Source of the DNA: Candidatus Iainarchaeum sp.
Lineage (GTDB): Archaea > Iainarchaeota > Iainarchaeia > Iainarchaeales > DTGL01
Direction of reading: 5' to 3'
Length of the DNA: 43,999 bases
Assembly: GCA_038895395.1 (NCBI GenBank)
Contig: JAWANJ010000003.1
Location: forward strand, 1 to 43,999
Shown here: piece by piece, positions 1-43,999 of the stretch
Position numbering within the stretch: the stretch's first letter is position 1
Layout of the letters: each line of letters opens with the position of its first letter
Notes under the pieces: generated by a model
The model's input: the letters and a program-made list of their open reading frames with translations, nothing else
Told to the model about the DNA's origin: nothing
Databases searched by the model: none
Position numbers and translations under genes: made by a program

Positions 1-478
1 TCATTATAACTGTTTGTTGCGCAGTTGCCATTGTTGTTGCTGTAACGCTTTCTTGTTCTCCAGGCTGCTGTATTTCTTCCATCTTATTATCTTCGCTTGT
101 TGCTTGGCCCACAATTTTTGGAATACCAACCGTAACCTCGATTTTCTTATAGACCCTTTCATTGCCAAGTGATCCAACCAAAGTTGCTACATATGTGTTT
201 CTTATTGCAGCGTCAGATGGCATAAAAGAAATGGTAAAAGATGCCTTCTGCGAAGGTTGAACAGATTTTGGCACTTCTACAACTTCGCACTTAATCTCTG
301 CTGGGCAATAAACACTCAATTGGATATCTTTAACCTCAGAAGAAGCATTGTAAATTTCATACATTTGTGTCTTTATTGGCACATTTATAAAAATATTTTC
401 AGGCCCTGATATTTGTGAAAATGTTGCATTAGCTAGACAAAACAAAAACAATATGAATATTGCTTTTACCCCCTTCAT
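1..478 (-). CDS. Secreted/surface hypothetical protein, partial (runs off the left edge of the window)
   Basis: Not in the ORF track. ATG at 478 is preceded by AGAGGGGGCG. It reads MKGVKAIFILFLFCLANATFSQISGPENIF..., which looks like a signal peptide. Confidence 0.7.
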   Translation of the reverse strand, partial: MKGVKAIFILFLFCLANATFSQISGPENIFINVPIKTQMYEIYNASSEVKDIQLSVYCPAEIKCEVVEVPKSVQPSQKASFTISFMPSDAAIRNTYVATLVGSLGNERVYKKIEVTVGIPKIVGQATSEDNKMEEIQQPGEQESVTATTMATAQQTVIM

Positions 479-773
479 AACGCCCCCTCTAAAATTAACT
501 AGTTCACATTAATATATGTGTGGTTTTAATATATAAACCTTTCGCTTTAGGATAAAGAATCTGTTTTTTTGGTTATGGCCTTCTTTCTATTGCAAAAACC
601 GAAAAAAGCAAAATAAAAGCCTGTTAAAAATCGATTTTACAAATTTACAAATATTATTAAAAAGATATATAAGAAAGAGAATAATAATAACAAAAATAAT
701 AACAAAATTAGTTATGTGGTAATGTTTTGAGAAAAATACTGCTAAACTAGGCTTTATTTGTGAGGTGATTTCT
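479..773. promoter_or_regulatory. Divergent AT-rich intergenic region with TATA-like boxes and a GGTGAT RBS for metK
   Basis: TTTAATATATAAA at ~525 and GATATATAAG at ~664. GAGGTGAT at 762-769 lies 4 nt before GTG 774. Confidence 0.45.
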
Positions 774-1934
774 GTGCCAACTGGCCATTATCTGTTTACT
801 TCCGAGTCTATGACTGAAGGGCATCCTGACAAGATATGTGACCAAATATCAGATGCTGTGCTAGATGAGATTATAAGCCAGGATAAATATTCTAGAGTAG
901 CCTGTGAAACAATGGCGGGAATGGGCTTCATAATTGTAAGCGGTGAAATTACAACAAAGGCTCGCTATGATGTTGGTAAAATTGTAAGATCTGTGCTAGA
1001 AAGAATTGGTTACACTAAAGTCGAATATGGGTTTGAGTATAAGACAGTTGGAGTTCTTTCTAGCATTCATGAACAAAGTCCAGATATTGCAATAGGTGTA
1101 AACGCAAAGAAAGGCAAAGGCTTCGGTGCCGGCGACCAAGGTATGATGTGTGGTTATGCCACAAACGAAACAACAGAACTAATGCCCTCAGCAATTATGT
1201 TTGCACATAAACTTGCAATGAGGTTAGCGGAGGTTCGCAAGAAGAAAATACTGACTTATCTGAGACCTGATGGAAAGACACAAGTCACAGTAGAATATGA
1301 TGGGCCAAAAGTAAAACGCATAGATTCTGTAGTGGTTGCAGCACAGCACGATCCAGACGTTAGTCTCGCAAAACTACGTGAGGATATTAAAAAAGAGGTA
1401 ATAGAACCTGTTTGTGGTGATTACATTGATAAAAAAACAGCCTACTATATCAATAACACAGGCAGATTTGTTATAGGTGGACCTGTAGCAGATGTTGGGT
1501 GCACAGGCAGAAAGATTATAGCTGACAGTTACGGTGGAATGAGCAAACATGGCGGTGGCGCTTTTTCTGGAAAAGACCCCACAAAGGTTGACAGAAGTGC
1601 AGCTTACATGGCAAGATATATTGCAAAGAATGTAGTTGCAGCAGGTATTGCTGACAAATGTGAATTGCAGATAGCATATGCAATAGGCTCCCACAAACCA
1701 ACAGCTCTCTTTATAGATACGTTTGGCACTTCCAAGATTCCACAAAGCAAATTGCAAAAAATAATAACTAAAAATTTCGACTTAAGCCCAAGCGGTATCA
1801 TAGAATCTCTAAAACTTTTACGACCTATATATTCAAAAACTGCATGTTATGGGCACTTTGGTAGGACTGAACCAGAGTTCACATGGGAACGCTTAGATCT
1901 TGCAGATGACTTAAGAAAACAAGCAGGACTTTAA
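774..1934 (+). CDS. metK: S-adenosylmethionine synthetase, bacterial/eukaryotic type
   Basis: Motifs [35 protein letters not shown] and YGHFGR. The start is placed at GTG 774 after GGTGAT (ORF track gives 765). Confidence 0.97.
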
Positions 1935-2002
1935 CAATTTATAGCATACTAAGACAATATGTTTTATAAGTTTAAACATTAACTTTTTTAATTAGGGTTA
2001 AC

Positions 2003-2416
2003 ATGTTAGAAGATTTTATAGAAGTCAACAAATTAAAGGCCACAATAATAGAAAAGGCCATATTCAACAGCAGCTCAGCAAAATGCGTTTTGCTTTTGCG
2101 TGAGCCAACTGCTCTAAAACCTTTTCTAGTGGTTCACTTAAAAAACACAGAAATTTCTATGGAAAAGGTAAAGAATATTCTGCCAATTGCAGAAACTAAA
2201 GAAGCTAATGCTAAAGAAACTTATTATATTACGGGTTACCAAAAGGGTTATTTACCAGCTATATCAATTTATGGTGTTATTGTTCTGTTAGACATACGTG
2301 CTGCAAAAAAGAAGAAGCTTTACATACTTGTGGGTGAGAATCGAACTCTTGAAATCTCACCGGCAGAGATAAAAAAAGCTAACGAAGAATGCATAGTGTG
2401 TGATATCGCTAGGTGA
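2003..2416 (+). CDS. YbaK/ProX-like aminoacyl-tRNA editing domain protein
   Basis: About 137 aa. TGYQKGYLPAISIYG resembles the YbaK 'TGy..GgvpP' motif, and the C-terminus reads GENRTLEISP. Confidence 0.65.
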   Translation: MLEDFIEVNKLKATIIEKAIFNSSSAKCVLLLREPTALKPFLVVHLKNTEISMEKVKNILPIAETKEANAKETYYITGYQKGYLPAISIYGVIVLLDIRAAKKKKLYILVGENRTLEISPAEIKKANEECIVCDIAR

Positions 2417-3083
2417 GTTTTTGCTTATTGATGCTCACGTACATACACATTATTGTAACCACGCCAACCTTAAACTAAAAACAATATTCAACTTCTACAG
2501 CAAGAAAAACATAGTACCAGCAATCACCGAACATAACTCTACAGCGCCTTGGAAGGAAGCAAATAAACTTTCAAAAAAATATAACCTGCCTTATATAAAA
2601 GGTGAGGAAATAAAAGTTTACCAAAACAACAGGCTTGTTGGTGAGTTGTTAGCTTTGTTTATGAATGAAGAAGTTAAAGCTGGCAATATCTTTGAAGTAA
2701 TCGATCGCCTAAAGTCCCAAGATGCGTTGATTTCTATATCGCATCCTTTTGATATCACAAGAAAACCACTTTTTAAAGGCTTTTGGATGCTCAATGAAAT
2801 AAAAAAAAGCGTTCACGCCATAGAAATCTTCAACAGTAGGTGCATTTTCAACTTTTTTAATGAAAAAGCAAAAAGTTTTGCGAATGAAAACAAACTGGCA
2901 TTCACTGTAGGTACGGATGCCCATTTTCTTTGCGAGCTTGGAAATGCATACCTTATCTTAGACGCAAATTCTATTGAGGAAGCTAGAAAAAAGATATTGA
3001 AAGCAGATTGTAAATACTTTGGGAGGTTAAGCCCAATAAGGGTGCATATATATACCCAACTTGCGAAGCTTGGTTTTTTTTAA
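2400..3083 (+). CDS. PHP-domain metal-dependent phosphoesterase
   Basis: DAHVHTHY, AITEHN, SHPFD, IEIFNSR and GTDAH motifs. Confidence 0.9.
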   Translation: MISLGEFLLIDAHVHTHYCNHANLKLKTIFNFYSKKNIVPAITEHNSTAPWKEANKLSKKYNLPYIKGEEIKVYQNNRLVGELLALFMNEEVKAGNIFEVIDRLKSQDALISISHPFDITRKPLFKGFWMLNEIKKSVHAIEIFNSRCIFNFFNEKAKSFANENKLAFTVGTDAHFLCELGNAYLILDANSIEEARKKILKADCKYFGRLSPIRVHIYTQLAKLGFF

Positions 3084-3086
3084 AAC

Positions 3087-4244
3087 GTGAGTAGAATGGT
3101 TGTGACCAGAGTTAGATTAAAAGACAAAGAAATAATCCTTGTTGGTACAGCCCATGTAAGCAGGCAGAGCATAGATGAGGTAAGAAAGATCATTACTGAA
3201 GAAAAACCAGCCTGTGTTGCCATTGAGTTAGATCGCTCTAGGTTCTTACAGCTTTCCGAGGAACAAAAATGGAAAAAGACTGATGTATTTTCAGTTATAA
3301 GGAAAGGAAAGACCCACCTGCTTCTCTTCAATATACTATTGTCAAGCATGCAGAGAAGAATTGGCCAAGAACTAGGAATAAAGCCAGGTAGTGAAATGCT
3401 AGAGGCTGCAAAATTGGCTAAAGAAAAAAACATTCCGGTAGTTTTTGTAGACCGTGATATAGAAATAACAATGAAAAGAACCTTCGCTGCCATGGGTTTT
3501 ATCGAAAAAATAAAGCTTTTTTCCGAATTGGTGATGTACTTTTTCGGTTTTGGTGAGACACTAACTCCAGAACAAATTGAAGAGCTCAAAAGGGAAGATA
3601 TTATAACTGCCTTAGTAAGGGAGCTTTCTGCTAAGTTTCCCTCTATAAAGAAAGTAATCATAGATGAAAGAGACCAGTATATAGCAGCTTCTATTTCACA
3701 AATAAAAGCAAAAAAGATAGTGGCTGTAGTTGGTGCTGGACACTTAAAGGGAATAACTGACAATTTGAACAAAAAAATTGACCTAAATAAGCTCAAGCAG
3801 GTACCAAGAAAAAGAGATTACAGCTTAGTTTTAGGCTCTATGATTTTAGTTATTTTTGTTCTTTTGTTACTTTTTGGTTTCTATTTAAAAGGCCCGCAGT
3901 TTTTGATAAGCGCTTTTCTTATTTGGTTTCTTGTCAACGGCTCTTTTTCGGCGCTTGGAGCTTTGCTTGTTAGAGCACATTGGCAAAGTGTGGTAACAGC
4001 ATTCCTTGTTGCGCCTATAACAACTCTTCACCCCGCTTTAGCCTCGGGATGGTTTGCAGGTTTTGTTGAAGCAAAGGCAAGACCACCACTTGTGGAAGAT
4101 ATGGAAAATATTCCAAAAATAGAATCCATAAGGGATATAAACAGAAACAGATTTACCCACATACTTGTTGTTGTGTCTGCAGTAAACATAGCTTCGAGCA
4201 TTGGAACCTTTGTTTCATTGGCACTCATAGCTCATATGCTTTAA
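3087..4244 (+). CDS. TraB/PrgY (pheromone shutdown) family membrane protein
   Basis: LVGTAHVS, VAIELD, PGSEM, DRDIEIT, ERD and VVGAGH motifs, with C-terminal TM helices and APITTLHP. Confidence 0.93.
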   Translation: MSRMVVTRVRLKDKEIILVGTAHVSRQSIDEVRKIITEEKPACVAIELDRSRFLQLSEEQKWKKTDVFSVIRKGKTHLLLFNILLSSMQRRIGQELGIKPGSEMLEAAKLAKEKNIPVVFVDRDIEITMKRTFAAMGFIEKIKLFSELVMYFFGFGETLTPEQIEELKREDIITALVRELSAKFPSIKKVIIDERDQYIAASISQIKAKKIVAVVGAGHLKGITDNLNKKIDLNKLKQVPRKRDYSLVLGSMILVIFVLLLLFGFYLKGPQFLISAFLIWFLVNGSFSALGALLVRAHWQSVVTAFLVAPITTLHPALASGWFAGFVEAKARPPLVEDMENIPKIESIRDINRNRFTHILVVVSAVNIASSIGTFVSLALIAHML

Positions 4245-4275
4245 ATGTTAAAATTTGTGTTGCTTACTGCAATAT

Positions 4276-4599
4276 TTACTCCAGTCTAGTGCCGGGTGCA
4301 ACTTTTTTGTCTATCTCCACTAAAGAGTAACCGCCTTCTTTGTTTTTCGCAGCTAAAAGCATTCCTTCACTTTTTATTCCAGCAATTGTTCTGGGTTCTA
4401 AATTTGCAACAATTACTATGTTTTTGCCTTTAAGATCCTCTTTTTTATAGAACTCCTTAACTCCTGCCACTATGGTCTTTTTTTCTGTTCCAAGATCAAT
4501 TGTTAGCTTATATAGCTTGTCTTTGCCAGGAATATCTTCCACATTTAAGATATTTGCAACTTTGAGCTCGACTTTTTGGAATTCAGAGTAACTTATCAT
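4276..4599 (-). CDS. Free-standing tRNA-binding OB-fold protein (Trbp111/MetRS C-terminal/CsaA-like)
   Basis: DKLYKLTIDLG, VANLEPR and SEGMLLAA motifs. Confidence 0.9.
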   Translation of the reverse strand: MISYSEFQKVELKVANILNVEDIPGKDKLYKLTIDLGTEKKTIVAGVKEFYKKEDLKGKNIVIVANLEPRTIAGIKSEGMLLAAKNKEGGYSLVEIDKKVAPGTRLE

Positions 4600-4647
4600 A
4601 GAGCAATATAATACAATAAAAAGAATAAAAACCTATTCTCTAAGCTT

Positions 4648-6207
4648 TTATCTAAACTCGCTTATCTCCAAAACCGCTAAGCTGGAGCATCTTACAGTCA
4701 TCAATGGCAAACCAATTTTTGCAGGATAAAATGAAACAACAAGCGAGGGCCTTTCTAAGTTTTCTGTATTCAGTATTTCATATCCTTTGCCAAGTTCTCT
4801 ATCATAATGAAACTTTTCAGAGTCTAGCTTGAGGAAAAAAAGAGCTAGTATGTGAGCATCATAGCTAAGGACTTCGGGTTCTATGTAAACCTTCTTATAC
4901 GCTTGCTTTTCTTGTTCAGTGAACTTAAAAGCTTCTTCATAACCGCAGTTGAAATAAAAACCGGCCTTATCTGGATATTCATAAAAGTATGAATAAATGA
5001 AAGAAACAATTTCCCAACATGCAAATATGCAAAATGCTAAAAAAAGCAAAGAAGTCCTGATTTTTTTGTCATCACTCGGGTGATGCTTCCAAAAAATTTT
5101 AACAAACGCTAAAGCGCAAATAATCTCAAATATGGATATAGCTGTTATTGAGCGAAGCGCATGTGGCGAGTAATCTGCACCAAAGGCTGCTACAACAGGC
5201 CAAGAAATTAGCCAAAAGAGAGTAAGTTTGTCTGCTTCATTTTTTCTAAAAAAGCAAATAGTCGCTCCGACAACAAGTAATGGAATATAGAAAAAGTATA
5301 ACTGTCCTTTTTCAGGCACGCTATGCCTTGGCAGGCGATCGCCTTTTATGAACAGGAAATCAAATGAAAAGTAGCTCGTATAGTTTTCAAGATAAAGCCA
5401 AATGATTGCTTGCTCTCTCGAAACGCCTTTCGATTCCTTCTCTTTTGTAAACTTTTGGTTGAATATCGATAACTGCGTGTTCTTTTGGTTTATGGCATTG
5501 CGATGCTCTTCATTTAATGCAAATTCAAAGAAAAGCGGTAAAAGGAAAAGCGACAGAAATAAAACAAACATAACGACTTTTTCCAAAGAAAATTTTTTCC
5601 TGTAAATTGTAAAAAAGCCAAGAAGGAAAAAAGGCACAAAAGCATAAGCAATCTTGTAAGAATATATAGCAAGAGCAAAACATACTGCAGAAAGCAAAAC
5701 AAATAACTTTTTTTCATTTGCTTTTAGTAGGAAAAAAAGGCCAAACAAAAATAAAGTTGGCATTGTTATTGCCTCAAATGCAACTCTACTAAAAAGAAGA
5801 TGCCATGGTGAAAAAGCAAGAAGCAAAGAAGCAATAAGCCCTTCTTTTTCTCCAAACATCTTTCTTACAAGTAGAAATGTTGCTATCACCGCAAGAGTGC
5901 CATATATTGCAGATACAAGCCGAACTGAAAAAACACTAAGGCCAAAAATTGCTATAGATGGTACTGTGCTATATATAAAAACAGGGTTTTTGTACTCACC
6001 AAATGCTTTAAAGTATAATGGCGTAGGGATTCCCCACTCGTCTTTGCCTGTTGTTAGAATCTTGTATGCATTGTAGCCATTGCTTGCTTCATCTAGGTAG
6101 AAACCTTTCGGCACATTTTCAAGGTTATACAAACGTACAAAAAAAGCGCTTATCACTATTATGGCAAGAAGTGCTTTTCTATTTGAAAAACTATTCCACA
6201 GCGTCAT
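4648..6207 (-). CDS. GT-C fold membrane glycosyltransferase (PMT/ArnT-like)
   Basis: Motifs GFYLDEASNGYNAY, FGLSVFSVRL and FSPWHLLFSR, with many TM helices. The likely start is ATG 6207 (ORF track gives 6279). Confidence 0.85.
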   Translation of the reverse strand: MTLWNSFSNRKALLAIIVISAFFVRLYNLENVPKGFYLDEASNGYNAYKILTTGKDEWGIPTPLYFKAFGEYKNPVFIYSTVPSIAIFGLSVFSVRLVSAIYGTLAVIATFLLVRKMFGEKEGLIASLLLAFSPWHLLFSRVAFEAITMPTLFLFGLFFLLKANEKKLFVLLSAVCFALAIYSYKIAYAFVPFFLLGFFTIYRKKFSLEKVVMFVLFLSLFLLPLFFEFALNEEHRNAINQKNTQLSIFNQKFTKEKESKGVSREQAIIWLYLENYTSYFSFDFLFIKGDRLPRHSVPEKGQLYFFYIPLLVVGATICFFRKNEADKLTLFWLISWPVVAAFGADYSPHALRSITAISIFEIICALAFVKIFWKHHPSDDKKIRTSLLFLAFCIFACWEIVSFIYSYFYEYPDKAGFYFNCGYEEAFKFTEQEKQAYKKVYIEPEVLSYDAHILALFFLKLDSEKFHYDRELGKGYEILNTENLERPSLVVSFYPAKIGLPLMTVRCSSLAVLEISEFR

Positions 6208-6844
6208 GGCCTGCGTCTTTTTTGAGATACGGTAAAATTTTTCCTTTTCTTTGTGCTTCTTCAATAAGCTTTTTTGCATAAATTATCCTCTGTACGCCAC
6301 CAATGAATGTGACTATAATTAACACCCAAAGCATCATCTCAATCGCGTCAAATCCAAATATGTGAGGTACAAAAGAGGCCAGGAGCATAAATAATAGGAT
6401 GATCACAAATTTGTCAGCATGTTCTCCAATGCCGGGCCAATCCCTATTGTCAGTTATTATCACAAGAGCAACACGGGGCTTAGCATAACTTAAAATAAGA
6501 GAAAAGCCAAGAGCTAAAGAGCTTAACACTGGGTAATGAAATGAGAATGATGCTATTAAAATCATTTCAACATATTTGTCAATCATTGTTTCAAAGTAAT
6601 TTCCAAAGTAGCTCTTCTTTTTTGTAAGCTCTGCTACAGCGCCGTCAATGAAGTCCATCATCACGGCTAACAAAACAAAAAAAGTAGCAATCAAATAACT
6701 TTTCATATATATAAAATATGCTGCAATCAGAATCAAAGGTATTGCCAAAAACGAGACTATGTTTGGATGTATCCCCAGCATGACAAAAGGCCTTGCAAGA
6801 AAATATGTCAAGGGTTTTGTTTTTTTTCTAAGCGCGGCTAGCAT
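6191..6844 (-). CDS. CDP-alcohol phosphatidyltransferase family protein
   Basis: HPNIVS and a degenerate DG..A...G...D signature (DFIDGAVAELTKKKSYFGNYFETMIDKY), with hydrophobic helices. Confidence 0.88.
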   Translation of the reverse strand: MLAALRKKTKPLTYFLARPFVMLGIHPNIVSFLAIPLILIAAYFIYMKSYLIATFFVLLAVMMDFIDGAVAELTKKKSYFGNYFETMIDKYVEMILIASFSFHYPVLSSLALGFSLILSYAKPRVALVIITDNRDWPGIGEHADKFVIILLFMLLASFVPHIFGFDAIEMMLWVLIIVTFIGGVQRIIYAKKLIEEAQRKGKILPYLKKDAGHDAVE

Positions 6845-8541
6845 TTTCTCACCATTGCGGCTTTAACAAAGTTTAGGAACAACGGATCTGGCTTGAGTGG
6901 CCTTGAGGTAAATTCTGGATGATATTGCGAGGCCATGAAAAATGGATGTGACGGAAGTTCTAATATTTGCATTATGGGTTTTTTTGGGTCTTTGCCTGAA
7001 AATACAAGCCCTTGCTTTGTTAATGTTTCTATGTACTCTGGGTTAAGTTCATATCTATGTCTAAACCTTCTTCTTATGAACTGCTGCCTACCGTGCATTT
7101 CGTATGCTAATGTATCCTTAATTAATTCAACGTCTTGGCCACCTAGTCGCATCGAGGCTCCAAGGCCTGTTATATTTGTCTGTTCTGGCAAAAGGGATAT
7201 TATAGGTTCACGACATTTAGGTTCAAACTCAGTACTGTTTGCTTTCTTTAGGCCGCAAAAACTTCTTGCAAAAGCTATTACAGCCACTTGAAAGCCAAGA
7301 CACAAGCCAAGATAGGGTATTTTATTTTTTAGACAGTATTCAGCAACCATTATTTTACCTTCAACCCCTCTTTTTCCAAAGCCACCAGGAACAACAACAC
7401 CTGAAAAGTTTTTGAGTATTTCCGGCTTTATATCGCCATTTTCCAACGCAACCACATCCAACCAATTGATCCCTACTTTTGTTTTTAGTGGTCCTTCACA
7501 ATGTTCTAAGGCTTTAACTACACTAATATACGCATCTTTTACGTTTATGTATTTGCCAGCAATGACTATTTTTGTTGTTGGTGCATCTTTTGGAGGTGTG
7601 TTCTTTTTGGTCCATTTGATAAGCTCTGCGTCTCTTGCCTTAAACTTTTTATCTACTCCTAAAGATTCCAAAATCTTTTGGTCGGCTCCTCTCCTCCTAA
7701 GAATTAATGGAAGTTCATAAATTTTTTGAACATCCTCTATACCAAGTACTTTGTCTATTGGCACGTTGCTGTTTACACTTATTTTTTCAGCTATTCTCGG
7801 AGAAAGTTTGCTGTGGGATCTGCATATGATTAAATCAGGTTGTATGCCCAAAGAGAGTAAACCCCTTATGCCAAGTTGTGCAGCTTTGCTCTTTTGTTCT
7901 CCAAGGGTTGGCGGTTCAATTATATAAGTTACGTTAAGAAAGCACACATTCTGTTTTCCTTCTTCATACATCAGCTCGCGCATAGCTTCAATAGCAAACA
8001 TATTTTCAAAGTCGCCTACCGTACCACCAATTTCAATTACTATTATGTCAGGCTTCTTTTTGACTGCAAGTTTTCTAACAAAATTTTTTATCTCTCCAGT
8101 GACATGAGGAATAAACTGTACATCTCTTCCAAGATATTCGCCACGTCTTTCCTTTTCAATTACTGTCTTGTAAATAAGTCCGCTTGTAATAAAATTGTCC
8201 TTTGATAAGTCCTTGTCAAGAAATCTTTCATAGGAGCCAAGGTCCATGTCTGTCTCTGTGCCATCATCTAAAACAAAAACTTCTCCATGTCTGTAGGGAT
8301 TAAGCGTGCCAGCATCAACATTAAAATAAGCCTCGAGCTTTAGTGGTTCTACATTCATACCTCGATTTTTAAAAAGTTTGCAAAGAGAACTTGTTATCAT
8401 CCCTTTACCAACGCCGCTCATCACCGAACCTGTTATGACTAAGTACTTTGTCATCCCTTTTTTGTATCCTTTAGGCATCGGTGTGCAGAATTCATCCGCA
8501 GTTTTTGATGATGTCATTTCTAGAAGTCTTTTACCGTGCAC
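6838..8541 (-). CDS. pyrG: CTP synthase
   Basis: GSVMSGVGKG, HGEVFVLDDGTETDMDLG, GGTVGD, glutaminase GLCLG, RHRYE and QYHPEF. Confidence 0.98.
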   Translation of the reverse strand: MHGKRLLEMTSSKTADEFCTPMPKGYKKGMTKYLVITGSVMSGVGKGMITSSLCKLFKNRGMNVEPLKLEAYFNVDAGTLNPYRHGEVFVLDDGTETDMDLGSYERFLDKDLSKDNFITSGLIYKTVIEKERRGEYLGRDVQFIPHVTGEIKNFVRKLAVKKKPDIIVIEIGGTVGDFENMFAIEAMRELMYEEGKQNVCFLNVTYIIEPPTLGEQKSKAAQLGIRGLLSLGIQPDLIICRSHSKLSPRIAEKISVNSNVPIDKVLGIEDVQKIYELPLILRRRGADQKILESLGVDKKFKARDAELIKWTKKNTPPKDAPTTKIVIAGKYINVKDAYISVVKALEHCEGPLKTKVGINWLDVVALENGDIKPEILKNFSGVVVPGGFGKRGVEGKIMVAEYCLKNKIPYLGLCLGFQVAVIAFARSFCGLKKANSTEFEPKCREPIISLLPEQTNITGLGASMRLGGQDVELIKDTLAYEMHGRQQFIRRRFRHRYELNPEYIETLTKQGLVFSGKDPKKPIMQILELPSHPFFMASQYHPEFTSRPLKPDPLFLNFVKAAMVRKC

Positions 8542-8704
8542 CCAACCACTTATGCTTAATAAATTGCAAGTATTTTTAAAACCATTTCTATTGTTTTACA
8601 TCTTTCCAAAAATTAATAAAATCGAGAATATGCAATAGATATAAAAATAAAATATTAAAATATAAAAAAATAAAAATAGAATCAAATAAATCCTTTTGTT
8701 TTTA

Positions 8705-9118
8705 CTAAGGTGCTGGTGGTATTGGCAATTCTGTTTCAGTGGTACCCTCGGCTTTTTCCATTTCCTCAAGTAAATCTTCTAGCTCTTTCCCCATTTCCTC
8801 TTCTGCCGAAGTAGTTTTACCTCCACACTCACCTTTATAAGCAACCTTTACACCAGCGCATTTTGCAAAGCATTCATTGCTATATGTTTTCCCATCTTCA
8901 CCGCAAACTGGATCGTAAAGTGTTATACAGTAGCAGCCTACACCCGATGGTGTTCTTGTTGGTGTAGTACCTACGCTATCTGTGCTGGTGCCATTTGTTG
9001 GTATTGGTTGTTTGTTGTTTCCCTGGCTTGTGATCAAAATTACTGCCAATAAAGCCAAAACAATGACAGCAGCAGCAATTACCAAAAGCACATTCCTTTT
9101 ATTTTCTATTTTAGCCAA
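8705..9118 (-). CDS. Membrane-anchored Kazal-type serine protease inhibitor domain protein
   Basis: N-terminal TM helix, a Thr/Pro linker, CYCITLYDPVCGEDGKTYSNECFAKCAGVKVAYKGEC and an acidic tail. The likely start is TTG 9118 after GGTGAT. Confidence 0.85.
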   Translation of the reverse strand: MAKIENKRNVLLVIAAAVIVLALLAVILITSQGNNKQPIPTNGTSTDSVGTTPTRTPSGVGCYCITLYDPVCGEDGKTYSNECFAKCAGVKVAYKGECGGKTTSAEEEMGKELEDLLEEMEKAEGTTETELPIPPAP

Positions 9119-9119
9119 C

Positions 9120-11021
9120 TTAATCACCTTGAATTATGTAACCACAGCTATAGCAGTATTTTGGTTCATTAGTACTTGTGTAACTGCAAGGAACTTCTCC
9201 CTTTAGTACACAATTATTTTTTTCAGCAGTACTTTTCGAAACACACTGGTATGGTGAGCAAAGTGCTTTTTCGCATTCTTTGAGTGTTGCAAAGGTTTTA
9301 AGTCCTTCATACATATAGAGTCCACAGAACTGCTTGTATCCGCATGTGCGAGTTTGATTGTCAAACCAATAGAGATACTTACACTCCGGAGCTGCAGTTG
9401 CAGTTACTGTTGGAATGGGGTATCCTGGCGATGTTGGCTTTGGGGTTATGATTTGTGTAGGGCTAGGCAAAGGGGTTTGTACTGGTGTTTCAGGGCATTT
9501 CGCACAGTAGTAGTATATATCATAACATCTGCCGCCATATGGCGAATCTTCGCATATGCTTTTTGCTATCGGGCAGTCATAACCTTCAACTATCGTGCAA
9601 CCATTTTTGTAAATCTCCTCTTTTGTCATACACTTGTATGGATAAGAACACTTCGTGCTTGGTTCTCCACACTTTCCTTTGTAATCAACTTCCACGCCAG
9701 CGCATTTCGCTTCACACGAGTTACCATAAGTTTTGCCATCTTTTCCGCACACTGGGTCATACAATGCTGGGCAAGTGCATTGCTGAGATGGTGTCGTTAA
9801 GCACTCATAACCTATCACACAGCCTTTTTCATCATATTTTGGAACTATCTTACCATTTGGACAAAAGTTTGGATCTAACGGTGGCTGTTGGTTCTGACAT
9901 ACTTGAATTATGGTTCCAGGACATTTTGCACACACAAAGCCAGCAGAACAATTATAGGTATCTGAAGAACCAATTATAGCGCAATTGTTTTTCTTTGCAT
10001 CCTCTACAGGCATGCAACCATATGGCTCGTAGCAAATTTTTTTGTTATTGGTGCAAATAGCATGACATTTTCCACAAAAGTCTTCAGTTATAATTCTTCC
10101 TGCTGTTTCTTCACTACCACCACTTACAGTGTAACAAGGTACGCAAGTTTTTATGCATTCTTCCATGCATAGACCAGTTTCACCTGATGGTGCTGTTGTT
10201 TTTGTAGCTCCTACTGACAAGTTTGTCTGTGGTGCACACTTCTGTACACATTGGTCTTTACACTTAAGGCATTCTTGAACACGTTCTGGCATGCCTTCTC
10301 TTTCATGGATTCTTGTAGTAACATAAGGACCAACGTTTGTACTAACCTGCACTACACAGAAATCAAGAGCTGGGTTCTCTTCGCAAAGTTTCTTCAAATA
10401 TTGTTTACATCTTACGTCACTTACATTGTTCAAACAGTAACCCTTCCAAAGCTCATTGCAATCCTCACTGTTTGGATTTTGCTCGCAATAGTTGACCTTT
10501 TTGCATTCTTCTGCATTTGTTTTATTGCTACAATATTCTTTAACATTCTTTACCTGTTCAACAGGCCTGAATACAGTGCTGTACTGAAGATAATAAGCGT
10601 AGTAGGTTTTGTCTTTAATGGAAGCTTTTCCAGCCCACACAATGGCTTCCGGTGTATCAACGTAAATCAAAGAGATGCTGCCTACAAGTAAGTTTTTATC
10701 ATATATATTTGCTGAAAAAGCACTATTTGTTGCTTCAATGTCTTTTAAAATATACTTTAACTTATCAAAGACAAGTATTCCTGTCTTAAGCTTTTCTTGT
10801 GATTCGTTGTAAGGAATTACTGCCCTAAATGATGCAGATATTATTCTGCTTGAGTGTATGTCTAAAGTATCATCTGCATTAACTAATATTCCTTTAGCGC
10901 TTATGTGGATATTTTTTATTTCAAAAGATCCACCGCCCTGGGCAACAGAAAATGGAATTAAAATACCAAGCAAAATAAAAACAAAAACCAAATTATATGA
11001 AATTCTTTTAAGTTTTGACAT
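9120..11021 (-). CDS. Secreted Cys-rich multidomain protein containing a Kazal domain
   Basis: Signal peptide, many Cys-rich modules, Kazal motif CTCPALYDPVCGKDGKTYGNSCEAKCAGVEVDYKGKC and Pro/Thr linkers. Confidence 0.85.
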   Translation of the reverse strand: MSKLKRISYNLVFVFILLGILIPFSVAQGGGSFEIKNIHISAKGILVNADDTLDIHSSRIISASFRAVIPYNESQEKLKTGILVFDKLKYILKDIEATNSAFSANIYDKNLLVGSISLIYVDTPEAIVWAGKASIKDKTYYAYYLQYSTVFRPVEQVKNVKEYCSNKTNAEECKKVNYCEQNPNSEDCNELWKGYCLNNVSDVRCKQYLKKLCEENPALDFCVVQVSTNVGPYVTTRIHEREGMPERVQECLKCKDQCVQKCAPQTNLSVGATKTTAPSGETGLCMEECIKTCVPCYTVSGGSEETAGRIITEDFCGKCHAICTNNKKICYEPYGCMPVEDAKKNNCAIIGSSDTYNCSAGFVCAKCPGTIIQVCQNQQPPLDPNFCPNGKIVPKYDEKGCVIGYECLTTPSQQCTCPALYDPVCGKDGKTYGNSCEAKCAGVEVDYKGKCGEPSTKCSYPYKCMTKEEIYKNGCTIVEGYDCPIAKSICEDSPYGGRCYDIYYYCAKCPETPVQTPLPSPTQIITPKPTSPGYPIPTVTATAAPECKYLYWFDNQTRTCGYKQFCGLYMYEGLKTFATLKECEKALCSPYQCVSKSTAEKNNCVLKGEVPCSYTSTNEPKYCYSCGYIIQGD

Positions 11022-11112
11022 CCTTTGTCACCGCCTTATGGTTTGAAACAAATACAAATAAATACTAAGTACTTATATTTAAACCTTTTGTAATGGGGGG
11101 AATAGGGTGTAA

Positions 11113-11313
11113 TGGGGCTGCTGGGATTTGAACCCAGGTCGCCAGCTAATTCGAGAAGAAACCACCTTTTAACTATACACAGACTTTCCTTTTAAAGTTC
11201 TGTAGATCATAAGAACCTTTGCTAGGTTCTCACGGATGCTGGACTTCATAAGAACCCGCAGGAGGTTCTTATTCCCGAAGCTGGTATGCTGAGCCAAACT
11301 ACACCACAGCCCC
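11113..11313 (-). tRNA. tRNA-Pro(CGG) with a 126-nt intron at position 37/38 (intron 11148-11273)
   Basis: Acceptor stem GGGGCTG/CAGCCCC-A, anticodon stem CCAGC/GCTGG, loop TT-CGG-G^A and T-arm CTGGG-TTCAAAT-CCCAG. The BHB central helix TTCG/CGAA has 3-nt bulges. CCA is not encoded. Confidence 0.93.
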
Positions 11314-11403
11314 AACAATTTTTAATGCTTATTAAAAAAATACTCTCGAGAAACTATAAAAAAGCAATATGGGGCAAATTATTTCTTGTTTAACATTTCA
11401 TAT

Positions 11404-12150
11404 TTACTGTATCATCAAATTTTTCAAATTTCCAAAGTAGTATGGTTTGTCCTCAACAGCCCAACATTCAAAGCTGCTTAAATCTTGCTGTAAAAAAGGG
11501 CTCAATATTTTTTCTCTTAATATGTTGCTTCCTATAGCCACAGAGTTCATACTTGGCATCACAATGAGTGTTTTGTCATATAACTTTCCTTTTAGAAAAC
11601 ATTTGTAAAGCTCACTACGTCCAGCCTCTCTTATTGAAACTGCTGGATGTTCGTGTGCAATTATCATAGAAGAGGCCTCTTTAAATTTTTCACTTTCGCT
11701 TGGCTTATGGCCATGTAAAATAAGCAAGTTATGTCTTTTTATGTAAAATTCTTCCAATATATCCAAACCTTTTCTATTGGCCAAAGGCCCAAGTATTGTG
11801 TCATGATTTCCTTTTACAAGAATCACATCTTTTGTTTGTTCCGAAATGAAGTCAAGCATTGTGAGAACCTCTCGCCACTCTTGTTTACTTATCTCACCAA
11901 ATTCATGCTTAAGATCGCCATTAATTACCACCTGTTTTGGCTTAAGAATCTCAAAAATATGCTTCAAACGATGCTTTATATCTTCAAAGTTTGTTCTTGG
12001 TATCATAATGCCTTGTTTGTTGTACATCTCCTCAATTCCAAGGTGTAAGTCGGCAATTACCAATGTTTTTTCAGGTTTTATAAAGAGGCCCAAATCCGCA
12101 ATCTGAATGTTTACATCGATGGGTAAAAATTGTTCCGTTTTTATGTCCAT
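11404..12150 (-). CDS. Calcineurin-like metallophosphoesterase (Lhr-associated MPE type)
   Basis: IADLHLG, NGDLKH, KGNHD, LHGH and AHEHPA motifs. Confidence 0.92.
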   Translation of the reverse strand: MDIKTEQFLPIDVNIQIADLGLFIKPEKTLVIADLHLGIEEMYNKQGIMIPRTNFEDIKHRLKHIFEILKPKQVVINGDLKHEFGEISKQEWREVLTMLDFISEQTKDVILVKGNHDTILGPLANRKGLDILEEFYIKRHNLLILHGHKPSESEKFKEASSMIIAHEHPAVSIREAGRSELYKCFLKGKLYDKTLIVMPSMNSVAIGSNILREKILSPFLQQDLSSFECWAVEDKPYYFGNLKNLMIQ

Positions 12151-12201
12151 AAAATTCAGCCAAGTTTTTCAATTTTTTTACTAATTTTAAATTCAAAAAA
12201 A

Positions 12202-12573
12202 TTATGTGTTTATGGTTGTCTCGTGCTCGAGACCTCTAGAGAAGGTTTTCTCTAAAACCTTTTTTGGTCTAAAAAGCTTTTTTGCAATAACTGCTGCCGC
12301 TTCTGCTTTCGTGGTATTTCCACAAGTATAGATATCCATTGCAACATAGCCAAACTCAGGCCAAGTATGCACTGAAATATGTGACTCTTCAAGCAACACT
12401 ATTGCAGTAACACCTTCTGGTTTAAACTGATGATAAGCTTCGCTTATCCTGTTGAGCTGTCCTGCTCTTATGATTTCATCAAAAATTCTTTTTATTGTGG
12501 AAGTATGAGCAATGAGCTCTGAAGGGCAGCCATACATTTCCATTATGATGTGCATACCCATCGTCATTTTCAT
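12202..12573 (-). CDS. speD: S-adenosylmethionine decarboxylase proenzyme (class 1B)
   Basis: GVTAIVLLEE^SHISVHTWPE and DIYTCG. The likely start is ATG 12567 or 12573 near GGTGAT (ORF track gives 12630). Confidence 0.93.
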   Translation of the reverse strand: MKMTMGMHIIMEMYGCPSELIAHTSTIKRIFDEIIRAGQLNRISEAYHQFKPEGVTAIVLLEESHISVHTWPEFGYVAMDIYTCGNTTKAEAAAVIAKKLFRPKKVLEKTFSRGLEHETTINT

Positions 12574-12775
12574 CACCCATACCGACCACCTTAAAAATAA
12601 GAAAAAAACAATATATAAAAAAATAAACATAACTATTTTAAATGCTATCTAAAAAAATCTAAGACTAATACATCAAAATTTGTATATGTCAATAACACAA
12701 AATACAATTTAACCTTTAACCAAAAACGAAAATTTTATATATATGCTATCATGTAGTGTATGTGGTACTTATATT

Positions 12776-13567
12776 ATGTTTACGAGCAAAAATTTTGATT
12801 TCAAGAAGGCAATTTTTATTTTTGGACTTGTTTTGCTAATTTTGACAAGCGGGTGTGTCACCATAACAATAGATCACAAAATAATGAGTGATGGAAACTC
12901 GAAGATAACACTAACCTATGACTACTCCCAATTTGCTCAAATTGCTGCTTCATATGGTCAAAGCACTGCAGACCTTGACACTAACATTAGAACACAGTGC
13001 AACGAGTTTAATAAAAAGGTTTCTGAAGCTGGCTGGAAAAATGCAAAATGTGAAGTAAAAGATAAAAAGATGATCATAAGTGGGGAGTTCAACATTGAAG
13101 ATAATCCAACTTTCGCTCCTCACTTTGAAATAATCCAAGGAATTCCCTACACAACTTACAAATATAATGCAAAAGCGATCTTGGTATCTTTGAAGTCAAC
13201 AGACTCAAACTTTTCAGCTTCAAACTTAAAAATGATGAAAACACTCTATTCTTCAGCAGGCGTAAACCTAACATACAATGTTGAGATGCCAGGAAAAGTA
13301 ACCAAAGCTGAGGTTGGCAAGATCGAAGGAGAAAACAAAGTTATCATAGACCTCTTTGATCTAGCTGAAAAGCAAAGCGCATATATAGAGTCACAAGAAT
13401 TGAATATGTTTGCAGTTGGAGTTATTATAATAGTCATAGCACTTTTGCTTCTTGTGTTGTTTTTAGTTCTGAAGAAAAGCACAAAATCTGCAACCACAAC
13501 CCAACAACAAACTACGCAACAATATTCACAGCAATCTTACCAATATCCATACCAAAATAAGCCTTGA
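12776..13567 (+). CDS. Lipobox-containing membrane protein with C-terminal TM and Gln/Tyr-rich tail
   Basis: LILTSG-C lipobox-like motif, VEMPGKVT and a C-terminal hydrophobic helix. The start is placed at ATG 12776. Confidence 0.65.
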   Translation: MFTSKNFDFKKAIFIFGLVLLILTSGCVTITIDHKIMSDGNSKITLTYDYSQFAQIAASYGQSTADLDTNIRTQCNEFNKKVSEAGWKNAKCEVKDKKMIISGEFNIEDNPTFAPHFEIIQGIPYTTYKYNAKAILVSLKSTDSNFSASNLKMMKTLYSSAGVNLTYNVEMPGKVTKAEVGKIEGENKVIIDLFDLAEKQSAYIESQELNMFAVGVIIIVIALLLLVLFLVLKKSTKSATTTQQQTTQQYSQQSYQYPYQNKP

Positions 13568-13591
13568 CATATCTGAAATTTAAATAAAAAA

Positions 13592-16180
13592 CTAGCTAGA
13601 GATCTTTTGCATTACCTTTTCATGCATACGCCTTATAAAGTCGAGTCTGCTATCAATTTTTACAAGATCTGAACGACCCATGGCAAATATATTAAATGCA
13701 AATGGACTTGGATATGGCAAGTCAATCTTTTCAACCTTAATCGTGCCAGTTCTTATCCACTCAAGTACTTTTTTTGCACCTTCTATGTCCATGGCGTCTT
13801 GCATAACCTCACGTCTTGCTTCGCGCAATATGCAAAAATCAGGGTCAATCCTTTTTACAGCATTTAAAAGCATACTTGAACTTGACTGCTGTTTTGCAAC
13901 ACTTTTTTCATAGCCTTTATACTGCCTAAGTATCATGAGTGCTCTTGTAGCACAATGTCTAAATCTTCGCTTTAGAAGCTCCGAATCTTCAATTGCTTGT
14001 TTAAGTGTTATTTCAAGATCGCTTTTTACAAATACATTCCAACTATTTTCCAGAGGTAACTTTCCCTTTGAGCTAATTACAAAACCATTGTCATTTATGC
14101 TTAGCGTTATATCTGCGCTTGTTAGCTTGGACATGACCCAAGCCAGTGCCCTGCTGAGTGCATCGTTTACTCTTCTGCCAAAAAGCGTATGAAATACAAG
14201 ATGATTGCCCTCATCATCTTTTACCTGCTCTATGAGCAAAAGGTTTGTGTGAGGTATTTTTGCATATTTGTACTGTTGATAAAAATAGTTGTATATGGTC
14301 TCTGCAAGAAAGTTATCACATTTTACATAGTCTTTTATAAAATCTATTATTTCATCTTTATTTCTTTTAAAATCAAACTTCTCAGCTATCAATTTGCGAA
14401 ACCTTTGTATCTCAAGTGCAGAGTCAAAGCTCAATGGTAACATCTCTGAAATCCAACTTGGTATAGTTGGTGGTATCTTTTCAGCACTTTTGACTTGAAT
14501 TGTCATGCCCCTAGAATAAAGGAACATATATTTTTCCCCACCAAGTGTAAAAACATCGCCTTTATGCATCCTTTCTAGAAATGCTTCGTCTAGGTAACCA
14601 ATTGTTACATCACCAAGCTTTACCTTTACTTTAGCCTCATCAGGAATCGTACCTATGTTTGTCATGTAGATAACTCTTGCTGTTTTTCCCTTTCGTCCAA
14701 TGTAACCCGTTTCTTTATCATACCATATTTTGCCATACACATGTCTTGTTTCCAAGCTGCTGTACTCACCAGCTAGATAACTTATAACATCGTTAAAGTC
14801 CTTTCTATCCAAGTCCTTGTAGCAGTAACTGTTTCTAACAAGTTCAAAGAGTTCATTCACATGTATTCGGTCTTCAATGGCAATTCCAAAGATGTGCTGT
14901 GCGAGTACATCAAGACAGTTTTTTGGAATGCTTATTTTGTCAAGTTTTCTTTCCTTCGCACACTTTGCAAGAATGGTGCATTCTACTAAATCATCTCTAT
15001 CTAGTACAAGAATACGCCCTTTTATAACATCGTGCAATCTGTGGCCACTTCTGCCGATTCTTTGCAAAGTTCGAGATATGCTCTTAGGTGAACCAAGAAG
15101 AACAACAAGATCTATGTATCCAATGTCGATACCAAGCTCCAAAGAAGTACTACAAACAACAGCTTTTAATTTGCCTTGCTTAAGGCGTTCTTCTATTGAA
15201 AGTCGTTTTTCTTTGCTTACTGATGAGTGATGGGCTCCAATTAGACCCTCATATCTTCCAGGAAATTTTTCCTTGAGATGATTCACAACGCGCTCAGTTG
15301 CTGATCTCGTATTTGTAAAAACAAGGGTTGTTTTGTGCTGCTGTATTAACTCATCTAGTTTAGAATACAACTTTTCACTTATCTCTTCTTGGGTTACGTT
15401 GACAAGATCCTTAAGAGGGCTTATCACAGCAATGTCAAGCCCTTTGGGAAAGCTCACGTCCACTATTTTACAGCTTCTTAGTTCCTTGCCTTCATAGCCA
15501 ACTAGAAATTTTGCGATCTCTTCAATTGGTGCGATTGTTGCGCTTAGGCCTATTCTGCAAATCTTTGGATTCAGTCTTTGAATACGCTCCATCGTAAGTG
15601 AAAGATGAACACCACGCTTGTTTTCTGCAAGTGCGTGAATTTCGTCAACAATAAGCCACTTCGCTTCTCTTATGTATTCTCTGAATTTTGGTGCATTTAG
15701 TACTATTGCCAAACTTTCTGGTGTTGTTATAAGTATATGTGGTGGTTTTTTTAGCATTGAACTTCTTTCGCTTGCACTTGTATCACCAGTTCTGACAGCA
15801 ACCCTGATGTTTATGTTTTTTCCAAACTTTTTTGCGGCTTCTTTTATATCATGTAGTGGGCTATTTAAGTTTCTTTCTATGTCCCTGGAAAGTGCCTTTA
15901 GCGGAGAGCAATATATACAATAAACTTTATCTTCAAGCTCTTTTCTCTCGGATAAAGTTATAAGTTCGCTTAGCACTGCTGCAAAGGCAGAAAGAGTTTT
16001 TCCTGTGCCCGTTGGGGCGCTTATGAGGGTGTTTTGAAGATAACAAATGTTTTTTATTGCGTAGCGTTGTGGCTCAGTAAAAGACCCAAAGGTATTTTTA
16101 AACCAGTCCGCTAAAAGAGGATGAAGCATCTGTAAAAGCTGTTCATCAGTAAGTTTTTCATTCTCAAATTCAATTGCCAT
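13592..16180 (-). CDS. lhr: Lhr-family SF2 ATP-dependent helicase
   Basis: APTGTGKT, SPLKAL, TTPESL, DEIH, GLSAT, HHSSVS, STSLELGIDIG, QRIGRSGH and NIGTIPDE. Confidence 0.93.
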   Translation of the reverse strand: MAIEFENEKLTDEQLLQMLHPLLADWFKNTFGSFTEPQRYAIKNICYLQNTLISAPTGTGKTLSAFAAVLSELITLSERKELEDKVYCIYCSPLKALSRDIERNLNSPLHDIKEAAKKFGKNINIRVAVRTGDTSASERSSMLKKPPHILITTPESLAIVLNAPKFREYIREAKWLIVDEIHALAENKRGVHLSLTMERIQRLNPKICRIGLSATIAPIEEIAKFLVGYEGKELRSCKIVDVSFPKGLDIAVISPLKDLVNVTQEEISEKLYSKLDELIQQHKTTLVFTNTRSATERVVNHLKEKFPGRYEGLIGAHHSSVSKEKRLSIEERLKQGKLKAVVCSTSLELGIDIGYIDLVVLLGSPKSISRTLQRIGRSGHRLHDVIKGRILVLDRDDLVECTILAKCAKERKLDKISIPKNCLDVLAQHIFGIAIEDRIHVNELFELVRNSYCYKDLDRKDFNDVISYLAGEYSSLETRHVYGKIWYDKETGYIGRKGKTARVIYMTNIGTIPDEAKVKVKLGDVTIGYLDEAFLERMHKGDVFTLGGEKYMFLYSRGMTIQVKSAEKIPPTIPSWISEMLPLSFDSALEIQRFRKLIAEKFDFKRNKDEIIDFIKDYVKCDNFLAETIYNYFYQQYKYAKIPHTNLLLIEQVKDDEGNHLVFHTLFGRRVNDALSRALAWVMSKLTSADITLSINDNGFVISSKGKLPLENSWNVFVKSDLEITLKQAIEDSELLKRRFRHCATRALMILRQYKGYEKSVAKQQSSSSMLLNAVKRIDPDFCILREARREVMQDAMDIEGAKKVLEWIRTGTIKVEKIDLPYPSPFAFNIFAMGRSDLVKIDSRLDFIRRMHEKVMQKISS

Positions 16181-16312
16181 ATTATCCTCTCTTGCTTTTT
16201 AAGAAAAAGCCATGTGCTCTGATATTTGGGATCTCTGGTTCAATAAAAATAAAAAATATTATAAATAAAAATGGTGTTCTTTCACTTCGTTAATGTCGTT
16301 AATGTGTTTCTT

Positions 16313-17563
16313 CTATAAGTTATAGTAAATAGTGGGTTTTGTCATAAGACCGATTATAAAAACTATGATAAAAAGCAATACCAAAGAAAGCAAAAATGTT
16401 GCAATGCCTGCAATCAATGAGTACCTTTTGTAAACAAAGTAGGCTGGCAAAATAAACTCGGATATTACAGTCAACACAAGAAGCAGACAATATATTACTG
16501 CAAGCCACATGCTGTAATGATAATCTGCAGGTTCTATTCTTCTCAAAAAGTCTCCAAAAGCAATAAAAGCGTAAACTGTTATTATAACAAGCACGGCAAC
16601 AGCTAAGCTTGTTAAGACAATTGCAATAAAAGTGCTTTTATACGCTTCACCTATAACCTCTTTTATCGACTGTTGCTGCTCTTCCCCTTTGCTCCTTGCT
16701 TTTGACTGCAATGATCTTTTTGAAAATCTTTTTATAGCAAAGAAAGCCAAACCTAAAATAATGGCAAGAACCAAAATGCCAATCAATATTTCAGGGAGAT
16801 AAAGCACAATACCATTTTCTGAGTAAGAACCCCTTACACTGAATGATTCATATTGATCTAGTGAGTAAGCTTCTTTCACTAAGCCTTGAGTGTACTCAAT
16901 GTTGTAATAAGTGTCATAAGTGTCATAATAGCTTAAAGGTAATTCTTTAACCATCTGCAGCGCAATAGATTCTGAAAAAAAGTCTTGCTTGTAGTTAACC
17001 CCGCTTTTCACTCCCTTAAGCATAAAGCCGGGCTGTGTGTTAACTGCCACCCTAACCCTGTTTGTCAGTACAGCGTCAATGTCTATTGCAGTCTTAAATT
17101 CAAAATTAAAGTTTCCTAAAAGGTCCTTTTTTGCAAGCTCTGGGATCTTGTAGAGCACGAAGATGCTAATCGAAGATTGTGGCTTAAGTTCTTCAGGAAA
17201 GAAAATTCTAACATTAAGATAGTCAGCATAGCGCTCCATGTTAAAGTCAAGACGCTTGTAGGTTCTACTGTGATAATCACCGCTTTCATAGTAGTAATTT
17301 GCATAAGGTACCTGTGCAACGTAATATATAATGGCATTTTGTGGGAACTGGAATCGAAGCTCTTTTATTGGCTTCTTGCTGTAATTTTCTATTATAAACT
17401 TAGATCTTACAATTGCGTCTCCTTCACCATCAAATGAGACAGCATAAAAATCATTTTTGTGCATTGTACCTTCTAAACTATAGGAAAAAAGATTGGTACT
17501 CAAAAAAATGATGCTAATCATGATTAAAAAGAGCAAAAAATACTTTTTCATAAAAAACACCAC
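16313..17563 (-). CDS. Hypothetical membrane protein (signal peptide, extracellular domain, ~4 C-terminal TMs)
   Basis: 416-aa ORF with signal MKKYFLLFLIMISIIFLS and hydrophobic C-terminal segments. Confidence 0.7.
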   Translation of the reverse strand: MVFFMKKYFLLFLIMISIIFLSTNLFSYSLEGTMHKNDFYAVSFDGEGDAIVRSKFIIENYSKKPIKELRFQFPQNAIIYYVAQVPYANYYYESGDYHSRTYKRLDFNMERYADYLNVRIFFPEELKPQSSISIFVLYKIPELAKKDLLGNFNFEFKTAIDIDAVLTNRVRVAVNTQPGFMLKGVKSGVNYKQDFFSESIALQMVKELPLSYYDTYDTYYNIEYTQGLVKEAYSLDQYESFSVRGSYSENGIVLYLPEILIGILVLAIILGLAFFAIKRFSKRSLQSKARSKGEEQQQSIKEVIGEAYKSTFIAIVLTSLAVAVLVIITVYAFIAFGDFLRRIEPADYHYSMWLAVIYCLLLVLTVISEFILPAYFVYKRYSLIAGIATFLLSLVLLFIIVFIIGLMTKPTIYYNL

Positions 17564-17670
17564 GGGTTGTTAATTTTAATAAAATATGACTACTAATTTT
17601 TAAAATTACTTGTCAAACCGTAAGGAACAAACCGAACCTTCAAAAATTGGTAGAAGTGCTTTTGTATTTT

Positions 17671-18225
17671 TCACCCCCCTTTTTTGCGGTAATACCAAAA
17701 TAATAAAAAAATAGTTAAACAAACCACAACAATAGCCGCCAGAATATACACAAAATTGTCTTGGTCAGTAGTTTTAGGAGTTATTGTCAAAACGGGTGTT
17801 GCTTTTGTTAAGGCTATTGAAAGCATTAATATGTCTTTTGGGTTATATATGTCGATTCTGCTTGCATTTTCAAATCTGGGAAGCACTAATGAAAAATCAA
17901 ATTCCTCGAGTTTTACGTATCCAGGTGCAAAGTCTTCGGTGTCTCCAGGTGCTACGGGAGGTACCATAACTGAAGTGTGAATATAAAAATAGTGCGTATA
18001 CAATTGCTTACCTTGATTGTCCACAATAACTGCCTTATAAGATATATCACTTTTTTCTTCACTTTTTTGTGCGTATCCAAGATCTTCTGTTATGTTTTTT
18101 AGATATAAGCTCCCTTTTTTATAGTGTATCGTAATCAAGTACACCTTTTGTATTGCGAAAGCACTGACAAAAAGTGAAATCAAAAAAATTAAAACAATTT
18201 TATTTTTCACATCAACCACCAGCAA
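17671..18225 (-). CDS. Hypothetical membrane-anchored secreted protein
   Basis: Signal peptide and a C-terminal TM followed by RKKGG. It overlaps the stop of the upstream peptidase gene. Confidence 0.7.
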   Translation of the reverse strand: MLVVDVKNKIVLIFLISLFVSAFAIQKVYLITIHYKKGSLYLKNITEDLGYAQKSEEKSDISYKAVIVDNQGKQLYTHYFYIHTSVMVPPVAPGDTEDFAPGYVKLEEFDFSLVLPRFENASRIDIYNPKDILMLSIALTKATPVLTITPKTTDQDNFVYILAAIVVVCLTIFLLFWYYRKKGG

Positions 18226-19639
18226 AATATTCCAACGCCTTTTTTATCATTCTTGCTGAAGGCTCAGAGAAGCCACCGCGCAGATCATACATCATAGTAC
18301 CACTTGGGTTTGGTCTATACCATTCTGATAAGCTGCAGCCCTTGGTGCATTGAATATTAGTCAACCCAGACCATTCGCTACAATTACCAACACTGCAGTT
18401 CCATGCTGTTGTACCTGTTTGCATATATGGCGGAATAGGCCAGGATTTACTTTGCAGCCAACTAACTACTGAGGATGCTGAATCATTAGGATTCGAAATA
18501 TATTCATCTAATAGACCAAGTGTATGGCCTAATTCATGTACTGCGACATCCTTCCAAATTTCAGTGTATCTAGTACCGGAACTGCCAACATGAATACCAC
18601 AAAATGATACGCTTAATTTGCCCCAAAACTGAGCTGATCCACCATATTTATCTTCTCTGTGAAGGACTATTGCACGATCAAATGATGCACACCGACTGGC
18701 TTCATTTTGGCTTAAAGCCCAATTACAAACTAGTAAGCGATTGATTGTTGGATGATACGAACAACCTAAATTGCTTGTTACAAACACAGCAAAAAAATTA
18801 ATCTTGTTTTTGTTAGAGGCAAAGGGTTCAATCCCGAGGATGTGCTGTGATAATTCATTTGCCTTAGCCAAAAATTCTGTTTTGTTATTGAAATTAGAAC
18901 TAATTATGACAATATCCAAGGCTTCGTCTGATTTGGCATTTGAAACCAATTTTATACAGTCAGTTTCATAAGGCGTTAGAGTTGCAACTGGCGAATTGGC
19001 TGTTGTAGCAGTGGGTACTTGTGGTGGCGTCTCTTCAGGAGAAAAGCCCGGCGAAGGACTTAACGTTGTAGTTGGTCCAGTTGGCCAAGTAGGTGGTATT
19101 GTTGGAGTTATTGTAGTGGTTTCGCCTGGTGTTGCTAATACAACTGTTTCTTTTGGTGTTTTAATCGCAATTGGTTTTTGGTATGTGCCAATGCATACCC
19201 TCAACTTTGCAAGGCAACTTTTGCCTGATTCTTGTGGCATGTTTGTGTAAAATATTAAATGAGTTTCGCAATTGTCGTTATCACCCGTTTCAAAATAACC
19301 ATAATTACAATCATAATTTGCAATTCTTTCAATCGAGTAACCCTTAGCCTCCTTTGGAATACATTTGTTCAGATCCGATATAATTATTTCAGTAATGCCT
19401 TTTTCATATGCTTTCAGACAGTTTTCAATCTGGTTTTTTAGAGTAGTGTAATAACGCATCTTGTATATTTGATCAGTCATCCCACTTTGTATTATTGCAC
19501 CCTGATAATTAAAGTAAATAAGCATCAATACAACTGAAACCACGAGCACAACCAAGAAAAAAGCAGTCATTAACTCATGCATACCTCTTTTACCATGTGT
19601 CACAGAATTTCCAATGATTTTTTTTACCATTTGCACCAA
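18212..19639 (-). CDS. Class III signal (pilin-like) protein fused to an M64-like zinc metallopeptidase
   Basis: N-terminal KRG|MHELM followed by a hydrophobic helix and a Thr/Pro linker. LDIVII, EPFASNKNKINFF and HELGHTLGLLDEY resemble M64 peptidases. Confidence 0.78.
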   Translation of the reverse strand: MVQMVKKIIGNSVTHGKRGMHELMTAFFLVVLVVSVVLMLIYFNYQGAIIQSGMTDQIYKMRYYTTLKNQIENCLKAYEKGITEIIISDLNKCIPKEAKGYSIERIANYDCNYGYFETGDNDNCETHLIFYTNMPQESGKSCLAKLRVCIGTYQKPIAIKTPKETVVLATPGETTTITPTIPPTWPTGPTTTLSPSPGFSPEETPPQVPTATTANSPVATLTPYETDCIKLVSNAKSDEALDIVIISSNFNNKTEFLAKANELSQHILGIEPFASNKNKINFFAVFVTSNLGCSYHPTINRLLVCNWALSQNEASRCASFDRAIVLHREDKYGGSAQFWGKLSVSFCGIHVGSSGTRYTEIWKDVAVHELGHTLGLLDEYISNPNDSASSVVSWLQSKSWPIPPYMQTGTTAWNCSVGNCSEWSGLTNIQCTKGCSLSEWYRPNPSGTMMYDLRGGFSEPSARMIKKALEYFAGG

Positions 19640-19690
19640 AAATAAAAAGTCAATTGTATTTAAATTATTTTTTGTTTGTTGTGCAATAAT

Positions 19691-20380
19691 TTATGCTTTT
19701 CCTTCAACCTCTTTTTTCATCTGTCTAAAAAATTCTCTCATTATCTTCATGCGGCCTTTTGCGATCTTCTTTGCTTTCTCTGTGTAAAGAACTTTAGGTA
19801 TGTGCTTCAATTTTAGTTCATACTCGATGTTTGGTGCATGCTTGCTTATGTCCTTTATGCGACCAGTTTCTGGAACTACATTTTCTTTAATATACTCTTT
19901 CAAATCTCTTTCAACATAAAGCTTCTGACCATACCTGCCACCGAGAGCAAAACATCTTGCAATCCCCACTGCGCCAAGGACATCTATTTTGTCAGCATCA
20001 TAGAGAATTTTCGCCTCTTTTGTTTTCGGTTTGATAGTGCCTCTTAGCCTGTGAGATTCAATGCAGTGCGCTATTTTTTCTATTTTATCTTTGTCATAAC
20101 CGCTTTTAGCAAGTATTTGCCTTGCCATTTTTGCACCCAATATGGCGTGATCCACTTTGCCTGTTTTGTCACTATCTTCTTTTACCCTTGCAACATCGTG
20201 CAAGATTGCTGCACTTTTCAATACATCTAGATCAACGTCTTCGTCTCCATTTGCAATTAACATGCAGAGTTTGTAAACCCGCTTTACATGTTCTATATTA
20301 TGGGCCGAACATGCAAGCTCTTTTTCAACTCTTTTTAGAAGTCTAGCGTACTTAGGTTCCATTAAAAAATCTTTGCTCAT
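19691..20380 (-). CDS. HD-domain metal-dependent phosphohydrolase
   Basis: AHNIEHVKRV, AILHDVAR, DHAILGA and YDADKID motifs. Confidence 0.92.
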   Translation of the reverse strand: MSKDFLMEPKYARLLKRVEKELACSAHNIEHVKRVYKLCMLIANGDEDVDLDVLKSAAILHDVARVKEDSDKTGKVDHAILGAKMARQILAKSGYDKDKIEKIAHCIESHRLRGTIKPKTKEAKILYDADKIDVLGAVGIARCFALGGRYGQKLYVERDLKEYIKENVVPETGRIKDISKHAPNIEYELKLKHIPKVLYTEKAKKIAKGRMKIMREFFRQMKKEVEGKA

Positions 20381-20450
20381 TGAAAGCCCCCTATAATAAA
20401 TTAAATATGATTATTTAAGAAAATTTTAAGACAGGTTTTTAAGACAAGTT

Positions 20451-21575
20451 TTATATGTATTTTTGCAGTGTATCGATTGTTTGTTCAATCTCTTTTATGG
20501 CATAGCTTACAGCCTTGTGTTTTACTTGGAGCTTTGAAAGTTCATTTCTCTGTTTTGTAAGGCTGCTCAAAATATCAACTAGTATATCCCTGCTTGGAAG
20601 CTGTTTTCCATGTTTTGTGAGCCAAACCCTGATACCTTTTGATGCAAAACCAATGATGAAGGTTCCAACATAAAAGGATACCTCCATTTGTTCTGCTTTC
20701 GTAAGTCTGTCACTCATCTGTTTCAAAATTTTTTGTGCATCTTCAACTGCATGTTCAAGTAAACTTTTATCTTGCAATATTCTCTGAATTTCTTTGCGTC
20801 CCTTCAAAGTAAGGCCTTCTTTGACCGTAGATGTTTCAAGGGTTTTTGGTTTTACTATACCAGCAAGCGTAGTTAATGCAAATATGCTTGGACAGTGAGA
20901 AAGAACCTCAATACCAAATATCTTTGCATCAAGGTCTTTACTCTCAATAAATCTATTTCTAATAAACTCGGGAAAAGTGGCAGACATTGTTTGTGACAGC
21001 CACCTTATCATTTCGTTTCTCACTGGCCTTTCAGGTGGATGCCTTTCGAACAACTCAATTATAATTCGCCTGTATTCTAAGGGATAAATATGAACTAGTG
21101 TTCTTATTATTTCGATTTTCTCAGCAGCTGGTGTTGTTTTGTTAGTATACCTATTTATGAGAGAGTCGCCTACGTAACCTCTAACCGCATCTATATTTAG
21201 CCTTTCTTTTATTGAAAATTTTGCCATTACTTCTGGTTTTGGAAGTAAGATTGTCCTCATGTTAGCAAGTATGTTTCTCCTCTTTATACTAGTTGCAGCT
21301 TTTTCAAAACGTTCTGTCAACACTAGCATCTTGTTTAAGGCCCTATACATCTCCCTTCTAAAAGAAGCAGAGCCACCACGACTAAAAACTTTTTTGCTCC
21401 AAGATTTTTGTTTTTCAATCCAGCGCTGTCTTTCAAGATCTGAGATAATCTCCCGCCTTTCCTTTTTGTCTACTATGCCATACCTGCTTTCAAGGGTCTT
21501 GGCCATCCATCTTAAATGTGCTATTGTTGCTTTGTCAACTCTTAACCTTTGGCTTGGTTTTCTTGGATTGGGCAT
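20451..21575 (-). CDS. Hypothetical basic, helical protein
   Basis: 374-aa ORF with no recognised motif and an Arg/Lys-rich N-terminus. Confidence 0.65.
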   Translation of the reverse strand: MPNPRKPSQRLRVDKATIAHLRWMAKTLESRYGIVDKKERREIISDLERQRWIEKQKSWSKKVFSRGGSASFRREMYRALNKMLVLTERFEKAATSIKRRNILANMRTILLPKPEVMAKFSIKERLNIDAVRGYVGDSLINRYTNKTTPAAEKIEIIRTLVHIYPLEYRRIIIELFERHPPERPVRNEMIRWLSQTMSATFPEFIRNRFIESKDLDAKIFGIEVLSHCPSIFALTTLAGIVKPKTLETSTVKEGLTLKGRKEIQRILQDKSLLEHAVEDAQKILKQMSDRLTKAEQMEVSFYVGTFIIGFASKGIRVWLTKHGKQLPSRDILVDILSSLTKQRNELSKLQVKHKAVSYAIKEIEQTIDTLQKYI

Positions 21576-21605
21576 ATCAGAATTACCAATTAGTTATTTA
21601 TATTT

Positions 21606-22526
21606 CTATTTTTCAATTTTTGAAATCTTTTTGATAGCAAAACTTAAAGGTTGTGCTATGCTAACTACTTTTAGCTTTTTTAGACGCTTTTTGTTCAAAT
21701 CTTGGGAAATGGTGTTTGTAACAACTACCTCTTTTATTGGAGCAGCATTTAACCTTTTGATTGCTTCTCCAGCAAATATGCCATGTGTGGCTGCCACATA
21801 AACATTTCTCGCACCATTTCTTTTTAGCAGCTTTGCACCTTCACATATTGTTCCTGCAGTACTAATTATATCATCTAATATGATACAATCAAAATCTTTT
21901 ACTTTGCCATGAATCTGCGCTGTTTTTACTTCAGTTGCGCTTATTCTAGTTTTTTCTATCCACGCCGTTTTTGCCCCGAGTAGTTTTGCAAATCTCCTTG
22001 CATTTTTTAATGCGCCTTTGTCTGGTGCCACTACACAAAGGTTCTTTATTTTTTTTCTCCTGAAAAAATCCACCAAAACTGTATAAGCATGTAGGTGAAT
22101 TTTTTGCATCTTCAAAGCCTTTTCCACAGCTTTTGAATGCAAGTCAACTGTTATTATTGAATTTGCGCCAGCTGCTTTGAGCATTTTGGCCACAAGGGCA
22201 GCAGTTACTGGCTCTCCAGGTTTTGATTGTCTGTCTTGTCGTGCATAACCATAATAAGGAACTACAACTGTTATTTTGGATGCACCAGAATGCTTTGCTG
22301 CATCAACTACAACAAGAAGTTCCATAAGATTTTCATTTCCAGGCTTGCAGGTAGACTGCAATATGCAAACATGCTTGCCTTCAACGCACTCTTCAAATCT
22401 ACAGTAAGTTTCATCATCTGGGAATCTTGATATTTGTAATTTCCCAAGCTTCAATCCAAGCAATCTTGCCACTTCTTTTGCAAGTGCTAGGTTGCTAGTT
22501 CCAGAAAAAAGAGCAACACAATTCAT
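21606..22526 (-). CDS. prs: Ribose-phosphate pyrophosphokinase
   Basis: FPDDE, PYYGYARQDR, VDLHS, VAPDKGA, DDIISTAGT and ATHG motifs. Confidence 0.96.
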   Translation of the reverse strand: MNCVALFSGTSNLALAKEVARLLGLKLGKLQISRFPDDETYCRFEECVEGKHVCILQSTCKPGNENLMELLVVVDAAKHSGASKITVVVPYYGYARQDRQSKPGEPVTAALVAKMLKAAGANSIITVDLHSKAVEKALKMQKIHLHAYTVLVDFFRRKKIKNLCVVAPDKGALKNARRFAKLLGAKTAWIEKTRISATEVKTAQIHGKVKDFDCIILDDIISTAGTICEGAKLLKRNGARNVYVAATHGIFAGEAIKRLNAAPIKEVVVTNTISQDLNKKRLKKLKVVSIAQPLSFAIKKISKIEK

Positions 22527-22661
22527 AAAATTTCACCTTTAGTAATTAGTAACATTGAGCCTTTAAGTTAATTTAATATTTTCGCTATATTTTTAATCTT
22601 AAGACTATAACATTATCTTTTAATAACTTTTCATAAATGTGTGTTTAGGGGGGCAATAGAT

Positions 22662-23933
22662 ATGATTGAAAGTGTTAGAGCTATCCAAATCTTAGATAGT
22701 AGGGGCAATCCTACAATTGAATGTGAAATAAAATGTAGTAAGGGCGTTGAAAGGGCCTCAGTTCCAAGTGGTGCATCCACTGGTAGTTTTGAGGCCATTG
22801 AGCTTAGAGACAATGAAAAGGCTTATCGCGGCAAGGGTGTATTAAAGGCTGTAGATAACATAAACAAGATAATTGCCCCAAAACTTGTAAAGAAGGATCC
22901 CACAAAGCAACGCGAGCTTGATGAACTGCTGATAAAGCTAGATGGTACTCCAAACAAATCAAAGCTTGGTGCAAATGCAATTACTGCAGTTTCACTTGCA
23001 ATTGCAAGAGCCGGCTCACTGGAAAAAGGTCTGCAACTTTTTGATTACATTGCTGAGCTTAGTGGTGCCAAGAGCATGTATTTGCCAGTGCCACAATTTA
23101 ACATAATAAATGGTGGAAAGCACGCAGGAATGAAAAATGATCCACAAGAGCACATGATAATGCCAATAAAATTTAACAAATATTCCGAAGCTCTTCAAGC
23201 CGGTTGTGAAATATACTACATTCTGAGGGATATGCTCAAGCAAAAGTTTGGCCCCAGAGCAACACTTTTAGCTGATGAAGGTGGTTTTGCTCCACCCATT
23301 GAGACAGTATATGAGAGACTTGAACTTATTGACAAAGCAATTAATGAAGCAGGTTATAATGACAAGGTTTACATGGCGTTAGATCCAGCAGCTTCAGAGT
23401 TTTTCTACAAAGGCACTTACGTTATTGGTGACTCAGAAAAGAATTCAGGTGAAATGATTGATTTCTATTCTGAACTAACGCAGAGTTTTAAAATATTTTC
23501 AATTGAAGATGGGCTTGCCGAGGAAGATTGGGATGGCTGGGTAGAATTTACCAAAAAACTTGGAAATAAAATTCAAATAGTTGGCGACGATTTGCTTGTT
23601 ACAAATGTTGAGCGTATAAAGAAAGCACTTGAGCTAAAAGCATGTAATGCTTTGCTTCTTAAGGTAAACCAAATAGGGACGCTTTCAGAGGCCATAGACG
23701 CAGCTAAGCTTGCAATGGAAAATAGTTGGGAAGTTGTAGTTTCGCATAGAAGCGGTGAAACCTGTGATCCATTTATTGCAAGTTTAGTGGTTGGCCTTGG
23801 TGCAAAGCAATGCAAATTTGGAGCACCAGCCAGAGCAGAACGCACCGCAAAATACAACAACCTTTTGCGCATTGAAGAGATCATGGAAGAGCGAGGAATT
23901 GCAAGATACGCTGGAAAGTATCTTAAGGTATGA
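22662..23933 (+). CDS. eno: Enolase
   Basis: ILDSRGNPT, VPSGASTG, DEGGFAP, LLKVNQIG and SHRSGET. The likely start is ATG 22662 (ORF track gives 22641). Confidence 0.98.
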   Translation: MIESVRAIQILDSRGNPTIECEIKCSKGVERASVPSGASTGSFEAIELRDNEKAYRGKGVLKAVDNINKIIAPKLVKKDPTKQRELDELLIKLDGTPNKSKLGANAITAVSLAIARAGSLEKGLQLFDYIAELSGAKSMYLPVPQFNIINGGKHAGMKNDPQEHMIMPIKFNKYSEALQAGCEIYYILRDMLKQKFGPRATLLADEGGFAPPIETVYERLELIDKAINEAGYNDKVYMALDPAASEFFYKGTYVIGDSEKNSGEMIDFYSELTQSFKIFSIEDGLAEEDWDGWVEFTKKLGNKIQIVGDDLLVTNVERIKKALELKACNALLLKVNQIGTLSEAIDAAKLAMENSWEVVVSHRSGETCDPFIASLVVGLGAKQCKFGAPARAERTAKYNNLLRIEEIMEERGIARYAGKYLKV

Positions 23934-23936
23934 TTT

Positions 23937-24398
23937 TTGGTGCCGGTGCAGCAACTAAACGAGGACTTTAATGGCATCTATGTTTTGCTTTTTTCAGTAA
24001 ATAAAAACATCAGTATAAAAATTGGTTCACTGGGAAAAATCTTTTTTTTAAAAGGCATTTATGCATACATTGGTTCTGCTCAATCAGGTGTTAAAAAACG
24101 TGTTGCTAGGCATCTATCAAAAAAGAAAAAAAAGTTTTGGCACATAGACTACCTACTTGATTCAAAATTTGTAAAAATAATTGAAGTATTCTATCTAAAT
24201 GCACCAAAACCAAAAGAGTGTAAGGTTGCATCATTGCTTTGCAGAAAATACTCGTTTATAGGGTATTTTGGTTGTTCGGATTGTTCATGCAAATCGCACC
24301 TTATCTTTTTAAGAGATGCAAAAACTTACAGTCTAAGGGATAGTTTAAACAAACTCGGCTTTTTGAGGTTGAATTTAAAAAAGACCAAAAAACGTTAG
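23937..24398 (+). CDS. GIY-YIG (DUF123/Uri-type) nuclease family protein
   Basis: GIYVLL, GIYAYIGSA, RVARH, WHIDYL and FGCSDCSCKSHL motifs. Confidence 0.88.
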   Translation: MVPVQQLNEDFNGIYVLLFSVNKNISIKIGSLGKIFFLKGIYAYIGSAQSGVKKRVARHLSKKKKKFWHIDYLLDSKFVKIIEVFYLNAPKPKECKVASLLCRKYSFIGYFGCSDCSCKSHLIFLRDAKTYSLRDSLNKLGFLRLNLKKTKKR

Positions 24399-24436
24399 TT
24401 AAATAAATATTTCGCATATTTTTGTATTCGATAATT

Positions 24437-24574
24437 ATGGATGAAACCTCCTCCTGGTATGAAAAAAGAAAGGGCAAGATAAGGGCTGACCTTAGGTTTG
24501 AAGAATGGATCAAAGATGACTTTGAGGAAGAGCTACAGGAATTGCCAGAATGTAGCATTGGGGAAGCAGCATAA
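24437..24574 (+). CDS. Small acidic hypothetical protein (45 aa)
   Basis: Below the ORF-track length cutoff. It reads MDETSSWYEKRKGKIRADLRFEEWIKDDFEEELQELPECSIGEAA* and fills the intergenic gap. Confidence 0.5.
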   Translation: MDETSSWYEKRKGKIRADLRFEEWIKDDFEEELQELPECSIGEAA

Positions 24575-24649
24575 TTTAAAAAATCGAAAAAATAAAAATT
24601 CACGCTTCTTTATGTATTCTATGTTTTGAATCTTATTATTCCACCTGTT

Positions 24650-25996
24650 TTACTTTTTACCATAAAGTTTGCTTATTATATACTCTGCAACATGGGGTTT
24701 GTAACCCATTTCAAGCATTACCTTTCTTAGCTGTTCTGGGGTGTATTTTGACTTTGTTGGTTCAAGAGCGGAAAGTGCTCTTTCAATTGTCTTAAGATCT
24801 GATTCAGTTAGTTCCTCCCCGCCAGCTTCAGTTGGTTTTAAAGTTTGGGTTTGTTGTGCTGTGCCCACTTCTTTTACATCTGATGCTTGCTTTTCAGGAA
24901 CAGGCACATAAGGTTTGGTTTCAATATGAACTTCTTCTTCCTTTGGTAATGGTTTGAGAGCAGGACTTACCGGCTCAACATCTGCAAATAATTCTTTTTT
25001 GTACTCATCCGTCTTTCTAATCCATGTTACTGGTTCAGGCTTTGATCTTTTTAATGTGCTTTCACCTTCCTTTGAAGCTCTTATCTTTGCCCTAACAGCT
25101 AAAAAAACTACTAAAATAAATATGAGTGATAAAATAACCAATAATATCCAAAAGAGATTCATTGGACTAATAGGGATCTCACCACCCAAAATTGTAACAG
25201 AATTTTTGTCAAAAGCACTGGGGCCTGTTGGCGATGGAGAAACTCTGGCTACAGCAGTTTTTGTAGGTGTAGTCGCTGTAGTATCAAGCACATATGTTAT
25301 GGTAATCTCAGGATAGCTGATTTTGTTTGGGTTTTCTATTACATAATAGTTTCCATCTTTGCTGCTAGCAAGTGGCGATATTGATATTATTTTGCCCTCA
25401 ACTAATATCTTCATGGCTTTTACTGGCTCTTTTGGTCTCATTATTCTGGAAACAATCTTATTGTCTTTTTTTTCAGTTTTAACAAAAAATTCTTTGGTAC
25501 CCATTGAGCTGAGCGCATCATTTATTATTTTTAAGTCATTTTCAGTCCATTTGGCAAAATAATTGATATCAAAGTTGTTATTGTCCTTGCAAACAAATTT
25601 ACATTCGATTTTAGACATCATTACTTTGTAGGATTCGATTAGCTTTCTTACAGCTTCTTTACTGTCTTCATTAACATCCGGTAGCTGAACTAGTGTTTCC
25701 ATAACACCAATATAGCCATTTAAGATCTTCCTATACTCTGTGGTACAGTCTCTGTTCCAAGCTTCAATTAAATTTGTAATATCCTGGTCATTTGTATCAA
25801 AGGTGATTTTTCCATACTGTGCTGTTTTTGTTATTAAACTACCATCTGCCATAAATTCGTATACTTGTTCATATGAACCACTTGCGGTAAATGGTGTTTG
25901 AGAAAAAGTGAATTGTAACAAAAACATTAACAACAATAAGTAGCAAGTAACAACGCAAAAAACTCGTGACTTTCGTGACTTAATACCAAGCATCAT
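24650..25996 (-). CDS. Single-pass membrane hypothetical protein
   Basis: Signal peptide, a Thr/Pro linker, a TM helix and a cytoplasmic tail ending YTPEQLRKVMLEMGYKPHVAEYII. Confidence 0.72.
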   Translation of the reverse strand: MMLGIKSRKSRVFCVVTCYLLLLMFLLQFTFSQTPFTASGSYEQVYEFMADGSLITKTAQYGKITFDTNDQDITNLIEAWNRDCTTEYRKILNGYIGVMETLVQLPDVNEDSKEAVRKLIESYKVMMSKIECKFVCKDNNNFDINYFAKWTENDLKIINDALSSMGTKEFFVKTEKKDNKIVSRIMRPKEPVKAMKILVEGKIISISPLASSKDGNYYVIENPNKISYPEITITYVLDTTATTPTKTAVARVSPSPTGPSAFDKNSVTILGGEIPISPMNLFWILLVILSLIFILVVFLAVRAKIRASKEGESTLKRSKPEPVTWIRKTDEYKKELFADVEPVSPALKPLPKEEEVHIETKPYVPVPEKQASDVKEVGTAQQTQTLKPTEAGGEELTESDLKTIERALSALEPTKSKYTPEQLRKVMLEMGYKPHVAEYIISKLYGKK

Positions 25997-26399
25997 CCAA
26001 ATACCTTATTCTAATTTTTTGTTGTTATAACCAATTTTATTAGTTCTTATGAGCTTCATATAAAACAATCTTTACCTATATAAAAATTTATCTTTTTTAA
26101 CAAAATTTTTGTCTTTTGGTGGCAAAGGTTCATCTTTATTTTTCATTTTTCTTTATAATAAATTTTAACTATAAGCAATACTATCCTCGAAAAAATTATC
26201 CCTAAAAATAAAACAATAGATTTAAAAAAACATAAACGTTATTATAATCAATGTCTTTATCTCAAAAAGTGATAGCACAGCTAGTATGTTATATTAACTT
26301 TTTAACTTAGCTTTTGCTCAGCTTCCAGAGCCAACTTTTCCAACACCCAACTTTCCCGTAGGAAGCTTTCCAACACCTGATTTTAATCTCCCCGGGGGA

Positions 26400-27296
26400 A
26401 TGCCAGGTTTCCCCGGAGGAAGTATGCCAAGCTTCCCTGGTAGTGACTTTAATTTCCCAGCACCAGGCACAATGCCTGACTTAAATCTTCCAACCGGAAT
26501 CGGCGGGTTACCAGGGGCTTCAGGCGAAATTTCTTTACCAGCTATGAAAATTGATTTTGCTCTGCAAATTTTGTTGTCAGAATATAAAGCAGGAAAATCG
26601 TTAGAAGTTACTGCTAAAAACTTAAATATAAAAATAAGAAAGAATTCTGTTTTGGTTTCAGTAATTGCTGACAAAAATTTCAGTCCTCAAAAATGGGGTA
26701 TGGCCGATACTAACGAAGAAAAATCTGGACAAATGTCTTTGTATACCGGCTATGTTGCAGTTGATAAACTAGAAAAAATGAGCGAAGACAGAAGCGTAAA
26801 TTACATAATGGCTGCAAGATTGCCAAGTGAAATAGTTCATGAGGTAGTCTCAATTAAATTATCTCCAGAGCTTCTTGCAATAGTGAAATGCATAAAGCAG
26901 TTCAAAGAAAATTGCGATGTTGAACGTATCGCACGTGATAACTCTCTTGAATATAAAAATGGCTCTTTGCTTGTTTATATTACAACAAATAATAACGCTA
27001 GACCATGTGTTGAAGCAAATATAGTTGAAGAAATCCCTGATAAGGCTGATCCAAGTATAAAAACTTTTAAGGCATATGTTCCAGCTACAAAACTTGAAGA
27101 GCTCTCAAACTGCCCGGATGTTGAATTTGTCAGTGGCATTACTGTTACAGGCATAGAGTTAGGCATATGTTGCATTTTGCTTCTCATAGTGTCAGTTGCA
27201 ATTCTTTTGTATTTGGTGAGCTTTGTATACCTTAAAAAAAGGGAAAAAGATAAAATTGAAAAGATGTTGGTGATAAAACGTCAGAAACAAAATTAA
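26400..27296 (+). CDS. Membrane-anchored protein with Pro/Gly-rich N-terminus and two subtilase-propeptide-like repeats; 5' end possibly frameshifted
   Basis: The frame is open from 26298 (LFNLAFAQLPEPTFPTPNF...). The repeats end GYVAVDKLEKMSEDRSVNYI and AYVPATKLEELSNCPDVEFV, followed by a C-terminal TM and basic tail. Confidence 0.65.
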   Translation: MPGFPGGSMPSFPGSDFNFPAPGTMPDLNLPTGIGGLPGASGEISLPAMKIDFALQILLSEYKAGKSLEVTAKNLNIKIRKNSVLVSVIADKNFSPQKWGMADTNEEKSGQMSLYTGYVAVDKLEKMSEDRSVNYIMAARLPSEIVHEVVSIKLSPELLAIVKCIKQFKENCDVERIARDNSLEYKNGSLLVYITTNNNARPCVEANIVEEIPDKADPSIKTFKAYVPATKLEELSNCPDVEFVSGITVTGIELGICCILLLIVSVAILLYLVSFVYLKKREKDKIEKMLVIKRQKQN

Positions 27297-27325
27297 TTAA
27301 AAACATAAATAAAAGTTCAGTACTA

Positions 27326-30300
27326 TTGGGACTGCTTTTAATAGTCTTCTTTACCTCTGCACATGCGCAAGCAACAAACGTAAGCGCGACAGATTGTAAG
27401 GCCAACCACATCACTTTTAAAGATGGCAATTACGAGTTTCAGGGCGATATATCGTGCGCTTATGTTTATATTTATGCCAAAAACCAAGATACCACCATCG
27501 ATTGCCAGGGCGCCAAATTTGCAGCATACTATTTCTATTACTACCCGGGTGATGGAAGCACCATTACCATAAGAAACTGCAAATTCGAGCCTTATAGAAA
27601 TTATTCGACCTATAGCTACCATTATTTTTCAGAAACAAAGAGCGCCGGTTTTGAGTATATAAATAACACATTTGAGAATGTGTACTACCAGGTGCAGCGT
27701 ACATATGCAAAAAGAACAAAAGTTGATTTTAATTTTGTTGACAACAACATTCTAAACTCCCGGTTCAATTTGTATTTCTATGATTATTACACGCAACAAC
27801 CCGACCTTACGCTTAACTTGGCCGGCAACAATATGACCAACTCACAATTCTACGTTTATTTCTATGACTACTACAACCAAAGCACAGGCCCTAATATTTA
27901 CGCTAACATTTACAAGAACAATTTCAAGAATTCTTACCTAGCATTGGTTTGCTACAACTACTACTCGAACCTTCAAAGCGGCATTAATCGGCAAATTTCT
28001 ATTGTTGACAACAACTTTGAACTTTCACAAGTATATCTGCAAAATTATTACTATAACTACAGTTCTTCTCTCCGAGACGTTAATCTTTATTTGGAAGTAA
28101 AAAGAAATCTTTTCAACAATACATCATTTTATCTTTATGACTATGGCTATAGGTATCCCAAATTTAAAAAGACTTTACCATCTAAAGATACACACATCGA
28201 GCTTACAGAAAATGATTTTAACTTAGCTCTCGTTGTTCTGTATTTGTATCCATATTATTGGTTGACCGACACTAATATGGAGTTAATTTTTTCAAGAAAT
28301 AAACTTCATGCTACAAGCTTAAATATTCACGATTACAGATATGCACAAAGTGGCAAAATAGAACTTTCCTACAATGACATAAATAGATCACAGATAAGCT
28401 TTGGCTATTGGAACTATTGGTATTGGCACTACTGGAACTGGTGGTACTACCATTGGTACTATGCTTGGTATTACTGGTATTATTATGGCATAGTAATTGA
28501 TCCAAAAATTGGTGAAATTAATGTTTTGGGCAACAAACTTGAGAAAAGCAGACTTGATTTTTTAGGCTATTGGCCTTCAGCCTATTCAAGCCTTACAGTA
28601 ATTGATAATATCTTCAACGGTTTCTACTGTCCGCCTAACCTAAAAGACAACGAATGTAAAAATTACTACAAAGATATGAGCAAAATTTATTGGGTTGGCT
28701 TGAATCAGCTCACTGTGCCCACCAAAAATAATACTGTTATTTCTAACAATGAGTTTTATGGTGATACTAATTACATTGGCTCTGCGATAACCCATCTATC
28801 AGACCCTTATAACGGGCCATACTATGGCGGTCCTTACGACTACTGGTGGATGTGTTATTATTGGGGCTACTGTGGGTGGTACTACTATTACTACTGGTAC
28901 TACTACTACTATTACTATTACTACTGGTACTACTATTACTACTGGTACTACTACTACTATTACTACTGGTACTACTACGCTAAATACTATCCGTACACTT
29001 ATTGGTACTACTACTACTATTACTACACTTATTGGTACTACTACTATTACTATTACTACTGGTACTACTATTACTACTGGTACTACTACGGCTACTACTA
29101 CAGATGGTACTACTGGTACTACTACAGATACTATTACTATTACTACTGGTACTACTACAGATACTACTATGGATATTATCCTTTCTTCGACATATGGGAA
29201 AAAGGCGTTTTCGAGCTATCAAACAACACCTTTAGAGGTTTCTATAGTGGAATTGAGACATTATCCTCTTCAGATGGGCAGATTGCAGTTATAAAGAACA
29301 ATATCTTTGAAGACAACAAGTATGGAATTAAATACGTAAGTAGCAATGGTACAATGCTGATTTACAACAACATTTTTAGTAACAATGAAATTGGTATTGG
29401 TGGCATAAGTGGTACAGTTGGCGCTTCGCCATATTTCCCATACGCTTATATCGGTGGTCCTATATCCGTATATGATAACCGCTTCGAGAATAACAGCAAG
29501 TGGGCCATAAAGTATGTTGGTGCTGATATCTGGTATGCACCTTACTATGGCAAGTCAGAGGACGGCATATACAACTATGACCCAGCAAATAGGCGCTCTG
29601 GACCAATGTTCACAAGACAAGAAGTTGATGACTATCTCAAACAATCAAAGACAATGCTTATATGCATGGCCAACAACGACTTCACTGCGATGCCCAATAC
29701 AGGGGCCAATGCAACAGAGGGCGTAATAAAGAAAATCTCTGATGCAGCCAACTATAATGGCCAGTGCTTGGGCTTTTGCAGTGGTGGCATAAACAGTCCG
29801 CCTATAGCTGACTTTGAGGTAACACCAAACACAGGGGTTTCCAACCTAACAGTTGATTTCTATGATCGTTCATATGACAAAGACGGTAGTATTGTTTCGT
29901 GGTTATGGGACTTTGGCGATGGTACATACAGTACAGACCAAAATCCAACACATACTTACACAAGCAATGGGCCCTTCACTGTAACCTTGACTGTTAAAGA
30001 CGATGGTGGTGCCAAGAACAGCAAACAGAAGAAAATTACCCCTTATGACACAGCTTCAATAACTGAAATATCAGTGGAAGATATTTCAGCAGGTGAAAGC
30101 GCTAAGATAAGCGTAACATGCACAAAAGACCTGGAAGGTGTGCTAAAGGTTTACTTTGATCCTCTCGGAGCAAATACTAAGATCTATGAGTCAACCTATA
30201 AATGCAACTCTGGCGCAGTATCAGTAGGTCCACTCACGGAGATAGGCGTATACCTTGCAAGGTATGACCTTAGTGTGCCTTCTGGCTCATGCACAAAATG

Positions 30301-30436
30301 CAGCGCAGAGAAGGAATTCATTGTAAAGAAAAGCGCAGTAACAACAGCACCAGAAGAGCCAGTTGTTGCGGTTGCTGCACTAATTCTAGTTTTCGCAGTT
30401 TTGTTTGCTGGGAAGGGTCTTAAGAGAAATAAGTAG
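27326..30436 (+). CDS. Large surface protein: parallel beta-helix repeats with Tyr/Trp-rich loops, PKD domain, C-terminal PE-TM anchor
   Basis: Signal peptide, repeated 'xxNNxFxN' coils and PKD motif WLWDFGDG...NPTHTY (~29792-30040). The C-terminus reads APEEPVVAVAALILVFAVLFAGKGLKRNK. The true start may be 27278. Confidence 0.85.
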   Translation: MGLLLIVFFTSAHAQATNVSATDCKANHITFKDGNYEFQGDISCAYVYIYAKNQDTTIDCQGAKFAAYYFYYYPGDGSTITIRNCKFEPYRNYSTYSYHYFSETKSAGFEYINNTFENVYYQVQRTYAKRTKVDFNFVDNNILNSRFNLYFYDYYTQQPDLTLNLAGNNMTNSQFYVYFYDYYNQSTGPNIYANIYKNNFKNSYLALVCYNYYSNLQSGINRQISIVDNNFELSQVYLQNYYYNYSSSLRDVNLYLEVKRNLFNNTSFYLYDYGYRYPKFKKTLPSKDTHIELTENDFNLALVVLYLYPYYWLTDTNMELIFSRNKLHATSLNIHDYRYAQSGKIELSYNDINRSQISFGYWNYWYWHYWNWWYYHWYYAWYYWYYYGIVIDPKIGEINVLGNKLEKSRLDFLGYWPSAYSSLTVIDNIFNGFYCPPNLKDNECKNYYKDMSKIYWVGLNQLTVPTKNNTVISNNEFYGDTNYIGSAITHLSDPYNGPYYGGPYDYWWMCYYWGYCGWYYYYYWYYYYYYYYYWYYYYYWYYYYYYYWYYYAKYYPYTYWYYYYYYYTYWYYYYYYYYWYYYYYWYYYGYYYRWYYWYYYRYYYYYYWYYYRYYYGYYPFFDIWEKGVFELSNNTFRGFYSGIETLSSSDGQIAVIKNNIFEDNKYGIKYVSSNGTMLIYNNIFSNNEIGIGGISGTVGASPYFPYAYIGGPISVYDNRFENNSKWAIKYVGADIWYAPYYGKSEDGIYNYDPANRRSGPMFTRQEVDDYLKQSKTMLICMANNDFTAMPNTGANATEGVIKKISDAANYNGQCLGFCSGGINSPPIADFEVTPNTGVSNLTVDFYDRSYDKDGSIVSWLWDFGDGTYSTDQNPTHTYTSNGPFTVTLTVKDDGGAKNSKQKKITPYDTASITEISVEDISAGESAKISVTCTKDLEGVLKVYFDPLGANTKIYESTYKCNSGAVSVGPLTEIGVYLARYDLSVPSGSCTKCSAEKEFIVKKSAVTTAPEEPVVAVAALILVFAVLFAGKGLKRNK
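28877..29179 (+). repeat. Low-complexity (TAC/TAT)n-TGG coding repeat (poly-Tyr/Trp tract)
   Basis: 101 codons, of which 79 are Tyr and 12 are Trp. It contains an exact 54-nt direct repeat at 28901-28954 and 29036-29089. Confidence 0.95.
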
Positions 30437-30499
30437 AAAATTTCTCTTAGCGTTATGCACTGCTAAGAAATAAAAAAACTCTTTCAACATATAGCTATT

Positions 30500-31378
30500 A
30501 TGCTTGTAGTTTACTCAGATGAATTTTTGAAACATTCTTTCATAAATCACCCCGAGAGCCCAGGTAGGCTTTTCTCAATAAAAAAAGTACTTGACAAAAA
30601 GAAGGGATTCCAATACATCGTACCAAATGCCGCCACCAATGATGACCTTCTTAAGGTACATACTAAGGAACTTATCGAAGACCTAAAAATTCGCTCAGAA
30701 AAGCGCCTTGGTGATGCTGATAATCCCTTTGTCTCAAATACTTTTGAAATAGCAAAGCTTAGCGCTGGCGCTGCTATAGAAGCAGCAAAGCATGCTGAAA
30801 GCAAATGCTTTTCCCTTGCAAGGCCTCCTGGGCATCATGCTGGAAGAAATTTTTTTGGAGGATTTTGTTACCTTAACAATATTGCAGTTGGTGTTGCAAG
30901 CATATCTAAAAAATATGGTCGAATATTGATTGTTGACTTCGATGTACACTTAGGCCAGGGTACACTTGACATCTTTGCTGGAAGCGATTCTGTGTTTTAT
31001 CTTTCGTTTCATCAAGATGCTAACACAATTTACCCATGGTACGAGCCAACTATAAATAAAAATAATATAAAATTAGTTCCATTGCCTATAGGCATTGGTG
31101 ATAAAAAATACTTAAACACATTCAAGAAAAACTTTAATGAAGTTTTTTCAAAATTTCAACCAGATCTTATAGCATGCTCAGCAGGCTTTGATTCATACTA
31201 TGCAGATTATCGTTATGTTGGTAGTGCTCTGGAACTAAAAAACCCCTCAACCTTTAGGCATATTGGTGAGACCATAGCGAAAACAAAAAAACCAAGCTTC
31301 GCGGTTCTTGAAGGTGGCTATGAGCCGGAAACTTTGGGCTCTTTAGTTTATGAGTTTCTGAGAGGATGGCAAGGATGA
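30500..31378 (+). CDS. Histone deacetylase/AcuC/acetylpolyamine amidohydrolase family protein
   Basis: HPESPGRL, RPPGHHA, GGFCYLNN, DFDVHLGQGT, SAGFD and LEGGY motifs. Confidence 0.94.
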   Translation: MLVVYSDEFLKHSFINHPESPGRLFSIKKVLDKKKGFQYIVPNAATNDDLLKVHTKELIEDLKIRSEKRLGDADNPFVSNTFEIAKLSAGAAIEAAKHAESKCFSLARPPGHHAGRNFFGGFCYLNNIAVGVASISKKYGRILIVDFDVHLGQGTLDIFAGSDSVFYLSFHQDANTIYPWYEPTINKNNIKLVPLPIGIGDKKYLNTFKKNFNEVFSKFQPDLIACSAGFDSYYADYRYVGSALELKNPSTFRHIGETIAKTKKPSFAVLEGGYEPETLGSLVYEFLRGWQG

Positions 31379-31869
31379 AGGTGCTTATAGCTTATCAGGG
31401 TGACAACAAAACAAATGCTCAGGTAGCCGAAACAATGAAAAAGGTATTTGAAGAAAATGGAGCTGAAGTTAAAGTTGAGGGCATAAGACCAACGATAGAG
31501 ATGCGCCTTTATGATTATATAAAAGAATTTAAAAAAAAGAAAAAAATTGAGTTCAAAAAAGCAACAACAGATGTCAAAAGTTATGACCTTGTTGTCATTG
31601 GTACGCCAGTTCTAAAATTTTCCCCAACACCTTTGATGGAAACTTATGTAAGATCTTTAAAAAATACCAAGGGCAAGAAGTTTGTGCTCTATTGTACTCC
31701 TGTTGGTTTTGCTGGGAGTACAATAAAAAGATTGGCAAACATTTTAGCAACAAAAGGTGGCCTAATTGTATCAACTTTGACAATTTCTTCAATATTTGAG
31801 CTAAACGAAGAAAAGCTTGCAAGAGTAAAGAGTTATACTCAGCAGCTGATAAATGATTTAAAACAATAG
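31375..31869 (+). CDS. Flavodoxin-like fold protein
   Basis: MKVLIAYQ...TNAQVAE and YDLVVIGTPV. The phosphate-binding loop is degenerate. Confidence 0.75.
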   Translation: MKVLIAYQGDNKTNAQVAETMKKVFEENGAEVKVEGIRPTIEMRLYDYIKEFKKKKKIEFKKATTDVKSYDLVVIGTPVLKFSPTPLMETYVRSLKNTKGKKFVLYCTPVGFAGSTIKRLANILATKGGLIVSTLTISSIFELNEEKLARVKSYTQQLINDLKQ

Positions 31870-31911
31870 CAGCACAAATAAGCAAAAATTGTGTTAATGT
31901 GCTTATATTGC

Positions 31912-32793
31912 TCACGAATTTTTTTTGTCAGGCATTCTGATTATAAATCTGTAACTTTCAATCACCAAAACAGTGCCATTTGGAGCCTTTTTGCTTGCCA
32001 ATTCGGTTACATTTTCTCCTTGTTTTAATCCAAAACCTCGCCATTTTGGTGAAGCCCAAAAGATAACAGGCCATTTGTATTGTTTGTTCTGCTCTGCCAA
32101 AAAGTACGTTTTTGGACTTACAAAAAACTTAACATCTGATTTTTTATCTTCATCGCTGTCAACCTCAAAGATAGCAATTGCACCACTGTTTATTTCAAAG
32201 TCTTGGACCTCTGGAACAAAGTAACTTATGTCTGGATTGCCATCTAAGCTATTGTCAATGCCCACAAAACTAAAACTTTTTTGGAATTGTATATAAAAAT
32301 CCTGCGAATCTAAAAGCAGATAAAATCTTCTTCTGTCCGAAGAAACAAAGTATCGATATCTTATACCAAATGGAAACACTATCGCATTTTCGCTTACCTC
32401 ACCAGCCTTGAAATGGTAGGGTCCCAGCTGACTGCCAAACGGATCATAAAGGGTCACAGTATCTGAACTCCAATCAAATTCACATAAATAAATCATCTCT
32501 CCTGCAGTAACTTCACAATATTCTGTTGGTGATTCAACAAATAAAGACACATGCATTAAGTTCAGATCTTCTAACATGAAAACAAGCTGGTTTTCGTAGA
32601 GATATATTGTTGTCATAGGTGGTTCGGGGTAATAATTTGCGTCAACATCAAATGAATGATCTGCTTCTATAACTTCTTTTTCTTGGTCAGGTTTCTTTGG
32701 AATGTTTTGCCATATTATCACTAGCAAAGAGAGGATAATAATTAGTACTATAATAATCTTTACATTGCTTTTGTTCACACTATATAGAAACAT
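31912..32793 (-). CDS. Hypothetical protein with N-terminal membrane anchor
   Basis: 293-aa ORF with an N-terminal Ile-rich TM and a beta-rich acidic body. Confidence 0.65.
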   Translation of the reverse strand: MFLYSVNKSNVKIIIVLIIILSLLVIIWQNIPKKPDQEKEVIEADHSFDVDANYYPEPPMTTIYLYENQLVFMLEDLNLMHVSLFVESPTEYCEVTAGEMIYLCEFDWSSDTVTLYDPFGSQLGPYHFKAGEVSENAIVFPFGIRYRYFVSSDRRRFYLLLDSQDFYIQFQKSFSFVGIDNSLDGNPDISYFVPEVQDFEINSGAIAIFEVDSDEDKKSDVKFFVSPKTYFLAEQNKQYKWPVIFWASPKWRGFGLKQGENVTELASKKAPNGTVLVIESYRFIIRMPDKKNS

Positions 32794-32933
32794 CCTTTCA
32801 TTTAAATAACTTTTGCTAGCATTTTTTGAAAAAATTTAAAAAAATATACCACTTTTTCTAATATTATATATAATATAAAACTTGTTTCTTGTGCTTTCTG
32901 GGAAATTATTTAATGCTTTCACGAGTGAGTGCT

Positions 32934-33428
32934 ATGGCCAAACGTAGCAAAAAAAGCCCAAAAGATGAGACTGCTGAAAAGATTTCCTTTTTGGAAAAAG
33001 AATTGGCTGAAAAAAGTGCTCTGGCTGAAGAACGCCTTAATCAGATAAAGTATCTCCAAGCAGACTTTGAGAATTACCGTAAAGGGCTTGAAAGGGAAAA
33101 GGATGAAGCGATCAAACGTGCTAGTGAAGTAATAATTAGAGACCTATTGCCTTTGATAGACGACCTTGAAAATGCTTTAAAAAATTCAAAAGAAGAGAAC
33201 CAAGGCCTAAAATTAGTTTTTGACAAACTTATGAAAATATGTGAAAAACATGGCCTAAAGAAGATAAAAGCTCTTGGTAAAAAATTTGATCCATATCATC
33301 ACGAAGTTATCCAAAAAGAAATATCTGATAAAGAAGAAGGCACCATTATTGAGGAATTTCAATCAGGATATATGCTCAACTCAAAGGTTATAAGACCTTC
33401 CAAGGTAAAAATTGCTGTAAAGAGCTAG
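32934..33428 (+). CDS. grpE: Nucleotide exchange factor GrpE
   Basis: QADFENYRK, LLPLIDDLE, FDPYHHE and GYMLNSKVIRPSKV. The likely start is ATG 32934. Confidence 0.95.
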   Translation: MAKRSKKSPKDETAEKISFLEKELAEKSALAEERLNQIKYLQADFENYRKGLEREKDEAIKRASEVIIRDLLPLIDDLENALKNSKEENQGLKLVFDKLMKICEKHGLKKIKALGKKFDPYHHEVIQKEISDKEEGTIIEEFQSGYMLNSKVIRPSKVKIAVKS

Positions 33429-33437
33429 GTGATTTCT

Positions 33438-35318
33438 ATGGCAAAAGAAAAGATAATAGGTATAGACCTTGGTACATCAAATAGTCAAGCAGCAGTAGTG
33501 ATAGGAGGAAGGCCTGTTATAATTCCTTCGGCTGAAGGTCCTACTGTGGCTGGAAAGATGTTTCCATCTTATGTTGCCTTTACTAAAGAAGGTCAACTTT
33601 TGGTTGGTGAACCTGCTAGAAGGCAAGCAGTGTCAAACCCAGAGGGCACGGTTATTGGGGTAAAAAGAAAAATGGGCACAAACCACGTATATAAAATTTA
33701 TGGTAAGACATATAAACCACAGGAGATCTCGGCATTTATACTTCAAAAGATAAAAAAAGATGCTGAAGCATTTTTGGGTGAACCAGTAAGAAAAGCAGTG
33801 ATCACGGTGCCGGCATATTTCAACGACAACCAGAGAACTGCAACAAAAGATGCCGGTAGGATAGCTGGCCTTGAAGTAGTTAGACTTGTTAATGAACCAA
33901 CAGCAGCAGCAATGGCATATGGCCTTGACAAAGGTGGTGAACACAAAATTCTAGTTTTTGATCTGGGTGGTGGCACACTTGATGTTACAATAATGGAATT
34001 TTCAGAAGGCACATTTAATGTCATTTCCACAGCAGGTGATACTCAGCTTGGTGGCACAGACATGGACAATGCAATAATAGAGTGGGTCTTGAAAGAATTT
34101 AAGGAAAAAGAAGGCATTGATTTGAGAAACGATAAAGTGGCTATGCAGCGTATAAGAGAAGCTTCTGAAAAAGCAAAGATTGAGCTAAGCACAGTGCTTG
34201 AAACTGAAATAAATCTTCCATATATCACATCAGATGATAAGGGACCAAAGCACCTGTTGCTAAAACTCACACGAGCTAAGCTGGAAAAACTTGTAGAGCC
34301 AATTGTGCAAAGATGCCTTGGGCCAATAGAACAAGCATTGAAAGATGCAAAATTAACAAAAGATGACATTGATAAAGTTATCTTGGTTGGTGGGCCTACA
34401 CGAATGCCTATCGTTCAAGAATTTCTTGAAAAGCACCTGGGTAAAAAAATCGAGCGTGGTGTAGACCCAATGGAATGTGTTGCAATAGGTGCAGCAATTC
34501 AGGGTGCAATACTTGCAGGCGAAATCAAAGATCTAGTTCTTTTAGACGTGACCCCTCTTACCTTGGGTATTGAAACATTAGGAAACATAATGACTCCGCT
34601 TATTCCAAGAAACACAACAATTCCAACAAGAAAAAGTCAAATATTTACTACAGCATCAGACTTCCAAACTGCTGTCACAATACACGTACTTCAAGGAGAA
34701 AGACCCATGGCAAGCGATAATATAAGCCTCGGAGAATTTACACTTGTTGGAATTCCACCAGCACCAAGAGGTGTTCCACAAATAGAGGTTACATTTGATA
34801 TAGACGCATCTGGTATATTACATGTTTCTGCTAAAGACCTAGCCACAGGTAAAGAACAAAAAATGACAATAACTGCTCCGACAAAACTTTCAGAGAAAGA
34901 AGTCGAAGAGATGATAAAAAAGGCCAAGGAATTCGAAGAAGAAGATCGTAAGAAAAAAGAGGAAGCCGAGCTTAGAAACAATGCAGACGCACTAATTTAC
35001 ACCACGGAGAAAACCCTTTCAGAGCTCGGTGACAAGCTTTCAGAAAAACAAAAAGAAAAGATAGAAACTGCTTTAAAAGAGGCAAAAGAAGCACTAGAAA
35101 GGGGCACAGTTGAAATCCTTAGACAGAAAGTGGATAATTTGCAGAAGGTCTTGCAAGATGCTGGAAAAGCCATATATGAAGAAGCCGCCAGAAGATATGC
35201 TGAAGAAAAAGACAGACAAAAAAGTGAGTTTGGAGGAAAAACCGAGAGCTCAAACAAGAAAGACAACAAAGACGATACAATCGATGCAGAGTTCAAAGTG
35301 CAAGACGAAGAAAAATAG
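33438..35318 (+). CDS. dnaK: Chaperone DnaK (Hsp70)
   Basis: [25 protein letters not shown] and [15 protein letters not shown] 33438 follows GGTGAT. Confidence 0.98.
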
Positions 35319-35327
35319 CAAAAGGTC

Positions 35328-36482
35328 TTAACCTAGGCTATCTTTAAGTTTTCCAAAAAAACCCTTCTTCTTTTGTCCATCTTTGTCGCTAGAACTTTCT
35401 AGCAAAGCTTCCTTTAACAATGCCTTTTGTTTTTCAGATAGCTTTGTTGGAATCTCCACGATTACGTTAACAAGTAAGTCGCCTCTCTTGTCTGAATTTA
35501 GATAAGGCATGCCCATGCCTTTTAGCCTAAGCTTAGTGTTGCTTTGGGTTCCTGGTGGGACGTTTATAGTTACTTCACCATCCAAAGCTTTGAGATTAAC
35601 TTTACCCCCAAGTATTGCGGTTAGCAGATCTATTTTTTTGTCGCAGAAAAGATCAGCGCCTTTTCTTTCAAAGAAGTCATGCTTCCTAATATTTACCTTT
35701 AAGTAAAGATCCCCATTAGGTCCGCCATTTATGCCAGGCTCGCCTTCACCTGCAATTCTTAAATGTTGACCATTGTTAATACCTTTTGGTATCTTCACAT
35801 CAATTTTCTTCTTCCTCTTTACAAACCCACTGCCATTGCACTTTTTGCATTTCTTTTCATAAACTTTACCACTACCACCACACTTTTTGCAGGTGGTTAT
35901 GCTTGTAAACTGCACAAATCCATGTCTTCTATATTGGCGTATCTCACCTGTGCCATTACACTCTTCACACTTTTTAAGCGCTCCACCTTCAGCACCTGTG
36001 CCATGGCAATCTTCACAGTTTTGTATACTTGGAACTTCTATAATCTTTTTAGTTCCACTAAATGCTTCTTCTAAAGAGATTTCAATCTCATAAAGGATAT
36101 CAGCGCCGCGCCGCGGTCTTGAGCGCCCATAGTTTTCCTTAAAATGGCCAAAATCGAAATCAGCAAAACCTGAAAAAGTGTCAAATATGTCGCCAAAACC
36201 AAAGTCCTTTAAAAGTTCTTCAAAATCAGGCCATCTATAATTTGCAAAGTCTTCTGGTCTGAAAGCGCTTTCACCGAATTGATCATATTGTGCTCTTTTT
36301 TGCGGGTCGCTTAGCACTTGGTATGCTTCGTTTATCTCTTTAAATTTTTCTTCAGCTTCTTTGTTTCCTGGGTTTACATCCGGATGGTATTTTCTGGCTA
36401 GTTGTCTGAATGCTCTTTTTATTTCTTCATCTGATGCGTCTCTGCTTACACCAAGGATTTCATAATAATCTTTTTTTGGCAT
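35328..36482 (-). CDS. dnaJ: Chaperone DnaJ (class A)
   Basis: J-domain with HPD, a G/F region, four CxxCxGxG motifs and the C-terminal domain. The likely start is ATG 36482. Confidence 0.97.
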
Positions 36483-36552
36483 AATGGTCACGTGATGCTA
36501 TTGTTGTTCACTAAGAGTAAAAATAATTTATCTGATAAACTACCAAATCCTA

Positions 36553-37095
36553 TTATCTGAGCTTTGAAATTGCATCTATACAACCATGCTCAGAGCAGTA
36601 GGCAATCTTTTCTTCTATAACTTTTCCTGTTGTTTCCTCGCTTCCAAAGCCAATAATTGGGTCAAAGTCTCCTATAAATGTAGTTGGTACACCTCTTGCA
36701 TTAATACCAAAAGCCTCTGCAAATTCAGAAAAGAGTTTTCTGTTATCTTCGTTTTTCCAAACCTCATATGCCTTAACGATAAGATTGGGATACTTTTCTT
36801 TCATTTTCTCTAAAAAAATTTTTTGCTTTGTACAGTGCGGACAACCTTCACCATAAAAAAAATAAAGCACCACCGTTTTTTTGTCTGTGGTCTCAACCTC
36901 TCCACTAAAAATTGGCTTGGTCGCTTCTTTTGTTGTACTATTTGCAACTTCGCCTTTTTCTTCAATTGTGGCATAACCTGTTTGGTGCAAGCTCTCAGTT
37001 CTATTGTTGCTATTGTTGCTCATCAATAGTAAGGCAAAAACAAAAATCAAAAACAAACAAAGTGCTACACCTAAAAATAATTTTTTTCCTTCCAT
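36553..37095 (-). CDS. Membrane-anchored thioredoxin/glutaredoxin-fold protein (CPHC)
   Basis: N-terminal TM helix, FFYGEGCPHC and GVPTTFIG. Confidence 0.85.
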   Translation of the reverse strand: MEGKKLFLGVALCLFLIFVFALLLMSNNSNNRTESLHQTGYATIEEKGEVANSTTKEATKPIFSGEVETTDKKTVVLYFFYGEGCPHCTKQKIFLEKMKEKYPNLIVKAYEVWKNEDNRKLFSEFAEAFGINARGVPTTFIGDFDPIIGFGSEETTGKVIEEKIAYCSEHGCIDAISKLR

Positions 37096-37213
37096 TTACT
37101 CACCAGAATTAAAAAATTCTACAAAAAGGCTGCTTAGTATATAAGAAAAAACCAATGCAAAAGTTTATTAAAGAGTAATGATAAAATATATAAGAAAAAA
37201 TTGTGGTGGTTTT

Positions 37214-37927
37214 ATGGAGCGTATTAAAACTGGAATAGATGGTCTTGATGAACTTATTCAGGGTGGAATCCCAGAAGGCTCTGCTGTGCTTGTTTCTGGT
37301 GGTACCGGTACAGGAAAGACAATACTCAGCATGCAGTTTATTTACAATGGTGCTGCACTTTACAACGAGCCAGGAATCTATGTAAGCCTTGAGACAAACC
37401 TCAAGAATATCATATGGAACATGGAAAGCTTTAACTGGGACATAAGGAGCTTACAGGAAAGCAATTTGATGAAGATTTACAGGCTCAATATAAGCTATGC
37501 AAAAACAAGAGATGAGGTAATACAGCGCGTTGACGAAGAGCTTAACACAATTTCTCAGCTTGTCAAGGAGATAAATGCAAAACGCTTAGTTGTTGATTCA
37601 ATAGCCTCTTTTGGAGTGTGGTTTGAAAGCCCAGGGCTTATAAGAGCAATCTTGTTCGAATTTGTTGACAAACTAAAAAACATGGGCTGCACAACTATGC
37701 TAACCACAGAGACAAAAGGTGGAAGACGTGAATTTTCAGCTTACGGTGTTGAAGAATTTATAGCAGATGGTGTCATAGCATTGTATTTTACTCCACCACA
37801 TAGGAGCATTTTCATAAAGAAAATGCGCGGTACAGACCATAGCAAGATTCCACATCCATTTGAGATTACAGAAAGGGGTATAGTGGTTAACCCACAGGAT
37901 AGAGTGCTGTGGGAATCAATAAAGTAA
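37214..37927 (+). CDS. Single-domain KaiC/RAD55-like RecA-superfamily ATPase
   Basis: ERIKTGIDGLDELI, GGTGTGKT, RLVVDS and KMRGTDHS. The likely start is ATG 37214. Confidence 0.92.
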   Translation: MERIKTGIDGLDELIQGGIPEGSAVLVSGGTGTGKTILSMQFIYNGAALYNEPGIYVSLETNLKNIIWNMESFNWDIRSLQESNLMKIYRLNISYAKTRDEVIQRVDEELNTISQLVKEINAKRLVVDSIASFGVWFESPGLIRAILFEFVDKLKNMGCTTMLTTETKGGRREFSAYGVEEFIADGVIALYFTPPHRSIFIKKMRGTDHSKIPHPFEITERGIVVNPQDRVLWESIK

Positions 37928-37957
37928 AGCCTTCCCTCTTTTTTATTTTTGTATTAG

Positions 37958-38152
37958 CTAAAATAAGGATTTTATACGCATCGCATTGAGCAAAATCGAT
38001 ATTACAAAGATAATGGCTATGAGCACAATTGCCTGCATAAATGCCTCTTCCCAGGAAACATCTTTCTTGTAAGCAAACTTTGCACTTGCCTTAACAGCCC
38101 AAAGCATAAGCCCTAAGCTCAAAGCCGTTCCAAAAAACTCAGGAAAGTTCAT
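37958..38152 (-). CDS. Small two-TM hypothetical protein
   Basis: 64-aa ORF with two hydrophobic segments that fills the gap between genes. Confidence 0.55.
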   Translation of the reverse strand: MNFPEFFGTALSLGLMLWAVKASAKFAYKKDVSWEEAFMQAIVLIAIIFVISILLNAMRIKSLF

Positions 38153-38230
38153 ATTTTAACTATTTAAAAGTAAAGAAAAAAAGCTTTGCTCTTTGGATAA
38201 TTTTGCAATTATTCCAGCGCAGAAACCTTT

Positions 38231-40201
38231 TTACCTGTGCATTGTATGCTTTACATTGTGCTGGCTTTTGAAAACATGGTGTGCTTTTAGCTCTCTTATT
38301 TTCACTATTTGGTTTCTTACCTGTGCCTCAAGTGCTTTTCCACGGCTTCTTTCGTTTTTGATTGCACAATAAAATGAGAACAAGGGCGCGACTAGCAATA
38401 TAGTCATAACCAATAATGTATTGAAAATCAAGTTTTGCTGATCTTTGCTATTTGATTCGAAAGACTCAATCTCATCCTCTAAGACACTTATCCTCATTGA
38501 AAGCTGAACTAATATTGTGCTTGGTGACTCCAACTCATTTTTCTGTACTTTTTCTTCAAAAGAAGATAGTTCTTGCTCAAGCTTCTTTGCCTCGTCTTCT
38601 ACTTCAGAAACCTCAAAACCTTTGGCTTTTAGAGCCCTAATCTTGCTCTTGGCTTTTTGTATTCTTTGCCCTAATTCAAATAATGTAAGGGAATAATCTG
38701 CTTTTTCTCTTTTGGTTACATAAAATGCGCAGACAGCTTCTCGCTGTTGGAAATTCGAATCCGCGCTAACGACTGACAGCTTTGCCCTAAAAAAGTAAGT
38801 GCCACTTGGAAGGGACTCTGGAATTGTTTCGACAATGTGCTTGTCTGTTTTGCCGCCTGGCTTAATTGCAATTGGCGTTGATGAAGATAAGTATGCTTTT
38901 CCAGAGGAGTCCTCTATAGACCACGACAGCATGACATCAGTATAATAAGTGCCAACGTTGTATGCTGAAACATCAAAGTAAGCCACTGTGCCTGCTGTAA
39001 CTACCGGCGTTGTGCACAACGCAGAGAGATCATACCTTAGTTCGCCACCAAGTTCGATAAGCTTGACTTCTGTTGCAAGCTTAGTTGATTTGTCTATCGA
39101 ATAAACTGTTACTGACATTACATGCAATCCAGAAGTTTCTGGTGTCCAAGGCAAGAGCATTGAAAACTTCTGCTTGGAGAATGGGGCAATTCCTAAATAG
39201 GTTCTTTCATCTACATACTCTAGTTGGGCTTCTTGCCTTATAATAACAGAAACAATTACATCAATCTTTTTGTCAGAGTTGTTGTCTATAATACCACTTA
39301 TGATTGCTGGTGAACCGATTTTTAATGGTTCAATGTTTATATCTCTAATAAATACTTCCGGCTTAACAAAAACTTCTGGGGTCTTGGTAGGCATAGGTGT
39401 AGCGCCACCACCAACTGCACCACCTCCGCCACCACCGGGGCCGCAATCGCCGCAGTCCTGAGGGCAGTTTTTGCAGTTTTCACCACTTTCACATAAACCA
39501 TTTCCACATACCAAAGCAGCAGTTACCTTGAATATTCCGTTGTAATCTGCTTTATTTTGTCCTAACCGAATGTTTACACTGTATTTGTATTCCCCCAAAA
39601 CACTTGGCATGGTTAAGCTATATGCATAGTATCCTGGTGTTGATAGTTCTACAAGTTTCGCCTTGTTTGAAAGAATACCCCCCGTTGGATACCAAATAGT
39701 TATTGTACCTTCAGCATGTTTTAGTGGTTTTGTTGCGCTCACGAAGAACATGAGTGTTGCATTTTCACCAGGAGAAAAAATGTTATTACCTACAGGAATA
39801 ATAGATATGGTGTATGCTCCACAATAAAAGCATTCGCTTGCTATTGCGGTATTTTTGTTGGTGTCACTAGCCATAACATACAATGTATAAACGCCATTTT
39901 GTTCAAAACGAAAATTTCCAATGTAATTACCATCACCAATTTCATAGAAATCCATTACTTCAGTGTTGTCATCTGGTTTAAGCATATATCCATTTACTTG
40001 TAGGTTTTCAACACCCCTGCCGCCAGCCAATGCAATAATTTTAATACTTTTAGTTTCGCCAAGATTAGGAGTGAAATTCGCATCAATATAAATTGAGTAA
40101 TAGCTAACAGCTTTAGAGTACCAAGTGGGGGTAGTGCAATGTTTACACAAACTATGACTTCTTTTCAGAAAAATATTTCCTTCAGCCGGAGTTTTATCCA
40201 T
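38231..40201 (-). CDS. Surface protein with Ig/CARDB-like domains, Cys-rich motif, coiled coil and C-terminal TM; probably 5'-truncated
   Basis: CGNGLCESGENCKNCPQDC, a Gly run, CARDB-like WTPETSGLHVMSVTV and a C-terminal TM. There is no signal peptide. Confidence 0.7.
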   Translation of the reverse strand: MDKTPAEGNIFLKRSHSLCKHCTTPTWYSKAVSYYSIYIDANFTPNLGETKSIKIIALAGGRGVENLQVNGYMLKPDDNTEVMDFYEIGDGNYIGNFRFEQNGVYTLYVMASDTNKNTAIASECFYCGAYTISIIPVGNNIFSPGENATLMFFVSATKPLKHAEGTITIWYPTGGILSNKAKLVELSTPGYYAYSLTMPSVLGEYKYSVNIRLGQNKADYNGIFKVTAALVCGNGLCESGENCKNCPQDCGDCGPGGGGGGAVGGGATPMPTKTPEVFVKPEVFIRDINIEPLKIGSPAIISGIIDNNSDKKIDVIVSVIIRQEAQLEYVDERTYLGIAPFSKQKFSMLLPWTPETSGLHVMSVTVYSIDKSTKLATEVKLIELGGELRYDLSALCTTPVVTAGTVAYFDVSAYNVGTYYTDVMLSWSIEDSSGKAYLSSSTPIAIKPGGKTDKHIVETIPESLPSGTYFFRAKLSVVSADSNFQQREAVCAFYVTKREKADYSLTLFELGQRIQKAKSKIRALKAKGFEVSEVEDEAKKLEQELSSFEEKVQKNELESPSTILVQLSMRISVLEDEIESFESNSKDQQNLIFNTLLVMTILLVAPLFSFYCAIKNERSRGKALEAQVRNQIVKIRELKAHHVFKSQHNVKHTMHR

Positions 40202-40671
40202 CCTTTAAAAAGGAAGGTCTTCAATATTGGAAGAATCCAGATCCTTCACGTTATGTTGCAGCTGGGATTGGTTTTTATCCTGGTATACAGCAAATAAAAG
40301 TCAAAAAAGGTGGCTCAACAAAAACTAGAATTTTCATACACTCTGGTTTTGGGGTGCGAAATTACCAAGGTGTTAAAATAAGTGCTCATTTTACTGATGA
40401 TTGTCAGGGTATTTCAATTGATCTATCTGAAAGCGAATTTTTGCTAGGGCCCAGTTATCCAAAATTTGACTCTAACTGGGCAAAAAGTATTTCCATAAAA
40501 ATAAATGTTCTTGAAAGTACTGAAAAAAATTCATGTGAAATTAAGTTTATTGTTGAGAAACCATCTAAAGAAAATAGTGAAAAATGGCGCATTGCTCATG
40601 GCGCAAAATACTACGAAACGGCCAGTACTTGGGTGTCCATTTCACCAACCATAATTGTAAATATAGATTAA
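40135..40671 (+). pseudogene. Probably 5'-truncated gene; the ORF-track entry 40354-40671 is only its 3' part
   Basis: The frame is open from 40135 (after TAG 40132) with protein-like sequence ...YFLQPEFYPSFKKEGLQYWKNPDPSRYVAAGIGFYPG..., but no start codon occurs before GTG 40354. Confidence 0.5.
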
Positions 40672-40777
40672 TTTTCTTTTTTTTTAAATATTAAAAAAAT
40701 TTTTTTACGATCTTTAACAGTTTAGCTCTTACAAAAAAAATAAATACTTATTTGTTTTTACTTTTTGTGGTGATTTA

Positions 40778-41155
40778 ATGCCAGGAAGACCAATGGTTCC
40801 AATGAGAAGGCAAGAGCCAAACAGAAGGGCATATGATAAAAAAAATCAAAGCAAAAAACAGGTAAAACCAAGACCTATTATTTTACAAAGGATTAAAGGC
40901 TTTGAAGCAAACCTAAAGGTCATTCCAGAAGTTTTTAAAAGATCTGGCATCAATGGTTGCGTTGAAGTGGTACGTAATGCAATACCTGAGCTCCAAAAAA
41001 GGATAAATGAAGAGGTTGCTAAAGGTGCTTCTTTGGACGGATGCAACTGGAAGGCTGTTTTTATTGAAAAAGCTGCCGAAGCACTTAGAAGAGCAGGCGC
41101 AAAAGAACCGCAGATAAATGAGTTCAGGCAAAAGGCCTGGCAGTCAATATCATAA
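40778..41155 (+). CDS. Hypothetical basic protein
   Basis: GGTGAT RBS 3 nt before the ATG; 125 aa. Confidence 0.7.
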   Translation: MPGRPMVPMRRQEPNRRAYDKKNQSKKQVKPRPIILQRIKGFEANLKVIPEVFKRSGINGCVEVVRNAIPELQKRINEEVAKGASLDGCNWKAVFIEKAAEALRRAGAKEPQINEFRQKAWQSIS

Positions 41156-41455
41156 TCATAAAAACCAGATTTTGAAATAAGCGAAAATAATAAAAGTTTG
41201 ACACAAAAGGTATCAGGCTTTCCACTGAAACTATATTGGGGCCACAAATAGGTGGTTTTGCCAGTATAATTATAGCCTACCAGATGCTAATACTTGCCAA
41301 ATTGGAAAAGATTTGCCCTGAGGCCAAGAAAGCGAAATAAAAAAGTAAAAAAAATAGAAAGCTTGATTTTACAAAAATGCCAAATTTCGACTAGCAGAAA
41401 TTTGTATGAGTCAGTTACTTAGAGTAGGCCAAAACCCAACCTACGGAATACCTAT

Positions 41456-42118
41456 TTATTGGCTCAAATGGTTATATCTTGCCACGTATTTTCCTTTTTT
41501 ACGAGTATCATCATATGATTCATCATGCCCCATAACTCGCATTTTTTCAACGAAAAAGAATTTGAAATAGTCCAATCCAGGCAAATCAAAGAGATTGATT
41601 ATTGATGACATATCTATTTTGCGGAATGTGAAATCCTTTCCAGAAAAAACAAAGCTAAGAATGGCTCCTTTAGGCCTTTCTTTCTCCAAAAAGTACCTTA
41701 GATTTTGCAGTTGCTTTGTAGTGAAAGACCTTTCATGCAGATCTTTTCCCGTGAGTGCAAGCAAGCCCAGATGGTAAAAACCTGAATTGTCAGCATGGAC
41801 AAAGAACACCTTTTCATTCGGTTTGCAAGTGCTAAATGCTACGCTAGACAAAATATTTTTGGTTTTGGGGGTATTTCGGTAAACTTCATCATCATTTCTT
41901 TTATTTAAAACACTGGCCACATAGTTTGGCTCAAAGAGTTTGCCTTTGAAAAGATAATACCAAGGTGCAACTTTGTGTCTTGCAAAAACCATCTTTAGTG
42001 CCTTTAACTTTTCACCATCGCCAAGCGCCTTTTCAAGTGGTCCGAGGGAAATTTCTTTAACGTTGGGTTTTTTGCCAAGGTTCCTATTAAAAATAATTAT
42101 TTCATTTTTAACCAGCAT
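41456..42118 (-). CDS. Hypothetical protein
   Basis: 220-aa ORF with no confident motif. Confidence 0.55.
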   Translation of the reverse strand: MLVKNEIIIFNRNLGKKPNVKEISLGPLEKALGDGEKLKALKMVFARHKVAPWYYLFKGKLFEPNYVASVLNKRNDDEVYRNTPKTKNILSSVAFSTCKPNEKVFFVHADNSGFYHLGLLALTGKDLHERSFTTKQLQNLRYFLEKERPKGAILSFVFSGKDFTFRKIDMSSIINLFDLPGLDYFKFFFVEKMRVMGHDESYDDTRKKGKYVARYNHLSQ

Positions 42119-42301
42119 GATTTAGATCTAGTTACAGCTGCTCACGGGCATTTATTCCGTATAAATAATTCTAATACATATGTAATACCACTGAGTCACC
42201 CAAGTGGCCAAGCATATACAAAAACACTTCGGAACTCATACATGGGCTACTTATCTGAAGGTCTAAAAAAATGGGCCAAGCAACCTGACAAAGTTTGCTG
42301 A
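42119..42301 (+). pseudogene. Possible C-terminal remnant of a uracil-DNA glycosylase superfamily gene
   Basis: A start-less frame reads DLDLVTAAHGHLFRINNSNTYVIPLSHPSGQAY...KVC*, resembling the UDG 'HPS' motif region. Confidence 0.4.
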
Positions 42302-42318
42302 TATCAAGACAGAAGCAA

Positions 42319-42402
42319 TGCGGGGTAGCAGATTCGAACTGCTGAAGGCACTAAGCCACAGGGCCCTCAACCCTGCCCCTTAGACCGCTCGGGCAACCCC
42401 GC
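42319..42402 (-). tRNA. tRNA-Leu(GAG)
   Basis: Acceptor stem GCGGGGT/ACCCCGC-A, anticodon stem CAGGG/CCCTG with loop TT-GAG-GG, a long variable arm and a TTCGAAT T-loop. Confidence 0.95.
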
Positions 42403-42517
42403 ATTATGCAAAAAGCTATATTGCTCTATATAAGAATTTTTCAAAAAGAGTTATTAAATGTTGATGTTAACAATTATCAACCACAAAATTTGGTAGCTAT
42501 TACAAAATTTGTGTGGA

Positions 42518-42889
42518 CTAAACCTCTATTATTGTTTTAAGCTTTATATTCCTAAATTTTATCTCAAGGCTTTCGTCAGCAAAAGCTTTCTTTAAAATCC
42601 CGTGCGCTGTAGTAGCGCAACTTTTGTTTATTATAACAGATATATTTGTATAATAGCCTGTCTTGTCACGATGTATTTTTCCACTTATTGCAGCTACATC
42701 GTAGCCGGTGCCAGAATTGTCGCTGAAAAGAGTTGTGTTCTTCCCTAAAGTTATTAGTTCAATGTTTTTTATTTTACCATAGGCAAAAACAGGTACTGCA
42801 AGGTCTATTTGTTTTTCGTTCATAAAGTTGTGAATGCTCTTTATTACATCTTCGCCATCGTTTATTTTCAGTGTAACATATTCTTCCAT
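42518..42889 (-). CDS. PPC/DUF296-domain protein (degenerate)
   Basis: LKINDGEDVIKSI, YDVAAISGKI and AHGILKKA. The likely start is ATG 42889. Confidence 0.65.
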   Translation of the reverse strand: MEEYVTLKINDGEDVIKSIHNFMNEKQIDLAVPVFAYGKIKNIELITLGKNTTLFSDNSGTGYDVAAISGKIHRDKTGYYTNISVIINKSCATTAHGILKKAFADESLEIKFRNIKLKTIIEV

Positions 42890-43008
42890 TTCAAACACCT
42901 GGGTGATGGTATTTAGCACTCTTATAGGCGAAAAATTTAAATATTGGTAACTTCTTATATTTGCTAAACTTAAATAAATAAAAAATTTTTTGATTGGAGC
43001 GTAGAACT

Positions 43009-43999
43009 ATGAAGAAATATCTTTTTTTTCCTCTGTTGTTATTTTTTTTGTTTTTACTAGTGCCAAGCGTTTTTTGTGAAAGTGACGTGTTCGCGTATTT
43101 AAACAACGGCTTCGTAGATGGAAAATACCAGATTTCAATACTTGTTTCTTCGAATGGAAAAGGAGTTCCAAATGCAAGGATAACTGTGCAAGATAGCAAG
43201 GGACTGCTTTTAGAGCAAAGAACAAACAAAAATGGTGATTTCTTCTTTAACCCAACAAAGACAGATAATTACTTTATGATAATTTGCATCGACTCAAATG
43301 GTGCTGAGTCCTGCACTGACAGGAAAGTTGTATATATGCAAGAGCCAAACATCACTATAACACGGCGAGGAAGTACTTACACAATATGTTCAAATTATGA
43401 TTTTGGACAATTTGAAATAGTGGATTTAAACAGGCTAAATATTGTTCAGCAGACAGAAGGCTGTGGACGTTATTCTACTGATTCAGAGCGTTTCTTGGTA
43501 AGAACTGCAGAGCATGGGCTTCTTGAGCCAATTGAAATAGAAGCTGGGCGCTTTGTCAAGGTTCAGTATCCTGAAAAGGTTCTTGTTGATAACCCGTTCT
43601 ATGTTTATGTCTATGAAAACTCTATTCCACTGCAAGATGCCAGAGTTGAAATTGGAGGCATCAGTAAGATAACCGACAGTAAAGGCGTTGTCTCTTATGT
43701 TCTTAAAACTGCAACAACTTATGATGTAAAGGCATCTAAGGAAGGTTTGCTTCCATTCAATGGAAAAATAACTGCTGTTTCAGAATGGGAACGCTTTAAT
43801 GTTTCACACCCAGAGAAGGTAAAACCCTTGGAAGTTTTTGAAGTAAAAGTCAGTTACCAGGATCAACCAGTGAGCAATGCTGTGGTTTCTGTTGGAAATA
43901 TTAAAAAACCAACTGATGCAGAAGGCAAAGCTGCTTTTGCAATAGCTGATAAAGGTAGCTATTTAATCACTGTAGAAAAAGAAGGGTTTGAAAAAAGAC
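43009..43999 (+). CDS. Secreted protein with Ig-like/carboxypeptidase-regulatory-like repeats, partial (runs off the right edge)
   Basis: Not in the ORF track. It has signal MKKYLFFPLLLFFLFLLVPSVFC and repeats GVPNARITV...TNKNG, PLQDARVEI...TDSKG and PVSNAVVSV...TDAEG. Confidence 0.8.
   Translation, partial: MKKYLFFPLLLFFLFLLVPSVFCESDVFAYLNNGFVDGKYQISILVSSNGKGVPNARITVQDSKGLLLEQRTNKNGDFFFNPTKTDNYFMIICIDSNGAESCTDRKVVYMQEPNITITRRGSTYTICSNYDFGQFEIVDLNRLNIVQQTEGCGRYSTDSERFLVRTAEHGLLEPIEIEAGRFVKVQYPEKVLVDNPFYVYVYENSIPLQDARVEIGGISKITDSKGVVSYVLKTATTYDVKASKEGLLPFNGKITAVSEWERFNVSHPEKVKPLEVFEVKVSYQDQPVSNAVVSVGNIKKPTDAEGKAAFAIADKGSYLITVEKEGFEKR

What the first reader, a model, noticed from the sequence alone, without database searches (positions are those of the whole stretch)
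28877..29179. 101-residue tract that is 90% Tyr/Trp inside a cell-surface beta-helix protein
Seen in the sequence: 79 Tyr and 12 Trp in 101 in-frame codons, inserted between two beta-helix coils (ISNNEFYG ... FELSNNTFRG). TAC and TAT are mixed, yet TAA/TAG (one substitution away) never occur, and no Phe occurs. That pattern suggests selection for Tyr itself. Established knowledge: Tyr-rich proteins form dityrosine cross-links, DOPA-type adhesives and self-assembling aromatic materials, and Tyr/Trp chains carry oxidative holes. Inference: this may be an undescribed aromatic surface module for host adhesion, envelope cross-linking or redox protection in a probable episymbiont. I do not recognise a prokaryotic precedent of this length.
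Basis: partly seen in the sequence, partly recalled or inferred. Interest (0 to 1): 0.88.

Follow-up and report, generated by a model that had tools for sequence, protein, structure and literature searches.

The report
Conserved poly-tyrosine/tryptophan tract in archaeal surface protein
A tiny archaeon that apparently cannot make its own tyrosine or tryptophan nevertheless keeps, unchanged in length across three species, a 101-residue stretch that is 90% tyrosine/tryptophan in a cell-surface protein, an extreme protein segment for which I found no counterpart.

Summary
Window 28877-29179 is 101 in-frame codons: 79 Tyr, 12 Trp, no Phe and no stop. It lies in a 1036-aa ORF (27326-30436, +) built as signal peptide, beta-solenoid head, PKD, Ig-like domain and C-terminal membrane anchor.

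Two syntenic orthologues in congeneric MAGs labelled 'Candidatus Iainarchaeum' (87% and 75% identity) carry the tract at exactly the same length.
- There are no indels, and the Trp/Arg/Gly/Pro positions are conserved.
- Tyr is kept at 76-77 of 79 sites, while TAT/TAC choice differs at 27-41% of them, as in the rest of the gene.
- Tract omega is 0.018, against 0.09-0.14 in the flanks.
- The other reading frames are much less conserved.

So it is not an assembly artefact, a length-variable microsatellite or a Thr linker read in the wrong frame. Tyr itself is under selection, in a 96.6%-complete genome in which chorismate synthase, prephenate dehydrogenase and TrpA were not found.

The gene and its upstream partner occur in 3 of 196 genomes of the order. 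No comparable Tyr-frame tract turned up in 215 genomes of the phylum or in 18 metagenome loci sharing the DNA motif.

Structure (AF2 pLDDT 20-31) and function remain unknown. My best guess is an ordered aromatic adhesive face. Enzymatic dityrosine/DOPA chemistry has no support.

The parts
27326..30436 (+). Whole gene: 1036-aa Tyr-rich (17.8% Y, 3.1% W) surface protein. The open frame starts at 27260. In this genome the orthologues' ATG-AAA-AAG start reads ATA-AAT-AAA (27305-27313).
27326..27373 (+). Putative Sec-type signal peptide (MGLLLIVFFTSAHAQA). The orthologues have a fuller one (MKKAF...AQA).
   Evidence: Read from the sequence and the alignment. No signal-peptide predictor was available.
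27374..28405 (+). N-terminal beta-solenoid. Coils of about 25-36 aa each carry an NNxFxN motif followed by a Tyr-rich strand (e.g. FNLYFYDYY, FYVYFYDYY, VYLQNYYYNY).
   Evidence: AF2 model: 10-residue blocks mostly pLDDT 56-92, with three strands per coil. Coil register. No Pfam hit even at E<=10. hhalign to the downstream coils was not significant.
28403..28489 (+). First Y/W tract, aa 360-388 (29 aa, 12 W and 11 Y). It sits in the coil position where other coils carry their Tyr-rich strand.
   Evidence: no indel and 2 substitutions among three species
28808..28876 (+). Pre-tract aromatic/Gly/Pro segment with two conserved Cys (PYNGPYYGGPYDYWWMCYYWGYCG); 22 of 23 positions are invariant in the three species (N497 varies).
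28877..29179 (+). Main tract, aa 518-618: 79 Y, 12 W, 3 R, 2 T, 2 G, A, K, P. Its length is fixed in three species.
29210..29509 (+). Canonical right-handed beta-helix coils immediately after the tract (aa 629-728).
   Evidence: Pfam Beta_helix PF13229 E 5.2e-7, 29.8 bits (cut-off 25.9); NosD PF05048, 28.9 bits (cut-off 23.6)
29792..30028 (+). PKD domain (aa 823-901).
   Evidence: PF18911 E 6.3e-21; PF00801 E 1.2e-16. PDB sequence hits to ColH PKD domains.
30038..30328 (+). Ig-like beta-sandwich domain (about aa 905-1001). Together with the PKD domain and the anchor it forms a cassette shared by many paralogous surface proteins of the family.
   Evidence: AF2 strands; weak FN3/Ig tandem fold hits; many matches limited to aa ~820-1030
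30359..30418 (+). C-terminal transmembrane helix, followed by a basic tail (KGLKRNK).
   Evidence: Sequence; AF2 helix 1013-1031
26400..27296 (+). Upstream partner gene: a membrane-anchored protein with N-terminal PGFPGG/DFNLP repeats. It co-occurs with the Tyr-rich gene in the same three genomes, and its repeat number differs between them.
   Evidence: In this genome an in-frame TAA follows the upstream ATG at 26286.

Best explanation
The tract is a genuine part of a cell-surface protein, conserved and under purifying selection in the Tyr reading frame (translation itself was not shown). The protein belongs to a small-genome DPANN archaeon whose relatives are labelled Candidatus Iainarchaeum.

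Architecture: a signal peptide, a beta-solenoid head of about 800 aa, a PKD plus Ig-like stalk, and a C-terminal membrane helix. Each coil of the head carries a Tyr-rich strand after an NNxFxN motif. In two coils this Tyr-rich element was expanded by duplication of TAC/TAT/TGG units, to 29 aa (aa 360-388) and to 101 aa (aa 518-618). Both expansions were then frozen.

Proposed mechanism (inferred): the tracts are ordered rather than floppy. They extend the Tyr-rich flank of the solenoid into a large, almost uncharged (net +4) aromatic contact surface. This surface sticks the cell to a partner surface, such as a host envelope or glycans, a membrane interface, or particles. Binding would come from massed pi-stacking, CH-pi contacts and phenol hydrogen bonds, with no enzymatic cross-linking needed.

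Shown: the tract is real, the Tyr frame is the conserved and selected one, Tyr and the tract length are under purifying selection, and the architecture is of a surface type. Inferred: the ordered state and the adhesive role.
For: Orthologues.
- Two full-length orthologues (87% and 75% identity) lie in the same gene order: partner gene, this gene, HDAC-like gene, flavodoxin-like gene.
- The tract aligns without a single gap. All 6 gap columns of the alignment lie elsewhere.
- 11 of the 12 Trp, all 3 Arg, the Ala, the Pro and 1 of the 2 Gly of the tract are invariant in the three species.

Selection on Tyr.
- Tyr is retained at 77/79, 76/79 and 76/79 sites in the three pairs.
- TAT/TAC differs at 21/77, 31/76 and 30/76 of conserved Tyr sites. 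In the rest of the gene the figures are 23/100, 41/92 and 41/90.
- Between G000 and G003 the codon states are statistically independent (Fisher p 0.39).
- Non-synonymous codon differences are 7/101 in the tract, against 125/928 to 251/924 in the rest.
- NG86 omega is 0.018 for the tract, 0.138 for the N-terminal part and 0.094 for the C-terminal part.
- Under a neutral two-state estimate, the chance that 79 Tyr codons escape TAA/TAG is 1e-43 (kappa 2) to 2e-11 (kappa 8).

Reading frame. Identity between species is 93/100 in the Tyr frame, 58-73/100 in the Thr/Ile frame and 82-88/100 in the Leu frame. The Leu frame also has stops.

Internal contrast. The neighbouring gene's PGFPGG repeats do vary in copy number among the same three genomes.

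Surface architecture. PKD, Beta_helix/NosD coils, a confident AF2 beta-solenoid for aa ~14-360 and a C-terminal helix, 15 N-x-S/T sequons, and a PKD-Ig-anchor cassette shared with many paralogues that have different heads.

Cost. Chorismate synthase, prephenate dehydrogenase and TrpA were not found in the 96.6%-complete genome, while controls rang in 14/14 genomes. The 185 Tyr and 32 Trp of this protein must therefore be scavenged.

No need for enzymes. No Cu-oxidase or PF00141 peroxidase was found.

From established knowledge (recalled, not tested here): Tyr and Trp are the residues most enriched in protein binding interfaces and at membrane interfaces.
Against: - There is no binding, localisation or proteomic evidence.
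- The only expression hint is one 257-nt contig (depth 4.2) in a sediment RNA library. It carries both edges of the tract but is 78 nt shorter than the window. The tract holds 35 repeated 31-mers, so the contig may be a collapsed assembly, and the RNA library may contain DNA.
- AF2 gives no usable model of the tract: pLDDT 20-31 in the full-length run and a mean of 32 in the 442-aa run. 'Ordered' rests only on conservation and fixed length.
- In this genome the orthologues' ATG start reads ATA, so the first standard start codon (ATG, GTG or TTG) is a TTG inside the signal peptide. The partner gene has a TAA at codon 4 after its upstream ATG. Expression in G000 itself may therefore be impaired.
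- The evidence rests on three related genomes, which are not independent.
- Host-contact adhesins often evolve fast, whereas this is the most conserved part of the protein.
- The TAC enrichment of the tract relative to the rest of the gene is significant in G000 (p 2.5e-7) and G003 (p 2e-4) but not in G002 (p 0.13).
- Whether these archaea have a host at all is not known from my data.
Confidence: 0.5

Rival explanations
1. Self-assembling or cross-linked envelope material. The tracts of neighbouring molecules zip together through Tyr-Tyr stacking or dityrosine bonds and harden a protein coat. This would resemble the Tyr-rich spore-coat proteins CotC/CotU of Bacillus subtilis.
For: The composition is extreme in Tyr and the protein is anchored in the membrane. 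Fixed length and strict conservation fit a lattice contact. Passages of PMC7944565 say that tyrosine-rich outer-coat proteins CotC and CotU assemble into high-mass forms, and that dityrosine links are thought to need a peroxidase.
Against: No multicopper oxidase and no PF00141 peroxidase were found in the 96.6%-complete genome, and the controls rang. The tyrosinase search found nothing, but its control was silent, so it is uninformative. The gene is in only 3 of 7 genomes of the genus, which is odd for a core envelope component. Non-covalent zipping is not excluded.
Confidence: 0.2
2. Membrane-interface anchor. The Y/W tract partitions into the interfacial zone of a foreign (host) lipid membrane and holds the two cells together or perturbs the host membrane.
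For: Tyr and Trp favour membrane interfaces (recalled Wimley-White scale; by my recalled values the sum for the tract is roughly -90 kcal/mol, not computed by a tool). The tract has no acidic residues and 4 basic ones. It is displayed on a stalk away from the cell's own membrane.
Against: There is no amphipathic or hydrophobic-helix signal. Most archaea are covered by an S-layer that a protein would have to pass.
Confidence: 0.1
3. Redox module. Stacked Tyr/Trp side chains act as a hole-hopping or electron path, or as a sacrificial radical sink at the cell surface.
For: Chains of Tyr/Trp can carry oxidising holes, and aromatic stacking has been linked to conductive filaments (both recalled, not tested). 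Trp is regularly interspersed at conserved positions.
Against: No redox cofactor site, haem motif or partner oxidoreductase is evident in the gene or beside it; the neighbours are an HDAC-like and a flavodoxin-like protein, both apparently cytoplasmic. A sacrificial sink would not need positional conservation.
Confidence: 0.08
4. No function of its own: a neutral trinucleotide-repeat expansion, an assembly artefact, or a Thr/Ile/Gly-rich linker read in the wrong frame.
For: The DNA is a degenerate tandem repeat. The same DNA motif elsewhere lies in long ORFs of other frames: in 18 metagenome loci the Tyr-frame open frames are only 17-111 aa, while other frames run up to 501 aa. No spanning reads were available.
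Against: Three separate assemblies give the same length. The flanks on both sides are in the Tyr frame of a 1058-aa open frame. Tyr-frame identity is 93/100, against 58-73 in the Thr/Ile frame. Tract omega is 0.018. No stop occurs in 79 Tyr codons despite saturated synonymous change. There are no indels, and the longest perfect run is 4.
Confidence: 0.03

Closest known systems
Right-handed parallel beta-helix surface proteins with PKD/Ig stalks (Pfam Beta_helix PF13229 / NosD PF05048 plus PKD), the 'adhesin-like' layout common in archaeal and bacterial envelopes
   Same: Coils with an NNxFxN-type motif score above the Pfam cut-offs right after the tract. A PKD domain, an Ig-like domain and a C-terminal membrane anchor follow. 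The anchor cassette is shared with many paralogues.
   Different: No described member known to me carries a 101-aa, 90% Tyr/Trp insertion. The N-terminal 517 aa have no credible relative: a scan of 1.84 billion representative proteins gave one unrelated repetitive hit. The gene is present in 3 of 196 genomes of the order.
Tyrosine-rich spore-coat proteins CotC/CotU of Bacillus subtilis and dityrosine-linked coats (PMC7944565, passages read)
   Same: A prokaryotic extracellular protein with unusually high Tyr content that is thought to multimerise.
   Different: By recollection those are small proteins with roughly a third Tyr mixed with Lys/Asp, not near-homopolymers. Their cross-linking is ascribed to a peroxidase, and neither of the two oxidase families with working controls (Cu-oxidase, PF00141 peroxidase) was found here.
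Eukaryotic Tyr/DOPA materials: mussel foot proteins, resilin, extensins (recalled, no call)
   Different: They need tyrosinase or peroxidase chemistry. Their Tyr is 10-30% and spaced by Gly/Lys/Pro, and their repeats vary in length. Here Tyr+Trp is 90%, the length is fixed, and neither of the two oxidase families with working controls (Cu-oxidase, PF00141 peroxidase) was found (the tyrosinase search had a silent control).
Aromatic 'sticker' low-complexity domains (FUS-like [G/S]Y[G/S] regions) and minimalist Tyr/Ser binding loops of synthetic antibodies (recalled; the paper title 'The importance of being tyrosine' was seen only as a cited phrase in 52 papers)
   Same: Tyr acts as a general-purpose contact residue. 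This is the physical basis of the adhesive reading.
   Different: Those regions are disordered, fast-evolving, indel-rich and much more dilute in Tyr. This tract has omega 0.018 and no indel.
Trinucleotide-repeat contingency loci and homorepeats
   Same: It probably arose by duplication of 9-, 24- and 33-nt units.
   Different: There is no length variation among three species and the longest perfect run is 4 codons. By recollection, homorepeat surveys rank poly-Tyr and poly-Trp among the rarest. Passages of PMC4683181 state that the human polyW group holds a single protein.

Membership tests
Pfam Beta_helix (PF13229) / NosD (PF05048) right-handed beta-helix | Score above the curated gathering cut-off | tested here: met
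   aa 629-728: Beta_helix 29.8 bits (cut-off 25.9), NosD 28.9 bits (cut-off 23.6). This holds only for the coils after the tract. When the whole protein was scanned at E<=0.1, only PKD-type families appeared.
Pfam Beta_helix (PF13229) / NosD (PF05048) right-handed beta-helix | The N-terminal 360 aa belong to the same repeat family | tested here: inconclusive
   No Pfam family at E<=10. hhalign of aa 100-360 against aa 619-760 gave probability 1%, with only a 17-column ISxxDNxFExN motif. AF2 nevertheless gives a three-strand-per-coil solenoid, with 10-residue blocks mostly pLDDT 56-92.
NosD-type copper-binding maturation protein | Association with nos genes / NosFY ABC partners | not tested
   The neighbours are an HDAC-like and a flavodoxin-like gene and an orphan membrane protein. 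No nos genes were seen in the window ORFs I scanned, but no dedicated search was run.
PKD domain (PF18911 / PF00801) | Score above the curated cut-off | tested here: met
   74.7 bits (cut-off 27) and 60.9 bits (cut-off 23.5), aa 823-901.
Slippage-prone microsatellite / phase-variable repeat | Long perfect repeat runs | tested here: not met
   Longest perfect TAC run is 4 and longest TAT run is 2-4 in the three species.
Slippage-prone microsatellite / phase-variable repeat | Length differences between close relatives | tested here: not met
   0 gap columns in the 101 tract columns among three species. The neighbouring gene's repeats do differ in number.
Thr-rich surface-protein linker (alternative frame) | The Thr/Ile/Gly frame is the conserved, continuous one | tested here: not met
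   Thr/Ile frame identity is 58-73/100, against 93/100 in the Tyr frame. Both flanks are in the Tyr frame.
Dityrosine/DOPA cross-linked structural proteins | Tyr-rich extracellular protein | tested here: met
   17.8% Tyr overall and 78% in the tract, with a surface-type architecture.
Dityrosine/DOPA cross-linked structural proteins | An oxidising enzyme (laccase-type multicopper oxidase, haem peroxidase, tyrosinase) is available | tested here: not met
   Cu-oxidase_3 PF07732 and peroxidase PF00141 were not found in the 96.6%-complete genome; controls rang in 6 and 5 of 14 genomes. Tyrosinase PF00264 was not found but its control was silent, so that search is uninformative. A host or abiotic oxidant is not excluded.
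Dityrosine/DOPA cross-linked structural proteins | Covalent Tyr-Tyr or DOPA chemistry in the native protein | not testable with these tools
   Needs protein chemistry.
Disordered aromatic low-complexity ('sticker') domain | Fast evolution with indels, and Tyr spaced by Gly/Ser/Gln | tested here: not met
   Omega 0.018, no indel, and only 10 non-aromatic residues in 101.
PGF-CTERM / archaeosortase-sorted surface protein | A Pro-Gly-Phe motif before the C-terminal helix (motif recalled) | tested here: not met
   The C-terminus reads ...TTAPEEPVVAVAALILVFAVLFAGKGLKRNK, without PGF. It looks like a plain TM anchor.

The most novel reading that the evidence does not exclude
The tract is a new kind of folded protein element: a genetically encoded, near-homopolymeric Tyr/Trp 'aromatic material' domain of fixed length. 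It would be built almost wholly from pi-stacked side chains and evolved from a Tyr-rich beta-helix strand. An aromatic-amino-acid auxotroph would use it as its contact organ toward a host or substrate. It could also serve as an electron- or hole-conducting bridge. If so, it would be the first natural poly-aromatic domain and a template for protein-based adhesives or conductors.
Probability: 0.3. Interest if true: 0.92.

Novelty: new variant of a known kind. Interest (0 to 1): 0.8.

Why it matters
Runs of Tyr and Trp are, by recollection, among the rarest low-complexity sequences, and low-complexity tracts normally drift in length. Here a 101-residue tract that is 90% aromatic is the most constrained part of its protein across three species. 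Synonymous sites are saturated between at least two of them. The organism apparently has to scavenge every Tyr and Trp.

That combination argues for a strong function that depends on the sequence itself, for which no structural or biochemical model exists. It offers three things:
- a concrete candidate for the poorly understood cell-contact machinery of DPANN archaea;
- a natural test case for what a nearly pure aromatic polypeptide does when displayed in water (fold, stack, adhere or conduct);
- a possible lead for bio-adhesive or conductive protein materials.

If the adhesive reading is wrong, the conservation still demands an explanation.

Tried and rejected
Reads. The look-up of sequencing runs found only runs sharing 5-6% of the sampled words. 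On laying them, X2, X3 and X5 covered only generic TAC-repeat words at 29104-29191, from other organisms. They say nothing about habitat or about the tract. X1, an RNA library, gave one 257-nt contig; it is discussed as a weak hint only.

Structure.
- The full-length AF2 model had mean pLDDT 45.6 and the tract came out as meaningless low-confidence helices.
- The second AF2 job (aa 389-830) had mean pLDDT 32 and was useless.
- Foldseek against the PDB returned only weak FN3/Ig tandem matches: 5 with E<=0.001 and TMq <=0.12 among the rows listed. It did not pick up the solenoid.
- hhalign between the N-terminal coils and the Pfam-positive coils was not significant.
- The ESM Atlas gave only sub-threshold (0.87) Beta_helix clusters.

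Protein-database searches.
- The search for homologous proteins, region 1-815: 3720 candidates, none at E<=0.001.
- The search for homologous proteins, tract region 500-625: 726 candidates, none at E<=1.
- An exact look-up shows that none of 5 versions of the three ORFs is in that collection. Low-complexity bias correction may also suppress hits. These blanks are therefore weak evidence of uniqueness.
- The search of protein representatives with the aa 1-517 profile gave 1 hit (P0001, E 9e-7), an unrelated repetitive 1657-aa protein.
- The search for related loci in metagenomes used only two peptides of the first tract; 220 stretches matched, none a relative.

Ideas rejected.
- The aragorn call 'tRNA-Tyr(ATA)' on contig C51. 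With the intron option aragorn still labels that C51 gene Tyr(ata). However, it finds an intron-containing tRNA-Tyr(GTA) on C2, which I take to be the real tRNA-Tyr; I did not examine the C51 call further.
- A PGF-CTERM sorting signal: no PGF motif.
- TAC bias as a mere relic of a (TAC)n ancestor. Codon states are already independent between G000 and G003, yet the TAC excess persists in both. This hints at codon-level selection. I do not press the point, because G002 is not significant.

Papers.
- Search listings only: (0 papers).
- Passages read: PMC3965023, PMC9550522 (its 'polyY' means a generic second residue, not tyrosine), PMC4683181, PMC7944565.
- Supplementary tables were not requested. 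Those of PMC9550522, which count two-residue regions per taxon, could bear on whether Y/W regions have been tabulated in Archaea.
- 'No precedent in print' rests only on searches.


Full report
OBSERVATION.
Window 28877-29179 translates in the frame of the surrounding ORF to 101 residues: 79 Tyr (62 TAC, 17 TAT), 12 Trp, 3 Arg, 2 Thr, 2 Gly, and one each of Ala, Lys and Pro. There is no Phe and no stop. It is aa 518-618 of a 1036-aa ORF, 27326..30436 on the + strand; the open frame is 1058 aa. TRF sees a degenerate tandem array with periods 9, 24 and 33 nt.

Chance is excluded. Long open frames of the genome hold 3.9% Tyr and 0.87% Trp. Among 1348 open frames of >=100 aa, the best 20-aa window here is 20/20 Y/W, and the runner-up anywhere in the genome is 9/20. 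Among 578 open frames of >=200 aa, this one has the highest Tyr content (17.5%; median 3.5%, 95th percentile 5.9%).

Outside the main tract the protein is still 11.3% Tyr.

ORGANISM AND GENE.
The window is a whole 43,999-bp contig of an 880-kb, 53-contig genome with 36.6% GC, 96.6% completeness and 0.5% contamination. The two closest loci in the named genome collection are titled 'MAG: Candidatus Iainarchaeum archaeon', which is a DPANN lineage.

The protein reads as follows:
- a hydrophobic signal-like N-terminus; the orthologues have MKKAF...AQA;
- a repetitive head;
- a PKD domain at aa 823-901;
- a further beta-sandwich domain;
- a C-terminal hydrophobic helix followed by KGLKRNK.

The 204 aa directly after the tract pass the curated cut-offs of Pfam Beta_helix and NosD. 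AF2 models aa ~14-360 as a three-strand-per-coil solenoid, with 10-residue blocks mostly at pLDDT 56-92.

Splitting the sequence at the recurring NNxFxN motif shows coils of about 25-36 aa. In each, the strand after the motif is Tyr-rich (FNLYFYDYY, FYVYFYDYY, YLALVCYNYY, VYLQNYYYNY, FYLYDYGYRY, VVLYLYPYYW). The 29-aa tract and the 101-aa tract sit at this same position in two coils that are 53 and 159 aa long. I therefore read both tracts as hypertrophied versions of a Tyr-rich strand or turn that runs along one flank of the solenoid. This is an inference from register, not from coordinates.

The PKD-Ig-anchor part (aa ~820-1030) recurs in many otherwise different proteins of this and related genomes: 13 matches in G000 alone, and matches in 22 of 41 genomes searched. 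This suggests a common stalk and anchor carrying variable heads.

COMPARATIVE TEST.
A six-frame search of 41 related genomes found full-length matches only in G002 (87% identity) and G003 (75% identity), both in the same genus. Gene order is the same in all three: partner gene, this gene, HDAC-like gene, flavodoxin-like gene.

In the three-way alignment the tract has no gap, and all six gap columns lie elsewhere. Eleven of the 12 Trp, all 3 Arg, the Ala, the Pro and 1 of the 2 Gly of the tract are invariant in the three species.

Codon by codon:
- Tyr is retained at 77/79, 76/79 and 76/79 sites.
- The TAT/TAC choice differs at 21/77, 31/76 and 30/76 of conserved Tyr sites.
- That rate matches conserved Tyr sites in the rest of the gene (23/100, 41/92, 41/90).

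Between G000 and G003 the codon states are statistically independent (observed mismatch 0.408, expected 0.452, Fisher p 0.39). Synonymous sites are therefore saturated while the amino acid stays put.

Non-synonymous differences are 7/101 codons in the tract, against 125/928, 251/924 and 231/925 elsewhere. NG86 omega for the closest pair is 0.018 in the tract, 0.138 in the N-terminal part and 0.094 in the C-terminal part. For the G003 pairs dS is saturated; dN is 0.044-0.054 in the tract, against 0.244-0.246 in the N-terminal part.

A simple neutral estimate gives a probability of 1e-43 (kappa 2) to 2e-11 (kappa 8) that 79 Tyr codons avoid TAA/TAG over the G000-G003 distance.

Identity between species by reading frame is 93/100 (Tyr frame), 58-73/100 (Thr/Ile/Gly frame) and 82-88/100 (Leu/Val frame, which also has stops in two species).

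The orthologues keep the loop, in the same frame.

As an internal contrast, the PGFPGG/DFNLP repeats of the gene immediately upstream differ greatly in copy number among the same three genomes.

IS THE ASSEMBLY RIGHT?
No public run holding the locus was found, so I could not look at spanning reads. Three separate assemblies give exactly 101 codons with different synonymous patterns, which argues strongly against an artefact.

One 257-nt contig (depth 4.2) in a sediment metatranscriptome library begins with window 28865-28900 and ends with 29102-29199, with 1 mismatch in that last part. It therefore holds both edges of the tract but is 78 nt shorter than the window. The tract contains 35 repeated 31-mers, so a k=31 assembly could collapse it, and DNA can be present in RNA libraries. 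I treat this contig as a weak hint of a near-identical strain and possibly of transcription, no more.

DISTRIBUTION AND PRECEDENT.
- The aa 1-517 profile matched 3 of 196 genomes of the order, that is 3 of 7 genomes in the genus.
- Upstream of the HDAC-like gene, G001, G004 and G005 hold other genes. In G006 the contig ends 547 nt upstream.
- The upstream partner gene matches strongly only in the same three genomes, plus one weak hit in G010 (4 of 21 genomes searched). The two genes therefore look like a lineage-specific cassette.
- The named-genome scan matched 75 stretches, of which 2 were relatives.
- A scan of 1.84 billion representative proteins gave one unrelated hit.
- A search for >=8 consecutive Tyr codons in 215 genomes of the phylum matched 9 genomes. 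Three are this gene. Five are pure (TAT)n runs whose Tyr-frame open frames are 9-95 aa. One is a contig end with 16 Tyr followed by Phe and a stop.
- A metagenome scan for the W-Y5-W-Y3 coding motif gave 18 loci. Their Tyr-frame open frames are only 17-111 aa, and the long ORFs lie in other frames (Asn/Ser/Thr-rich, up to 501 aa).

So the DNA motif is not unique, but I found its reading as Tyr inside a long gene only here.

The protein-collection searches were blank. However, the family is not in that collection at all, so those blanks carry little weight.

Literature searches found no report. 'tyrosine-rich' plus DPANN gave 0 papers; other queries were. The nearest prokaryotic analogy I could document is the Tyr-rich spore-coat proteins CotC/CotU (PMC7944565, passages).

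COST AND CODONS.
Chorismate synthase, prephenate dehydrogenase and tryptophan synthase alpha were not found in this 96.6%-complete genome, while each control rang in 14 of 14 reference genomes. The cell seems to depend on imported Tyr and Trp, yet spends 185 Tyr and 32 Trp on this one protein.

With the intron option aragorn finds one intron-containing tRNA-Tyr(GTA), on C2. It also labels a second gene, on C51, Tyr(ata); I did not resolve that call.

The tract prefers TAC (62:17), against the genome's preference for TAT (5037 TAT to 2813 TAC; Fisher p 3e-14). Relative to the rest of the gene, the excess is significant in G000 and G003 but not in G002. It may reflect selection for the cognate codon, or ancestry from a (TAC)n-like repeat.

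MECHANISM.
Shown:
- The tract is real.
- The Tyr frame is the conserved frame and the one under purifying selection (translation itself was not shown).
- Tyr identity and tract length are under strong purifying selection.
- The protein has a surface-type architecture.

Inferred:
- Positional conservation and fixed length point to an ordered element rather than a floppy brush.
- Because the tracts sit where other coils carry their Tyr-rich strand, they probably enlarge an aromatic flank of the solenoid head.
- The most economical function is a large aromatic contact surface for adhesion to a partner surface (confidence 0.5).

Rivals:
- homotypic zipping or dityrosine cross-linking (0.2); no laccase or peroxidase was found, and the tyrosinase search was uninformative;
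- insertion into a foreign membrane interface (0.1);
- a redox or hole-transfer role (0.08);
- no function, or an artefact (0.03).

EVIDENCE AGAINST MY READING.
- There are no expression, localisation or binding data.
- AF2 is uninformative for the tract.
- In G000 the canonical ATG of the orthologues reads ATA, and the partner gene has a TAA four codons after its upstream ATG. The cassette may be poorly expressed, or decaying, in this particular genome.
- Only three related genomes carry it.
- Ultra-conservation is not typical of host-contact adhesins.

VERDICT.
The host protein is of a known kind (a beta-helix/PKD surface protein), but I found no described counterpart for the module.

Noticed in passing
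window 26286-27296 (+): The upstream partner gene encodes a membrane-anchored protein with PGFPGG/DFNLP repeats whose copy number differs among the three species. In this genome an ATG at 26286 is followed by an in-frame TAA at codon 4 (26295-26297), inside what is the signal peptide in the orthologues. The listed ORF therefore starts only at 26400, without a signal peptide.
   Followed up: partly
window 27305-27328: The start of the Tyr-rich gene differs from its orthologues. Their ATG AAA AAG (MKK) reads ATA AAT AAA here, and the first ATG/GTG/TTG is a TTG at 27326 inside the hydrophobic core of the signal peptide. This could be a start-codon loss, a non-canonical start or a consensus error.
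   Followed up: partly
whole genome G000: Chorismate synthase (PF01264), prephenate dehydrogenase (PF02153) and tryptophan synthase alpha (PF00290) were not found in the 96.6%-complete genome, while controls rang in 14/14 genomes. The organism is probably auxotrophic for aromatic amino acids.
   Followed up: partly
G000 contig C26 10255-11469 (-): A second Tyr-rich open frame (405 aa, 13.8% Tyr) runs to a contig end. Its long Ser/Thr/Tyr low-complexity tail (...STYSTYPRTYSAYSTTYYTPTYS...) is a different kind of Tyr-rich tract from the one studied.
   Followed up: no
window 9120-11021 (-): A 632-aa protein has a Kazal-type serine-protease-inhibitor domain hit (PF00050, 28.6 bits, cut-off 21), which I believe is uncommon in archaea.
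   Followed up: no
G000 contig C51 4893-4985: aragorn labels a 93-nt tRNA-like gene 'tRNA-Tyr(ata)', both without and with the intron option. With the intron option it also finds an intron-containing tRNA-Tyr(GTA) on C2 22850-22964. I suspect the C51 gene is an intron-bearing tRNA of another identity, but I did not resolve it.
   Followed up: partly
L052 (G136:C19:1-50): A contig of another family in the order begins with a mixed TAT/TAC run. The Tyr frame there is 16 Tyr followed by Phe and a stop, so the repeat is probably read on the other strand or in another frame. The contig break at the repeat shows that such DNA can break assemblies.
   Followed up: partly
window 30500-31869 (+): Directly downstream, and syntenic in all genus members checked, lie a histone-deacetylase-family gene (PF00850, E 1e-61) and a flavodoxin/FMN-reductase-like gene. 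In G004 the HDAC-like gene matches in two pieces: aa 1-196 and aa 191-290.
   Followed up: no
G010:C16:20986-22619: In a genome of a sister genus, a weak relative of the partner gene (E 4e-5) lies next to a 902-aa protein that shares the PKD-Ig-anchor cassette. The pairing of the two gene types may therefore be older than the Tyr-rich head.
   Followed up: no
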